The translations under genes and the position numbers were made by a program. A stretch of DNA of 64,000 bases from Myxococcota bacterium (GTDB lineage: Bacteria; Myxococcota_A; UBA9160; JAFDDA01), in NCBI GenBank assembly GCA_965228475.1, contig OZ245817.1, positions 4,942,158 to 5,006,157 on the forward strand, read 5' to 3'. Under the pieces are notes generated by a model. The model saw nothing but the letters and a program-made list of their open reading frames with translations, had not been told where the DNA came from and did not search any database. Positions 1 to 64,000 of this stretch are shown here, piece after piece (position 1 is the stretch's first letter; each line of letters begins with the position of its first letter).

Positions 1-2
1 GT

Positions 3-143
3 GGCATCCGCTTCAGCGGCACGAGCAACGGCATCTCGGGGAGCGGGAACACCGTCACCGGCAACGGCTCCCAGGACTGCTTCAACGGCGGGACGGTGAA
101 CGCCTCGACGCTCACGATCAACGGCGGAACGCCCTGCCCCTAG
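3..143 (+). CDS. 3' end of a truncated ORF; G/N/T/S-rich, probably the C-terminus of a beta-helix extracellular protein
   Basis: Frame from nt 3 reads GIRFSGTSNGISGSGNTVTGNGSQDCFNGGTVNASTLTINGGTPCP*, with GC3-rich codons and TAG at 141-143. Confidence 0.6.
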   Translation, partial: GIRFSGTSNGISGSGNTVTGNGSQDCFNGGTVNASTLTINGGTPCP

Positions 144-149
144 GTCCGG

Positions 150-944
150 CTAGACCTCGATGCCCTGGACGCCCGGCTGGTCGTAGCGGCCGTGCAGGAA
201 CGGCAGCAGCCAATCGCCCGGGACGCTTCGCAGCACCCGGCCGTTGCTCTTCGTCGTGCCTTCCTCGTACTCCATGCGCACGATCCGATGGACCGGCAGG
301 TCCGCCACCGGGTCGAAGGGCGAATCGCGCAGGACGACCTCCCCCTCCATCTGCGCGCTGCGCGTGTGTTCGTGCTGCCATTCGAGCTGCACGAGGATCG
401 GGTCGCCGTCGAAGTCGCGGCCCGGGTCGCAGGACGGCAGGGCCTTGAAGCAGAAGGCGTGCTCCGAGAACTTGCGCGGCCCGATGGCGTCGCCGATTCG
501 CCCGCGCACGGCGATGTACGGGATGCCCATGCGCGTGACGCGGCCGCCGATCTCCGGGCCGTCGAGATCGAACTCGATGTCCGCGATCTTCTTCGGCTCC
601 CCGTAGGTCTCGCGCCCGCCGATCACCGCGGCCTCGGAGGTCATCGGCATCGTGAGCAGATAGAGGCCTTCGCTGCCCTCATACCGGGCCGTGACGCCGA
701 AGATCGTCGAGCCGATCTCGATGGTCATCTCCGGCGAGACGTGGATCGAAACCTGCGAGAGGGTGACCTGCACCTCGGGCCGCGGGCCGGGCTCGAGCGG
801 CTGGGGGATCACGGCCTTCACCACCGCGGGCTCCGTTTCGTAGACGGTCCGGATCGAGCGCACGGTGCTGCGCAGGAACTCCGGGTCGTTGTCCTTGGCC
901 TTGGCGAGCTCCTCAGCGCCCTTCACCCAGCGAACCTGACTCAT
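150..944 (-). CDS. Acetoacetate decarboxylase family protein
   Basis: Start MSQVRWVKG overlaps the upstream stop (ATGA); GGRETYGEPKK motif carries the Schiff-base Lys; SPFDPVADLPV motif. Confidence 0.85.
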   Translation of the reverse strand: MSQVRWVKGAEELAKAKDNDPEFLRSTVRSIRTVYETEPAVVKAVIPQPLEPGPRPEVQVTLSQVSIHVSPEMTIEIGSTIFGVTARYEGSEGLYLLTMPMTSEAAVIGGRETYGEPKKIADIEFDLDGPEIGGRVTRMGIPYIAVRGRIGDAIGPRKFSEHAFCFKALPSCDPGRDFDGDPILVQLEWQHEHTRSAQMEGEVVLRDSPFDPVADLPVHRIVRMEYEEGTTKSNGRVLRSVPGDWLLPFLHGRYDQPGVQGIEV

Positions 945-2140
945 GACGTGGCTCCTTTCGAAGATCCGAACGTTCCCTTTTCCGGCCCGATGCTCGCGAC
1001 GATGGGCGCGAGCTTCTCTTCGTCGAAGCCGTAGACCCGCGCGGCGTTGCCGCCGAGCATGGCTTCGAGCTCGTCCTCGGGCAGGCCGTCGAAGGTCTCG
1101 TGCAGCTGCTCCGATGTCTCGGGCCAGGTGCCTTCGGGGTGCGGGAAGTCGCTTCCCCACATGATGTTGCCGACGCCGATTTCATGGCGGAGATCCGCCT
1201 CCCGGCGCGGCATGCAGGAGGCGCCGTAGAAGACGTTGCGCCGGAAGTACTCCGACGGCTTCATCGAGAGGTGCGAGCGGTAGTCGCCGAGCTTCGCCGC
1301 GTAGTGGGTTTCCTCGTAGCGGAAGTCGAGCAGCCGCATGAGCTCGGGCGCCCAGATGCAGGTGCCCTCGGTGATGGCGACCTTGAGGCGCGGGAAGCGC
1401 TCGAAGACGCCGGCCCAGACGAGATGGGTGAGCGGCCGCGCCGTCCACCAGGCGACCTCGGAGATGTAGATGCCGACCATGCCCGGGCCTTCGCCGAAGT
1501 CCTTCATCGGTGCGCCGCCCGAGTGGAAGTTCACGACGAGATCGTGGTCCTGGCAGGCGGCCCAGAGCGGGTCGTAGCGCGGGTCCTGGTAGGACGGGTT
1601 CGACCCCCAGTGGCACGGGAAGAGCACCGAGCGGAGCCCGTTCTCCCGCGCCCAGGCGATCTCGCGCACGGACTCCTCGACGTCCCAGAGCGCCGGCACG
1701 ATCGCCACGCCCGCGCGCCGCTCGGGCGCCATCTGACAGAACTCCGCGAGCCAGCGGTTGTGCGCCCGCGCACCGGCCCACTGGAGCTCCGGCACGACCT
1801 CGTCGACCGGGAGCGAGAGGCCCGCGCCGAAGGGCGGCATGTTCATCTCGGTGATGCCGTCCGGGAAGATCACCTCCCCGGCGATGCCCTCGGCGTCCAT
1901 CACCTTCGTGCGCTGGTCGTGGTCCCACGCGCCGGAGAGCGCTTCGTCGGCGAGGCCCGAGCGCCAGGCGTCGTTGGCTTCGTCGACGAGGAACTTCTTG
2001 GCCGCTTCCTTGGTGCGCTCGATCTGGATCGGCAGCGCGACGTCGAAGGCGTCCCGGTACTTCGGGTCGACGTACTCGCGGTAGCGGTCGGGCAGGAGGC
2101 CGGCGTGGCCGTCGGAGGAGAGGACGAGGTAGCGGTTCAT
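941..2140 (-). CDS. Amidohydrolase_2 family metal-dependent hydrolase
   Basis: MNRYLVLSSDGHAG (DxH), FHSG, VFERFPRLK, MWGSDFPHPEGTWP. Confidence 0.9.
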   Translation of the reverse strand: MNRYLVLSSDGHAGLLPDRYREYVDPKYRDAFDVALPIQIERTKEAAKKFLVDEANDAWRSGLADEALSGAWDHDQRTKVMDAEGIAGEVIFPDGITEMNMPPFGAGLSLPVDEVVPELQWAGARAHNRWLAEFCQMAPERRAGVAIVPALWDVEESVREIAWARENGLRSVLFPCHWGSNPSYQDPRYDPLWAACQDHDLVVNFHSGGAPMKDFGEGPGMVGIYISEVAWWTARPLTHLVWAGVFERFPRLKVAITEGTCIWAPELMRLLDFRYEETHYAAKLGDYRSHLSMKPSEYFRRNVFYGASCMPRREADLRHEIGVGNIMWGSDFPHPEGTWPETSEQLHETFDGLPEDELEAMLGGNAARVYGFDEEKLAPIVASIGPEKGTFGSSKGATS

Positions 2141-3099
2141 GTGACGGGCTCCGAGTAGAACTGCTTCGTCCACTGACGGAAGTGGGCGAGGTAGGTGTCG
2201 GCTTCGCAAAGCACCGGCCGGGCCCGGTGCACCTTGTTCTTCCAGATGCGCAGGTCTTCGAGGACGCCCTTCGTGAGCCCCGTCATCCACTCCTCGCCCG
2301 CGACGTCGGCCATGTTGTTCGTGACCGTGAGCGCCCAGCGCGAGATGCAGTTCTCGGCGTCGATCGGCGTGGTCGAGGTGAACATCAGGAGGCCCGCGCC
2401 GGGGATGCCCTTCGTGCGCACGCTCGAGATTCCGATCTGCCAGGTGTCGCGTTCGAGCACCGTGTGGAACGTTCCGAAGGGCGTCTTCCGCTCGCCCTCG
2501 TCGGTGATGCGGAAGAAGCGGCTGTCCTCGCCGAACTCGATCTTCGACTGCTCGGGCAGGTCCTGCATGCTGTGGACGTAGTGGAAGTGGACCGGATCGC
2601 AGTTGTTCTCGCTCATCTCCTGGAGATGGGCGGGGACCTCCATCTCGTGGAGCCGCGGCTCCGTCCACTCGGCGTCCGAGAACTCGGGCATGATCGGGAC
2701 GTCCCACTCGGGCGCCTTCCCCTCGGCGTGGTACCAGACGAAGATCATCCGGTTCGCCTCGAGCACCGGCCAGGCGCGCACGCGCGCGCGCGGCGGGATC
2801 TTCTCGCAGTAGGGGATCTCGACGCACTCGCCCGTGTCGCCATCGAAGCGCCAGGCGTGGAACGGACAGCGCAGCGTGTTGCCGTGCACTCGCCCGCCTT
2901 CGCCGAGGTGGGCGCCGAGGTGCGGGCAGTAGGCGTCGAGCACCTTCGCTTCGCCTTCGCGCGAGCGGAAGAGCACCAGGTCTTCACCGAAGACGCGCGT
3001 CGGCTTCACGTCGCCCGGCAGGAGATCCCGGCTCCACCCGACGGCGAACCAGCCGTTGGGCAGGGGCAACGCGGTGTGGTGTCGGCTCTCGGTGTTCAT
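2137..3099 (-). CDS. Rieske non-heme iron oxygenase, KshA/Neverland(DAF-36)-like
   Basis: CPHLGAHL...CPFHAW Rieske motif; ENNCDPVHFHYVH iron motif; EDLRIWKNK C-terminal Asp. Confidence 0.88.
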   Translation of the reverse strand: MNTESRHHTALPLPNGWFAVGWSRDLLPGDVKPTRVFGEDLVLFRSREGEAKVLDAYCPHLGAHLGEGGRVHGNTLRCPFHAWRFDGDTGECVEIPYCEKIPPRARVRAWPVLEANRMIFVWYHAEGKAPEWDVPIMPEFSDAEWTEPRLHEMEVPAHLQEMSENNCDPVHFHYVHSMQDLPEQSKIEFGEDSRFFRITDEGERKTPFGTFHTVLERDTWQIGISSVRTKGIPGAGLLMFTSTTPIDAENCISRWALTVTNNMADVAGEEWMTGLTKGVLEDLRIWKNKVHRARPVLCEADTYLAHFRQWTKQFYSEPVT

Positions 3100-3725
3100 G
3101 CCTGTTCTCCGTCGAGGGCGATGGCGCTGGCGAGAAAGCGGCCCGCTGCGGTGGCGCGCTCGCGCAGCGGATAGCCTTCGAAGTTCGTCCAGGAGAGCAT
3201 CAGCGCGTAGTACGCGCCGAGGAGCATCTCGACGAGGGTCTCCTCGTCGTGTTCACGGGTCACGTCGCCGGCCTCGAGTCCGTCGCGGACGATGCCGGCC
3301 AGGGAGTCGTGGAGCTTCTGCGCGACGCCCTCGGGGTGGTTCGCGTGGGTGAAGCGGATGATCTCGTGGACGAGCTCCGGGCGCAGGGCGCCGGCGTCCT
3401 CGCAGCGATCGGCGAGCCACTCGAAGAAGCAGCGGATGCGCTCGCGCGAGGTCATCGGCTGCTTGCGCAGCTCCTCGACCCCGGCGAGGTGCTCGTCCAT
3501 GGCGAAGCGCGCGATCGCTTCGAGCAGGTGCTGCTTCGAGGGGAAGTGGTTGAAGAAGGTCTTGTGGGCGACGTCCGCGCGTTCGCTGATCTCGCTGACC
3601 TTGGTGGCTTCGAAGCCCTGCTCGTCGAACAGGGCGATGGCGGCGGCGACGATGCGCCCGCGCACCTCGAGCTTGCGTCGTTCGCGGCGCGAGAGGGTCG
3701 GGTCCAGGGCGTCGAGGTCCGTCAT
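3096..3725 (-). CDS. TetR/AcrR family transcriptional regulator
   Basis: RRERRKLEVRGRIVAAAIALFDEQGFEATKVSEISERADVAHKTFFNHFPSK helix-turn-helix. Confidence 0.92.
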   Translation of the reverse strand: MTDLDALDPTLSRRERRKLEVRGRIVAAAIALFDEQGFEATKVSEISERADVAHKTFFNHFPSKQHLLEAIARFAMDEHLAGVEELRKQPMTSRERIRCFFEWLADRCEDAGALRPELVHEIIRFTHANHPEGVAQKLHDSLAGIVRDGLEAGDVTREHDEETLVEMLLGAYYALMLSWTNFEGYPLRERATAAGRFLASAIALDGEQA

Positions 3726-3746
3726 CGCCGGGATCCTGACACTGCC

Positions 3747-3778
3747 TGCACTCGATTGCAAGAGTATATTCGAGTGTA
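3747..3778. promoter_or_regulatory. Two tandem imperfect 14-bp palindromes, putative TetR operators
   Basis: TGCACTCGATTGCA (3747-3760) and TATATTCGAGTGTA (3765-3778) both resemble TRCACTCGAGTGYA; AT-rich patch just upstream of tetR. Confidence 0.55.
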
Positions 3779-3832
3779 ACTATGTCCCCGGCAGGGAAAT
3801 TTCCGCTGCAAAAACGGAACCTTGGACGATGG

Positions 3833-4909
3833 CTAGGGCGCCGTGCCGGAGGGGCCGGGGAGGCCCGAGGTGAAGCCCGGCAGGAATTTGATGAAGTCGT
3901 CGACGTTCACGAAGCCGTCGCTCGTCATGTCCGTGCCGGATCCGGAGTCGAAGCCGCTCTGGAAGTCCGGGAGGAAGACGAGGAAGTCGTCGACGTTGCA
4001 GAACCCGTCGCCGGTGAAGTCGCAGTCGCAGCAGTCGCCGTACTGGTCGCCGTCCGCGTCGTCCTGGTTCGGGTTGAACTCGTTGATGCAGTTGTCGTCG
4101 GCGTCGCTGACGCCGTCGCCGTCGGAGTCCGAGAAGGGCATCACCGAGATGGCGTCGAGGTTGGCCCCCGCCCAGGCGCCGTGCTCGGCGTCGCCGTCGT
4201 AGCTGAGCTCCCAGGTTCCGCCGACCGGGTCGTACTCGAGCACGTCCTCGTCGGCAAAGGTCACGCCGCCGACGGTCCCGCCCGTGTCGAAGGAGAGCAG
4301 CAGGTTGCCGTTGATCGAAAGGCGATCCGCTCCGTCGAGGTCGAGGGCCGTGCCGACGCCCGCCGCCGAGCCGTCGAAGAACAGGCTGAAGGCGCCGGTT
4401 CCCGCGTCGAAGCGCACGAGATCCTCGTCGTGGGCCACGACGCCGCCCGCGAGGGCGACGGTGATGTCGAAGGAGAGGAGCAGGTCGCCGTCCTCGGCGC
4501 GAGCCACGGCGTCGACGCGCGCGCCGGCGGGCACGCCGTTGGCAGCTGCGTCGAACTCGAGGGAATAGGTGGCGCCGTCCCAGCGCGCGACGTCCGCTCG
4601 CGTGGTGACGCCGGCGCCCGGCAGGTTCGTCGTGATGTCGAGGGAGAGCAGCCGGTCGGTGCCGCCGCCGTCGTGGGTGGCATCGAGATCCGCGGCGCCG
4701 GGCACGGGGCCGACGTCGAGCAGGTTCACCGTGCCGGCGAGGTCATCCTCGGCGACGTCTTCGTGCATGACGGTCTGGCCGCCGAGGTTCACCGTGATGT
4801 CCGGCGAAACGTCGAGGGCGGGAAGCGATGTGGCCGCGGTCGCCGGGGATGCCACGGAAAGCGCGAGCGCGGCGAGAGCGGAGAGGGACCAACCTTGGAG
4901 CTTCGACAT
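3833..4909 (-). CDS. Secreted repeat protein with thrombospondin type-3 Ca-binding repeat and dockerin/EF-hand-like C-terminus
   Basis: Signal peptide MSKLQGWSLSALAALALSVASPATA; repeated (D/N)LDA...LLLSFD..DEDL units; DSDGDGVSDADDNC..NPNQDDADGD..GD; paired DFTGDGFCNVDDF / DMTSDGFVNVDDF. Confidence 0.8.
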   Translation of the reverse strand: MSKLQGWSLSALAALALSVASPATAATSLPALDVSPDITVNLGGQTVMHEDVAEDDLAGTVNLLDVGPVPGAADLDATHDGGGTDRLLSLDITTNLPGAGVTTRADVARWDGATYSLEFDAAANGVPAGARVDAVARAEDGDLLLSFDITVALAGGVVAHDEDLVRFDAGTGAFSLFFDGSAAGVGTALDLDGADRLSINGNLLLSFDTGGTVGGVTFADEDVLEYDPVGGTWELSYDGDAEHGAWAGANLDAISVMPFSDSDGDGVSDADDNCINEFNPNQDDADGDQYGDCCDCDFTGDGFCNVDDFLVFLPDFQSGFDSGSGTDMTSDGFVNVDDFIKFLPGFTSGLPGPSGTAP

Positions 4910-4950
4910 CAGGGCCTCCAGCCGCCGGGTCGGCCCGGCTTCCAGGCCCC

Positions 4951-6126
4951 TCAATCTATCATGGATGGCCGAGCCGCCTCGCGGTCCGATTCCCCTGCGT
5001 CGACGAGGGTTTCGAGGAGCCCGAGGGTGCGCTCGGCCAGCTCCGGCCAGGCGTGGTGGCGCTCGAGATGGGCGCGCCCGGCCGCGCCGAGCCGCCGCGC
5101 GAGGCCACGGTCTTCGAGCAACAGGCAGAGGGCGTCGGCCCAGTCCTCGGCGCCGGCCGTGTCCGGGAGCAGCCAGGCCTCGCGTGCGTGGGTGAGGCCC
5201 GCGGCCACGCCGGCGTGCGCGAGCACGGGGCGCCCCGCCTCCAGGTAGTTCAGGAGCTTGATCGGGAAGCCGCCGGGGAGTCGGCGCGGAAGCACGGCCG
5301 CGCCGCAGGCGTGCAGCAGTGTGCGGACCTCCCGGGGGTTTGCGATCTCGAGAACCTCGAGGTGGGCGAAGTCCGCACCCTCCGCGTCGTGGGTCGCGAC
5401 GACGACGCGCGTCTCGGGGATCCGCGCCGCCGCCGCGTCGAGGGTGGCGAGGTCCTGGTAGCCGTCGACGTTTCCCGCATAGAGCACGAAGGCGCCGGGC
5501 TCGAGGCCATGCCGCTTGCATGCGCCGAGCTGCTCGTCGCTCCCGATCTCCGGGCCGGGCACCAGACCCGGAGGGATGCATTCGACCGGCCCCCGCGCGA
5601 AGGGAGCCAGGGCAGCGCTCGCGGCTTCGCACAGCGTCACGACCGCGTCGGCGCGCCCGGCCAGGAAACGCTCGAGCTTCCCGCCCGCGGAGGCGAGTGC
5701 CCGCGCCGCGGAGGCCCGCCCGTAGGTCGGCAGCTCGTGACACAGGAGCGTGTGGGCGAGATAGACCACCGGTGCATCGAGGAAGCGCCGCACGAGCAGG
5801 GCGGCCGCGGTGGCCTCGGCGTTGTGGGCGACGACGGCGTCGAAGGGTTCACGCCGCGCGCTGCGCAGGAGGTGCCTCGCGAGGGCGAGGTCCGCGATCG
5901 CCTTCTTCGGGTGCGGACGCGAGCGCAGGCCCTGCGGCGTCACCGCCGCCGAGGTCCGCACCGTCGGAAGATCCGTCTCCCCGCGCGAGGCCTCGCCCGT
6001 CGCGCCGTAACAGAAGAGCGTCACGTCCGCGCCCGTTTCTTCGAGGGCGCGCGCCTGTTCGGCGACGAAGACCTGGGAGCCCTGGTGCGAAGGGAACGGC
6101 GCCGCGAGGACCAGCGCGATGCGCAC
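4951..6126 (-). CDS. Glycosyltransferase family 4 (GT-B)
   Basis: GTG start VRIALVLAAPFPSHQGSQ; YAGNVDGYQ; GFPIKLLNYLEAGRPV. Confidence 0.85.
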   Translation of the reverse strand: MRIALVLAAPFPSHQGSQVFVAEQARALEETGADVTLFCYGATGEASRGETDLPTVRTSAAVTPQGLRSRPHPKKAIADLALARHLLRSARREPFDAVVAHNAEATAAALLVRRFLDAPVVYLAHTLLCHELPTYGRASAARALASAGGKLERFLAGRADAVVTLCEAASAALAPFARGPVECIPPGLVPGPEIGSDEQLGACKRHGLEPGAFVLYAGNVDGYQDLATLDAAAARIPETRVVVATHDAEGADFAHLEVLEIANPREVRTLLHACGAAVLPRRLPGGFPIKLLNYLEAGRPVLAHAGVAAGLTHAREAWLLPDTAGAEDWADALCLLLEDRGLARRLGAAGRAHLERHHAWPELAERTLGLLETLVDAGESDREAARPSMID

Positions 6127-6128
6127 GG

Positions 6129-6932
6129 CTAGCGGCGTCGCGACACGCGCGCCAGGCGGCGTCGCGGCGCGCGGCCGAGTTCCCGGCGGAAGCGCACCAG
6201 CTCGTGGAGCGCGCGCCAGATCACGCGGGGCCGTGCGCCGCTCTGGCGCCCGTGGCGGCGCGGGCGGTGGGAGACCGGCACCTGGTGGATGCGGAAGCCC
6301 GCGAGCTGCGCGCGCAGCAGGATCTCGGTGTTCACGAAGGCGCCGACCGAGCGCAGGTCGATCCCGTCGAGCACTTCGCGGCGGAAGAGCTTGAAGGCGC
6401 AGTCGATGTCGCGCACGCGCAGGCCGAAGACGATCCGCACGAGGCTTCCCCAGCCGAAGGCGAGGAAGCGGCGCGGCCAGGGGTCGCGCCGGGGCGCGCG
6501 GTAGCCGGCGACGACGTCGAACTCGTCGGCGTGGTCGAGGAGCTCGCGGAGCTCGGCGAGGTCGAACTGGAGGTCCGCGTCGCTGAAGAAGACGAGCCGC
6601 CCGCGCGCCGCGCCCAGGCCCGTGCGCAAGGCGGCGCCATAGCCGCGGTTCGCCGCGTGGGAGACGAGCCGGACGCGCGGGTCGCCGCCGCGGGCGCGCT
6701 CCACCGCCTCCCCGCTGCCGTCGCGCGAGCCGTCGTCGACGATCACCACCTCGAAGCTCGCCGCGAGCTGCGGCGCGAGCTCGCGGGTGTGCGCGAGCAG
6801 GGGCACGACGTTCGGGGCCTCGTCGAACATCGGATAGATGATCGAGAGCTCGGGGGCTTCGGCGGCGGGGTCCGGCGTCGCGGGCGCGGCGGCGCCGGCG
6901 ACGCCGGCCAGCGCTCGGGAGGGCTCCGTCAT
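6129..6932 (-). CDS. Glycosyltransferase family 2 (DPM1/ArnC-like)
   Basis: LSIIYPMFDE, IVDDGSRDGS, NRGYGAALRTG, FSDADLQFD, DIDCAFKLFRR. Confidence 0.9.
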   Translation of the reverse strand: MTEPSRALAGVAGAAAPATPDPAAEAPELSIIYPMFDEAPNVVPLLAHTRELAPQLAASFEVVIVDDGSRDGSGEAVERARGGDPRVRLVSHAANRGYGAALRTGLGAARGRLVFFSDADLQFDLAELRELLDHADEFDVVAGYRAPRRDPWPRRFLAFGWGSLVRIVFGLRVRDIDCAFKLFRREVLDGIDLRSVGAFVNTEILLRAQLAGFRIHQVPVSHRPRRHGRQSGARPRVIWRALHELVRFRRELGRAPRRRLARVSRRR

Positions 6933-8566
6933 TCGATGTAGCCGAGGGCGCGCAGCCGTGCGGCCACCTGCGCCTCCTCCTCTTCCGTATAGGGCGCGGC
7001 GTCGGCGCCGGGGCCCTCGTTCTCGTCCTGCCACGCGAGCCCCATCGCCCGCGCGAGGACCGGCGCGCAGCCCGCCAGGCCCGCAGGCAACGTAGCAACC
7101 GCCGCCTCGCTGCCCGCCGCAAACCAGATGCCGTCGCGGCGGTGGGTGCCGTTCATGCCGTAGCCGCGCCCGCCGGCGAGGGCTTCGCCCTCGAGGCTCG
7201 TGACGCTCCCGGCCGCCGGATCGTTCCAGGGCGTCGGGACGAGGGAGTGGGCATAGCCCCCTTCCAGGGCGAGCTCGACGACGACGTCCGGCGCGCGCCC
7301 GACGTGCGGGCCTTCGTAGACCTCCTCGCGCCGGCGCGCCCGCTCGACCACGCGTGCGCCGCCCGGGAGCTTCCAATCGAGGAGGGCGGCGACCACGTCG
7401 TCGCGCACGCGCTCGTAGTCGCCCGCGGCGACCGAGCCCTCGGCCTCGCGCCCCGCGAGGTTGATCCAGACCCCGGGCTGGGTGTTCACCTCCTCGGAGA
7501 AGGCCACGGTCTTCGCCCAGTCGTTTCCGGCGAAGCGCACCGCGCTCTCCCAGCGAGCGGCGGCGCCCCGCGCGCGCCGGAAGGTCCACTGGGCGAGGCG
7601 GGGTGGCAGGTGGCGCACCACCGCATCCCGCGCGAGGCGCGCCACGCCGTCGAAGCGCCCCGCCGCGCCCGGCGCCCGGGTGAGGAGGCCGCAATCCGCG
7701 AGGTACCGGTTCGCGTGGACGACGCGCCGGGAGGCGCCGCCCGTCCCGTGGTCCGAGACGACGAAGCACGCCGCGTCCTCGCCGAAGCGCGCGCGGATCT
7801 CGCCACAGGCCGCATCGAGGGCCACGTAGACGTCTTCGACGGCGCGCTTGCGCGCGGCGCTCGCGCCGGGGTCGTGGCGCGGCGAGTCCGGGTCGTGATC
7901 GCGCCAGTAGTGGTGCGCCACGGTGTCGCTCTCGGCGAAGACGATGCAGGCGAGGTCCGGCCGCTCTCCCATCTCGTCGAGCGCGGCAAGGGTGAAGTCC
8001 CTCTTGCGCTCGATCCGGGCGAGCAGCGTTTCCCGGGCGCGCTCGTGCCAGGCGGCCTCGTCGGCGTCGTCCCCGAGCGGGGTCTCCATCCAGGGCCCGA
8101 CCCGGGCGGCGATGCGCCGGTAGAGGGCCGGGTCGCTCGCCCGGGAGGGGTCCGTCCCGGCCGAGACCGGCGCGTCGAAGCCGGCGACGAGCAGCCCACG
8201 GAGCGGCTCCGGCGGGTGGGTCGCCGGCATCCCGAGCACGAGGACCCGGCCGCCGGCCCGGCAGACCCGGGTGAAGAGGCTCGCCCCGTCCCGGTCCGCG
8301 GCGTTCACGAAGCGGACCCGGTAGGCGCCCGGGACCTTCTGGGTGAAGTCGAAGATCCCGTGCCGGCCCGGGCTCCGGCCCGTCATGAAGCTCGACCAGG
8401 CCGGGAAGGTCATGGGCGGGACGGTGCTCGGGAGGGGGGCTGCGGCCCCAGCCCGGCGCCAGGCGGCCAGGTTCGGCAGCCGCCCCGCCGCGATCAGCGG
8501 GTCGATCACGTCGAAGGTGGCCCCGTCCAGGGCAAGCACCAGGGCGGGGGCGAGGCGGCTCGACAC
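6929..8566 (-). CDS. Alkaline phosphatase superfamily / type I phosphodiesterase-like protein
   Basis: LALDGAT, STVPPMTFPAWSSFMTG (Thr nucleophile), SDHG, NGTH, C-terminal RLRALGY. Confidence 0.88.
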   Translation of the reverse strand: MSSRLAPALVLALDGATFDVIDPLIAAGRLPNLAAWRRAGAAAPLPSTVPPMTFPAWSSFMTGRSPGRHGIFDFTQKVPGAYRVRFVNAADRDGASLFTRVCRAGGRVLVLGMPATHPPEPLRGLLVAGFDAPVSAGTDPSRASDPALYRRIAARVGPWMETPLGDDADEAAWHERARETLLARIERKRDFTLAALDEMGERPDLACIVFAESDTVAHHYWRDHDPDSPRHDPGASAARKRAVEDVYVALDAACGEIRARFGEDAACFVVSDHGTGGASRRVVHANRYLADCGLLTRAPGAAGRFDGVARLARDAVVRHLPPRLAQWTFRRARGAAARWESAVRFAGNDWAKTVAFSEEVNTQPGVWINLAGREAEGSVAAGDYERVRDDVVAALLDWKLPGGARVVERARRREEVYEGPHVGRAPDVVVELALEGGYAHSLVPTPWNDPAAGSVTSLEGEALAGGRGYGMNGTHRRDGIWFAAGSEAAVATLPAGLAGCAPVLARAMGLAWQDENEGPGADAAPYTEEEEAQVAARLRALGYIE

Positions 8567-8688
8567 GGAAGGGGCTTCCTCCTATATTCCGCGGCCTTCC
8601 GGAGCTTCGAGGCATCTGCATGCGCCTCGCCGCTTCCCTTTACCGAGAGCTCGCAGCGAGCTCCTACCGCCGAATTCCGGAGCACAGC

Positions 8689-9333
8689 GTGGCCATCGAA
8701 CTCCTCTGCCGCAAGGTCGGCATGACCCAGATCTACGACGAGCAGGGAAATTGCATCCCGGTGACCGTGCTCGACGCCGCCGACAACCAGGTCGTCCAGA
8801 AGAAGACGGTCGAGACCGACGGCTACAGCGCCGTCCAGCTCGGCGGTGCCGGCTCGCGGCCGAACCGCGTCGTCGCCAAGGGCGAGCTCGGCCACTTCGA
8901 GAAGGCCGGCGTCGCGCCCACGCGCGCCGTCGTCGAGAGCCGCCTGACCGAGGAGGAGGTCGCCGGCTACGAAACCGGGCAGGCGATCGCCGCGCCGGAC
9001 CTCTTCGAGAAGGGCCAGCGCGTCGACGTGATCGGCACCTCGAAGGGCCGCGGCACCGCGGGCGTCGTGAAGCGCCACAACTTCGCGGTGAAGCGCCGCA
9101 CCCACGGTACCCACGAATACTTCCGCCACGGCGGTGCCATCGGCGCCGGCGCGTACCCCGGCAAGGTCATCAAGGGCATCGGCATGCCCGGCCGCTACGG
9201 GAACGAGCGCGTCACCGTGCGGAACCTCGAAGTCGTCGAGATCGACGGCGACAAGAGCCTGCTCTTCGTGCGCGGCGCCGTGCCGGGCCACCGCAACGCG
9301 GTGGTGCGGGTGCGCAAGGCCCTCGCGGGCTAG
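8689..9333 (+). CDS. rplC: 50S ribosomal protein L3
   Basis: GTG start after GGAG; RKVGMTQIYD..CIPVTV, VDVIGTSKGRG, HGTHEYFRHGGAIG, MPGRYG, VRGAVPG. Confidence 0.96.
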   Translation: MAIELLCRKVGMTQIYDEQGNCIPVTVLDAADNQVVQKKTVETDGYSAVQLGGAGSRPNRVVAKGELGHFEKAGVAPTRAVVESRLTEEEVAGYETGQAIAAPDLFEKGQRVDVIGTSKGRGTAGVVKRHNFAVKRRTHGTHEYFRHGGAIGAGAYPGKVIKGIGMPGRYGNERVTVRNLEVVEIDGDKSLLFVRGAVPGHRNAVVRVRKALAG

Positions 9334-9351
9334 CGCCGCTCCGGCCCCGCC

Positions 9352-9948
9352 ACGGCCTACGACCGCAAGGACGCCTACCACCAGCGCGCGAAGCGCGAAG
9401 GCTTCCGCTCGCGCGCGGCCTACAAGCTGCAGGAGATCCAGAAGGCCCAGCGCGTGCTCGCGCGCGGGAACCGCGCGGTCGACCTCGGCTGCTGGCCGGG
9501 CGGCTGGCTCCAGGTCGCGTCGCAGCTCGTCGGCCCGAAGGGCCGCGTCGTCGGCATCGACAAGGCCGAGATCGACCCGCCGCTCGGGCTCGAGAACGTC
9601 ACCGCCCTCACGGGCGACCTCGAAGAGCCCGAAACCGCCGCCACCCTGCTCGACGCCCTCGGCGGCCCCGCCGACGTGCTCCTCTCCGACGCCGCCCCGA
9701 AGCTCACCGGCATCCGCGACACCGACCGCGCCAACGAAGAGCGCCTGCTCGAGGCGATCGAAACCCTCGTCCCGGCGCTCCTGCGCCCGGGCGGCAGCCT
9801 GCTCGTGAAGATCCTCGAAGGTCCGGAAGCCCAGGCCATCGACAAACGCATCCGGCGCGGCTTCGACCAGGCCCGCACCGTGAAGCCCAAGGCCAGCCGC
9901 AAGGGAACGACCGAGCGCTATCTGCTGGCGCGGGGGCGGAAGGCGTAG
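9352..9948 (+). CDS. rlmE: 23S rRNA Um2552 methyltransferase RlmE/FtsJ; non-canonical ACG at the expected start
   Basis: (T/M)AYDRKDAYHQRAKREGFRSRAAYKL, VDLGCWPGGW, LSDAAP, VKILEG, KPKASR..E.Y; the conserved N-terminus lies upstream of the GTG at 9454. Confidence 0.9.
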   Translation, partial: TAYDRKDAYHQRAKREGFRSRAAYKLQEIQKAQRVLARGNRAVDLGCWPGGWLQVASQLVGPKGRVVGIDKAEIDPPLGLENVTALTGDLEEPETAATLLDALGGPADVLLSDAAPKLTGIRDTDRANEERLLEAIETLVPALLRPGGSLLVKILEGPEAQAIDKRIRRGFDQARTVKPKASRKGTTERYLLARGRKA

Positions 9949-10062
9949 GGCGCTTTCCGCCGGGGACGAGTGTGGGGTTCCGCCCATGTCCTCTGAGTGA
10001 CTTATCGACCGCGCTCGATCACACTAGGATGCTTCGTGTGCTTCGGAACATGGGGGAATGCC

Positions 10063-13029
10063 ATGCGTCATCTCGGGTCAGCGAACTGTCAACGTGCGAG
10101 CCGGAGCCGCCGCCGCGTTCGCTCCGCCCTTTCCTGGTGCGCCGCGTCGATCGCTGCGAGCGCCGTGCTGCTTTCCGGCGCAGGCGATTCTCGAGCGCAG
10201 GCCGCTCCCGGCGGACCCACGCTCTACGGGGACGCCCACGCCGGCGCACATCCTGGACCCCATCCGCACGACGCGTTGAAGCGCTCCGAGCATCATGCGC
10301 TCATGGATCTGGTGGCTTCCGAAAAAGCCACCGCGGTGGCAAGCCGTAGCGGCGCATGGACCGATGAAGCGACGTGGAAGCAGGGCCGCGTTCCGAGCCA
10401 CGATGCGAGGGTCTGGATTCCGGCCGGACACGAGGTCACGCTCGCCGAGCAGGTCGACGATCGTTCCTTCGACTGGATCCGCATCGATGGAGCGCTGAAG
10501 TTCCTTCCCGACCGCGACACGCGGCTGCGGGTCGGCACGCTGGTGGTCGGTGAGCCGGGGCGGCTCGAGATGGGCACACCGGAACGCCCCATCCGCGAGG
10601 ACCGCAGCGCCGAGCTGATCTTCGCGGACCGTGGGCCTCGCGATCGCGGCGAGGACCCGAAAGACATCGGACGTGGCCTCGTCTGCCACGGCGCGCTCGC
10701 GGTCCACGGGAGCCCGAGATCCGCCCATGCGATCGCAGAACACGCGCTCGTTGCCGGGCTTTCGCGGCTGTCCTTTGCCGAGCCGCCGGCGCACTGGCGC
10801 CCGGGCGATCGACTCGTGTTTCCCGGAAGCGATCTCCAGGCCGACCGCGACGAGCTGCGCGAGATCACGGCGGTCTCGAGCGACGGGCGCACGATCGAGC
10901 TGGATCGACCGCTCGAGGCGGACCATCCGGCACCGGCGGGGAGCCACGTGCCGGTGGGCAATCTGACGCGGAACGTCGTCTTCCGCTCGGAGAACGCGGC
11001 CGAGCTGGATCGGCGCGGCCATTTCATGGTGATGCACACGCATCACCCGGTCACGATCGACGGCGCTGCCTTCATCGACCTCGGACGCACCGACACCCGG
11101 CGCGCCCACACGATCCCCGACGTCGATCACGAGGGTCGAGTCGTGCCCGGCTCCGATGCGAACACCCAGGGCCGCTACGCACTCCACTTCCACATGCGAT
11201 CCGGCGCGAGCCGCGACCGGCCGCCGCACGTCGTCCGCAACAGCGCGATCGTCGGGAGCCCCAAGCACGGACTCGTGAACCACGGGGGCTACGTCGTCGC
11301 CGACGGCAACGTCGGCTACGCGATCGACGGAAGCCACTTCTTCTCGGAGAACGGCACGGAGATCGGCCGCTTCGCGAACAACCTCGCCGTGCGCTCGCTG
11401 GGCTCGGGCGACACCATCAGCAGCCGCGAGGGCACGCACGACTTCGGCCACCAGGGCCACGGCTTCTGGGCCCAGAGCGCCGGCGTCACCATGGAGGGCA
11501 ACTTCGCCTTCGGCCACGCCGACGCTGCCTTCGCCATCTTCACCCGCACGATCGAAGAGGCCGGCCGTTGGGTGCGGTTCCCGCGTGAGCTGGTGGAGGA
11601 CCCCGCCGTTCATGCTGGACGCGATCACTTCAACCCCGGCGACCTGCCCTTCCGGTTCGTCGGCAACGTGGGCGCTGCTTCGAACAGCGGTCTCGAGGTC
11701 TGGTACAACAAGGTCTACGCGCCCCACGACGTCTACAGCGAGGTGGAGGACTCGACCTTCTGGGCGCTTCGCGAGCACGGCCTCTTCGTTCCCTACGCGC
11801 GAAAGCTCGTCCTCCGCAACGTGCGCGTGCTCGGAGACGTCGCGAGCCCGGTCGGAATCGGCATCCGGGTGAACGACATGACCGACACGCTCCGGATCGA
11901 AGGGGTTCGCATCGAGGGCTTCCACGTCGGCATCGAGGCACCGCCGCGCGGCGACAACCGCATCGCCGACTCGGATCTCAACAACACGATCGACGTATGG
12001 GTGGCGAGCCCGAACCGGAACGGCCGGCGGCTCGAGCTCGTGGACAACCGCCACGGCGTCCTCGCTCCGGACGCCCTTTCGCGCAGCCGGCACGCGTCGG
12101 CCGGTTCGCGTCTCGAGCGGGGACTTCGTGCGGTCGGACTCCTGCCCGTGCCGGAGCAGGCGCGGGTGTGGATCGCGGCGCCGCGCATTCCGCTCAACGG
12201 CGACGTCTCGGTCCTGTTCTCTCCGGACACCGTGATCGAGACGCGCGGGGACGAGACCCAGCAGATCTACTCGCTCGCCCAGCAAGGCGATGCCTTGCCC
12301 TTCCGGGAAACCGGTCACCCGGGCTTCGACTGCCGGACGGTGGCCGAGATCCATGAGGAGTTCGGCCTGGCCGTCGGCGGCGCGCTGGCCCCGGAAACCG
12401 CGCAGCGGGTGGCCGGCGTCCATGGCCTGGTCGGGCCGGTCGGCGGTGGAACGACGGCCGAGCCGCGGAGCCCGAGGACGACGCCGGGGCCCTACGGAGC
12501 CACGTTCAGCGTCCTCGCGCCCGAACCCGGGCGCGAGGAGTGGCTCATCCAGCCGGCCGCGGGGCCCGAAGCACGGCAGGTCGTGATGGCGTTTCACGAC
12601 AGCGTGCCCCCGGTCTTCCATCCGAACGACACCATGCGATTCGAAATCCATCCGGATGACGTGAAGCACGGCTACCGCGTGGATGGCCTGCTGCACGATC
12701 AGGTGGGCGCCATGACCGCCAAGACCGCGTTCTCACACGATTTCCGGAACCTCCACGCCGACAGCGACGGGTTCGTACGGATTCCGATCGTGTTCGAGGA
12801 CGACGCCGGGAATCAGGGGCGGCAGACGATCGAGATCCGGGTCACGGAGACGGCGCAGAGGCGCGGGGCGAACACGACCTATTTCTTGCAGCAGGAGCAC
12901 TGCCCGGGCTGCGGTGAACCGAGCATGGCCGAGCGGCTGCGCTCGCTGACCGACCGGGTCCGGTCGTGGTGGCCGCAATCCGACACCTGCACCGAGCTGC
13001 GAGCGTCGGGTCCGGTCGCGACGAGCTAG
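10063..13029 (+). CDS. Large secreted G8-domain / parallel beta-helix protein
   Basis: Arg-rich signal peptide; SGAWTDEATW..GRVP; LEMGTPERPI; GNLTRNVVFRS; RGHFMVMH; GRYALHFH; GFW motifs typical of G8/CEMIP-like proteins. Confidence 0.8.
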   Translation: MRHLGSANCQRASRSRRRVRSALSWCAASIAASAVLLSGAGDSRAQAAPGGPTLYGDAHAGAHPGPHPHDALKRSEHHALMDLVASEKATAVASRSGAWTDEATWKQGRVPSHDARVWIPAGHEVTLAEQVDDRSFDWIRIDGALKFLPDRDTRLRVGTLVVGEPGRLEMGTPERPIREDRSAELIFADRGPRDRGEDPKDIGRGLVCHGALAVHGSPRSAHAIAEHALVAGLSRLSFAEPPAHWRPGDRLVFPGSDLQADRDELREITAVSSDGRTIELDRPLEADHPAPAGSHVPVGNLTRNVVFRSENAAELDRRGHFMVMHTHHPVTIDGAAFIDLGRTDTRRAHTIPDVDHEGRVVPGSDANTQGRYALHFHMRSGASRDRPPHVVRNSAIVGSPKHGLVNHGGYVVADGNVGYAIDGSHFFSENGTEIGRFANNLAVRSLGSGDTISSREGTHDFGHQGHGFWAQSAGVTMEGNFAFGHADAAFAIFTRTIEEAGRWVRFPRELVEDPAVHAGRDHFNPGDLPFRFVGNVGAASNSGLEVWYNKVYAPHDVYSEVEDSTFWALREHGLFVPYARKLVLRNVRVLGDVASPVGIGIRVNDMTDTLRIEGVRIEGFHVGIEAPPRGDNRIADSDLNNTIDVWVASPNRNGRRLELVDNRHGVLAPDALSRSRHASAGSRLERGLRAVGLLPVPEQARVWIAAPRIPLNGDVSVLFSPDTVIETRGDETQQIYSLAQQGDALPFRETGHPGFDCRTVAEIHEEFGLAVGGALAPETAQRVAGVHGLVGPVGGGTTAEPRSPRTTPGPYGATFSVLAPEPGREEWLIQPAAGPEARQVVMAFHDSVPPVFHPNDTMRFEIHPDDVKHGYRVDGLLHDQVGAMTAKTAFSHDFRNLHADSDGFVRIPIVFEDDAGNQGRQTIEIRVTETAQRRGANTTYFLQQEHCPGCGEPSMAERLRSLTDRVRSWWPQSDTCTELRASGPVATS

Positions 13030-13037
13030 CCCAGGGC

Positions 13038-14402
<1,365 letters not shown>

Positions 14403-14475
14403 CGCGCCGGGAGGTTACCTGGCGGCGGCGGGTCGAGGTACCCTCCGCCGCCCCATCCATCCGAGGAGACCGACC

Positions 14476-14958
14476 GTGTCCGACCGTCCGTTCCGCATCC
14501 TGGGCCTGCAGCAGATCGCCGTCGGAGGCCTCGACAAGGGGCCCCTCCGCAAGCTCTGGATCGAGACCCTGGGTCTCGAATCCCACGGGAGCTACCGCGG
14601 CGAGAAGGAGAACGTCGACGAGGACATCGCCGTCTGCGGCGCCGGGGCCTTCCAGGTGGAGGTCGATCTGATGCAGCCGATCGATCCGGAGAAGCGGCCG
14701 AAGGTCCAGGACCCGGCGCTGAACCACGTCGGCCTGTGGGTGGACGATCTCGCCACGGCCGTCGAGTGGCTGGCCGGCCAGGGCATGCGCTTCACCCCGG
14801 GCGGCATCCGCAAGGGCGCCGCGGGCCACGACGTGACCTTCATCCACCCGAAGGGGAACGAGGAGTTCCCGCTCTGCGGCGAGGGCGTGCTGATCGAGCT
14901 GGTCCAGGCGCCGGCCGAGGTCATCGCCGCCCACGACCGCGAAGCCGCCGCGAGCTAG
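14476..14958 (+). CDS. VOC/glyoxalase family protein (lactoylglutathione lyase / methylmalonyl-CoA epimerase-like)
   Basis: [37 protein letters not shown]. Confidence 0.85.
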
Positions 14959-14961
14959 GCC

Positions 14962-15606
14962 GTGGCGCGCACCGTCGGGATCCTGCTCTTTCCGGACGCG
15001 GAGGAGCTCGATTGGGCCGGGCCCTACGAGGTCTTCGGCATGGCGGCGGACCTCGCCGCCGACCGCGATTCCCAGCCCGGGCCGATCGCCGACGAGACCC
15101 GCGCCGGGGACGATCTCCGCCTCGTCACGATCGCCCAGACCAAGGACCCCGTGCGCTGCCGCAAGGCCCTGCGCGTGCTGCCGGACCATTCCTTCGCCGA
15201 CGCCCCGAAGCTCGACGTCGTGCTGGTCCCCGGCGGCCAGGGCACGCGCACCGAGGTGAACAACCCCGTTCTGATCGAGTGGCTCCGCACGGTGGGCGCC
15301 GGCTGCGAATGGGTGACGAGCGTCTGCACTGGTGCCCTGCTCCTCCACGAGGCCGGCTTCGCCCGGGGCAAGCGCGTCACCACCCACTGGGCCTTCGTCG
15401 AGCAGCTCGCGGCCCGGGGCGACGTCGAGGTGCTGAAGCGGCGGCGCTACGTGCGCGACGGAAACCTCGTCACCGCGGCCGGCGTTTCGGCAGGAACGGA
15501 CATGGCGCTCTGGCTCCTCGGCCAGCTCTACACGCCGGACTTCGCCCGCATGGTGCAACGCGCCATGGAGTACGACCCCGCGCCCCCTTACACTGCAGAG
15601 ACCTGA
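14962..15606 (+). CDS. DJ-1/PfpI family protein
   Basis: EELDWAGPYEVF, VPGGQG, SVCTGA nucleophile elbow, TAAGVSAG, MEYDPAPP. Confidence 0.9.
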   Translation: MARTVGILLFPDAEELDWAGPYEVFGMAADLAADRDSQPGPIADETRAGDDLRLVTIAQTKDPVRCRKALRVLPDHSFADAPKLDVVLVPGGQGTRTEVNNPVLIEWLRTVGAGCEWVTSVCTGALLLHEAGFARGKRVTTHWAFVEQLAARGDVEVLKRRRYVRDGNLVTAAGVSAGTDMALWLLGQLYTPDFARMVQRAMEYDPAPPYTAET

Positions 15607-15623
15607 ATCACCGAGGAGAGTCC

Positions 15624-16751
15624 GTGGCCAACCCCCTGGTCGACGTGCAGCAGCACGGGCAGAGCATCTGGTACGACAACATCAGCCGCGGGCTCGTGAC
15701 CTCGGGTGAGCTCGCGCGCATGGTCGCCGAAGACGGGCTGCTCGGCGTGACGTCGAACCCGGCGATCTTCGAGAAGGCGATGGCGGGGAGCGAAGACTAC
15801 CTGCCCGCGACGCGCGCGCTGATCGCGAGCGGCATCGAAGACGCGACGGAGATCTTCGAGCGGCTCGCCGTCGAAGACATCCAGCTCGCCGCCGACGTGC
15901 TCGCCCCCGCCTACGAGCGCACCGGAAAGCGCGACGGCTACGTGAGCCTCGAGGTCTCGCCGCACCTCGCGAACGATACGGAGGGGACGCTCGCGGACGC
16001 ACGGCGCCTGTGGGCCGCGGTCGGGCGGCCGAACCTGATGATCAAGGTCCCGGCCACGCCGGCCGGAGTTCCGGCGATCGAAGCGCTCATCGCCGAGGGC
16101 GTGAACGTGAACGTCACCCTGCTCTTCGCCGTCGACGCCTACGCGGACGTGGCGGAGGCCTACCTGCGCGGGCTCGAGCGGCGCGCGGAAGCGGGCGGCG
16201 CGCTCGATCACGTGGCGAGCGTGGCGAGCTTCTTCGTCTCGCGCATCGACAGCCTGCTCGACGGCCAGATCGCCGAGAGCGGGAAGCCCGAGATCGCGGA
16301 TCTCTCCGGCCGCATCGCCATCGCCAACGCGCGGCTCGCCTACGCCCACTACAACGGGGTCATCGCGAGCGAGCGCTGGCAGGCCCTGGCCGCGAAGGGC
16401 GCCCAGGTGCAGCGCGTGCTCTGGGCGAGCACGAGCACGAAGAACCCGGACTACCCGACCACGCTCTACGTCGACGAGCTCGTCGGGCCGGACACCGTGA
16501 ACACGCTCCCCGGTGAGACCTTCGAGGCCTTCGCCAAGGAGGGCACCGCGGCGAACGTGCTCGGCAGCGGCTTCGATGCCCAGCTCGCGGAAGCGCGCGG
16601 GCAGATCGCGCGGCTCGAAGCGGCGGGCATCTCCCTCGAAGGCGCCACGACCCATCTCCTCGAAGAGGGCGTGCGCAAGTTCGTCGAGCCCTTCGATTCG
16701 CTGCTCGCCACGATCGAGCGGCGCAAGCAGGAGATCCTGGCCTCCTCATGA
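15624..16751 (+). CDS. tal: Transaldolase
   Basis: GQSIWYDNISR, GVTSNPAIF, VSLEVSP, NLMIKVP, VASFFVSRID, LWASTSTKNP. Confidence 0.95.
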   Translation: MANPLVDVQQHGQSIWYDNISRGLVTSGELARMVAEDGLLGVTSNPAIFEKAMAGSEDYLPATRALIASGIEDATEIFERLAVEDIQLAADVLAPAYERTGKRDGYVSLEVSPHLANDTEGTLADARRLWAAVGRPNLMIKVPATPAGVPAIEALIAEGVNVNVTLLFAVDAYADVAEAYLRGLERRAEAGGALDHVASVASFFVSRIDSLLDGQIAESGKPEIADLSGRIAIANARLAYAHYNGVIASERWQALAAKGAQVQRVLWASTSTKNPDYPTTLYVDELVGPDTVNTLPGETFEAFAKEGTAANVLGSGFDAQLAEARGQIARLEAAGISLEGATTHLLEEGVRKFVEPFDSLLATIERRKQEILASS

Positions 16752-17410
16752 GCGCGGCGGAGAAGGCGCTCGAGTTCGTCGAAGACGGGAACGTGGTCGG
16801 TCTCGGGACGGGCCGCGCCGCCGCCGCCTTCGTGCGCGCCCTCGCCATCCGCATGAAGGAAGGGGGGCTCTCGGTGCGCGGCGTTCCGACGTCGCACGCC
16901 ACCGAGGAGCTCGCGAAGGAGCTCGGCATTCCGCTCGTGGCCATGGAGGAGGTCGAGGAGATCGACGTGACCTTCGACGGCGCCGACGAGGTCGACCCGG
17001 CCCTCGACGTCATCAAGGGCTACGGCGGCGCGCTCGTGCGCGAGAAGATCGTCGCCGCCGCCTCGCGCAAGCTCGTGATCCTGGTCGGCCACGAGAAGCT
17101 CGTCTCGCGCCTCGGCCAGCGCGGGAAGCTCCCGGTCGAGATCGTGCCCTTCGCCGCGGCCTTCTGCCGCCGCCGCTTCAAGACCCTCGGCTTCGAGGCC
17201 GCGCTTCGCCCGGACGATTCCGGCCAGCCGCTCGTGAGCGACAACGGCAACTGGATCCTCGACTGCGAGGTCGAGCGCATCCCGAACCCCGCCCAGCTCG
17301 ATGCGGCGCTGCTCGGCATCCCCGGCGTGATCGGGACGGGCCTGTTCGCCGACATGGCTGACGCCGTCATCGTCCAGGACGGCGACCGCATCGAGGTACG
17401 CGAGCGCTAG
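16748..17410 (+). CDS. rpiA: Ribose-5-phosphate isomerase A
   Basis: GLGTG, DGADEVD, IKGYGGALVREKIV, DNGNWILD. Confidence 0.95.
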   Translation: MSAAEKALEFVEDGNVVGLGTGRAAAAFVRALAIRMKEGGLSVRGVPTSHATEELAKELGIPLVAMEEVEEIDVTFDGADEVDPALDVIKGYGGALVREKIVAAASRKLVILVGHEKLVSRLGQRGKLPVEIVPFAAAFCRRRFKTLGFEAALRPDDSGQPLVSDNGNWILDCEVERIPNPAQLDAALLGIPGVIGTGLFADMADAVIVQDGDRIEVRER

Positions 17411-17477
17411 GGCGGCCCGCCCCGCATCGTCCCGCCCAGCTGCCCAGCTGCCGGGCCTCCCGTGATAGGCTCGGACC

Positions 17478-19292
17478 ATGTTCGAAGGCATCCGATTCCT
17501 CGCGCGGGCGCTTCCGCACCTGCCGCGTTTCGCGAGCTACAAGCCGACGGGGAAGGACTGCGTCCCCCAGCTCCTCGAGGAGCGGGCCGAGGAGTTCGGC
17601 GACCGGCCCTTCCTCCATTTCGGCGAGCGGACGGTCTCGTACCGTGAGCACAACGCGGCGGCCAACCGGGTCGCCCACTGGGCCCACGAGCAGGGGCTTC
17701 GCCGCGGCGATTCCGTCGCGCTGCTCATGGAGAACCGGCCCGAGTATCTCGCCACGTGGATGGGGCTCTCGAAGCTCGGTGTGGTGACGGCGCTGATCAA
17801 CACGAACCTCACCGGGAAGACGCTCCGCCACGCGCTCGCGACCTCGAAGGCGGCGCACCTGATCCTCGGTGCCGAATGCGCCGACCGCTTCGCCACCACC
17901 GCCGACGATCTCGAGCGCATCCTCTCCGTCCACGTCTACGAGGATGCGGACCAGCCCGAACTGCCCGACGCCAGCGGCTGGGGGAGCGACTTCGCCGCCG
18001 CCCTCGAGGGCCGGCCCGACGCGAACCCCCCGGCCTCCTGGCGCGAAGGCCTCGTCTCGGGCGACGACCTCCTCTACATCTACACCTCCGGCACCACCGG
18101 GCCGCCGAAGGCCGCGCGCTTCAGCCACCTGCGGTTCTTCTCGACCGGCGATCTCGCCGCCTGGGCCCAGGACATCGCGCCGACGGACGTCCACTACTGC
18201 GCGCTTCCGCTCTACCACACGGCCGGCGGCGTGATGCAGGTCGGCGCGACGCTCTTCGGCGGCGCGAGCCTCGCGCTGCGGCGCCGCTTCAGCGCCAGCG
18301 CGTTCTGGGACGACGTGCGCAAGTACGAAGCGACGCACTTCCAGTACATCGGCGAGTTCTGCCGCTACCTCGTCGCGCAGCCGGAGCGCGCGAACGACCG
18401 CGATCACCGCATCCGCGTCGCCGTCGGCAACGGCCTGCGCCCGGACATCTGGCCGACCTTCCGCGACCGCTTCGCGATCCCGCAGATCCTCGAGTTCTAC
18501 GGCGCGACGGAAGGCAACGTCGCCTTCGTGAACTTCGAGAACAAGGAAGGCTCGGTGGGCCGCTACCCGAGCGCGCTCCTGCGGCGCCTGATGTCGAACG
18601 CGCGCATCGTGCAGTACGACGTCGAGAACGAAACGCACCCGCGCGGCGAGGACGGTTTCCTGATCGAATGCGCCGCCGACGAGCCCGGCGAGCTGATCGG
18701 CCGCATTCCGAAGGACAAGGCCCAGGCCGCCGGGCGCTTCGAGGGCTACACGTCCGAGGACGCCACGGCGAAGAAGATCCTGCGCGACGTCTTCGAGCCC
18801 GGCGATGCGTGGTTCCGTACCGGCGACCTCATGCGCTGCGACGCCCAGGGCTTCCACTACTTCGTCGACCGCATCGGGGACACGTTCCGCTGGAAGGGCG
18901 AGAACGTCTCGACCCAAGAGGTCGCCGAGGTGCTCGCCGGCTTCCCGGGCCTCGACATGATCAACGTCTACGGCGTCGAGGTGCCCGGCGCCGACGGGCG
19001 CGCCGGGATGGTCGCCTTCGTCCCCGTCCCCGGGAGCACCTTCGACCCGGCGGCGTTCAACGACTACGTCGCCGAGCGCCTGCCGGCCTACGCCGTGCCG
19101 GCCTTCGTGCGCGCGCTCCACGACGTCGAGGTCACGGGCACGTTCAAGCTGCGCAAGGTCGAGCTTCGCCGGGAGGGCTTCTCCGAGGCGGTCCGCGACC
19201 CGCTCTGGGTCCGTGACGCCGGGTCCGGCAGCTACGTCCCGTTGACCCCGGAGCGCCGCGCGGAGATCCAGGCCGGCAAGTTCCGGCTCTAA
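17478..19292 (+). CDS. Long-chain acyl-CoA synthetase, FATP/FadD6 type
   Basis: YIYTSGTTGPPKAA, YIGEFCRYL, EFYGATEGN, DRIGDTFRWKGENVST. Confidence 0.92.
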   Translation: MFEGIRFLARALPHLPRFASYKPTGKDCVPQLLEERAEEFGDRPFLHFGERTVSYREHNAAANRVAHWAHEQGLRRGDSVALLMENRPEYLATWMGLSKLGVVTALINTNLTGKTLRHALATSKAAHLILGAECADRFATTADDLERILSVHVYEDADQPELPDASGWGSDFAAALEGRPDANPPASWREGLVSGDDLLYIYTSGTTGPPKAARFSHLRFFSTGDLAAWAQDIAPTDVHYCALPLYHTAGGVMQVGATLFGGASLALRRRFSASAFWDDVRKYEATHFQYIGEFCRYLVAQPERANDRDHRIRVAVGNGLRPDIWPTFRDRFAIPQILEFYGATEGNVAFVNFENKEGSVGRYPSALLRRLMSNARIVQYDVENETHPRGEDGFLIECAADEPGELIGRIPKDKAQAAGRFEGYTSEDATAKKILRDVFEPGDAWFRTGDLMRCDAQGFHYFVDRIGDTFRWKGENVSTQEVAEVLAGFPGLDMINVYGVEVPGADGRAGMVAFVPVPGSTFDPAAFNDYVAERLPAYAVPAFVRALHDVEVTGTFKLRKVELRREGFSEAVRDPLWVRDAGSGSYVPLTPERRAEIQAGKFRL

Positions 19293-19324
19293 CGCGCCCC
19301 CGCGGCTCGAAGCCCGGGCCACCC

Positions 19325-19352
19325 TCAAGCGGGCCTCCTGCGAGGTCGATGA
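19325..19352 (+). promoter_or_regulatory. Putative sigma28 (FliA)-type promoter
   Basis: TCAA-N16-GTCGATGA, ending 8 nt before the ATG at 19361. Confidence 0.35.
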
Positions 19353-19360
19353 CGAAAAGG

Positions 19361-19936
19361 ATGGCACGGGAACCGCGCATCCTCGCTGGCTTCGTCCAGG
19401 GAACGCTCGAAGCGATCGACGCCCTCGACGCCGAGCTCGGCGCGCGCACCCGCGAAGCGCTGAAACCCGAAGTCCTTGCGCAGATCGACGAGGCCTGGGC
19501 CGCGAGCTGGCTGCCCATCGAGTGCGATGCGGCCCTCACCGAAGCGCTCTTCGAAGTCGCCGGCGAGCGGCGCGCATGCGAGGTCATGCGGGAGAATCTC
19601 GTCGCGACCTTCCGCAAGCCCATCCTTGAGACGCTCGTCCTGGCCTCGCTCCGCACGTTCAAGGCCAGCCCGGCGGGCCTGCTGCGCGTCGCACCGCGCG
19701 TCTGGGGGCTGCTCCTCCGGGATGCGGGAACCATGACCGTCGAGGCGGGGGAGCAGAGCGTCCGGGTCCGCATGACCGGCCTCCCTCCCGAGGTCGCACA
19801 GAGCCGCCCCTACCTGCTGGGCATCGAGGCGTCGATCTCGGCGATCTTCGAGCTGGTGGACGTCTGCGGCACGAGCCGGCTCGAATCCCACGAGGGAAGC
19901 GAGGCGTGCTTCCTCGTCGAGTGGGAGCCAAGCTAG
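19361..19936 (+). CDS. Hypothetical protein, Myxococcales DUF2378/H-NOX-V4R-like
   Basis: SWLP motif, helical N-terminus, PRVWGLL.RDAG, beta-rich end with terminal W; GC3-rich frame. Confidence 0.55.
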   Translation: MAREPRILAGFVQGTLEAIDALDAELGARTREALKPEVLAQIDEAWAASWLPIECDAALTEALFEVAGERRACEVMRENLVATFRKPILETLVLASLRTFKASPAGLLRVAPRVWGLLLRDAGTMTVEAGEQSVRVRMTGLPPEVAQSRPYLLGIEASISAIFELVDVCGTSRLESHEGSEACFLVEWEPS

Positions 19937-19950
19937 GGTACTCTCGCGCC

Positions 19951-20751
19951 ATGGAGAGCGAGGCCCAAAGCCCCGACCGATCGCTCCGCAGCTCGGCCTC
20001 CCCGTGGACGCTCCTGCGCACGGCGCTCGGCGGCCCCCGCGAGATCGCCGGAAAGCTCCGCCGTCTCGGCCGCACCGTCCGGCTCTACGTCTCCCCGGGC
20101 GAGGTGCGTGGCCGGCTCGAGAACCTGCGCGCCGCGGGCCTCATCGACGAGATCCCGGGCCGCGCGCAGATCTTCTTCGGCGGCCTCGACATGCTGCGCT
20201 TCGTGATCTCTCCCTTCGCGCGGGAGTACTACGAGCAGCAGGGCATCTCCTTCGGATTCCATCAGCTTCTGCGCGTGCTCGACGATCCGGTCTCGATGAT
20301 CGACCCGACCGGGTTCCTCTCCGAGCGCGACACGATCATCGGCCACGTGATGCAGGTCGTTCATCTGAACCCGATCTACGACCTCCAGCTCATGACGATG
20401 TTCGAGGGCGGCCTCGAGGAGTTCGAGCGGCAGGTCGAGCAGATGGTCGAGGGCACGCATCCGCGCCACCGGACGATCTCGGCGATCGTCGAGGAGCCCG
20501 GGTACCACGCGGATCTGCTCACCTACGTGCGCCGCTACCGGGCGGATCCGAAGGCGGCGCCGATCGTCCGCGAGCAGGGGCCCCTGCGCTCGGACCCCCG
20601 CGCGGCGGCCGCCGAGCGGACCTTCGCCACCCTCCCGGGCTTCGTGCGGTATTGCCACCGGCTGCCCACCGGGTTCGCGGCCAACCTGGCCCGGCTCCGG
20701 CGGGTCGACGGTTTCCCCATCGAGTGGGCGGAGCCCGAAGCCGCGGCCTGA
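19951..20751 (+). CDS. Hypothetical protein
   Basis: 266-aa ORF with typical codon usage; no family recognised. Confidence 0.7.
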   Translation: MESEAQSPDRSLRSSASPWTLLRTALGGPREIAGKLRRLGRTVRLYVSPGEVRGRLENLRAAGLIDEIPGRAQIFFGGLDMLRFVISPFAREYYEQQGISFGFHQLLRVLDDPVSMIDPTGFLSERDTIIGHVMQVVHLNPIYDLQLMTMFEGGLEEFERQVEQMVEGTHPRHRTISAIVEEPGYHADLLTYVRRYRADPKAAPIVREQGPLRSDPRAAAAERTFATLPGFVRYCHRLPTGFAANLARLRRVDGFPIEWAEPEAAA

Positions 20752-20780
20752 GCCCGGCCCCGCACGAGCCCGGGGCGGGG

Positions 20781-20798
20781 TGCAGGCTGCAGCTTGCA
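20781..20798. promoter_or_regulatory. Palindrome, putative enhancer site for a sigma54 activator
   Basis: TGCAGGCTGCAGCTTGCA (16/18 self-complementary), about 85 bp upstream of the -24 box, with further TTGCA words nearby. Confidence 0.45.
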
Positions 20799-20882
20799 GC
20801 GGAGCCCCGGCCTTGCAGGACCGCCGCGGGCGCGTGTCTTGCAAGTACCTGATTTCATTGCGATTCGGATGGCCGAGGGGCG

Positions 20883-20898
20883 CGGCACGGCGCTTGCT
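20883..20898 (+). promoter_or_regulatory. sigma54 (-24/-12) promoter
   Basis: CGGCACG-GCGC-TTGCT with GG-N10-GC spacing, upstream of the kinase/NtrC operon. Confidence 0.7.
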
Positions 20899-20940
20899 AT
20901 CCGCAAGGGTCATGCGAGACCCTAGAATCCCGAGGAAGTC

Positions 20941-22115
20941 ATGAACCGCCACCACCGATCCCGCCGGGCCTCCCGTCGCACGCGCCGAGCCGAGCGAGCC
21001 GGCCGAGGCCGCGGGCCCGAGCCGCCCGAGGGCTCCGAGTGGCTCGACACGCTCTCGGACCACGAGGTCGAGCGGGAGCTCTCCCGCCGCGAGCGGGAGG
21101 AGGCCCGCGCCGCCCGTCGCGCCCGCCGGGGCCGGCGCAGCCGCGACCTCTCTCCCGAGGAGCGCGCCTATCTCGAGGCCCGCCGGAAGGCCAACGCGCG
21201 CCTCGGTTTCCTCTTCCACTTCATTCCCTACGCCGCGACGTGCTTCTTCCTGCTGCTCGTCGCCGGCTTCCGGGCGTTCCTCTCCGTCGCCGTCTTCTGG
21301 GGCATCGGCGTCGCGTGCCACTGGTTCGCGATGCAGGGGCCGGAGCTCCGCCGGCGCTGGGTCGAGGACGAGGTGAACAAGAAGCTCACGAGCTCGGTGC
21401 ATCAAGAGCGGCGGGTGATGAAGACCCAGCACAACCGCTCGATGGAGGAGCTCACGGCGAGCATCGCCCACGAGATCCGCAACCCGATCACCGCGGCCAA
21501 GAGCCTCGTCCAGCAGATGGGCGAGGATCCCGCCGCGGACGACAACATCGAGTACGCGAAGGTGGCCCTCGAGGAACTCGACCGTGTCGAGCGCTCCGTC
21601 TCCCATCTCCTGAAGTTCGCGCGCGACGAGGACGTGCACATGTCGGACATGACCATGTCCGACGTGATCGAAGCCGCCCTCGACACGTTCCAGGACCGCA
21701 TCCAGAGCCTCGGCGTCGAGATCCACAAGGAGCTCGACGCGGAAGGCGCCATGCGCGGCGACCCGGAGAAGCTCCGCCGCGTGATCATCAACCTGTTCGG
21801 CAACGCGCTCGACGCCCTCGAGCAGTCCGGCACGCGCAACCCGAGCGTCGCGATCCAGGCCGGCGAGAATCTCGCGGGGACGGAGGTCTGGGTGCGCATC
21901 CGCGACAACGGCCCCGGCATGGAGCCCGAGCGCGTCGACAAGATCTTCAAGCCCTTCTACACGTCGAAGGCGAACGGGACGGGCCTCGGCCTCGCCATCA
22001 CGAAGAAGCTCGTCGATGCGCACGGCGGCACGATTGAAGCGGCCTCGCGGCCGGGCGACGGGGCGGAGTTCCTGCTGACCTTCCCGAAGTCCGGCGGCAC
22101 GAACGAGGCTTCCGT

Positions 22116-22119
<4 letters not shown>
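20941..22119 (+). CDS. Sensor histidine kinase with N-terminal 2TM domain
   Basis: ARRKANARLGFLFH..Y...WGIG..HW 2TM pattern; AHEIRNP H-box; N, DNGPG, FYTSK and GTGLGL boxes. Confidence 0.92.
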
Positions 22120-23521
<1,402 letters not shown>

Positions 23522-23525
<4 letters not shown>

Positions 23526-23935
23526 GATCGACGGTGGATGCAGTGGACGATTGGCTCGAAGAGAACCTGCACGGCGGGCGTACGGACGCGGCGCGCATGC
23601 GGCGCCGGCGCGAGCGACTGGGCCTCCTGCGCTCGCGCGACGAGCTGCGCCGGGCGGCGGCGAGCGTGCTCTTCCTGCGCAACAAGCTCGAAGCGGAGCA
23701 GACCGAGCGCCGGGTGCGCATGGCGCGCGCGTGCCACGCCATCCTGCGCGCGGCGCGCGACGAGGACGACGCCACGGCCCTGCCCCTGCTTCGCTACCGC
23801 GACATGCTGCGGGAGAGGGCGAAGGCCGCGGAGGAAGAGCTCGCCGGGCTGCGGACCCAGGCGGCCGACGCCAAATCGGCCCTCGCCCGCATCACGCGGC
23901 AGCTCGGACGCTTCGACCGGGCCCGCGGCGAGTGA
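23522..23935 (+). CDS. Coiled-coil protein, truncated PspA/IM30-like
   Basis: ATGA overlap with ntrC-like gene; AAASVLFLRNKLE...AARDEDDATALPLL...AEEEL...AKSAL pattern resembles the PspA helical hairpin. Confidence 0.55.
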
Positions 23936-23966
23936 GGCGCGCCCCCTCGACCCCCGGCCCCGGCGC

Positions 23967-24716
23967 GTGAAGCTCCACCGCCTGGCCTGCGGCTGGCTCA
24001 CGGGGCCGGCGCCCGCGTTCCTCGAGAACGGCGAAGGGCGGCTGCGCGTCCCCGTTCCTGCCTGGCTGATCGAGCACCCGCGCGGCACGGTGCTCTTCGA
24101 CGCGGGCATGCACCCCGACGTCGCAACGGACGCGCCGGCCCGCCTCGGCCCCCTCGCGCAGATCTTCGACGCCGAATACGCCCCCGCCGACCGCTGCGCG
24201 GCGCGCATCGAGGAGCGCGGCTTCGACCCCGGCCGCATCGACTTCCTCGTGAACTCGCACCTGCACTTCGACCACGCCGGCGGGAACGAAACGGTTCCGA
24301 ACGCGCGCCTCGTCCTCCAGCGCCGGGAGTGGGAGGCCGGGAACGACCCGGACCTCGCCGCGAGCAACGGCTATGCGAAGCACGACTTCGACCACGGCCA
24401 CGATCGCCTGCTCGTCGACGGCGAGCACGACCTGTTCGGTGACGGCAGTGTCGTGTGCATCCCGACCTACGGCCATACGCCGGGGCACCAATCGCTGCGC
24501 GTGCGCCTTCCCACGGGCGGCGAACACATCCTCACCGCCGACGCCTGCTACCTGCGCGAAACCCTCGACGCGCTCCACCTGCCCGGCGTGAGCCACGACC
24601 GCGAACAGATGCTCGCGACGCTCCACCGCCTCCGCGCGCTCGAAGCCGCCGGAAGCACCCTCGTCTTCGGCCACGACCCGGAACAATGGGCGACCCTGCC
24701 CGAAACCCTCGTCTGA
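23967..24716 (+). CDS. N-acyl homoserine lactonase-family metallo-beta-lactamase
   Basis: PVPAWLIEHPRG.VLFDAG, SHLHFDHAGG, GHTPGHQSL, ADACY, FGHD. Confidence 0.85.
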   Translation: MKLHRLACGWLTGPAPAFLENGEGRLRVPVPAWLIEHPRGTVLFDAGMHPDVATDAPARLGPLAQIFDAEYAPADRCAARIEERGFDPGRIDFLVNSHLHFDHAGGNETVPNARLVLQRREWEAGNDPDLAASNGYAKHDFDHGHDRLLVDGEHDLFGDGSVVCIPTYGHTPGHQSLRVRLPTGGEHILTADACYLRETLDALHLPGVSHDREQMLATLHRLRALEAAGSTLVFGHDPEQWATLPETLV

Positions 24717-24736
24717 CCACCGAACAGGGAGCCGCC

Positions 24737-25171
24737 ATGCCCACCGTCTCGGAACGTCTCTCCGCCGCCTTCGCCGGGCGTCCCGTGTGGATGAACGCGC
24801 TCATGCTCTTCTGCGCGTACATGGCCATCTTCTACTGCCCGTGGGACATCTTCGTGAAGCCGGTGGCGACGGACGAAGAGGTCTGGTTCGGCGTCATCTT
24901 CCACGGCGAGATGGCCAAGTGGCTCGCCATCCCGCACTGGATCGTGTACGCCGCCATGGCCTACGGCTTCTTCGGGATGCGCTCGTGGATGCACCCCTTC
25001 GCCGCGATCTACTGGGCGCAGGTCACCATCTCGATGCTCGTCTGGCCCATCCTCTACCGGGACGGCGCGGGCGCCTACGCCGTGGGCCTCGTCTCCTTCA
25101 GCCTGTTCGCGGCACTCACGCTCGCGATCTGGCGCGCGAAGCCGCTGTTCACCGGGGGGCGCCCCGGTTAG
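24737..25171 (+). CDS. Hypothetical membrane protein (about 4 TM)
   Basis: ATG after GGGAG; hydrophobic segments; DEEVWFG loop. Confidence 0.7.
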   Translation: MPTVSERLSAAFAGRPVWMNALMLFCAYMAIFYCPWDIFVKPVATDEEVWFGVIFHGEMAKWLAIPHWIVYAAMAYGFFGMRSWMHPFAAIYWAQVTISMLVWPILYRDGAGAYAVGLVSFSLFAALTLAIWRAKPLFTGGRPG

Positions 25172-25196
25172 GCTCTGGCGCCCAAGGGAGGCATCC

Positions 25197-25970
25197 GTGC
25201 CCGAGTTCTGCACCGCCGAGCGCGACGGTCACCTGACCGTCGTGACGATCAACCGTCCGGACGTGATGAACGCGCTGCATCCGCCCGCCTGCGCCGAGCT
25301 CGCCGAGGTCTTCGACGCCTTCGAGGCGGACCCGGACCAGTGGGTCGCGATCCTGACCGGCGAAGGCGACCGCGCCTTCTCCGCCGGCAACGATCTCAAG
25401 TTCCAGGCCGCGGGAGGCGACCTCTCCTGGCCGCCTTCGGGCTTCGGGGGAATCACGAGCCGCTTCGAAATGGAGAAGCCCGTCATCGCCGCGGTGAACG
25501 GCCTCGCTCTCGGCGGCGGCTGCGAGATGGTGCTGGCGTGCGACATCGCCGTCGCCTCGGCCAACGCGAGCCTCGGGTTGCCGGAACCGCGCGTCGGCCT
25601 GCTGGCCCTCGGCGGCGGCCTCCATCGCATCCCGCGCCAGGTCGCGAGCAAGCATGCGATGGGAATGCTGCTGACCGGACGGCGCGTGCCTGCGGAGGAG
25701 GCGCTCGCCATGGGTCTCGTGAACGAGGTCGTACCGGAGGGCGAAGCGCTCGCCGGCGCGCGCCGCTGGGCGGAGATGATCCTCGAGTGCGCGCCGCTCT
25801 CGGTCCGGGCGAGCAAGCGCGTCGCCCAGGAGACGCTGGCCCACGCGACCCTCGAGGCGGCGGTCGAGAGCTCCTACCCGGCGGTCCGCACCGTGCTGAA
25901 GAGCGACGACTTCCAGGAGGGCCCGCGCGCCTTCGCGGAAAAGCGCAAGCCGGATTGGAAGGGCCGCTAG
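25197..25970 (+). CDS. Enoyl-CoA hydratase (crotonase, CaiD-like)
   Basis: FSAGNDLK, AAVNGLALGGGCE, GLPEPRVG, AFAEKRKPDW. Confidence 0.92.
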   Translation: MPEFCTAERDGHLTVVTINRPDVMNALHPPACAELAEVFDAFEADPDQWVAILTGEGDRAFSAGNDLKFQAAGGDLSWPPSGFGGITSRFEMEKPVIAAVNGLALGGGCEMVLACDIAVASANASLGLPEPRVGLLALGGGLHRIPRQVASKHAMGMLLTGRRVPAEEALAMGLVNEVVPEGEALAGARRWAEMILECAPLSVRASKRVAQETLAHATLEAAVESSYPAVRTVLKSDDFQEGPRAFAEKRKPDWKGR

Positions 25971-26069
25971 CCGGGGCCGGCCGGGGATCTGCGGAAAGGC
26001 GCTCGCCGCCGCCATTTTCGCCGGTTCGCCGCCACTCAACTCCGTGCACCTCGATGCATCGGAGTCCCC

Positions 26070-26699
26070 ATGCGGAAGCCTCTCCTCCTGCTCTGTCTCC
26101 TGCTCGGCCACGCCGCCGCGGCCCAGGCCGGAACGCTCACCTTCTACACGGACCGCGCCGCCTGGCTCGCGGATGCGGCGACGGCCGGCCTGACCGTGAC
26201 GGTCGAGGACTTCGCGAGCGATCCGGGTTCCCTGGCGGCGCTCGACGTCGGCGGCGTCGAGATCGCCATCACCTCGACCCGCGCGGTCTGGGACGCTGGG
26301 AACGAGCGCATCGGCTACCTCTCGGGTGGCGGGCGCCTCCTCACCTTCGACGTGGTGTCGAGCCTCTCGCCGCTGTTCGGCTTCGGTCTCGATCTCGGTC
26401 CGACCATCGGGAACATCGGCACCACGGACGTCGACGGCGTGAGCCTCGCCGAGGGCGCCGGTGGCGGCGATCCGCACTTCCTCGGCGTGCTCGGCACCGC
26501 GGCGCTCGACCCGGCGAACCCCTTCCCCTCGAACCCCGCCCTTTCCTTCGACGACGAGTTCCTCACTTCGGGTCTCGCCCTGAGCGTGCACCTGGATGAT
26601 CTGAGCGTCGCGACGGGCGTGCCCGAGCCGGGCCGGCTCGGGCTGCTCGCGTTCGCTTCTGCGGCGCTGGCCGCGAGCCGTCGCTCGCTCCGCCGCTAG
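26070..26699 (+). CDS. PEP-CTERM sorting-domain secreted protein
   Basis: Signal peptide ending AQA; C-terminal VPEP + hydrophobic stretch + RRSLRR. Confidence 0.85.
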   Translation: MRKPLLLLCLLLGHAAAAQAGTLTFYTDRAAWLADAATAGLTVTVEDFASDPGSLAALDVGGVEIAITSTRAVWDAGNERIGYLSGGGRLLTFDVVSSLSPLFGFGLDLGPTIGNIGTTDVDGVSLAEGAGGGDPHFLGVLGTAALDPANPFPSNPALSFDDEFLTSGLALSVHLDDLSVATGVPEPGRLGLLAFASAALAASRRSLRR

Positions 26700-27742
26700 G
26701 CCCAGCAGACCGCCACGGTGCGCGGCCCGCGGTAGGGCAGCCGTCCGTGGGAGGTGCTGTGGTTGTCGATGGCCACCACGTCGCCCTGCTGCCAGCGCTC
26801 GATCACCAGGTGACGCCAGACGACGTCGCGCACGTGGTCGAGGTCCGCGTCCGGGATCTCGCGGCCGTCGAGGTAGGTGCACTCCATGGCCCGCCGCTCG
26901 ACGGGGGTCCGGCGCTGCAGCACGGAGAGCACGCGCGCCACGCCCACCAGCGCCCGGTTGCGCCAGCTCGGCCGGAGTTCGGCGATCTTCCGGTACTCGC
27001 CCTCGGCCTGGGAGCTGTGGAAGCTCGTCACGTGGTTGTGCCACACGGTCTCGCCGGTCGCCGGATGGGTGCGGGTGACGGGCTGGGTCGAGACGAGCCG
27101 GAGACCGTCCTCGTCAACCCACTCGGCGCGGAACCCCTGCTCGGCGCATTTGGCTTCGACCGCGGCGCGGTCCGTGGTGAGGAACATCTCGTGCCACGGC
27201 TTGAGCCGCCAGAGATCGAAGCGGCTTCCGCCCGAGGGCCCCGAGTAGTTGCGAACGATGCGGAGCCCGCCCTCTTCGAAGCGCTTCTTCACGCCGGGGT
27301 CGAGGTCGCGCCAGACGCGACGGAAGTCGCAGAGCGGCGTCTCACCGCCCTCGCCTTCGTTCGGCTCGAGGGCGCTGAAGAACACGCGGCGCGGCGGGTC
27401 CGCCGTGAAGCTCATCTCGCAGTGCTGCGGGATGGGGAAGAACGGCGGTAGCTCGCTCGCCGAGAAGACGTATCCGGATTCGGTGATTGCGTCGCGGGGA
27501 GACGTGCCGAGATACTCCCTCGCGAGTTCCGGCTCGATCGCACGCGCGACGGTCTCGAAGTCGTCGCCGCTACGCACGGAGAAACCGCGAAAGAGCAGCG
27601 CGCCGTGGGCGGTCAGCTGCTCGGCCACCCACTCGGGGCGTTCGCGGAGCCACCCCGCCAGGCGGGCGACCGAGCCGTCCTGCCCGGCGCGAATGGCGAG
27701 GGGAAGCCCGCTCTCGGTGAGCGGCGCGATTTCGTAGCTCAT
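26696..27742 (-). CDS. TauD/TfdA family Fe(II)/2OG dioxygenase, SyrP-like
   Basis: HGALLFRGF, HCE, GGETPLCD, WQQGDVVAIDN...HGR. Confidence 0.88.
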   Translation of the reverse strand: MSYEIAPLTESGLPLAIRAGQDGSVARLAGWLRERPEWVAEQLTAHGALLFRGFSVRSGDDFETVARAIEPELAREYLGTSPRDAITESGYVFSASELPPFFPIPQHCEMSFTADPPRRVFFSALEPNEGEGGETPLCDFRRVWRDLDPGVKKRFEEGGLRIVRNYSGPSGGSRFDLWRLKPWHEMFLTTDRAAVEAKCAEQGFRAEWVDEDGLRLVSTQPVTRTHPATGETVWHNHVTSFHSSQAEGEYRKIAELRPSWRNRALVGVARVLSVLQRRTPVERRAMECTYLDGREIPDADLDHVRDVVWRHLVIERWQQGDVVAIDNHSTSHGRLPYRGPRTVAVCWA

Positions 27743-27867
27743 GGACCGATTCTCCCACCGCGGACGGGGCCACCACAAGGGCTGCTTGGTGCCCGCGATC
27801 CGGCAGTTGCTTGGTGCCGCCCGTCGGTCAGTTAAGATGGCGGCCGCGCCCACGGAAAGGATTCCAA

Positions 27868-28485
27868 GTGAAACTCTATGACAGCATCGGCCCGAACCCC
27901 CGGGTCGTGCGGATCTTCGCCGCCGAGAAGGGCATCGAGCTCGAGAAGGAGACCGTCGATCTCCGGGGCGGCGAGAATCGCCAGGCGGAGCACCTCGCCC
28001 GCAACCCCGCCGGCCAGACGCCCTGCCTCGAACTCGACGACGGCAGCTTCCTCTCGGAGATCACCGTGATCTGCGAGTACCTCGAAGAAAAGAAGCCCGA
28101 GCCGGCTCTCATCGGGACGACGCCCGAGGAGCGTGCGGAAACCCGCATGTGGACCCGCCGCATCGACCTGAACATCGCGGAGAACACGCTCAACGGCTTC
28201 CGCTTCGCGGAGGGGCTCGGCCTCTTCAAGGATCGCATCCGCGTGATCCCCCAGGCCGCGGACGACCTGAAGGCCACGCGCCAGGACAAGCTCCTCTGGC
28301 TCGACGGTCTGCTCGAAGGCCGCAACTGGGTCTGCGGCGATCGCTTCACCCTGGCCGACGTGCTGCTGTTCGCCATGTGCGAGTTCGGGAACCAGGTCGG
28401 GCAACCGCTTCCCGAGGGCGCGAGCTGGCTGCCCGGCTGGTACGAGCGCGTCTCGAAGCGTCCCTCGATCGAGGCCTCGCAATGA
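27868..28485 (+). CDS. Glutathione S-transferase
   Basis: [38 protein letters not shown]. Confidence 0.9.
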
Positions 28486-29153
28486 TCGAGCTGCTGACGG
28501 CGCCGACGCCCAATGGGTGGAAGGCGTCGATCGCGCTCGAGGAGATGGCCCTGCCCTACGAGGTCCGGGCCATCGACCTCGGCGCGCTCGAGCAGAAGGA
28601 GGAGTGGTTCCTCGCGACCAACCCGAACGGCCGCATCCCCGCGATCATCGACCACGGTGAAGGCGACTTCGCCGTGTTCGAATCCGGCGCCATCCTCGTG
28701 TACCTGGCCGAGAAGACCGGCCAGTTCCTGCCGAGCGACGCCAAGGGGCGCTCCGTCGTCCTCCAGTGGCTGATGTTCCAGATGGGCGGGCTCGGCCCGA
28801 TGCAGGGCCAGGCGAACGTCTTCTTCCGCTACGCGGAGGAGAAGATTCCCTTCGCCATCGCGCGCTACCAGAACGAGACGCGGCGGCTCTACGAGGTGCT
28901 CGACCGCCGCCTCGGCGAAGCCGAATACCTGGCCGGCGACTACTCGATCGCCGACATGGCGGCCTGGCCGTGGGTCTCGCTGCACGGCTGGGCGGGCGTC
29001 GAGGTCGAAGGCCTCGGCAACCTCGAGCGCTGGCTCGAGGCGGTCGGAGGCCGCCCCGCGGTGCAGCGCGGCCGCGCCGTTCCCCAGCCGCCCGAAGCGC
29101 GGCCCGACCCCGACGCGATCGTCAAGGCCGGCTCGAAGATGCTCGGGAAGTAG
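28482..29153 (+). CDS. Glutathione S-transferase, YfcG/YghU (Nu-class)-like
   Basis: [38 protein letters not shown]. Confidence 0.9.
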
Positions 29154-29155
29154 CC

Positions 29156-29815
29156 GTGCCGATCGAACTCGAACGCGACGGCGACGTCTTCGTGCTCCGC
29201 ATGCGCGAGGGGGAGAACCGCTTCAACCGGAACTTCATGGACGCGCTGTGCTCGGCGCTCGACGAGGTCGAGCGGAGCGAGGGAGCGGCGGCGCTCGTCA
29301 CCGTCGGGGAGGGCAAGTTCTATTCGAACGGGCTCGATCTCGCCTGGATGGGCGGCGAAGGCAAGGATCAGGCCGACGACCTGCTCCGTGACGTCCACAA
29401 GATGTTCGCGCGCTTCCTCGCCTTCCCGCTGGTGACCGTCGCCGCGATGAACGGCCACGCCTTCGCGGGCGGCGGGATGATGGCGCTCGCCCAGGACTTC
29501 CGGGTCATGCGCAGCGACCGCGGTTACTTCTGCCTGCCCGAAGCGGACCTCGGCCTGCCGCTCACGCCCGGCATGAACGCGGTGGTGACGGGCAAGCTCC
29601 CGAAGGTGACCGCCCACGAGGCGATCGTCACCGGCCAGCGCTACGGCGGGGAGGACTGCGCACGCCTCGGCATCGTTCACGAGGCCGTGCCCGAGGCCGA
29701 GGTGTTGCCGCGCGCGCTCGAGCGGGTCCGCCCGCTCGTGGGCAAGGACCGCGGCACGCAAGCCGCGCTGAAGCGCCGCCTCTACGAGGCCGAGCTCGCG
29801 ATCCTCGAGGGCTGA
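29156..29815 (+). CDS. Enoyl-CoA hydratase/isomerase (delta3-delta2 isomerase-like)
   Basis: KFYSNGLDL, NGHAFAGG, RGYFCLPEADLG. Confidence 0.88.
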   Translation: MPIELERDGDVFVLRMREGENRFNRNFMDALCSALDEVERSEGAAALVTVGEGKFYSNGLDLAWMGGEGKDQADDLLRDVHKMFARFLAFPLVTVAAMNGHAFAGGGMMALAQDFRVMRSDRGYFCLPEADLGLPLTPGMNAVVTGKLPKVTAHEAIVTGQRYGGEDCARLGIVHEAVPEAEVLPRALERVRPLVGKDRGTQAALKRRLYEAELAILEG

Positions 29816-29817
29816 CC

Positions 29818-30567
29818 GTGCGCTTCGAGGGAAAGGTCGCCTGCGTGACCGGCGCCGGGTCGGGGATCGGCGAGGCGGTCGCCCTGCGCCTGGCGCGGGA
29901 GGGCGCGCGCATCCACGGCGTCGACGTCGACGGCGGGGAGCTCGAGCGGGTCGCGGAAGGCGTGAGGGCCGCCGGCTCGGAGCTTCGCGCGTTCACGGCG
30001 GACGTGTCGGACCGCGAGGCCTGCTTCGCCGCGGTGGCGGACGCCGTTTCCGGCTTCGGCGGCGTCGACGTCCTGTGCAACATCGCCGGGATCTTCCGTT
30101 CGGCGCGCGCGCACGAGATGGCCGCCGAAGACTGGGAACGCGTGCTCGCCGTGAACTTGAACGGCGCCTTCTACATGAGCCAGGCGGCCATCCCGCACCT
30201 GATCGAGCGCGGTGGCAACATCGTCAACATGGCGAGCAACGCCGGGCTCATGGGCCAGGCCTACACGGCGGCCTACGGCGCGAGCAAGGCGGCGCTCATC
30301 AACCTCACGAAGTCGCTGGCCATGGAGTACATGAAGGACGGGATCCGCGTGAACGCGCTCGCGCCCTCCGGGACCGTCACCAAGCTCGCGATCGGCGTGA
30401 AGTTCCCGGACGACCCGGACCCCGACCTCACCGCGCGCTACTCCGGCATGCGCGGGGTCAGCCTGCCCGAGGAGGTCGCCGAGGCGGTCGCCTACCTCGC
30501 GAGTGACGCCGCCAGCTCCGTTCACGGCGCGGTCTGGACCCTCGACAACGGAGTGACCGCGGGCTGA
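29818..30567 (+). CDS. Short-chain dehydrogenase/reductase
   Basis: TGAGSGIG, NIAG, YGASK catalytic motif. Confidence 0.92.
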   Translation: MRFEGKVACVTGAGSGIGEAVALRLAREGARIHGVDVDGGELERVAEGVRAAGSELRAFTADVSDREACFAAVADAVSGFGGVDVLCNIAGIFRSARAHEMAAEDWERVLAVNLNGAFYMSQAAIPHLIERGGNIVNMASNAGLMGQAYTAAYGASKAALINLTKSLAMEYMKDGIRVNALAPSGTVTKLAIGVKFPDDPDPDLTARYSGMRGVSLPEEVAEAVAYLASDAASSVHGAVWTLDNGVTAG

Positions 30568-30587
30568 GCCACGGCCCCGCCCGCTCT

Positions 30588-31631
30588 TCAGAGGAACCGC
30601 GCGAGAAGCGCCCCGAGCAGCGCCTTGATCGCCCAGGTCGAAATGGGGATCAGCAGATAGGCGGCGAACCGGCGCCACCCTTCGTTGGCGATGGGCCATT
30701 CGCGCAGGCCCTCGATCGTTCGCTGGTAGCTGAGGAGTTCGGGGGTCGAGAGCCGGTCGGCCTCGGCCGCGAGCCGGGACGAAGCGAGGGCCGAACGATC
30801 CCCGCCGAGCGCCCGCACGACGCGCTTCACCTCGGCACGCTTGGCCTCGACGATCCGTTGCCGCACGCCCAGGGAGGGCAGCAGCAGCGCAGCGAGCGAC
30901 ATGCCGCCGATCACCAGCGTCGCGACCACGACGCCGCCGACGTGGATGTTCGTGCCGACGCCGAGCGCCAGGCCGAAGACCCCCAGCGGCACGAGGGAGG
31001 TGCGAACCCCGAAGCGGCCGAAGGGCGCGAGGGTTCCGAGCTCGAAGAGGTCGATGCGCGTCGAGTCGAGACCGATGCGGCGGAGTCCGCGCGCGAGCTG
31101 CAGCATCAGCAGGAGCGGCCCCGCGATGATGAGCATCGTGAGGAGCGAGATGCTCACGATGTAGAAATCGAGCGGCGTGGCCTCGGACCCGAAGATCGTC
31201 GAGATGCGGCCGACGTTCGCCTCCATGCCGACCACGGCCGCGAGCAGCAGGAAGCTCGTGAGCCCCGCGGTGTGGCGCAGCGGCAGGCGCTCGAGCTCTT
31301 CGAGTTCGGTCTCGCCCGTCGTGAGGTGGGGCCGGAGCTTCTGGAGGTCACCCCGGGCCATGCGCGCGCACCAGGCCACACCGATCGGTCCGAAGGAGAG
31401 CACCACGCCGAAGAACATCATCGGGCGAAGCTCGGCTTCGCCGAGGGCGACGGGGAAGCCGAGCCACCGGGAGACGGCGACCCAGGCCGCGAGCTGCAGA
31501 CCGAACACGAGGAAAGCCCCGGCGACGGCCGTGGAAATGGGGCCGAGCGGGGACCGCTCGAGCAGCCGGACGAACCACGGCGCCGAGGGCGGCGCCACGG
31601 CGAGCGCGTCTTCGAAAACGGGGTCGACCAT
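30588..31631 (-). CDS. Hypothetical polytopic membrane protein
   Basis: About 6-7 hydrophobic segments; IDLF..L.PFGR and EWP motifs; GC3-rich frame. Confidence 0.7.
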   Translation of the reverse strand: MVDPVFEDALAVAPPSAPWFVRLLERSPLGPISTAVAGAFLVFGLQLAAWVAVSRWLGFPVALGEAELRPMMFFGVVLSFGPIGVAWCARMARGDLQKLRPHLTTGETELEELERLPLRHTAGLTSFLLLAAVVGMEANVGRISTIFGSEATPLDFYIVSISLLTMLIIAGPLLLMLQLARGLRRIGLDSTRIDLFELGTLAPFGRFGVRTSLVPLGVFGLALGVGTNIHVGGVVVATLVIGGMSLAALLLPSLGVRQRIVEAKRAEVKRVVRALGGDRSALASSRLAAEADRLSTPELLSYQRTIEGLREWPIANEGWRRFAAYLLIPISTWAIKALLGALLARFL

Positions 31632-31646
31632 GGTGTCGTCGGCAGC

Positions 31647-32129
31647 CTACTTCCGGAGCCCGCGCTTCGCTTCGGGCCGGAGGTCGTGCTCCGCTGCGGG
31701 TACCGCAGACCGGGTCGCCGCCGGCTTCCGGACGGCTGCAGGGGCAGCGGCCGCGGGTTCGCCGCCGCCGCCCGTCCGGTACTGCCCGGCCACCGGGTTC
31801 TTGCCCGCGGGAGGCCTGCGGCCCGTCGTGCCGTCGCCGAAGCGGACCGGACCGGTGGCCGGGTCGAGTGCGGAGGCGCCGGGGTCGCTAGCCGCGGGGT
31901 TCGTCCACTCCGGGGTGTGGACGGGGATCCGGCCGGCGCCTTCCTCGACGAGTTCACCCCGGAGCGAGCCGTAGCTCCGGTCGTCGAGCACCGGCCGGTG
32001 GATGGCCCGGTTCTCGCCCTCGGTCCGGGTCCCGAGCTTCGATCCCGCAGTAGACTCCGCGGTCGAGGCCGGGGCATTTACGAGCAAGGCCACCCCGAGC
32101 AGGGCGGGCCAGGAGCGATGGGGTCGCAA
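31647..32129 (-). CDS. Small secreted protein carrying contractile-tail baseplate motifs
   Basis: TTG start with GGGGAG RBS; signal peptide; PVLDDRSY...RIPVHTPEWTN...SDPG and LDPATGPVRFGDG..GRRPPAG...YRTGGG. Confidence 0.65.
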   Translation of the reverse strand: MRPHRSWPALLGVALLVNAPASTAESTAGSKLGTRTEGENRAIHRPVLDDRSYGSLRGELVEEGAGRIPVHTPEWTNPAASDPGASALDPATGPVRFGDGTTGRRPPAGKNPVAGQYRTGGGGEPAAAAPAAVRKPAATRSAVPAAEHDLRPEAKRGLRK

Positions 32130-32137
32130 CGCTCCCC

Positions 32138-32641
32138 CTAGAGGCGCCGGGCGGCGCCGACGTCCTCGGCCGGGGCCCGCGGGTAGTCCGGGTAGACGTG
32201 GGTGCGGCTCCGGCGGACGCCGAGCTGCTCCATGGCCCCGAGGACGTCCCGGCGGCTCACCTGGCCGATCAGTGTGCCGTTTTCGACCACCGGCAGGCGG
32301 CGGACGGCGTGGGTCTGGAAGGTCTGGGCCAGGGCGTAGAGGTCGACGCCCGGCTCGATCGTCAGGCAGTCGCGGGACATGTAGTCGCCCACGTGGCCCT
32401 CTTCGCGGTGGTCGTCCGAGTAGAACTCGCCGGCGGAGAGGATCCGCAGGCAGTCGAGCTCCGAGAGCATCCCGGCCAGGCGGCCCTGGGCGTCCACCAC
32501 CGGGGCCCCGGAGATCTTGTTCTTCAGCAGCGTGCGGATCGCCGCGGAGATCTCCATCTCCTGGGTGAAGGTCACGAGCTTCCGGGACATGATGTCGCGG
32601 GCGGTGGGGACCTGATGGGCGATGCGGCTGACGTCTCGCAT
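32138..32641 (-). CDS. CBS domain pair protein
   Basis: ARDIMS, ISGAPVVD..GMLSELD, RRLPVV..GQVSRRD. Confidence 0.9.
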   Translation of the reverse strand: MRDVSRIAHQVPTARDIMSRKLVTFTQEMEISAAIRTLLKNKISGAPVVDAQGRLAGMLSELDCLRILSAGEFYSDDHREEGHVGDYMSRDCLTIEPGVDLYALAQTFQTHAVRRLPVVENGTLIGQVSRRDVLGAMEQLGVRRSRTHVYPDYPRAPAEDVGAARRL

Positions 32642-32835
32642 GGGTGCCTCCTGGCTTCGGGCCGGGGAGCCTTCGAGACACCTACCGGTGTCCGGGCCCG
32701 GCAGCTAACATCCTATCACTCGAAGCCGGCGGGCCCGGCTCGACGTCTGTCCCCTCGGGGAACACGATCTGACATCATCCTTTTCCCGGGCGGCGACCAT
32801 GGCCGCAGGCCCGTGTAATCGCTAGAGAAACGACC

Positions 32836-34215
32836 GTGACGGTTCACGAGATCTCCAAGGGCCTCGACCTCCCGATTCAGACCGAGCTGAAGCAGATCGT
32901 GCGATCGACGGTGTGGCCCAACCGGGTCGCCGTCATCGCCGACGACTTCCCCGGCATGAAGCCCGCGATGAAGGTCGAAGAGGGCCAGACCGTGAAGCGC
33001 GGTCAGGTGCTCTTCGAAGACCGGAAGTGTCCGGGCGTTCTGCACACCGCGCCGGGCGCCGGCCGCGTGATCGGCGTGCACCGCGGCGCGAAGCGCGTGC
33101 TCCAATCCGTGGCGATCGATCTGACGGACCGCGAGCGCGCCGGCGAGTTCGACGAAGAAGAAGCCGTCGCCTTCGGCACCTACACGGGCAAGTCTCCGGG
33201 CGAGCTCACGCGCGAGCAGATCGTGGCGCTGCTCGTCGAGTCCGGGCAGTGGACGGCGCTTCGCACGCGGCCCTTCAGCAAGACGCCGAGCCCTTCTTCG
33301 ACGCCCCACTCCATCTTCATCAACGCGATGGACACGAACCCGATGGCACCCGTGCCGGACGTGGTCATCGAGAAGCGCCGCGAGGACTTCGCCCGGGGCG
33401 TCGCGATCCTGACGCGCCTCACCGAAGGCAAGACCTACCTCTGCCTGGCGGCGGATTCCGAGGCCGACGCGGGCATCGACGCCCCGGTCACGGTCGAGCG
33501 CTTCCGGGGACCGCACCCGGCGGGCAACACCGGCCTCCACATCCATCTCGTCGACCCGGTCCACCGCGAAAAGACGGTCTGGACGATCGGTTACCCGGAC
33601 GTGATCGCGATCGGCCGGCTGTTCGCGACCGGCCAGCTCGACGTCGAGCGCATCGTCTCGATCGCGGGGCCGCCGGTTCCCGAGGAGCGCCTGGTCCGCA
33701 CGCGGCTCGGCGCCTCCACCGACGACCTCGCCGGCGGCGTCGACTACGGCGGCGAGGTCCGGCTGATCGCGGGTTCCGTGATCTCCGGGAAGAAGGCCAT
33801 GGGCGACGCCTTCGGCTACCTCGGCCGCCACGACCGCCAGGTCAGCGTGCTGCGGGAAGGCCGCGAGCGCGTCTTCATGGGCTGGCTCACGCCGGGCTGG
33901 GACGCCTTCTCGACCCTGCCGATCTACCTCTCGCGCCTCTTCCCGAGCCGCCGCTTCGACTTCACGACCAGCACGAACGGTTCCCGGCGCGTCATCATCG
34001 CCATCGGCGCCTTCGAGCGCGTCATGCCCTTCGACATCGAGCCCTCCTATCTGATTCGCGCCCTCGCCGTCGGCGACGTGGAAGAGGCGGAGAAGCTCGG
34101 CGCGCTCGAGCTCGACGAAGAAGACCTCGCCCTCTGCTCGTTCGTCTGCTCGAGCAAGAACGACTACGGCCCGATGCTGCGTCGCAACCTCGAGATCATC
34201 GAGAAGGAAGGCTGA
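32836..34215 (+). CDS. nqrA: Na+-translocating NADH:quinone reductase subunit A
   Basis: ISKGLDLPI, RTRPFS, GPHPAG, LELDEEDLALCSFVC. Confidence 0.95.
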   Translation: MTVHEISKGLDLPIQTELKQIVRSTVWPNRVAVIADDFPGMKPAMKVEEGQTVKRGQVLFEDRKCPGVLHTAPGAGRVIGVHRGAKRVLQSVAIDLTDRERAGEFDEEEAVAFGTYTGKSPGELTREQIVALLVESGQWTALRTRPFSKTPSPSSTPHSIFINAMDTNPMAPVPDVVIEKRREDFARGVAILTRLTEGKTYLCLAADSEADAGIDAPVTVERFRGPHPAGNTGLHIHLVDPVHREKTVWTIGYPDVIAIGRLFATGQLDVERIVSIAGPPVPEERLVRTRLGASTDDLAGGVDYGGEVRLIAGSVISGKKAMGDAFGYLGRHDRQVSVLREGRERVFMGWLTPGWDAFSTLPIYLSRLFPSRRFDFTTSTNGSRRVIIAIGAFERVMPFDIEPSYLIRALAVGDVEEAEKLGALELDEEDLALCSFVCSSKNDYGPMLRRNLEIIEKEG

Positions 34216-35435
34216 TGAAGTGGCTGCGTGACATTCACGACCAGGTCGACCCGCTCTTCGCCAAGGGCGGCAAGTTCGAGAAGGTCCACGCGCTCTGGGA
34301 AGCGCACGATACGGCCATGTTCACGCCGGGCGAGGTCACCCGGACCGCGCCCCACGTGCGTGACGGCCTCGACATGAAGCGGCTGATGATCACCGTCGTG
34401 GTCGCCCTTCAGCCGTGCCTGCTCTGGGCGCTCTACAACACGGGCTACCAGTCGCTGCTCGCCATCGAGAACGGTGCGCTCCCGCGCGACGACTGGCAGA
34501 TGGCGCTCTACCAGTTCCTCGGCCTGGCCTTCGACTCGGGCAACGTCGGGCTGTGCGCGATCTTCGGCGCCCTCTACTTCCTCCCCATCTACATCACCGG
34601 CATGCTGGTCGGGGCGGTGATCGAGTTCGGCAACGCGATCCTCCGCCACGAGGAGGTGAACGAAGGTTTCCTCGTCACCGGGATGCTGCTGCCCCTGACG
34701 CTTCCCCCGACGATTCCGCTCTGGATGGTCGGCCTCGGCATGGCCTTCGGTCTGATCTTCGGCAAGGAGGTCTTCGGCGGTACGGGCATGAACTTCCTGA
34801 ACCCGGCGCTCACCGCGCGGGTCTTCCTGTTCTTCGCCTACCCCGCCTACATGAGCGGCGACGCGCCCTGGATCGCCGCAGACCTGACCACCACGGTCGA
34901 CTCCTACACCGGCGCCACCTGGCTCGCCCAGGCCGCCGTGGTGCCCAACGTCCTCCAGGACGCGAGCTGGAGCGACGCCTTCTTCGGCTTCGTCCCGGGC
35001 TCGATGGGGGAGACGTCGGCCTTCGCCTGCCTATTAGGGTTGGTGATCCTACTCGTCATGCGGATCGCGGCCTGGCAGACCGTCGCAGGCGTGACGCTCG
35101 GGACGATCGTGCTCGCGGCCTTCTTGAACACCGTGGGCTCGAGCACGAACCCGCTGTTCGAGGTGCCGTTCTGGTGGCACATGGTGCTCGGGGGCTGGGC
35201 CTTCGGGATGGTCTTCATGGCGACCGACCCGGTTTCCTCGGCCTACACCAACGTCGGGAAGTTCTGGTACGGAGTCGGGATCGGCGTGCTCGCCATCTTG
35301 GTGCGCGTGGTGAACCCCGCGTACCCGGAGGGCATGATGCTCGCCATCCTCTTCATGAACATGTTCGCGCCGCTGATCGACCACTTCGTGCTGCGCGGCA
35401 ACATCGAGCGGAGGCTCGCGCGGAATGCAGCATAG
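34215..35435 (+). CDS. nqrB: Na+-NQR subunit B
   Basis: HVRDGLDMKR, KEVFGGTG.NFLNPAL, TGAT FMN site, MATDPVS, YPEGMMLAIL. Confidence 0.95.
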   Translation: MKWLRDIHDQVDPLFAKGGKFEKVHALWEAHDTAMFTPGEVTRTAPHVRDGLDMKRLMITVVVALQPCLLWALYNTGYQSLLAIENGALPRDDWQMALYQFLGLAFDSGNVGLCAIFGALYFLPIYITGMLVGAVIEFGNAILRHEEVNEGFLVTGMLLPLTLPPTIPLWMVGLGMAFGLIFGKEVFGGTGMNFLNPALTARVFLFFAYPAYMSGDAPWIAADLTTTVDSYTGATWLAQAAVVPNVLQDASWSDAFFGFVPGSMGETSAFACLLGLVILLVMRIAAWQTVAGVTLGTIVLAAFLNTVGSSTNPLFEVPFWWHMVLGGWAFGMVFMATDPVSSAYTNVGKFWYGVGIGVLAILVRVVNPAYPEGMMLAILFMNMFAPLIDHFVLRGNIERRLARNAA

Positions 35436-36204
35436 TAGTCGCTACATCGTGCTCTTCGCCCTCGCCGTCTGCGGCGTGTGCTCGGTCTTCGTGGCGAGCG
35501 CCGCGGTCTCCCTGAAGGACCGCCAGATCGAGAACCAGCGCCTCGACGTCCAGAAGAAGGTGCTGGGCGTGGCCGGGCTCATGAAGCCCGGCGAGAGCCT
35601 CGAGCGCGAAGAGATCACCCGGCTCTTCTCGGAGCGCGTCGAAGCCCGCGTCGTGGATCTCGAGAGCGGCTCCTATGCGGAATCCATCGCGGCGGACGAT
35701 TTCGACCAGCGCGTCGCGAGCAAGGACCCGGAGCGCAGCCGCCCGGCGCCCCCGAACGGCGCGAAGGTCCTGCGCGTCCCGCATCACGGGAAGGTCTTCG
35801 AGGTCAAGGAAGGCGGGGACGTCGTCTCCCTGATCCTGCCCATCGAAGGCAAGGGCCTCTGGTCCACGCTCTACGGCTTCATCGCGCTCTCGGCGGACAC
35901 GCGCACCATCCTGGGGATCACCTTCTACGAGCACGGCGAGACGCCGGGGCTCGGCGGCGAGGTCGACAACCCGCGCTGGAAGGCGCTCTGGGAGGGCCGG
36001 AAGGCCTTCGACGCCCAGTGGGAGCCGAAGATCGCCGTCAAGAAGGGCGCGGCCGGGCCGGTCGAGAGCGACCCGTATCAGGTCGACGGCCTCTCCGGCG
36101 CCACGGTCACCAGCCGCGGCGTGACGTATCTCGTGCGCTTCTGGCTCGGCGAGGACGGGTTCGGCCCGTTCCTGGCACAGCACCGCTCCTCGAGGGGAAT
36201 CTGA
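35425..36204 (+). CDS. nqrC: Na+-NQR subunit C
   Basis: [31 protein letters not shown] site. Confidence 0.95.
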
Positions 36205-36205
36205 G

Positions 36206-36874
36206 ATGTCGAAAGAACGCGAGGCGCTGCTCGACCCGCTCTTCAACAACAACCCGATCGCGCTGCAGGTGCTGGGCATCTGCTCGGCGCTCGCCGTCAC
36301 GACCCAGCTCAAGCCCTCGGTCGTGATGTCGGTGGCCGTGATCGCAGTGCTCGTGGCTTCGAACGTCGCGGTGAGCCTGATCCGGAACTACATCCCGGCG
36401 AGCATCCGCATCATCGTGCAGCTCACGATCATCGCCTCGCTCGTGATCATCACGGACCAGGTGCTGAAGGCCTTCGTCTACGACGTCAGCAAGCAGCTCT
36501 CGGTCTTCGTCGGCCTGATCATCACGAACTGCATCGTGATGGGGCGCGCCGAGGCGTTCGCCATGCAGAACGGGCCGAAGCTCTCGATGATCGACGGCAT
36601 CGGCAACGGCCTCGGCTACGGGCTGATCCTCGTGGTCGTGGGTTTCCTCCGCGAGCTCTTCGGCTCGGGGAAGGTTTGGGGATACACGGTGCTCAAGCCC
36701 GTGACCGAAGGCGGCTGGTACGAGCCGAACGGTCTCATGGTCTTGGCCCCGGCAGCATTCTTCCTGATCGGTGGCTTCATCTGGGTCGTCCGCAGCTGGA
36801 AGACCGAGCAGGTGGAGGAGGACTTCCATGTTGGAGCACTATTTGAGCCTGGCCACGAAGGCAATCTTCGTTGA
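36206..36874 (+). CDS. nqrD: Na+-NQR subunit D
   Basis: [24 protein letters not shown]. Confidence 0.95.
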
Positions 36875-37439
36875 GAACATGGCTCTGGCCTTCTTCCTGG
36901 GGATGTGCTCCTTCCTAGCCGTCTCCAAGAAGGTCGAAACAGCAATCGGGCTCGGGTTCGCCGTCATCTTCGTGTTGGCGGTGACGACGCCGTTGAACCA
37001 GGTCCTGACCGAGACCTTGATCTCGCCCGGCGCGCTGGCGTGGGCCGGCCTGCCGGACCTCGACCTCTCCTTCCTCTCGTTCCTGACCCTGATCGGCACG
37101 ATCGCGGCGACGGTGCAGATCGTCGAGATGGCCCTCGACCGCTACTCGCCCGCCCTCTACAACGCGCTCGGCGTGTTCCTCCCGCTGATCGCGGTGAACT
37201 GCGCGATCCTCGGCGCCTCGCTCTTCATGGTCGAGCGCGACTACACGCTCGGCGAGGCGACGGTCTTCGGCCTGGGCTCCGGCATCGGCTGGGCGCTCGC
37301 CATCGTGGCCCTGGCCGCCGTCCGCGAGCGCCTCAAGTACAGCAACGTGCCCGAGCCCCTGCGCGGCCTCGGCGTGACCTTCATCGTCGTGGGCCTCATG
37401 TCCCTCGGCTTCATGGCCTTCTCCGGCATCCAGCTCTAG
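36828..37439 (+). CDS. nqrE: Na+-NQR subunit E
   Basis: ATG after [36 protein letters not shown]. Confidence 0.95.
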
Positions 37440-37451
37440 GCGGGTCTTCTC

Positions 37452-38675
37452 GTGGAAACGATCCTCTTCGGCGTCCTTGGCTTCACGGTGGTGATCGTGG
37501 CGCTCGTGCTCGTGTTGATGGTAGCGAGGGCCCGGCTGGTCCCGAGCGGCGAAGTCACGATCAGCGTCAACGACGACCCCGATGCCGCCATCACCTGCGC
37601 GAGCGGCAGCACGCTCCTGAACACCCTCGCGGCCGAGAAGATCTTCATCCCCTCGGCCTGCGGCGGGAAGGGGAGCTGCGGCGTCTGCACCGTCACCGTG
37701 AAGGAAGGCGGCGGCGCCATCCTGCCGACCGAGACCAGCCACATCTCCCGGGGTGAGGCACGCGAGGGCGTCCGGCTCTCCTGCCAGGTCAAGGTCAAGA
37801 GCGACATGAAGATCGAGATCCCGTCCGACGTGCTCTCGGTCCGCAAGTGGACGTGCAAGGTCCGCAGCAACCACAACGTCGCGACCTTCATCAAGGAGCT
37901 GATCCTCGAGCTCCCGCCCGGCGAAGACGTGCCCTTCCGCGCCGGCGGCTACATCCAGATCGAGTGCCCGCCCCACGAGGTGGCGTACAAGGACTTCGAC
38001 GTCGAGGAAGAGTACCGCGAGGATTGGGACCGCTTCGACCAGTGGCGCTACGTCTCGAAGGTCACCGAAGAAGAGCAGCGCGCCTACTCGATGGCGAACT
38101 ACCCGGAAGAGCACGGCATCATCATGCTGAACGTGCGCATCGCCTCGCCGCCGCCGCGCACGCCGGACGTGCCGCCGGGCATCATGTCCTCCTACATCTT
38201 CAACCTGAAGCCGGGCGACGAGGTCGTGATCTCGGGCCCCTTCGGCGAGTTCTTCGCGACCGAGAACGACACGGAGATGATCTTCATCGGCGGCGGTGCC
38301 GGCATGGCGCCCATGCGCTCGCACATCTTCGACCAGTTCCGCCGCATCCACACGGACCGCAAGGTGAGCTTCTGGTACGGCGCGCGGAGTCTGCGCGAGG
38401 CGTTCTACGTCGACGATTTCAACACGATCGCGGCGGAGAACGACAACTTCGAGTGGCACCTCGCGCTCTCGGAGCCCCAGGAAGAGGACAAGTGGACGGG
38501 CCTCACGGGTTTCATCCACCAGGTGCTCTACGACAACTACCTGAAGGACCATCCGGCCCCCGAGGATTGCGAGTACTACATCTGCGGGCCGCCGATGATG
38601 AACGACGCCGTGTTCAAGATGCTCGAAGACCTCGGCGTCGAGCCCGAGAACATCCGCTTCGATGACTTCGGCTGA
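37452..38675 (+). CDS. nqrF: Na+-NQR subunit F
   Basis: [12 protein letters not shown]...RLSCQ [2Fe-2S]; [24 protein letters not shown]. Confidence 0.96.
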
Positions 38676-38706
38676 TCGCCTCGGCGACGACCTCGGTTGA
38701 TCTCGA

Positions 38707-39768
38707 ATGGCCCAGCCGGGAGCGCTCACCCGCCGCGCGCGGTTCGCTCTGCCCATCCTGATCCTGCTCCTGGTGCTCTTCTCGTGGCACCGGCTGCGCC
38801 AGCCGGCGCCGCCCGGGGAGCGCCCGTTCGTGGCGCTCTCGGGCCAGACGATGGGCACCACGTGGAGCGTGAAGCTTGCCACGGCCGAGTTCTCGCCCGC
38901 CGACGCGCGCGCCGCGAAGGCGGCGATCACCGGCCGGCTCGATCGCGTGAACGCGCTCATGTCGACCTGGCGGGAGGATTCGGAGCTCTCGCGCCTGAAC
39001 CGGCATGCGGCGGCGACGCCGTTCCCGCTCTCCTCCCAGACCGTCCGCGTACTCGAGATCTCGCGGGAGGTGAGCGAGGCAACGTCTGGGGCGTTCGACG
39101 TCACCGTCGGCCCGCTCGTGCGCGCCTGGGGCTTCGGTGCCGGGGCTGCGCTGACCCCGCCGGCCGCGGGCGAGCTCGAAGCGCTTCGGGAGCGGGTCGG
39201 GTTCCGGAAGCTCACGCTCGAGCCGGCCGCAGCGCGCAAGCTTCACTCCGATCTCACCGTCGACCTCTCCGCCGTCGCCAAGGGCTACGGCGTCGACCAG
39301 ATCGCCGAGGCCCTCAGCGGACTCGGCCACGAGAACTTCCTCGCCGAGATCGGCGGCGAGCTGCGCGCGCGCGGCGGCCACCTCGACGGCTCGTCCTTCC
39401 GCGTCGCCATCGAAGAGCCGCGCGAGGAGGGCCGGGCCATCCACCGCGTCGTCGCCCTGCGCGATGCCGCGATGGCCACCTCCGGCGACTACCGCAACGT
39501 CTACGAGCTCGAGGGCCGCCGCGTCGCCCACATCATCGACCCGCGCACGGGCCGCCCGGCCGAGCACGGCCTGGCCTCGGTGAGCGTCGTCCACGAGGAG
39601 GCCGCCTGGGCGGATGCCTGGGCCACCGCCCTCCAGGTGCTCGGCCCGCAGGAGGGCCTCGCCACGGCCACCGAGCGCGGTCTCGCCGCCTACTTCATCG
39701 AGCGCAGCCCGGACGGCCGCTTCACCACCGCCATGACCCCCGCCTTCGAGCCCTGGCTCGCGCGATGA
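38707..39768 (+). CDS. apbE: FAD:protein FMN transferase ApbE
   Basis: TMGT, FDVTVGPL, DLSAVAKGY, ATSGDYRN, HIIDPRTG, ADAWATAL. Confidence 0.93.
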   Translation: MAQPGALTRRARFALPILILLLVLFSWHRLRQPAPPGERPFVALSGQTMGTTWSVKLATAEFSPADARAAKAAITGRLDRVNALMSTWREDSELSRLNRHAAATPFPLSSQTVRVLEISREVSEATSGAFDVTVGPLVRAWGFGAGAALTPPAAGELEALRERVGFRKLTLEPAAARKLHSDLTVDLSAVAKGYGVDQIAEALSGLGHENFLAEIGGELRARGGHLDGSSFRVAIEEPREEGRAIHRVVALRDAAMATSGDYRNVYELEGRRVAHIIDPRTGRPAEHGLASVSVVHEEAAWADAWATALQVLGPQEGLATATERGLAAYFIERSPDGRFTTAMTPAFEPWLAR

Positions 39769-39800
39769 CGCACCCGGAGCGGACGAGCTAGACTCCCCCC

Positions 39801-39980
39801 ATGGCGACCTTCATCGGCACCCTCTTCGTCTTCGCGCTGGTCGCCGGGGCCATGGCGCTCGGCGTGATGGTCACCGGCCGCGCGCTCCAGGGCTCCTGCG
39901 GCGGCACCGGCAAGGCCTGCACCTGCACCCGCGCCGAACGCCGCTCCTGCGAGCTCGCCAAGGCCACGCGCAAGAGCTGA
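39801..39980 (+). CDS. nqrM: Na+-NQR maturation factor NqrM (59 aa, absent from the ORF track)
   Basis: MATFIGTLFVFALVAGAMALGVMVTGRALQGSCGGTGKACTC..C: TM helix, GSCGG and further Cys, directly after apbE. Confidence 0.85.
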   Translation: MATFIGTLFVFALVAGAMALGVMVTGRALQGSCGGTGKACTCTRAERRSCELAKATRKS

Positions 39981-40570
39981 TGAAGGACCGCCCGGCCGTC
40001 CGCGCCACGGACGCCTCCGAAGCCGATCGCATCACCGCCGTTCTCGCCCTGGCCTTCGCGGGGGATCCCGGCATCCGCGCCACCTACCCGGAGCCCGAAC
40101 GCTTCCTCGCCCGGTTCCCGGCGTTCGTCGCGGCCTACGGGGGGAGCGCCTACGAGCACGGCACGGCCCTCGTCGCCGGCGATTTCCTGGGAGCTGCGCT
40201 TTGGCTCCCACCCGGGGTCGAGCAGGACGCGAAGGCCCTGGCCGAAGCCGTGATCGACGGCGCCCCGCAGGCGATGCTCGACGGTGGCTTCGAGGTGATG
40301 GGCCGGGCGGCCGCCTTCCATCCGAAGGAGCCACACTGGTATCTCGCCATGCTCGGGGTCGATCCGCGCCACCAGGGCTGCGGTGCCGGGTCCGCGCTCC
40401 TGGCTGCGCAGCTCGAGCGTATCGACGCGGAGGGCCTCCCGGTCTTTATCGAGACGACCGGCCGCCAGAACCTGCCGCTCTACGAGCGCTTCGGGTTCGA
40501 GATCCTGGACGAGTTCCAGGCGCCCGACGGCACCTGGTCCGTCTGGCCGATGCTCCGCCCGGCGCGCTAG
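39980..40570 (+). CDS. GNAT N-acetyltransferase (puromycin acetyltransferase-like)
   Basis: AALWLPPG, PHWYLAMLGVDP..QGCGAG, NLPLYERFGF. Confidence 0.88.
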   Translation: MKDRPAVRATDASEADRITAVLALAFAGDPGIRATYPEPERFLARFPAFVAAYGGSAYEHGTALVAGDFLGAALWLPPGVEQDAKALAEAVIDGAPQAMLDGGFEVMGRAAAFHPKEPHWYLAMLGVDPRHQGCGAGSALLAAQLERIDAEGLPVFIETTGRQNLPLYERFGFEILDEFQAPDGTWSVWPMLRPAR

Positions 40571-41055
40571 CGCTCCCGCAGGTACGTGTTCGAGAGCGCG
40601 TCGGCGTACTCGTTCCAGCGGCTGCCGTCGTGGGCGCGGATCCAGGCGAGGGTGACGTTCGGGTGGGCGAGGTGGAGGGCGTAGAGCTCCTTCACCAGGT
40701 CGAGGTTCGCGATCGGGCCGCTCTTGCGCTTCCAGCCGCGCCGGGCCCAGCCGGGCGCCCACTCGTTGACGGTGTTCACGCAGAGCTGGCTGTCGGAGTA
40801 GATGGTGACGTCGGCGTCTTCGGGCAGGAGCTTGTAGGCCTCGATGAGGGCCGTCGCCTCCATGCGGTTGTTCGTGGTGTCCGGGTCCGCGCCGTGGGCC
40901 TCTTCGACGATCTCGTCGTCGCGCACCCAGACGAGGCCCCAGCCACCGGGCCCCGGGTTCCCCTCGCAGGAGCCGTCGGTGAAGACGCCCGTCTTCGGGC
41001 CGTCGGTGTAGCGGCGCAGCACCTGCGCCGGTGAAAGCAGATCGCCCCGAGCCAT
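40567..41055 (-). CDS. rnhA: Ribonuclease HI
   Basis: FTDGSCEGNPGPGGWG, TTNNRME, SDSQ, WIRAH, NEYADAL. Confidence 0.93.
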   Translation of the reverse strand: MARGDLLSPAQVLRRYTDGPKTGVFTDGSCEGNPGPGGWGLVWVRDDEIVEEAHGADPDTTNNRMEATALIEAYKLLPEDADVTIYSDSQLCVNTVNEWAPGWARRGWKRKSGPIANLDLVKELYALHLAHPNVTLAWIRAHDGSRWNEYADALSNTYLRER

Positions 41056-41143
41056 TGGGCCCTCTCCCCCTTCGTTCAGATCCGGACCGGGGGATACACC
41101 ACGTCGGGGCGTCGCACCATGGCGGCCTCGCCGCGGCGCCGCG

Positions 41144-41815
41144 TCACTGCATGCGGCAGGTGTAGCTGTACCGAATGGCGAAGTCGCCGCCGCCCCATCC
41201 GCTTTGGGACGAGCCTTCCTTGCGGGTCGCGCCCGTCGTCCGCGTGGCTCCGTGCGCGCACAGGAGGGCGCCGGAGGTGCAGGAGTAGCCGCGGCTCGTG
41301 CCGGCGCGCGTCCAACCCGAGGGGCACGGGTGCGAGATCGTATCGTCGAGGTACTCGTAGCACTCGTAGCGGAACTGGTGCGGCGCGCTCAGGTTGGAGA
41401 GCTCGGTCATGCCGTAGCCGGCGGAGCAGGCGGGGCTCGCGACCTGCCCGCAGGAGTAGAAGCCGTGGGGATGATCCGGCCGGAGCTCCTTCGTGAAGCC
41501 GGGCGAGCACTCGCCGACGAGACCCAGGGGCCGGTTCGGGAGAGCCGGTCCGGCCTGGGGGCTCGCTTCGAAGGCCCGGGCGTCGCCGCGCATCGGCTGG
41601 GGGCGGTGGGCCGGGATCTGCCGGCCGGGCCGGACCGCTTCGCTCTTCGGGCTCACGCTTCGCTCCATCGCGGGCTTCTTCTCGACCGGCTCGAGCTCCT
41701 TCGAGGCGGAGGGCGCCGCGCCCATCCGGGGCTGGGCCTGCGCCGAGCCGGCCAGCGGGGCCGCGCCGAGCGTCGAGGCCAGGGCGAGGGCCAGGGTCGT
41801 CGTCGTCCATCTCAC
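41144..41815 (-). CDS. Secreted protein with four Cys-pair repeats
   Basis: Signal peptide ending AQA; CSPGF..YSC, CSAGY..YEC, CPSGW..YSC, CAHG..YTC. Confidence 0.7.
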   Translation of the reverse strand: MRWTTTTLALALASTLGAAPLAGSAQAQPRMGAAPSASKELEPVEKKPAMERSVSPKSEAVRPGRQIPAHRPQPMRGDARAFEASPQAGPALPNRPLGLVGECSPGFTKELRPDHPHGFYSCGQVASPACSAGYGMTELSNLSAPHQFRYECYEYLDDTISHPCPSGWTRAGTSRGYSCTSGALLCAHGATRTTGATRKEGSSQSGWGGGDFAIRYSYTCRMQ

Positions 41816-41857
41816 GGGGGTCCTCCGGGCGAGCGGCCATCATGAACCGCAGGAGTG

Positions 41858-41885
41858 TAGACGTCGAGCCCGGTCTCGGGATTCA
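41858..41885 (-). promoter_or_regulatory. Possible ECF-sigma promoter
   Basis: Minus strand TGAAT-N17-CGTCTA upstream of the Cys-rich gene. Confidence 0.3.
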
Positions 41886-41903
41886 GGCCCGGCGAGGGGG
41901 CCC

Positions 41904-42998
41904 TTAGGCGCCCGTCCGGAAGTAGACCACGTCGCCGTCCCTCACGACGTACTCCTTGCCCTCGATGCGGGTCTGGCCCCGGGACTTGGCCTCGGCCTCG
42001 CTGCCGGCGGCCACGAACTCGTCGTAGGCCGTGACCTCGGCGCGGATGAACTTCGCCTCGAAGTCGCTGTGGATGGTCCCGGCGGCGGCCGGGGCGGCGG
42101 TGCCGCTGCGGATCGTCCAGGCGCGGGTTTCCGTCGGCCCGGTGGTGAGGAAGGTGATCAGGCCGAGCAGTTCGTAGGCGGCGTGGATCAGGCGATGGAG
42201 GCCCGGTTCAGCGACGCCGAGCTCGGCCAGGAACTCGCCCTTCTCTTCGTCGTCGAGGGCGGCGAGCTCGGCTTCGATCTTGCCGCACAGGCGCACCGTG
42301 CCCGCGCCCTGCTTCTGGGCGAACTCTTCGAGCCGGCGGCTCGTGTCGTTCCCTTCGGCGAGGCTGCCTTCGTCGACGTTCGCGACGTAGAGCACGGGCT
42401 TCGCCGTCAGCAGGTGACAATCGCGGAAGAGCTTGCGCTGCGCGTCGGGGACGGAGAAGGTGCGGGCGGGTTTGCCGTCGCCGACGTGGTCGCGCAGGCC
42501 CTGGAGGAAGTCCGCCGCGGCGCGCAGCTCCTTGTCGCCGCTCTTCGCGCCCTTCTTGGTTCGGTCGAGGCGGCGCTCGAGGGTGTCGAGGTCCGCGAGG
42601 CCGAGCTCCGTCTCGATGGTCTCGACGTCGCGCAGCGGATCCACGCTGCCCTCGACGTGGACGACGTTCTCGTCCTCGAAGCAGCGCACGACGTGGGCGA
42701 TGGCGTCGACCTCCCGGATGTGGGAGAGGAACTGGTTGCCGAGCCCTTCGCCCTGGCTCGCCCCGCGCACGAGGCCGGCGATGTCGACGAACTCGACGGT
42801 GGTCGGCACGACCTGCGCGGACTTCGAGATGCCCGCGAGCACCGCGAGCCGTTCGTCCGGCACCGGGACGACGCCCGTGTTCGGCTCGATCGTGCAGAAG
42901 GGGTAGTTCTCGGCCGCGATCTCGTTCGCGGTGAGCGCGTTGAAGATGGTGCTCTTCCCCACGTTGGGGAGGCCCACGATGCCGCATTGAAGGCTCAT
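41904..42998 (-). CDS. ychF: Ribosome-binding ATPase YchF
   Basis: [36 protein letters not shown]-terminal EGKEYVV.DGD. Confidence 0.97.
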
Positions 42999-44134
42999 CC
43001 GGCGTCCTGCCCTCGCTGTTGCTGCTGGTAGTTCTCGAGGAATTCCTTGCGCCAGGCATCGTAGCGCCCGGCCAGAATCGCGTCGCGCGCGCCCTCCATG
43101 AGGCGCTGGTAGAAGCGGACGTTGTGCACCGCCGTGTAGACGGCGCCGAGGATCTCGTTCGTGTTGAAGAGATGGTTCATGTACGCGCGGCTCACGCCCG
43201 CCGCGCAGGTCGTGCAATCGCAGGAGAGGTCGATCGGGTACTTGTCCCGGCGGTAGCGGCGGTGGGTGAGCCGGATGCGCCCGCGCGACGTGAAGGCCGT
43301 GGCGCTCCGCGCATAGCGGGTGGGGATGACGCAGTCGAACAGATCGATGCCGTAGCCGATCGCCGCGACGAGATCCTCGGGCAGGCCGACGCCCATCAGG
43401 TAGCGCGGCTTGTCCTCGGGCAGGAGCGGCGCGGCGTACTCGGTGATCTCGCAGAGGAGCTCGTGCCCCTCGCCGACGGAGACGCCGCCGATCGCGTAGC
43501 CCGGGAAGTCGAGGGCGGCGAGCGAAGCGGCGCAGGATTCGCGCAGGCCGCGGAAGGTGCTGCCCTGGACGATCGCGAACAGCGCCTGGTCCTTCCGGGT
43601 ATGCGCCGCCTGGCAGCGCTGGGCCCAGTCGATCGTGCGACGCACGCCCTGGGCGGCGAGCTTCTCCGTCGCCGGGTAGGGCGTGCACTCGTCGAAGGCC
43701 ATGATGATGTCCGCGCCGAGCTGCTCCTGGATCTGCATGGAGCGCTCGGGCGTGAGGTTCATCTCCTTGCCGTCGACCTCGTTGCGGAAGACGACGCCCT
43801 CGTCGCTGAGCTTCTTCTTCTTGTCGGGGAGGCTGAAGACCTGGAAGCCGCCCGAGTCCGTGAGGATCGGGCCGTCCCAACCCATGAACGAGTGAAGGCC
43901 GCCCATCTTGGCGACGAGGCCCTCGCCGGGCCGGAGGGCCAGGTGGTAGGTGTTGGCCAGGACGACCTGGGTGCCCGCGGCCCGCACCTGCTCCGGCGCC
44001 AGCCCGCGCACGGCGGCGTTCGTGCCCACCACCATGAAGGACGGGGTGCGGACGGGACCGTGGGGAGTGGTGAAGGTGGCGGCCCGGGCTCGCCCCGACC
44101 GGCCCTCGAGCGCCAGCCGGAAGGAATCGGACAC
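42995..44134 (-). CDS. tgt: Queuine tRNA-ribosyltransferase
   Basis: NTYHL, TDSGGFQVFSL, FDEC, YLMGVG, FDCVIPTR, CDCTTC...HN zinc site. Confidence 0.95.
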   Translation of the reverse strand: MSDSFRLALEGRSGRARAATFTTPHGPVRTPSFMVVGTNAAVRGLAPEQVRAAGTQVVLANTYHLALRPGEGLVAKMGGLHSFMGWDGPILTDSGGFQVFSLPDKKKKLSDEGVVFRNEVDGKEMNLTPERSMQIQEQLGADIIMAFDECTPYPATEKLAAQGVRRTIDWAQRCQAAHTRKDQALFAIVQGSTFRGLRESCAASLAALDFPGYAIGGVSVGEGHELLCEITEYAAPLLPEDKPRYLMGVGLPEDLVAAIGYGIDLFDCVIPTRYARSATAFTSRGRIRLTHRRYRRDKYPIDLSCDCTTCAAGVSRAYMNHLFNTNEILGAVYTAVHNVRFYQRLMEGARDAILAGRYDAWRKEFLENYQQQQRGQDAG

Positions 44135-44179
44135 GGGGAGGCCTAGCCGGCCGTCTTGCGCGAGGCGGACACGGGAGGC

Positions 44180-44308
44180 CTAGCGGTAGGTCTTGCGGAC
44201 GCCCGAGCTCTGGCGCTTGCGGCGGCGCTGGTGCTTGGCCTTCTGCTTGGCGCGGTAGCGCGAGGACTTGCCCCGGTTTCGGTGGGGAAGCGGCTTGGCC
44301 TTCTTCAT
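44180..44308 (-). CDS. 42-aa highly basic protein, candidate ribosome-associated protein
   Basis: MKKAKPLPHRNRGKSSRYRAKQKAKHQRRRKRQSSGVRKTYR; GGAG 8 nt upstream; GC3-rich codons. Confidence 0.65.
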   Translation of the reverse strand: MKKAKPLPHRNRGKSSRYRAKQKAKHQRRRKRQSSGVRKTYR

Positions 44309-44459
44309 GGCGGAGGCTCCGTCGGACGACTCAAAAGGGTTCTGGGGGCGGGGCCGCTGGCCTCGCCTGGGGCGCCGGACTCTAGGGGAGACCCCGGCTA
44401 AAGTCCACCACATGGCCCCCACGACCCCCGAGGCGCCCGGCGCAGCCGCGCTCGAGCGC

Positions 44460-45620
44460 ATGATGGATTTCGAGCTCAACGAGGACCAGCGCCTCGTCCG
44501 CAAGACCGTCCGTGAGTTCGCCGAGAAGGAGCTCCTCCCCCACGTCGAGCGCTACGAGGAGGAGGCCCGCTACCCGGTCGAGCTGATCGCGAAGCTCCCG
44601 CCCCTGGGCCTGATGGGCCCCATGATCCCCGAGCAGTACGGCGGCTCCTTCAGCGACGTCCTCACCTACGGGGTGATCTGCGAGGAGCTGGCCCGGGTCG
44701 ACTGGGTCGTGGCCTCGGTGGTGAGCGTCGCGAACTCGCTGCTGGCGAGCAGCCTGCTCGGCCACGGCACCGAGGAGCAGAAGGAGAAGTGGCTCCCGAA
44801 GATCGCCTCGGGCGAGGTGCTCTGCTCGGCGTGCCTGACCGAGCCCGGCGGCGGGACCGACCTCGGCAACCTGCGCACGACGGCCCGCAAGGTCGAGGGC
44901 GGCTGGCGCCTCGACGGCACGAAGGTCTTCATCTCCCATGCCGCGCACGCCGGGCTCTTCCTGGTGGTGGCGAGCGTCGACCTCGCGAAGAAGCACAAGG
45001 GCGTGACGGCCTTCCTGCTCGACCCGCACGAATCCGCCGAGGGCCTCACCATCGGCGAGTTCCCGATGCGGACGCTGAAGCGCGACAACCTGGCCGAGGT
45101 CCACTTCGAGGATTGCTTCGTGCCGGATGCGAACCTGCTCGGCGAGCCGGGCCGCGGCTTCCCGATCCTCGGCGGCGCCCTCGATACCGGCCGCTTCTCG
45201 GTGGCCGCCCGCTGCGTCGGCCAGGCCCAGCGCTGCCTCGACCTCGCCGCGCCCTACGCGATGGAGCGCGAGGCCTTCGGCCAGAAGATCGGCGACTTCC
45301 AGATGATCCAGGAGAAGGTCGCGGACATGGTGGTCCGCACCGAGGCGGCGCGGCTGCTCGTCTACCGCCTCGGCCGCATGAAGGACGCGGGCGTTCCGCG
45401 GGCCTCGCTCGAATCCTCGATCGCGAAGCTCCACTCGAGCCAGGCCGCCGTCGCCAACGCGCTCGACGCGATCCAGATCCACGGGGGCTACGGCCTCTCC
45501 GCGGAGTACGAGATCGGGCGGCTGCTCCTCGAGGCGAAGTCCCTCGAGTTCGGCGAGGGAACGAGCGAGCTGCACAAGAAACTGATTGCCGAGTTCGCCC
45601 TCGGCCTGCGCAAGCAATAG
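44460..45620 (+). CDS. Acyl-CoA dehydrogenase
   Basis: MDFELNEDQ, LTEPGGGTD, GTKVFI, REAFGQKI, QIHGGYG, GEGTSE; start could be 44412 or 44463. Confidence 0.93.
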   Translation: MMDFELNEDQRLVRKTVREFAEKELLPHVERYEEEARYPVELIAKLPPLGLMGPMIPEQYGGSFSDVLTYGVICEELARVDWVVASVVSVANSLLASSLLGHGTEEQKEKWLPKIASGEVLCSACLTEPGGGTDLGNLRTTARKVEGGWRLDGTKVFISHAAHAGLFLVVASVDLAKKHKGVTAFLLDPHESAEGLTIGEFPMRTLKRDNLAEVHFEDCFVPDANLLGEPGRGFPILGGALDTGRFSVAARCVGQAQRCLDLAAPYAMEREAFGQKIGDFQMIQEKVADMVVRTEAARLLVYRLGRMKDAGVPRASLESSIAKLHSSQAAVANALDAIQIHGGYGLSAEYEIGRLLLEAKSLEFGEGTSELHKKLIAEFALGLRKQ

Positions 45621-45634
45621 AGGTGGGGGAAATC

Positions 45635-46192
45635 GTGTCTCTCGAAACGGCGCGCCGCGAACTGCTCGATCTGATCGTCGAGCTCTCCTTCGAGCGGCGG
45701 AAGGTCACCCTCGCGAGCGGCAAGGAGAGCGATTTCTACCTCGACCTGCGCAAGACGCTGATGCACCCGCGCGGAATGCGGCTCGCGGGTCAGCTCGCGC
45801 TGGCGAAGCTCATGCAGGGCGGGACGTTCGTCGACAGCGTCGGCGGCATGGCCGTCGGTGCGGTGCCCTTCGTCTCGGCGGTGCTCGCCGCGGCGTCCGA
45901 GGACGAGTCGAGCCCGCTGCGCGGGTTCTTCGTGCGCAAGGAAGCGAAGAAGCACGGCCTCGGCCGCCAGATCGAGGGAAGCTTCGCGCCCGGCCAGACC
46001 GTGGCGCTCGTCGAGGACACTACGACCACCGGCGGCTCGACCCTCGACGCGGTCACCCTCGTCGAGGAAGCCGGGGGCAAGGTCGCCCGCGTCCTGTGCA
46101 TCGTCGACCGCGGCGAGGGCGCCGTCGAAGCCTTCGCCGAGCGCGGGCTCACGCTCGAGCCGATCTTCCTGCGCGAAGACCTGCCCCTCTGA
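45635..46192 (+). CDS. pyrE: Orotate phosphoribosyltransferase
   Basis: LASGKESDFYLD, VRKEAKKHG, LVEDTTTTGGS, IVDR. Confidence 0.93.
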   Translation: MSLETARRELLDLIVELSFERRKVTLASGKESDFYLDLRKTLMHPRGMRLAGQLALAKLMQGGTFVDSVGGMAVGAVPFVSAVLAAASEDESSPLRGFFVRKEAKKHGLGRQIEGSFAPGQTVALVEDTTTTGGSTLDAVTLVEEAGGKVARVLCIVDRGEGAVEAFAERGLTLEPIFLREDLPL

Positions 46193-46199
46193 AGCGCCC

Positions 46200-46738
46200 A
46201 TGGAAGCCGGTGCGGAGATCCCGGAATCCCTGCTCGCGGAAGACGTCGTCGGTGTGAACCTCGCGCCGGGGACGCTGACCGATCAGCTCGCGCCGGGCCC
46301 GAACCTCTTCGTCTTCCTCCGCCACCTCGGCTGCGTCTTCTGCCGGGAGCAGGTCGCCCGGCTGCGCGAGGCCTCCGAGGCCGACCCGGACTTCCCCTCG
46401 GTGCTCTTCTTCTTCCAGGGCACGAGCACCGAAGGCCGCGTCTTCCTCTCCCGCTTCTGGCCCGGCGCGCGCGCGGTCGCCGACCGGCCGCTGCGCTTCT
46501 ACGGGGCGTTCGGCATCACGCGGGGCAGCCTTCGTCAGACCCTCGGCCCCGCCGTCTGGAGCGCGCAGCGACGCGCCCGCGCCGCCGGGTTCGAGCAGGG
46601 CGAGCGCTCCGGGACGTCTGGATGATGCCCGGCCTCTTCTGGGTCGAGGGCCGCCGCGTCCGCTGGCGCTACGAGTACCGCCACGCCGGCGACGCTCCGG
46701 ACTACGCGAGCCTGCCCGTCACCGTCGCCGCTGGGTAG
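46200..46738 (+). CDS. AhpC/TSA-like (peroxiredoxin-like 2 / SelL-related) redox protein, frameshifted near 46612
   Basis: FLRHLGCVFCRE; the conserved GDVWMMPGLF...RHAGD.PD C-terminus continues in the -1 frame to TAG at 46736-46738. Confidence 0.75.
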
Positions 46739-46747
46739 GGGTTCGTT

Positions 46748-48186
46748 CTAGCCGCGTCGCCAGAAGCTCGGCAGGAGCAGCAGGATCACGGTGTAGATCT
46801 CGAGGCGGCCGGCGATCATGCAGAACGAGAGCGCGAGCTTCGCGTAGGCCGGAAGCGCGTGGAACGATTCCGTCGGTCCGGTCTGGTTGAGGCCGGGACC
46901 GACGTTGCCGATCGCGGTCAACGCCGCCGTGAAGGCGCTCACGAGGTCGTACCCGGCGACGGACATCACCGCCGTCGCCCCCACCGCGATCAGGACATAG
47001 GCCAGCAAGAAGGCCCATATCCCATCGAGGACGTCCGCGGGGACGGGCTGGCCGTCGTGTTTCACGCGGCCGATGGAGCGGGGGTGGAGGGCTCGGCGAA
47101 GGGCCTGGCGCAGCACGCGCACGCCCATGATCACGCGGATGTCCTTCACGCCGCCGCTGGTCGAGCCCGCCATGCCACCGAGCACCATCAGCTGCAGCAG
47201 GATCACGAGGGCGAGAGGAGGCCAGGGGTCGAAGTCCGCGGTGGCGAAGCCCGTCGTCGTCATGATCGAGACGACCTGGAAGACGGCGCTGCGGATGACG
47301 TGGCCCTCTTCCATGCGCCCGTGGAACAGGATGGCGGCGATCGCCACGCTCGCGCCCGTGACCACGCCGAGGAAGTAGCGGAGCTCACGGTCTTTCGTCA
47401 CGCGGCGGAAGTCGCCGGCGAGCGCGCGGTAGTGCAGGCTGAAGTTGATTCCGCCGAGCAGCATGAACGCGATCACGATCCACTCGATCGTGCTGGATTC
47501 GAAGGCGCCGACGGAGGCGTTCCGCGTGGAGAAGCCGCCGGTCGATACGGTGGTCAGCGCGTGGCACGTCGCTTCGTAGACGGAGAGACCTGCATGCCAG
47601 AGGAGCAGGCCTTCGACCGCGGTGAACCGACGTAGATGAACATCAGTCGGCGCGCCGTCGAAGCGATGCGGGGCCGGAGCTTGTCCGTAGTGGGTCCGGG
47701 GATCTCGGCCTTGAACAGCTGCATCCCGCTCACGCCGAGCATCGGCAGGATGGCCATGCCGAAGACGATGATTCCCATGCCGCCGAGCCACTGGGTGATC
47801 GACCGCCAGAGCAGGAGCGAGTACGGCACCGCTTCGATGTCGTCGAAGACCGTCGACCCGGTGGTCGTGAAACCCGAGACGGCTTCGAAGAGCGAATCGA
47901 CCGGTTCGAGCACGTCGGCGATGGCGTAGGGCAGCGCGCCGAAGGACGAGACGAGGATCCAGCCGAGGGTCACGACGAGGAACCCGTCGCGGCTGCGCAG
48001 GGTGGCATCGCGCGGGCGGACCGAGGCCGCGACCGAGAGCCCCGTCACCAGGCAGGCGAGCGAACTCGCGACCAGGGGGAACGTCCGCTCGTGGAAGAGG
48101 AGCGCCGCACCGATCGGGATCCACTGGATCACGCCGACGGCGGCGAGCAGCGAGCCCAGGATCCGCAGGTCGAGCAGCGCGTTCAC
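46748..48186 (-). CDS. trkH: Trk system K+ uptake protein TrkH, frameshifted near 47627
   Basis: N-half FEAVSGFTTTGST and WLGGMGI in ORF 47554-48186; C-half STGGFS, TTTGF, AGSTSGG, GNVGPG, GRLE in ORF ending 46748. Confidence 0.88.
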
Positions 48187-48313
48187 GGAGACTCTCCTCC
48201 CGGAGGGACCCTCCGGGGTAGGCGGAATCTACCGCTTTTCACGGGGATGCGCGGCGCGGGCCGCGGCCACGAAACCCGGTCCGACGGAGTAGAATGCCCG
48301 GCCAGGAGGCCTC

Positions 48314-49807
48314 ATGACGCTGAATCTCGGAACCATCCTGCAGGCGAGCGCCAAGGCGCGGCCGGACCACCCGGCGATCCGCCTGAACGACTTCGCGCTC
48401 ACCTACGCCGAGCTCGATCGCGCCGCGCGGGGCGTGGCTCAGTCCCTCCTCGACCGCGGCATCGCCCCGGGCTCGAGCATCGCGATCATGATCCCCAACG
48501 TTCCGGAGTTCAGCGTCGCCTACTACGGCATCCTCTACGCCGGCTGCACGGTGGTCCCGCTGAACGTGCTGCTTTCGGCCCCCGAGGTGCAGTATCACCT
48601 CGAAGACTCGGAGTCCCAGCTGCTGTTCGCCCATCCGATGTTCACCGAGCCCGCGGCCGAAGGTGCGTCGGCGGCCGGTGTTCCGGTGGTCACCGCCGGC
48701 GGCGAAGGCGACGGGACCCTCGCGGCGATGACCGAGGCGGAGCCGGTGCCCGCCCTGCACCCGACGGGCGCCGAGGACACCGCCGTCATCCTCTACACCT
48801 CGGGGACCACCGGGAAGCCCAAGGGCGCCGAGCTCACCCACTCGAACCTGCTGCTCAACTGTGCGGTGGTCGTGCCGAAGCTCATGCCCCTCGGTCCGGA
48901 CGAAGTCGCCCTGGCCACGCTGCCGCTTTTCCACTCCTTCGGGCAGACCTGCATCCAGAACGCGATGATCTCCCTCGGCGCGACGATCACGCTGCTGCCG
49001 CGCTTCACGCCCGAGGACGCCCTCGGCGTGATCCAGCGCGACAAGGTCACGCTCTTCGCCGGCGTGCCGACCATGTACTTCGGCATCCTGAACCACGAGG
49101 GCGCCGACGCCTTCGACACCTCGAGCGTCCAGTGGTGCATGTGCGGCGGCGCGCCCATGCCCGTCGAGGTGATGAAGGCCTTCGAGGCGAAGTACGGCGT
49201 CAAGATTCTCGAGGGCTACGGGCTCTCGGAGACGTCCCCGGTGGCGAGCTTCAACGTGCTCGATCGCCCGCGGAAGGTCGGCTCGATCGGCTACCCGGTC
49301 TGGGGCGTCGAGATGTGCATCATGAACGAGAAGGACGAGCCGCTGCCCGACGAGGAGGTCGGCGAGATCTGCATCCGCGGCCACAACCTGATGAAGGGCT
49401 ACTGGCGCAAGGGCGAGGCCACGGCCGAGGCCATCCGCAACGGCTGGTTCCACTCGGGCGACGTCGGCAAGCGCGACGCCGACGGCAGCTACTTCATCGT
49501 CGATCGCAAGAAGGACATGATCATACGCGGCGGTTTCAACGTGTACCCGCGCGAGATCGAAGAGGTGCTCTACGCCCACGAGGCGATCGTCGAGGCCGCG
49601 GTGATCGGCGTCCCCCACGAGAGCCACGGCGAAGAGGTGAAGGCCGTGGTGGCGCTTGCCGCCGGAAAGACGCTCACCGCCGAGGAGGTGATCGCCTTCG
49701 CGAAGGAGAGCCTCGCCGCCTACAAGTACCCGCGCGTCGTCGAGTTCGTCGACGAGCTTCCGAAGGGCCCGACCGGGAAGATCCTGAAGCGGGCGCTCAA
49801 GGACTAG
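48314..49807 (+). CDS. Long-chain fatty-acid--CoA ligase
   Basis: YTSGTTGKPKG, EGYGLSE, SGD, DRKKDMIIRGGFNVYPRE, PTGKI. Confidence 0.93.
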   Translation: MTLNLGTILQASAKARPDHPAIRLNDFALTYAELDRAARGVAQSLLDRGIAPGSSIAIMIPNVPEFSVAYYGILYAGCTVVPLNVLLSAPEVQYHLEDSESQLLFAHPMFTEPAAEGASAAGVPVVTAGGEGDGTLAAMTEAEPVPALHPTGAEDTAVILYTSGTTGKPKGAELTHSNLLLNCAVVVPKLMPLGPDEVALATLPLFHSFGQTCIQNAMISLGATITLLPRFTPEDALGVIQRDKVTLFAGVPTMYFGILNHEGADAFDTSSVQWCMCGGAPMPVEVMKAFEAKYGVKILEGYGLSETSPVASFNVLDRPRKVGSIGYPVWGVEMCIMNEKDEPLPDEEVGEICIRGHNLMKGYWRKGEATAEAIRNGWFHSGDVGKRDADGSYFIVDRKKDMIIRGGFNVYPREIEEVLYAHEAIVEAAVIGVPHESHGEEVKAVVALAAGKTLTAEEVIAFAKESLAAYKYPRVVEFVDELPKGPTGKILKRALKD

Positions 49808-49916
49808 GGGCGCCGGCCCGCCCGGCGCTGGCCTGGCGAGGTGCCGGGAACCGGCGACGGTGAAGCCGCGGCGCTGCAGTCGGTTCGCGGCAGGGGCTCC
49901 GTGGGCGTCCTCCGGG

Positions 49917-49932
49917 TGGCACGGCTCGTGCA
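49917..49932 (+). promoter_or_regulatory. sigma54 (-24/-12) promoter
   Basis: TGGCACG-GCTC-GTGCA with GG-N10-GC spacing, 34 nt before the next ATG. Confidence 0.6.
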
Positions 49933-49966
49933 GTTTCCTCCGGCAGGCCATCGAACGGAGGACCCC

Positions 49967-50350
49967 ATGAACCAGACCACCGCCCAGACCCTGCAGCACG
50001 AAGAGCCCGAGATCGACCGCCGCGATACCGGCATCCGGATCGGGCTCACGATCCTCTATGCCATCGCCACGGAGATCCTGAACGGGATCGTCGGGCTGAT
50101 GGTGGTGTTCGGGCTCGTGTGGTCCTTCATCACGCGCCGCGCGCCCTCGCCGGGCCTGCGCGAAGCCGCCAACCGGCTGATCGCCTACGACTACCGCATC
50201 GCACGCTGGATGACGTGGAACGAGCAGGAGGCGCCCTTCCCCTTCACCGACTTCCCCGAGCCGCTCGAGGAATCGACCTGGGATCCGAGCCTTCGCGAGT
50301 CCGAGGACGTCGGCGTGCGGCTACGCGAGGAAGAGGACGAGGCGTACTAG
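49967..50350 (+). CDS. DUF4389-like membrane protein
   Basis: Two TM segments then Y..RW.TWN.E..PFPF.DFP pattern. Confidence 0.7.
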   Translation: MNQTTAQTLQHEEPEIDRRDTGIRIGLTILYAIATEILNGIVGLMVVFGLVWSFITRRAPSPGLREAANRLIAYDYRIARWMTWNEQEAPFPFTDFPEPLEESTWDPSLRESEDVGVRLREEEDEAY

Positions 50351-51753
50351 CGCCCGGCGCGCACGGCTTCGGCGCGCAACGGGCTCGCGCCGAAGCCCGG
50401 CCAGATGCGCGCGAAGCCGACGCCCGCGCGGATCACGATCCACGCCACGATCACCGCGTTCAGCCGGAGGATCAGGCCCTCGGCCCCGGTGTCGAGGGCG
50501 AGCAACGCGGCGCCGCACGTGAGACTCGCGAGCAGCATGCCGTTTCGCATGTAGCGGTAGTCGCCGGCGCCCCAGAGCACGCCGTCGGTGACGAAGGCGA
50601 GCGCGTTCAAGGGCTGGGCCACGGCAGCGATCCACCAGGCCGATGCGAACAGCGCGTGGGCGCTCGCCGGGACGAGGGCCTGCGCGATCGGCTCCTGGCC
50701 GAGCCAGAGCAAGCCGGCGAGGACGACGCCCGAGGCCGCCCCCCAGGCGCAGGTGATCGCCGCTGCGCGTCGCGCGGCGGCGAGCCGCCCCGCCCCGAGG
50801 AAGAAGCCGACGAGGCTCTGGGCGGCGATCGCGTAGGCGTCGAGCAGGAACGCGACGAAGGTCCAGACGGTGCGGATCGCGTGGTGGGCCGCGCCCGTGT
50901 CCGCCCCGGCCTGGGTCGCCGCGCGCGTGCCGAGCGTCAAGAAGGCGAGCAGGAGCCCGGTCCGCAGGAAGAGATCGCGCCCGACGACGAACAGTCCGAG
51001 CATGTCGCGCGGGCGGACGCGCTCGGGCAGGCCGAGCCGAGCGCGCGCGGCCGCCGCCGCCCACGCGGCGCCCACCCACTGGGCCGCCGTGCTCGCCCAG
51101 GCCGCGCCGGCGATGCCGAGGGCCGGGATCGGGCCGGCGCCGAAGATCAACAGCGCGTCGAGGGCGACGTTCAGCAGGTTGATCGCGATCGCCACGCGCA
51201 GGGGCGTTCGCATGTCCTGGAGCCCACGCAACGCACCGAAGCCGGCCATCATGACGAGCGTCGCCGGCGCGCCGAGCAGGCGGATCCGCAGGTAGACGCT
51301 CGCGTCCTCGACCATTCCGCCGGTGGCGCCCATCAGGCGGGACGCCTCGGACGCGAGGGGCCAGCCGAGGGCGGCCAGCGCGAGGCCCAGCAGGAACGCC
51401 AGGGCGAGGGCGGAGCCGAAGGCGTCGCGGGCGGCTTCCCGGTTGCCGCGGCCGTCCGCTGTGGCGACCTCGGTCTGGGTGCCGATGCCGAGGAAGTTGA
51501 ACACCCAGAGGGTGGCCGAGATCAGGGTCGTCGCGAGCCCGAGCGCGGCGAGGGGAGCCGCGCCGAGCGACTTCACGAAGGCGGTGTCGACGAGCCCGGT
51601 CAGGGGCTCCGCGACCAGCGAAACCAGGACCGGGAGCGTGAGCGCGAAGACGGTGCGATGCGGGCGGTCTTCGAAGGCGTGCCGCGGGCGTGGCGCCGAG
51701 GCTTCAGCCTCTGACGCCGAGGCTTCAGCCTCCGAAGGTGTCGAAGATTGCAT
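50347..51753 (-). CDS. MATE family efflux transporter (DinF-like)
   Basis: AEPLTGLVDTAFV, GALRGLQDMRTPL, GIAGAAWAS, DGVLWGAGD. Confidence 0.92.
   Translation of the reverse strand: MQSSTPSEAEASASEAEASAPRPRHAFEDRPHRTVFALTLPVLVSLVAEPLTGLVDTAFVKSLGAAPLAALGLATTLISATLWVFNFLGIGTQTEVATADGRGNREAARDAFGSALALAFLLGLALAALGWPLASEASRLMGATGGMVEDASVYLRIRLLGAPATLVMMAGFGALRGLQDMRTPLRVAIAINLLNVALDALLIFGAGPIPALGIAGAAWASTAAQWVGAAWAAAAARARLGLPERVRPRDMLGLFVVGRDLFLRTGLLLAFLTLGTRAATQAGADTGAAHHAIRTVWTFVAFLLDAYAIAAQSLVGFFLGAGRLAAARRAAAITCAWGAASGVVLAGLLWLGQEPIAQALVPASAHALFASAWWIAAVAQPLNALAFVTDGVLWGAGDYRYMRNGMLLASLTCGAALLALDTGAEGLILRLNAVIVAWIVIRAGVGFARIWPGFGASPLRAEAVRAGR
51694..51732. repeat. Tandem direct repeat (18-bp core, 21-bp period)
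   Basis: CGCCGAGGCTTCAGCCTC at 51694-51711 and 51715-51732; encodes SEAEASA twice in the MATE N-terminus. Confidence 0.9.
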
Positions 51754-52732
51754 CCATGTTCTCGTCGCGCCGGGCGGGCGAGACCCCGACGCTCGGCGGG
51801 TAGAGCAGCGGGCGCTCGGTCAGGCCTTCCCAGAGCGCGAGGCGGTCGCGCGCTTCGTCGGGCGTGCAGGCGATGGCGATCTCGTCGACCAGCGCGTCGG
51901 GGATCGCTTCGGCCATGGCCTTCGTGTCGAAGGAGCGAAGCGCGGCGCTGCACGCGGCGCCGACGTCCTCGAGCCCGTGGTGGGCGAGGATCGAGTGGTA
52001 GAGCTTGGTCGTGAAGTAGAAGCCGATCTGGCCCTTGGCGTCGCGCACGGCGGTCTCCCGGTCCGGAGCCAGGGAGGTCAGCACGTAGGGGGCGAGAACG
52101 CAGGCGCCGCTCGTGCGGCCAGCCTTTTCTTCGGCGGCGCGCAGGCCGGGGAGCGTCACGTCGGCGTGCCAGCGCCGCGTCGCGATCGGGTGGCCCACGA
52201 GTCCGTCGCCGACGGCACCCGCCGCCCCGATCATGCCGCGGTTCACCGCGGCGACCCAGATCGGGATCGATTCGCGCGCGGCGTCCGGGCGGGCGTAGAT
52301 CGGAACGTTCAGGTCCCAGTGCTTGCCTTCCCAGCGAAAGCCCACGCCGCCCTGGGCGGCGATCGCCGCCCGGACGAGCTCCACGAGCTCCTTCATGCGC
52401 GGCGCCGGCGCCGAGAACGGCATCGCGAACCAGTCTTCGTTCATGCGCCGGGTGGCGCTCCCGAGGCCGAGGATCATGCGGCCGCCCGAGAGTTCGTCGA
52501 GGTCCATGGCGGCGCTCGCGTGCAGGAGCGGCGAGCGCGTGAAGGCGTTCGCGATGCCCGTCCCGATCTCGACCCGTTCGGTCGCCTGGGCGATCGCGCC
52601 GAGCGGGGCGAAGCCGTGCCGGTTGAAGAACTCGATCGTGAAGACGGAGTGGAACCCGGCGCTCTCCGCCCGCAGGGCCTGCTCGACGTCCTTGCGCGCG
52701 TTTCCGCCCGTCAGAATGAGACCGATCTTCAT
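51725..52732 (-). CDS. LLM-class (luciferase-like, possibly F420-dependent) oxidoreductase
   Basis: TERVEIGTGIANAFTRSP, DELSGGRMILGLG, IPIWVAA, GDGLVGHP. Confidence 0.88.
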   Translation of the reverse strand: MKIGLILTGGNARKDVEQALRAESAGFHSVFTIEFFNRHGFAPLGAIAQATERVEIGTGIANAFTRSPLLHASAAMDLDELSGGRMILGLGSATRRMNEDWFAMPFSAPAPRMKELVELVRAAIAAQGGVGFRWEGKHWDLNVPIYARPDAARESIPIWVAAVNRGMIGAAGAVGDGLVGHPIATRRWHADVTLPGLRAAEEKAGRTSGACVLAPYVLTSLAPDRETAVRDAKGQIGFYFTTKLYHSILAHHGLEDVGAACSAALRSFDTKAMAEAIPDALVDEIAIACTPDEARDRLALWEGLTERPLLYPPSVGVSPARRDENMDAIFDTFGG

Positions 52733-52843
52733 GATGCTCCCCGAGACTCCGCGAGTTGCGCAGGAGTTGCGCACGCCATGCTACCTGCAGTTCCCCTCGC
52801 TGGGGGGATTCGTCCAGTTCCCGGACCAAGCGCCCGGTGAGCC

Positions 52844-52870
52844 TCAAGGCACCGTTCCCATCGCCGATTG
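52844..52870 (+). promoter_or_regulatory. Putative sigma28 (FliA)-type promoter
   Basis: TCAA-N15-GCCGATTG, ending 7 nt before the GGDEF/EAL ATG. Confidence 0.5.
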
Positions 52871-52877
52871 AGGACCG

Positions 52878-55004
52878 ATGGAAGAACCCCGTTCCGCGGG
52901 CGAGGAGCCCAAGCGCGATCGCGTCCTGATCGCAGGCCGCGACGAGAGCGAGCGCCTTCTCGCGCGGGCTGCCGTCGAGCAGGCGGGCCTCGAGGTCGTC
53001 GAAACGCGAGACGGCAACGAAGCCCTGCTCGCCTTCGCGAGCAGCCAGCCCGCGCTCGTCGTGCTCGACCTCTCGAACGGCGAGGAAGAGCTCCGGACCT
53101 GCGAGGAGCTCCGTCGCCGGCGGGCCAGCCGCCACGTCCCCGTCCTGGTGCTCGCCGAAAGCGGCGACGCGGACGCCGTCGCCCGGGCCTTCGACGCCGG
53201 TGCGACCGACTTCCTGACTCGGCCCATCCACTGGGGGCTCTTCGCCCACCGGGTCCGTTTCCTCGTGCGCTCGGCACGCGCCAACGAGAACCTCCGGCGC
53301 AACCAGGATCAGCTCACGACCGCCCAGCGCCTGGCCCGCATCGGCTCCTGGGAGTGGGACATCCCCTCGGGCCAGCTCCACTGGTCGAGCGAAGTCCAGC
53401 AGCTCCTGGGCGTCCGCTCGGAGCCCGTCGTGAAGCTCGAGACCCTGCTCGATCTCTCGCATCCCGAGGATCGCCCGGGGATCCGCGAGTGGTTCGCCCA
53501 CGCGGCCGAGGGCGAGTTCTCGAACGAGCTCGAGTACCGCTGCCTGCGCAGCGATGGCACGGAGGTCGTCGTCCACCAGCAGGCCGAGGCGCTCTTCGAC
53601 GATTCCGGCGAGCTCACCGGCGTCGCCGGCTTCCTGCAGGACGTCTCCGACCGGAAGAAGAGCGAGGAGCGGATCAAGCAGCTCGCCTACTACGACGTGC
53701 TCACCGGGCTGCCGAACCGCCGCTTCTTCAAGGAGAGCCTCGAGCGCGCTCTCGGCCACGCACGCCACAGCAAGAAGCCGATCGCGCTGCTCTTCCTCGA
53801 CCTCGACCGCTTCAAGATGATCAACGACACCCTCGGCCACGAAGCCGGGGATGCGCTGCTGAAGGAGGCCGGGAACCGCCTCTACACCTGCGTGCGTAGC
53901 TCCGACTACGTGGCGAGCGCCCGCGTCAGCAAGATCCAGAGCGACCTCTCGCGCCTCGGCGGAGACGAGTTCACCCTGATCCTGCGCGATCTCGAAGACA
54001 CCCAGGACGCCGGCCGCGTGGCCGCACGCATCCTCGAACGCTTCGCCCAGCCCTTCGACATCGGCGGCCGCGAGGTCTTCACCTCGACGTCGGTCGGCAT
54101 CGCGGTCCATCCCGTCGATGGCGACGACGTCGACACGCTCCTGCGAAACGCCGACGCCGCCATGTACCACGCGAAGGACCGCGGCCGGAACAACTTCCAG
54201 TACTACACGAACGCGATGAACGTGCGCGCCTCGCGGCGCCTCGACATCGAGAACAACCTGCGCCGCGCCGTCCAGCGCGGCGAACTCTCCGTCGTGTACC
54301 AGCCGAAGCGGGACATCCAATCCGGACAGATCCATTCGCTCGAAGCGCTCGTGCGCTGGGACAATGCGGAGCTCGGGAAGGTCCGCCCCGCCGAGTTCAT
54401 CCAGGTGGCCGAGGAGTCCGGGCTGATCGTCTCGATCGGCGAGTGGATCCTCCGCACCGCCTGCACCCAACAGCGGCAGTGGATCGAGGCGGGCTACGAC
54501 CCGATCGTGATGTCCGTGAATCTCTCGAGCTACCAGATCCGCGCCCAGCGCTTCGCGGAGCTGCTCGCGGGCGTGATGCAGGAGAGCGGCGCGGACCCGC
54601 GCCACATCGAACTCGAGATCACCGAGAGCGCGCTCATGCGCTACGAGGACCTCTCGATCCAGACCCTCGGCCAGATCAAGCAGATCGGCGTCCGGCTCGC
54701 CCTCGACGACTTCGGGACGGGCTACTCCTCGCTCTCCTACCTGAAGCGCTTCCCGATCGATTCCCTGAAGATCGATCGCGCCTTCGTGGGCGATCTGAAC
54801 TCCGACCCGGACGACGCGGCCATCACCAAGGCGATCGTCGCGATGGGCAAGAGCCTCGGCCTCTACGTCGTGGCCGAGGGCGTCGAGACCGCCGAGCAGG
54901 AGTCCTTCCTGCGCGGGATCGGCTGCGACGCCATGCAGGGCTTCCGCATCGGGGCTCCGGCCACCGCCGAGGACGCCGTGCAGTACCTGCGCCGGCGCAG
55001 CTAG
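52878..55004 (+). CDS. REC-PAS-GGDEF-EAL c-di-GMP cyclase/phosphodiesterase
   Basis: Degenerate REC domain; IGSWEWD PAS; DLDRFK.IND, RLGGDEF; EALVRW, DDFGTGYSS, AEGVE. Confidence 0.95.
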   Translation: MEEPRSAGEEPKRDRVLIAGRDESERLLARAAVEQAGLEVVETRDGNEALLAFASSQPALVVLDLSNGEEELRTCEELRRRRASRHVPVLVLAESGDADAVARAFDAGATDFLTRPIHWGLFAHRVRFLVRSARANENLRRNQDQLTTAQRLARIGSWEWDIPSGQLHWSSEVQQLLGVRSEPVVKLETLLDLSHPEDRPGIREWFAHAAEGEFSNELEYRCLRSDGTEVVVHQQAEALFDDSGELTGVAGFLQDVSDRKKSEERIKQLAYYDVLTGLPNRRFFKESLERALGHARHSKKPIALLFLDLDRFKMINDTLGHEAGDALLKEAGNRLYTCVRSSDYVASARVSKIQSDLSRLGGDEFTLILRDLEDTQDAGRVAARILERFAQPFDIGGREVFTSTSVGIAVHPVDGDDVDTLLRNADAAMYHAKDRGRNNFQYYTNAMNVRASRRLDIENNLRRAVQRGELSVVYQPKRDIQSGQIHSLEALVRWDNAELGKVRPAEFIQVAEESGLIVSIGEWILRTACTQQRQWIEAGYDPIVMSVNLSSYQIRAQRFAELLAGVMQESGADPRHIELEITESALMRYEDLSIQTLGQIKQIGVRLALDDFGTGYSSLSYLKRFPIDSLKIDRAFVGDLNSDPDDAAITKAIVAMGKSLGLYVVAEGVETAEQESFLRGIGCDAMQGFRIGAPATAEDAVQYLRRRS

Positions 55005-55167
55005 CCCAAAAGCACGCCCCAGGCCGTCCCCCGAGATTCGAACGGGGTCTCTCGCAACCGGGCCTCCCCGGGGAGCACTCAGCGGAAGAGGAGAGAACGT
55101 CACTCCGCGTGACCGGATTCGTCACGGGATGGTGTTTCTCTTCCAGGGAGCGCCCGAGGAGATCGTC

Positions 55168-55353
55168 ATGACCCCTGCCACCCGAACCCTGACCCGCTGC
55201 CTGGTCTGCGGCTTCACCGAGATCCGGACGGACGAGGTGATCGACCGCGGCGTGGTGCTGCTGTCCGAGTGCCCGCGCTGCGATCACGTCTGGACGAGCC
55301 GTCGCTCGACGCCGGCCCGCTTCCGGGGCGAGAGCGCGGCCGACGCCGCCTAG
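55168..55353 (+). CDS. Small zinc-ribbon protein (CxxC-x20-CxxC)
   Basis: RCLVCG...ECPRCDHVW; GAGGAG RBS at 55156-55161. Confidence 0.7.
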   Translation: MTPATRTLTRCLVCGFTEIRTDEVIDRGVVLLSECPRCDHVWTSRRSTPARFRGESAADAA

Positions 55354-55420
55354 CCGGGCGAGCGCGCGGCTTCGCCCGCGCTTCGTAGCCCGGCTTCCGG
55401 CAGGCGACTAAGCTTGCCGG

Positions 55421-56608
55421 GTGCGAACCGTCCTCTACACCGGAAAGGGTGGCGTCGGAAAGACGACCACCGCCGCCGCCACGGCGGTCTGCGCTGCCGT
55501 GCGCGGCGTCCCGACGCTCGTCGTCTCCGCCGACGCGGCCCACAGCCTGGGCGACGTCCTGGGCGAACCGATCGACGACGAAGCGGCGCGAATGGCGCCG
55601 GTCCGCATCGCCGAGGGGCTCCATGCCCTCGAGGTCGATGCCCGCGTGGCGATGGAGCGCCACTGGGGCCGCGTTCGCGACTACCTGATCTCCCTCTTTC
55701 GCTACCAGGGCATCGAAGAGGTGGTGGCCGAAGAGCTCGCCCTCCTGCCCGGCGCCGAGGAGCTCGCCACCCTGCTCGCCGTCGAAGACCTCGCCGCGAG
55801 CGGCCGCTTCGAGTTCGTCGTCGTCGACTGCGCGCCGACGGGCTCGACCCTCCGCCTGCTGACGCTACCCGAGGTCGCGGACGGAACCCTGCGCTGGCTG
55901 CTCCGCTTCCAGCAGGCGCTCTCCTCCGTGGTCACCCCGCTCGCGCGCAACCTGGTCCCCGCGCCGCTTCCCGGCGCCGAGGTCTTCCGCGACGCCGACG
56001 ATCTGCTCTATCGCAAGCTCGAAGCCCTGCGCGCCCGCATCACCGGCCGGGAGACGAGCGTCCGCCTCGTGCTGACCCCCGAGCGAATGGTGATCGACGA
56101 GGCCCGCCGGGCCCACACGGACCTCGCGCTGTTCGACGTCGCCTGCGACGCGGTGGTGATGAACCGGCTCCTCCCGGAAGAGGCGTGCGCCGAGGACTTC
56201 TTCCGCGACTGGGGCGCGCTCCAGGAAGAGCGCTACCGCGAGGTCGAGGCGAACTTCGCGCCGCTGCCGGTGCTGCGCGCGCCGCTCCAGGACGACGAGG
56301 TGGTCGGGCTCGAACGGTTGCGGGCCCAGGGCGAGGCGCTCTTCGGCGAGCGCGCGCCCGAGGCCCGGCTCTCCCGCTTCGCGCGGCCGCGCTACACGCG
56401 GGTCGCGGACGGCTACCGCCTGTCCTTTCCGCTGCCCGGCGCCACGGCCAGCCAGCTCGACGTCGCGAAGCTCGACGACGAGCTGCTGGTCACCACCGGG
56501 CGCCGCCGCCGCGCCATCGCCCTTCCGCGCCGCGTCGCCGGGCTCGACCTCGTGGCCGCGAGGCTCGACCGCGGGCGCCTGCTCGTTCAGTTCGAACCAT
56601 GCGCGTAA
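55421..56608 (+). CDS. ArsA/GET3-family ATPase with C-terminal HSP20-like domain (Get3d-like), copy 1
   Basis: TGKGGVGKTT, SADAAHSL, DCAPTG, PERMV..E..R; C-terminal LDVAK..DELLV..GRRRR.I.LP. Confidence 0.9.
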   Translation: MRTVLYTGKGGVGKTTTAAATAVCAAVRGVPTLVVSADAAHSLGDVLGEPIDDEAARMAPVRIAEGLHALEVDARVAMERHWGRVRDYLISLFRYQGIEEVVAEELALLPGAEELATLLAVEDLAASGRFEFVVVDCAPTGSTLRLLTLPEVADGTLRWLLRFQQALSSVVTPLARNLVPAPLPGAEVFRDADDLLYRKLEALRARITGRETSVRLVLTPERMVIDEARRAHTDLALFDVACDAVVMNRLLPEEACAEDFFRDWGALQEERYREVEANFAPLPVLRAPLQDDEVVGLERLRAQGEALFGERAPEARLSRFARPRYTRVADGYRLSFPLPGATASQLDVAKLDDELLVTTGRRRRAIALPRRVAGLDLVAARLDRGRLLVQFEPCA

Positions 56609-57756
56609 TCCTGCTCACGGGAAAGGGCGGCGTCGGCAAGACGTCGACCGCCCTCGCCACGGCGCTCGGCTGCGCGCGTGCCGGGCACCGCACGCTCGTG
56701 CTCTCGACCGACCCGGCCCACAGCCTCGGCGACGGCCTCGCGCGGCCGGTCGGCGCCGTACCGGTGGAGGTCGCCCCGAACCTGAAGGCCCAGGAGATCG
56801 GTGTACTCGCCGAACTCGATCGCGCCTGGTCCGACATCCAGGCCTGGCTGCGCGCGCTCCTGCGCGAAGGCACCGACGACCTCGTCGCCGACGAGCTCCT
56901 GGTCTTCCCGGGAATGGAGGAGCTCGTCTCCCTGCGCGCGGTGCGCGAGGTCGAAGCGACCGGCGCCTACGACGTCTGCGTCGTCGACTGCGCGCCGACC
57001 GGCGCGACCCTCCGCATGCTCCGCTTTCCCGACGCCCTGCGCATCTTCATGGAGAACTTCTTCGATCTCGAGCGCCGCGGCGCACGGCTCCTCCGGCCGA
57101 TCATGGACCGCGTCTCCGCCGGCAAGCTGATCCCGAAGGAAGAGTTCTTCGAAGCCTTCGAGCGGCTCTACCGCGAGGTGGAGGACGTCCGCCAGATCCT
57201 GATGGACGGGGACCGCACGACGGCCCGCCTCGTCGTGAACCCGGCCCGCGTCGTGGTCGAAGAAGCGCGCCGCTCCTTCGCCTACCTCTCCCTGTACGGC
57301 GTCGCGACGGACGCGGTCGTCGTGAACCGGGAGCTTCCGGCGGGCGCGCGCGGCGGCTGGTTCGAGCGCTGGGCCGAGCGCGAGCGCCGGGAGCAGCAGG
57401 AGATCGCGGCCTCCTTCCCGATCCCGATCCTCCACGCGCCGCTCCACCCGACGGAGCTGCGCGGCACGGAGGCCCTCGCCACGTTCGGTGAGCAGATCTA
57501 CGGCGCTGAGGATCCGGCCCGGCTCTTTACCCGCGAGCGCCCGGTGCGGCTCGTGAAGCGCGGCGGCGGCACCGTCCTCGAGATCGACCTGCCCGGCGCT
57601 TCGAAGGAAGACATCGACCTGCGCACCCGGGGGAGCGAGCTGTGGATCCGCTTCCGGGATGCCGAGCGGCTCGTCGCCCTGCCGGGCTCCGTCGCCGGGC
57701 GCGCCATCGCCGGGACCCGCTTCGACGCGGGCGTCCTGCACGTCCGTTTCGCTTGA
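56599..57756 (+). CDS. ArsA/GET3-family ATPase with C-terminal HSP20-like domain (Get3d-like), copy 2
   Basis: TGKGGVGKTS, STDPAHSL, DCAPTG, YLSLYG..TD; C-terminal beta-sandwich ending LHVRFA. Confidence 0.9.
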   Translation: MRVILLTGKGGVGKTSTALATALGCARAGHRTLVLSTDPAHSLGDGLARPVGAVPVEVAPNLKAQEIGVLAELDRAWSDIQAWLRALLREGTDDLVADELLVFPGMEELVSLRAVREVEATGAYDVCVVDCAPTGATLRMLRFPDALRIFMENFFDLERRGARLLRPIMDRVSAGKLIPKEEFFEAFERLYREVEDVRQILMDGDRTTARLVVNPARVVVEEARRSFAYLSLYGVATDAVVVNRELPAGARGGWFERWAERERREQQEIAASFPIPILHAPLHPTELRGTEALATFGEQIYGAEDPARLFTRERPVRLVKRGGGTVLEIDLPGASKEDIDLRTRGSELWIRFRDAERLVALPGSVAGRAIAGTRFDAGVLHVRFA

Positions 57757-58556
57757 CGGATTCCACCGCGCACCCGGGAGCGCGGCAGCCCCGCCGGATC
57801 GTCTCGCTCGTCCCGAGCGTGACCGAGGCGCTCTTCGCGCTCGGCCTCGGCGGGCGCGTGGTCGGCGCCACCGACTACTGCGTTCACCCCGAGCAGGAGC
57901 TCGCGGGCGTGCCGCGCGTCGGCGGGACCAAGGACACCGACGTCGACGCCGTCGTGCGCCTCGCGCCGGACCTCGTGCTCGCCAACCGGGAAGAGAACAC
58001 GGAGCGGACGGTCCGCGCGCTCGAAGCAGCGGGGCTCGAGGTCCAGGTCGACTACCCGCGCACGGTCGCCGAGGGCGTCGCGCTGCTCGAAACGCTCCAC
58101 GGGCTCGGCGCCGACGCGGAGGCCTTCCGCCGGGTGGTCGAGCCGGCGCGAGCCGCCCTCGCCCGGGCCGAAGTGGCGCTCGGTACGAAACCCCCGGTGC
58201 GCGTCTTCTGCCCGATCTGGCGCGACCCCTGGATGGGCGTGTCCGGCGACACCTACATCCACGACCTCCTGGTCCTGTGCGGCGCCACGAACCCCTGGGA
58301 AGGCGCGCAACGGCGCTACCCGATCCTGCGCCGGCCCGAAGTGGAGCTGGCTGGCCCGGAGGTGGTGCTCCTGCCGGACGAGCCCTACGCATTTTCCGAG
58401 CGCGACCGCCAGGAACTTCTCACCTGGCGCATGCCCGCGGCGCGTGAAGGGCGCGTTCATTTGATCGACGGCACCTGGGTTTCTTGGTACGGTCCTCGCA
58501 TCCCCCACGCCATCGAAGCGATTCGGTCCCTGTTGTACGAGGAAGGGACCGGGTAG
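57753..58556 (+). CDS. BtuF-like helical-backbone metal/cobalamin-binding protein without signal peptide
   Basis: RIVSLVPSVTEAL, TDYCVHP, VGGTK, PDLVLANREEN, EPYAF, WYGPR. Confidence 0.85.
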   Translation: MTDSTAHPGARQPRRIVSLVPSVTEALFALGLGGRVVGATDYCVHPEQELAGVPRVGGTKDTDVDAVVRLAPDLVLANREENTERTVRALEAAGLEVQVDYPRTVAEGVALLETLHGLGADAEAFRRVVEPARAALARAEVALGTKPPVRVFCPIWRDPWMGVSGDTYIHDLLVLCGATNPWEGAQRRYPILRRPEVELAGPEVVLLPDEPYAFSERDRQELLTWRMPAAREGRVHLIDGTWVSWYGPRIPHAIEAIRSLLYEEGTG

Positions 58557-58614
58557 CGCGTCCGGCCTCGCGTTCTCGAACCGCGCGTCGCCAGGCGCGA
58601 TCACAGGGGGAGCC

Positions 58615-59925
58615 ATGAGAATTCGTCTCGCAGGATGGGCCGTGGCCGCCGCGCTGCTGCTGGCGCTGCCGGCCGACGCCGCGCGCCTCGAGCAGGTGCG
58701 GGTGGGCGACCATTCGAAGTACACGCGGATCGTGCTCGAGTTCGACGGGCCGGCCGAGTACGGCGTCGAGAAGAACGCCGGCGGCGGGTCGGAGCTTCGG
58801 ATCGGCCTCGATGCCGACGCCGCGGGGCGCGTGCTGACCTCGCGCAGCCGGCTCGTCGAGAGCGTCACGGTGCGGCCCGGCGCTGGCGGCAGCGAAGCCC
58901 GCGTGAAGCTGCGCCGCCCGAACGTGACCGTCCGCGAGATGGTGTTGAAGAACCCCTACCGGATCGTGCTCGACGTCTCGCCCGCGGCCGCCACCGCCGC
59001 CGCGCCGGCGCCGAAGGCGGTGGCCCGCGCTCCGGAGCCCGCGCCGGCCGCGACGCCGACGCCGGCCGCCGAGCCCGAGGCTCCCGAGCCGTCGCCCGCC
59101 GCCGAGCCGGCTGCAGCCGAAGAAGACCCGGCCGAGGCCGCCCTCGCGGCTGCCGTCGAGGCGATCCGCGGTGAAGAGGAAGGAGCGGATTCCGAGGCCG
59201 TCGCCGAAGCCGCAGACTCGGCCGCCGAGGAGATCGCCCAGGCGGCCGTCGGCAACCCCGAAGCCGACGCCGTGGCCGAGGACGAAGAGACCTCGATCCC
59301 CGTGGCCGTCGGCGGCCAGCCGCCCGAAGAGCCCCAGGCCGTCGCGGCCTCCGGTGACGCGGGCTTCGACATGACCTGGCTCCTCGCCGCGGTCGCGGTC
59401 CTGCTGGTCGTCTTCCTGGTGCTTCGCCGCCGCTCGGAGCGGTTCACCCGGGAGGCCGCGGCAACGCCCTGGCCCCCGCCCGGGGCCGAGGAGCGGCCCG
59501 AGTACACGGCGAGCCGCGCTACCGAGGAGCTCGAGCCCCACGTCCCCGGCGCGCCGGAGACGGCCGTGGTGGCGGAGGCCGAGGAGGCTCACGAGCCCGA
59601 CCCCGAGCCCGACCCTGGTTCGGCGGGGGACGAGCCCGCCCTGCCCCAGCCCGCAGTGGCCGCCGCCTTCGCGGGCGCCGCCGCGGCCAGCGAACCCGAA
59701 GTCGTCGCCAAGGAGGACGCCCGCGTGATCGAAGAGCTCGAACGCCGCATCGAACGATTGGAAGCCCGGCTCTCGGACACCCTGGATGCGCGCGAACGCC
59801 TCGAGCGCCAGATGGCCGCCCACACCGAAGAACTCCGGGTCCAGCGGGCCGCCATCGCACGCACCCAGCGCGCCCTCCGGGCCGCCGTGAAAACCCCTGA
59901 ATCCTCTGCCGAAATGGCCCCCTGA
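58615..59925 (+). CDS. Signal peptide + AMIN-like domain + Ala/Pro/Glu-rich linker + TM + C-terminal coiled coil
   Basis: VRVGDHSKYTRIVLEFD...L.NPYRIVLDV AMIN pattern; TM WLLAAVAVLLVVFLVL; IEELERRIERLE heptads. Confidence 0.75.
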   Translation: MRIRLAGWAVAAALLLALPADAARLEQVRVGDHSKYTRIVLEFDGPAEYGVEKNAGGGSELRIGLDADAAGRVLTSRSRLVESVTVRPGAGGSEARVKLRRPNVTVREMVLKNPYRIVLDVSPAAATAAAPAPKAVARAPEPAPAATPTPAAEPEAPEPSPAAEPAAAEEDPAEAALAAAVEAIRGEEEGADSEAVAEAADSAAEEIAQAAVGNPEADAVAEDEETSIPVAVGGQPPEEPQAVAASGDAGFDMTWLLAAVAVLLVVFLVLRRRSERFTREAAATPWPPPGAEERPEYTASRATEELEPHVPGAPETAVVAEAEEAHEPDPEPDPGSAGDEPALPQPAVAAAFAGAAAASEPEVVAKEDARVIEELERRIERLEARLSDTLDARERLERQMAAHTEELRVQRAAIARTQRALRAAVKTPESSAEMAP

Positions 59926-60037
59926 GCCGACCCCCCGGTTCCGGCCATGGCCGGGCCGGGCTCGGGCGTGGCGGCTAGGGGCGACCCCGGAGCAGGCCCC
60001 CGGCAGGCGGGCGGCGTTTCCCCAGCAGAAAACGGGC

Positions 60038-60064
60038 TAAATCCCGGGCAAGGCTTGCCGATAG
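60038..60064 (+). promoter_or_regulatory. sigma28 (FliA)-type promoter
   Basis: TAAA-N15-GCCGATAG, near-perfect match to TAAA-N15-GCCGATAA. Confidence 0.6.
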
Positions 60065-60135
60065 AACCCTCGGAGCCTCGGCTGAACCCCGTAGCGAACA
60101 CTGGGTCACCGCCGCGCCGCTCCAGAGGGGGGAAC

Positions 60136-60777
60136 ATGGAGACCACCATCCTGGTCGCCGACGATCACCAGATCGTCCGGCAGGGCATCCGTCGCCTGCT
60201 TTCGAAGCGGGAAGACTTCAGCGTCGTGGCCGAGGCCTCGAACGGCGAACAGGCCGTCGAGCTGGCCGAGCGCAAGCAACCCGACGTCATCCTGATGGAC
60301 ATCTCGATGCCGCGCATGTCCGGCATCGACGCCACGCGCCAGATCAGCCGCGGCGGGCAGACGAAGATCCTCGCGCTCTCGATGCACGACGGGCAGAGCT
60401 ACGTCGAGGAGGCCCTCCGCGCCGGCGCTTCGGGCTACGTGCACAAGAACGCCTCGGCGGAAGACCTGTGCAGCGCCATCGATGCCGTGCGCACCGGGGA
60501 GTCCTACCTCTCGCCGACCGTGACGCAGCAGGTCGTGGACGCGATCGCGCGGCCGGGCGACCGCCCGTCCTCCGCGGTGAGCGCCCTCACCGCGCGCGAG
60601 CGCGAGGTGCTCAAGCTGATCGCCGATGGGCTCTCGAGCAAGGAGATCGCCAGCAAGCTCGGCGTCTCGCTCAAGACGATCGAGTCCCACCGAGCGAACC
60701 TGATGGACAAACTCGACATCCATAAGGTGTCCGGGTTGGTGCGATTCGCCGTTCGGGCGGGCCTGGTCGCCCCGTAA
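60136..60777 (+). CDS. NarL/LuxR-family response regulator (orphan)
   Basis: ADDH, LMDISMP, LSMH, GYVHK, LTAREREVL..IADG.SSKEIA..L.VS.KT. Confidence 0.94.
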   Translation: METTILVADDHQIVRQGIRRLLSKREDFSVVAEASNGEQAVELAERKQPDVILMDISMPRMSGIDATRQISRGGQTKILALSMHDGQSYVEEALRAGASGYVHKNASAEDLCSAIDAVRTGESYLSPTVTQQVVDAIARPGDRPSSAVSALTAREREVLKLIADGLSSKEIASKLGVSLKTIESHRANLMDKLDIHKVSGLVRFAVRAGLVAP

Positions 60778-60894
60778 GGGGAGCGGCCCCGGTTCGCCGA
60801 CGGGCGGAACCCTCCGAAAACAGGGGGATTCCGCCCCGAAAACGTCGTGTTACCCTCCCGGCGACGTCGGCAACCAGCCCCTCGGATCGCCCAC

Positions 60895-62673
60895 ATGTAC
60901 CTCGAGTCCTTCGGGCTCCGGGAAAAGCCCTTCGCGCTCTCCCCGGACCCCCGATACCTGTTCCTCGCTGAATCCCACCGGGAAGCCCTGGCCCATCTGC
61001 TCTACGGAGTCGATCAGGGCGAGGGCTTCATCGCCGTGGTGGGCGAGGTGGGAACGGGCAAGACGACGCTCTGCCGCACCCTCCTGCAGCGGCTCGGCGC
61101 CGAGACCGAGGTCGCCTTCCTCTTCAATCCGGACCTCTCGCCGGTCGAGCTGCTCGAATCCGTCTGCACCGAGTTCGGCGTCGCCGTGCCGGGCGGGGCG
61201 TCGCGCCGCGATCTGCTCGAGCGGATCAACGAGTTCCTCGTCCACAACAAGCGCCAGGATCGGCGCGTCCTGCTGATCATCGACGAGGCCCAGAACCTGC
61301 CGGACGAGACCCTCGAGCAGGTGCGTCTGCTCTCGAACCTCGAGACCGAGACCAGCAAGCTGATCCAGATCATCCTGCTCGGGCAGCCCGAGCTCGAGGC
61401 GAAGCTCGCCCAGGAGAACCTGCGTCAGCTGCGTCAACGCATCAGCGTGTGGTGGACGCTCGGGCCTTTGACGCGCGCCGAGACGAGCGAGTACGTGCGC
61501 CATCGCCTGCGCGTCGCCGGCGGGGCGAACCGGAGCTGCTTCACCGAGAGCGCCCTGCGCGAGGTGCACCGGCAGTCGGCCGGGGTGCCGCGCGTCGTGA
61601 ACATCCTGTGCGACCGCGCCCTGCTCGCGGCCTACGCGGACGAGGCGCGCGACGTGACCGCGCGTCACGTGAAGGGCGCCGTCTCGGAGCTGGCCGCGGG
61701 CCGGCGCGGGGCGAAGCGGAGCCCGCGCCGCCGCGCTCCGCACGCCGGCTGGTGGGCCGCTGCCGGCGTGGCCGTGCTCGCCTTCGGGGCCTACCAGCTC
61801 TTCGGGGTTCCGGGGTGGCTGGCCGGGCGTTCCGACCGCCTGCCCGCCGTGTCCGCCCCGCCGCCGGCCGAGGAGCCTTCCCGCGGCGCGCCAGGCGCCG
61901 CTGCGACGAGCCGCGTCGTTCCGCAGACGTCGAGTCCGACGGCGCTGGCGAGCTTCGATGGGCAGCCCTCCGTCTCCGCCGCGCCCGACTTCTCCGAGGC
62001 CGCCGCTTCTGCCCTCGACGTCGCGGCCCCCGCGCCGCCCGATCTGGAGGCCCTGCTCGCAGGCTCCTCGGGCCCCGGCGCCGACGCCGCCGCCGTGACG
62101 GCGCTCCTCGAGAGCTGGATGCTCACGCCCTCGCCCGGCCTCGACACGATCGACGGGCTCGGCCGCGAGCTTCCGGACTTCGGTCTCCGCCTGGTCCGCC
62201 TCGAGGGCGTCTCGCTGGCCGCCATCGGTGCGTTGAACCACCCGGCCGCGATCGAGGTGCTCGGCGCCGACGGCCGGCCGCGCTGGATCGTGCTGCGTCA
62301 CCTCGAGGGCGAGGAGGCCGTGGTGCCCGGGCTCGAGGCGCCCGGCCCGTCGCGCGTTCCGCTGGCGGAGATCGAAGCGCGCTTCACCGGCCGCGCGCGC
62401 GTTCCCTGGCGAGACTTCGTGCGCACGCCGCCGGTCCTGCGCGACGGCCACGCCGGAAGCTCGGTGCTCTGGCTCCAGCGCCAGCTCGGCCTGCTCGGTT
62501 TCTATGCCGAGGTGCCGAGCGGTCGCTACGATCCGGCGACGCGCGCGGCCGTCGAGGCGTTCCAGCGCAGCCGCGGCCTCACCCCCGACGGAGAAGTCGG
62601 GCCGCGCACCAAGATGGTCCTCTACGACGCCCTCGGCGCCTACGAATTTCCCCGCTTGCGGGAGGCCGGATGA
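60895..62673 (+). CDS. exeA: ExeA/GspA-family AAA ATPase with peptidoglycan-binding domain
   Basis: MYLESFGLREKPF..PDP, GEVGTGKTT, IDEAQNL, LLGQPEL, QLRQRI; TM; C-terminal FQRSRGL.PDG.VGP.T. Confidence 0.9.
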   Translation: MYLESFGLREKPFALSPDPRYLFLAESHREALAHLLYGVDQGEGFIAVVGEVGTGKTTLCRTLLQRLGAETEVAFLFNPDLSPVELLESVCTEFGVAVPGGASRRDLLERINEFLVHNKRQDRRVLLIIDEAQNLPDETLEQVRLLSNLETETSKLIQIILLGQPELEAKLAQENLRQLRQRISVWWTLGPLTRAETSEYVRHRLRVAGGANRSCFTESALREVHRQSAGVPRVVNILCDRALLAAYADEARDVTARHVKGAVSELAAGRRGAKRSPRRRAPHAGWWAAAGVAVLAFGAYQLFGVPGWLAGRSDRLPAVSAPPPAEEPSRGAPGAAATSRVVPQTSSPTALASFDGQPSVSAAPDFSEAAASALDVAAPAPPDLEALLAGSSGPGADAAAVTALLESWMLTPSPGLDTIDGLGRELPDFGLRLVRLEGVSLAAIGALNHPAAIEVLGADGRPRWIVLRHLEGEEAVVPGLEAPGPSRVPLAEIEARFTGRARVPWRDFVRTPPVLRDGHAGSSVLWLQRQLGLLGFYAEVPSGRYDPATRAAVEAFQRSRGLTPDGEVGPRTKMVLYDALGAYEFPRLREAG

Positions 62674-63801
62674 GCACGATCCTGAAGGCGCTCCGGCGCC
62701 TCGAAGAAGAGCGCGACGCCCAGAAGGAGCAGGCGCTGCGCGATCAGGTCGTGGCCGGCCCGGGCGAGCCCTCGCGGCCCCGCTTCCCGCTGCTTGCCGC
62801 TGCGGGCGCGGGGGGCGCGATCCTCGTCGTCGCCCTGTTCTTCTTCTTCTTTTCCGGGGGTGACGAAACGCCGCCCGATTCCGTTGCCAGCGCTCCGGCC
62901 GCGCGGGCCGTCGCCGCCGACCCGCCGCGCAGCGCTGCGCCGCCGCGAACCCCCGCGCCGGCGCAAACCGTCGAGCCCGCGCGACCGGCGCCGGCGCCGG
63001 CCGTCGTGCCGGAGGGGATGGTCCTTCCGAGTGGCGTCCCGAACCCGGTCCTGGCCCAGCGGCGCGCTGCGGCGCCGCCCCCGGCCGACGACGGGCCGAC
63101 GCTGATCCAGCCGCGCAGAATTCCCTCGGACGCCTCCCCGCCGCCGCCCGCGCCGGCCCGAAGCGCTCCCGTCGCCGAGGTCGAGCCGACGTCACCGGTC
63201 GCTGCCGAGCCCTCGCCGGCCGAGCTTCGCCGCGCGGCGTTCCGGCGACAGCAGATGGAGGCGGGCGTCGAGGAGTCCATGCTCGCGCGCCCGACCGCGC
63301 CGGCCCCCGACCCCGCGCGCCGGACGACGCGGTCGGCTTCGCCGCCGGCCCCGGCTCCCGCGGCCGAGCGTCCCGCGCCGGCGCCGAAACCGGCCGTGGT
63401 ACCTCCCAAGCCGATCGAGACGGCATCGGCCGCGCCGGCTCCGAAGCCCGCTCCCGCTCCCGCACCGAAGGCGAGCCCGCCATCGTCTTCGGCGCCCGCC
63501 GCGTCATCCCTGCCGAAGCCCGCGGCCGAGACTCCCGCGCCCGCCGCTCCGCCCCAAGATCGCCGGCCAGCCCCAGGTGGCTTCCCGGGCGCCGCTGCCG
63601 GAGCTCGTCGTGACGCGGACGCTCTGGCACCCGACGCCCGAGCGCCGCCGGGCCCTGCTCGAGGTGGAAGGCCGCGAGGGCCCCGTCGAGCTCGGCGAGG
63701 GCGACGCCGTCGGCGACGCCGTGATCCGCCAGATCGACCCGAGCGCGGTGATTTTCCTCCACCGCGGGGTCGAGATCCGCCGCCGCGTCGGAGCCCGCTG
63801 A
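62670..63801 (+). CDS. exeB: ExeB/GspB-like protein, frameshifted near 63553
   Basis: MSTILKALRRLEEER N-terminal motif, TM and Pro-rich linker; the C-terminal domain (WHPTPERRRA...L.EGD.V...QIDPSAVIF) lies in the +1 frame. Confidence 0.75.
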
Positions 63802-63966
63802 CCCTCGTTCCGAGGCGTCGGCGCCCGCCACCGAAGTTTCCCCGCACAGCCTGCGTCGAAGGTCGAACACCGAACGAAGGTGGACGCCGGAGTGGGCCCC
63901 CATGCGAGACTGACTCCGACACCCGCCAGGACGGCACTTCCTGCCGCCCCCACCCTGGAGGTTCCC

Positions 63967-64000
63967 ATGCGCGCCCTCGACATCCTCAAAGGCTTCTTCG
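63967..64000 (+). CDS. Start of a CDS truncated by the window end
   Basis: GGAGG RBS then ATG CGC GCC CTC GAC ATC (MRALDILKGFF). Confidence 0.45.
   Translation, partial: MRALDILKGFF

Follow-up and report, generated by a model that had tools for sequence, protein, structure and literature searches.

A short protein with a signal-like N-terminus and condensed motifs of Cis11-type baseplate wedges in a Myxococcota bacterium

A protein of 160 amino acids from a Myxococcota bacterium, here called the mini-protein, descends from baseplate wedge proteins of the Cis11/TIGR02243 type (T4 gp6-like), of which it keeps the N-terminal motif and the mid-protein motif LD..G.VRFGDG..G..PP.G...YR.GGG. Its gene lies in a stretch of DNA of 64,000 nucleotides, all of which was analysed and is referred to as the window, and the protein belongs to a rare and patchily distributed family whose members carry wedge motifs 1, 2 and 3 in differing number and order, joined by low-complexity linkers that also vary. 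It is very likely that the gene and its family are real and Cis11-derived, each protein being a signal-bearing string of wedge motifs. Judging from sequence, the mini-protein could be an exported, flexible and multivalent mimic of conserved CIS contact peptides that acts on foreign contractile tails, a role that is put forward tentatively and may well prove wrong.

The NCBIfam model TIGR02243 ('putative baseplate assembly protein') matches the mini-protein in two stretches with an E value of 7.4e-10, beyond chance, and with a score of 38 bits that does not reach the curated cut-off of 155.8 bits. The best stretch aligns residues 87-123 with positions 411-452 of the 659 in the profile. Both the N-terminal motif of this model, LDDR...PEWT...DPG (motif 1), and its mid-protein motif, LD..G.VRFGDG...YR.GGG (motif 2), are present in the mini-protein, and the domains between and after them (~600 further residues, including the RAVT..DY region) are absent. 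Wedges of the Cis11, Afp11 and Alg11 type are ~650-1000 aa long and carry motif 1 in their first ~45 residues and motif 2 at profile positions 411-452, whereas the mini-protein lacks the ~390 residues between the motifs and everything after ~470. Unlike Cis11-type proteins, it has a signal-like N-terminus and no predicted fold, and it is encoded outside a CIS cluster in a genome without a CIS; genes of the TIGR02243 type lie between gp25-like (Cis9) and Cis12 genes, which is not the position of the mini gene. The wedge proteins T4 gp6, P2 gpJ and T6SS TssF have the same structural role, in the wedge and its core bundle, as the Cis11-type parent family; the mini-protein differs from these in that Pfam Baseplate_J (PF04865) does not match it even at E values up to 10, and no other Pfam family matches it either. 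A first reading of the window, made from its letters alone (the sequence-only reading), had assigned both motifs to baseplate wedge proteins and named TIGR02243 and Baseplate_J as families to compare them with; the assignment agrees with TIGR02243, albeit below its cut-off, but not with Baseplate_J.

The same reading had placed the two motifs hundreds of residues apart in the parent proteins, and the full-length relatives bear this out. A profile built from the mini-protein and its four closest relatives retrieved 3085 of 1.84 billion representative proteins at E <= 0.001, and the best 150 of these are mostly 630-1030 aa long and are matched at residues 3-45 and ~360-500. Among full-length proteins, the nearest relatives have PEWT at residue 29, FGDG at 423-488 and RAVT at 503-573, and ~400 residues separate motif 1 from motif 2. 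The only solved relative retrieved by sequence search, Streptomyces coelicolor Cis11 (PDB 9GTP chain 1K), carries motif 1 at residues 3-45 and motif 2 at 353-406. The 9GTP structure is the S. coelicolor CIS baseplate, whose wedges, according to passages of its description (PMC12237407), are built of Cis11 and Cis12. Passages on AlgoCIS (PMC8894135) assign Alg11 domain I and Alg12 domains I and IV to the core bundle, and describe how the N-terminal strand of Alg11 joins domain V in a beta-sheet and passes across the cleft that separates domains I and VI. In full-length Cis11-type proteins, motif 2 is preceded by a stretch of the form W(T).V.D....GP.D.V(Y/F).LD that resembles the end of motif 1 (PEWT....DPG); a deletion between the two could have yielded the mini-protein junction 'PEWTN....DPG...LD'.

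Table 1. Features of the mini-protein locus, with positions counted from the first letter of the window.
Feature	Position	Strand	Remarks
CBS-pair gene, 167 aa	32138..32641	minus	First in apparent operon; Pfam CBS E 2.9e-28; divergent from nqrA
Shine-Dalgarno region (AGGGGGAG)	32130..32140	minus	Overlaps CBS stop codon; 8-nt intergenic gap
Mini-protein gene, 160 aa + stop	31647..32129	minus	TTG start; stop (TAG...) at 31647-31649; TIGR02243 E 7.4e-10
Signal-peptide-like N-terminus, ~residues 1-24	32058..32129	minus	Called by heuristic; seen in 12/13 family members
Motif 1, residues 46-84, PVLDDRSY...RIPVHTPEWTNPAASDPG	31878..31994	minus	Corresponds to N-terminus (residues ~3-45) of full-length Cis11-type proteins
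Motif 2, residues 88-123, LDPATGPVRFGDGTTGRRPPAGKNPVAGQYRTGGGG	31761..31868	minus	Corresponds to TIGR02243 profile positions 411-452
Ala/Pro/Arg-rich C-terminal tail, residues 124-160	31650..31760	minus	Varies across strains and relatives
Polytopic membrane-protein gene, 347 aa	30588..31631	minus	No Pfam/NCBIfam model; unnamed multi-copy family

The mini gene is preceded by TAGGGGGAGCG-TTG, in which the Shine-Dalgarno sequence AGGGGG/GGGGAG lies 3-5 nt from the TTG start. Its GC content by codon position is 0.75/0.65/0.86, in agreement with the annotated frame, and its GC3 of 0.86 compares with 0.91-0.96 in the neighbour genes. The possibility of a wrong-strand or chance ORF was dropped, given that a family exists at the protein level. 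A scan of the locus for promoters and terminators gave nothing above shuffled sequences. The description in the sequence-only reading, a 160-aa ORF with a good ribosome-binding site and a signal peptide, separated by 8 nt from the CBS gene and by 15 nt from the membrane-protein gene, matches the minus strand in each of these points, the signal peptide as called by heuristic.

To date, 13 short proteins of this kind have been collected, the window's own (P0004) included, with lengths of 137-284 aa. The 12 others all come from metagenome assemblies, and one of them is recorded as a hypothetical protein from a Gammaproteobacteria MAG. Ten of the 13 have a complete motif 1 and 11 have motif 2; a third wedge motif, (R/H)R.RAVT..D(Y/F)...PG, occurs in seven members but is absent from the window's protein. 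This motif corresponds to the RAVT..DY motif of Cis11-type proteins (~498-525), where it follows motif 2, whereas it stands ahead of motif 1 in all seven short proteins (order 3-1-2). Ten other members were scanned with TIGR02243 and gave E values from 1.7e-5 to 6.7e-17, all under the cut-off, the best stretch of P0037 falling on profile positions 498-525. In P0084 and P0138, only LDDR.Y is left of motif 1 and is joined to the 'VYQLD' context of motif 2, which indicates that the junctions differ among family members. The linker between motifs 1 and 2 likewise ranges from 3 to ~50 residues, the longest being the Pro/Ala-rich linker of P0155 (~50).

Residues 30-58 of P0055, ahead of its wedge motifs, match Pfam CIS_tube with an E value of 3.9e-6 and a score of 27.1 bits, just over the cut-off of 27, and the F(F/S)PDG.PLRA strand found there recurs in the CIS_tube proteins that real clusters encode ~5 kb upstream of cis11. 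P.P.PYPN-like peptides form the C-terminal end of three members and give weak matches to the start of a Tox-PAAR-like domain (E 0.02 and 0.13), which may hint at a PAAR-like peptide in the family. When the non-Cis11 parts of members were compared with ORFs of CIS loci by blastp-short, the PAAR-like region yielded nothing but Pro-rich noise, and regular expressions found no P.P.PYPN or LQKAND motif in those ORFs. A four-cysteine segment (C-x2-C-x-RG-x-C ... QG-x-C) is common to P0055 (residues ~59-78) and P0075 (~52-70), where it separates the tube-like segment from the wedge motifs; it has no family match, and a regular-expression search of the sampled CIS loci returned no in-frame counterpart. 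The third wedge motif and the tube motif in relatives, the shuffled motif order and the lack of a predicted fold go beyond what the sequence-only reading had described. PHROGs gave no matches, and the ESM Atlas gave no usable lead for the mini-protein or for the neighbouring membrane protein.

The mini-protein begins MRPHR-SWPALLGVALLV-NAPASTAES, with an n-region of +2 and an h-region whose 12-residue hydrophobic core has a mean Kyte-Doolittle value of 1.96. Putative signal peptides were called with our own heuristic rather than SignalP, and the features it takes into account, a positive n-region, a hydrophobic h-region and small residues at -3/-1 of a cleavage site, are found in the mini-protein and in 12 of the 13 family members overall. 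Divergent homologues share a signal-like N-terminus, motif 1 and motif 2, in line with the condensed baseplate derivative proposed in the sequence-only reading, with export as the apparent fate. A different use of the hydrophobic N-terminus is conceivable, in which it would serve as an uncleaved anchor and the protein would act in the cytoplasm, or tethered to the membrane, as a poison subunit that blocks the assembly of contractile-phage tails. In favour of this, the retained peptides are those of wedge assembly, and motif 1 may lie in the parts of Alg11 that form the core bundle and cross the cleft between domains; against this, a hydrophobic core that follows a positive n-region is predicted to leave the remainder of the chain outside, and PADLOC-DB 2.0, run on P0001, P0002, P0003, P0007 and P0055, gave 0 families at E values up to 1. 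A poison subunit is considered very improbable.

AlphaFold2 predicted the mini-protein from a 111-row alignment that included full-length proteins, with a mean pLDDT of 62.8 and a pTM of 0.27; only residues 41-60 are confident (pLDDT 88-89), with a helix at 53-62, and motif 1 does not pack on motif 2. The three-motif member P0007 gave a mean pLDDT of 58.2 and a pTM of 0.17; shallow family alignments such as these can hide real folds. Pro, Ala and Gly make up 40% of the residues of the mini-protein, which has five aromatic residues. Taken with the variable linkers and the shuffled motif order, the AlphaFold2 result suggests that the mini-protein is a flexible, disordered chain bearing peptide motifs and has no compact fold. 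It may instead be a small autonomous folded domain, equivalent to a contiguous piece of Cis11 minus inserted domains and working as an ordinary exported binding module. Since the N-terminal strand of Alg11 pairs with domain V and runs across the I/VI cleft (PMC8894135), N-terminal and later segments are in contact in the full-length protein, and a small folded piece of the parent is a rival to be weighed; however, the models of P0004 and P0007 contain one confident helix and no packing, the motif 1-motif 2 linker varies from a few residues to the length seen in P0155, and motif order and content differ among members. A folded domain of this sort is unlikely.

The pattern of conservation shows signs of selection. 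An alignment of five members that are 34-45% identical has 36 invariant columns, nearly all of which lie within the motifs. On a tree of 76 motif columns, built without P0055 and P0075 because of their many gaps, 11 mini-proteins fall on one side of a branch with modest support (SH-aLRT 82), and the full-length proteins closest to them are those of the P0013/P0022 group. The mini gene is intact in two strain variants, P0164 and P0165, with 10 variable sites distributed over the signal peptide, N-linker, position 54, Gly run and tail; a single one of them falls within residues 41-119 (binomial p ~0.012, with boundaries set after seeing the data). A marine-metagenome contig of 4037 letters covers all three genes in collinear order and differs by 37 substitutions; its sole length change is a 3-nt in-frame deletion at the Gly run, on the border of the C-terminal tail. 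Of the substitutions listed, 17 of 20 are at third codon positions, all 20 being in the membrane-protein gene. Across strains, the mini-protein is 97% identical, compared with 98-99% for its neighbour.

These data bear on whether the gene is a relic without function, left by a CIS gene that was lost or transferred, and still open by chance. Such a relic would be compatible with a genome without a CIS, a TIGR02243 score far under the cut-off, a somewhat low GC3, the failure to find the gene in 40 relatives and the faster change of the mini-protein than of its neighbour across strains. Against it stand the recurrence of the build in 13 divergent proteins that share invariant motif residues and signal-like N-termini, strain variation that avoids the motifs, a sole indel that is in frame, and the grouping of the mini-proteins on the motif tree. 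A relic is regarded as improbable, and the view of the sequence-only reading that a decayed remnant is unlikely gains from the existence of divergent homologues with the signal-like N-terminus, motif 1 and motif 2.

The genome consists of one contig of 5,006,157 bp and is 96% complete by marker genes. The mini-protein ORF is the sole match to TIGR02243 across the whole genome, in which Phage_sheath_1, Baseplate_J, the T6SS sheath VipB and the Cis12-type model TIGR02242 have no match. The sequence-only reading had noted no tail or CIS genes nearby, and the whole-genome search extends this to the sheath, Baseplate_J, VipB and TIGR02242 models. A search of the genome for CIS_tube gave no match, but its controls also gave none, and it is uninformative. 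The sole other contractile-tail-like signal in the genome is a sub-threshold match to GPW_gp25 (18.7 bits, E 0.0054) in a 118-aa frame outside the window, at 347778-347942 on the minus strand of the contig (G000:C1).

Cis11-type matches occur in 165 of 400 other sampled genomes of the phylum, whereas the 63 genomes listed for nine families of the order to which the window belongs have none. Among the matches listed for the 400 genomes, none besides that of the present genome covers both motifs side by side. A protein query for the mini gene in 40 relatives did not find it, giving one weak match (E 0.007) in a 425-aa frame. The gene is thus unseen in 40 relatives and in the matches listed for 400 genomes of the phylum, which argues that it is dispensable. 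Mini forms were also sought more widely. In a profile scan of genome contigs, the 80 best loci correspond to full-length genes and are matched in motif 1 only, and the matches listed from a metagenome profile scan are likewise to motif 1 of full-length genes; one candidate from the latter that resembled a mini form (L102) was rejected as the first part of a full-length gene located at the end of a contig. A DNA pattern search for PEWT-(15-25 aa)-FGDG returned, among the matches listed, only full-length proteins, with W before motif 2, and a scan of viral contigs gave eight loci, every one of which matches only part of the query.

The mini gene sits in an apparent operon between the CBS-pair gene and the polytopic membrane-protein gene, and this three-gene set is divergent from nqrA, which begins at 32836. 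ORFs at 32836-36204 on the plus strand of the window resemble, from reading their translations, the start of an nqr operon (Na+-translocating NADH:quinone reductase). Of 41 related genomes, 24 contain the membrane-protein family, one of them with as many as 10 matches (G012; the loci include L086-L096), and the Atlas neighbours of the membrane protein are unnamed clusters that are commonest in Chloroflexota. An orthologue with 61% identity, from a Myxococcota MAG, has a glycosyltransferase upstream, and one with 48% identity (G027) has different neighbours; neither has a mini gene or a CBS gene beside it. At eight further loci of membrane-protein paralogues, the neighbouring ORFs that pass the GC3 filter vary from locus to locus. 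In G001, a genome of the same genus, nqrA and the CBS gene are kept; the next gene is Usp-like, and both the mini gene and the membrane gene are missing there.

Given that orthologues of both neighbour genes occur without the mini gene, the operon link is not conserved. The suggestion in the sequence-only reading that the mini-protein is a receptor partner of the membrane protein is not upheld by the 61% and 48% orthologues, which adjoin neither a mini gene nor a CBS gene, or by G001, where the CBS gene occurs without a mini gene. A broader alternative is that the mini-protein is exported to serve another envelope ligand or partner, possibly with the membrane and CBS proteins, and has nothing to do with foreign tails. 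The tight, operon-like gaps of 8 and 15 nt and the collinearity of the three genes in a second strain (the 4037-letter metagenome contig) speak for it, whereas the glycosyltransferase and other neighbours of the two orthologues, the differing neighbours at the eight further paralogue loci among ORFs that pass the GC3 filter, the Usp-like gene that follows the CBS gene in G001 and the multi-copy nature of the membrane family (up to 10 matches in one genome) speak against it. Such a role elsewhere in the envelope is rather unlikely.

A decoy role predicts that only universally conserved peptides are kept, that their order and linkers are free and that peptides of more than one CIS protein are used, as is seen across the family; the export signal and a carrier without a CIS also fit the pattern of a multivalent mimic. 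As a decoy, the exported mini-protein would be a flexible chain that attaches to components of foreign eCIS, tailocin, T6SS or myophage particles arriving at the envelope. This binding could block or mis-trigger the particles, giving a broad-spectrum decoy in a host without a machine of its own. The main difficulty is that the wedge assembles in the cytoplasm of the producer and stays outside the target cell, and it is hard to see where an exported mimic would meet the buried contact peptides of the wedge; in addition, a Sec signal in a diderm leads to the periplasm and not to the medium. Other points that weigh against the decoy reading are that export is called from a sequence heuristic, that GC3 in the mini gene is under that of its neighbours, that the gene was not found in 40 relatives or as a mini form in the matches listed for 400 phylum genomes, that the PAAR-like match is weak, that the tube motif belongs to a relative (P0055) and not to the mini-protein, that PADLOC gave no match and that AlphaFold2 may overlook a real fold on shallow alignments.

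Periplasmic immunity proteins against T6SS effectors are small and exported and protect against a contractile weapon, and the mini-protein would be like them in having an exported, small and protective role if the decoy reading is right. T6SS immunity proteins neutralise toxins, however, and do not resemble structural subunits of the machine. Resistance to contractile weapons and phages is usually attributed to receptor change or to effector immunity. In titles and the opening parts of abstracts, the literature on TIGR02243 and on CIS baseplate decoys or immunity describes no proteins of this kind, nor any general protein-based protection against CIS, tailocins and contractile-tailed phages. 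Extended to the whole family, exported 'beads-on-a-string' decoys might form a new class of envelope defence, carrying contact peptides of the wedge protein Cis11, of a tube-domain protein and perhaps of a PAAR-like tip, and jamming or prematurely firing eCIS, tailocin, T6SS or myophage particles in bacteria without such a machine; this generalization is speculative and rather doubtful.

Were the decoy reading true, it would amount to a simple and broad counter-measure built of the machine's own conserved contact peptides, and it would help to identify the wedge and tube peptides that can be reached, and that matter critically, in the assembled particle. Should it be wrong, a large structural protein still appears to have been cut down to its conserved peptides and to have gained an apparent export signal, and the reduced protein has then been retained under selection without the parent machine.

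Several further proteins were seen alongside the family. P0139 (334 aa), from a metagenome and without a signal peptide, combines motif 1 and motif 2 with a fibre N-terminus of the CIS13 family (E 1.6e-19), and P0028 (255 aa), also from a metagenome and without a signal peptide, combines a fragment of an AAA ATPase with the same two motifs; these two may represent decaying CIS loci, assembly chimeras or another condensed form. P0009 (4625 aa) gave 33 matches, all by profile positions 97-146, which are the Pro/Ala-rich tail, and these are probably low-complexity repeats and not homology. In a Nitrospira CIS cluster used for comparison (L082), a VgrG-related protein at 2317-4097 is split over two overlapping ORFs, the halves of which correspond to profile positions 54-347 and 368-546.
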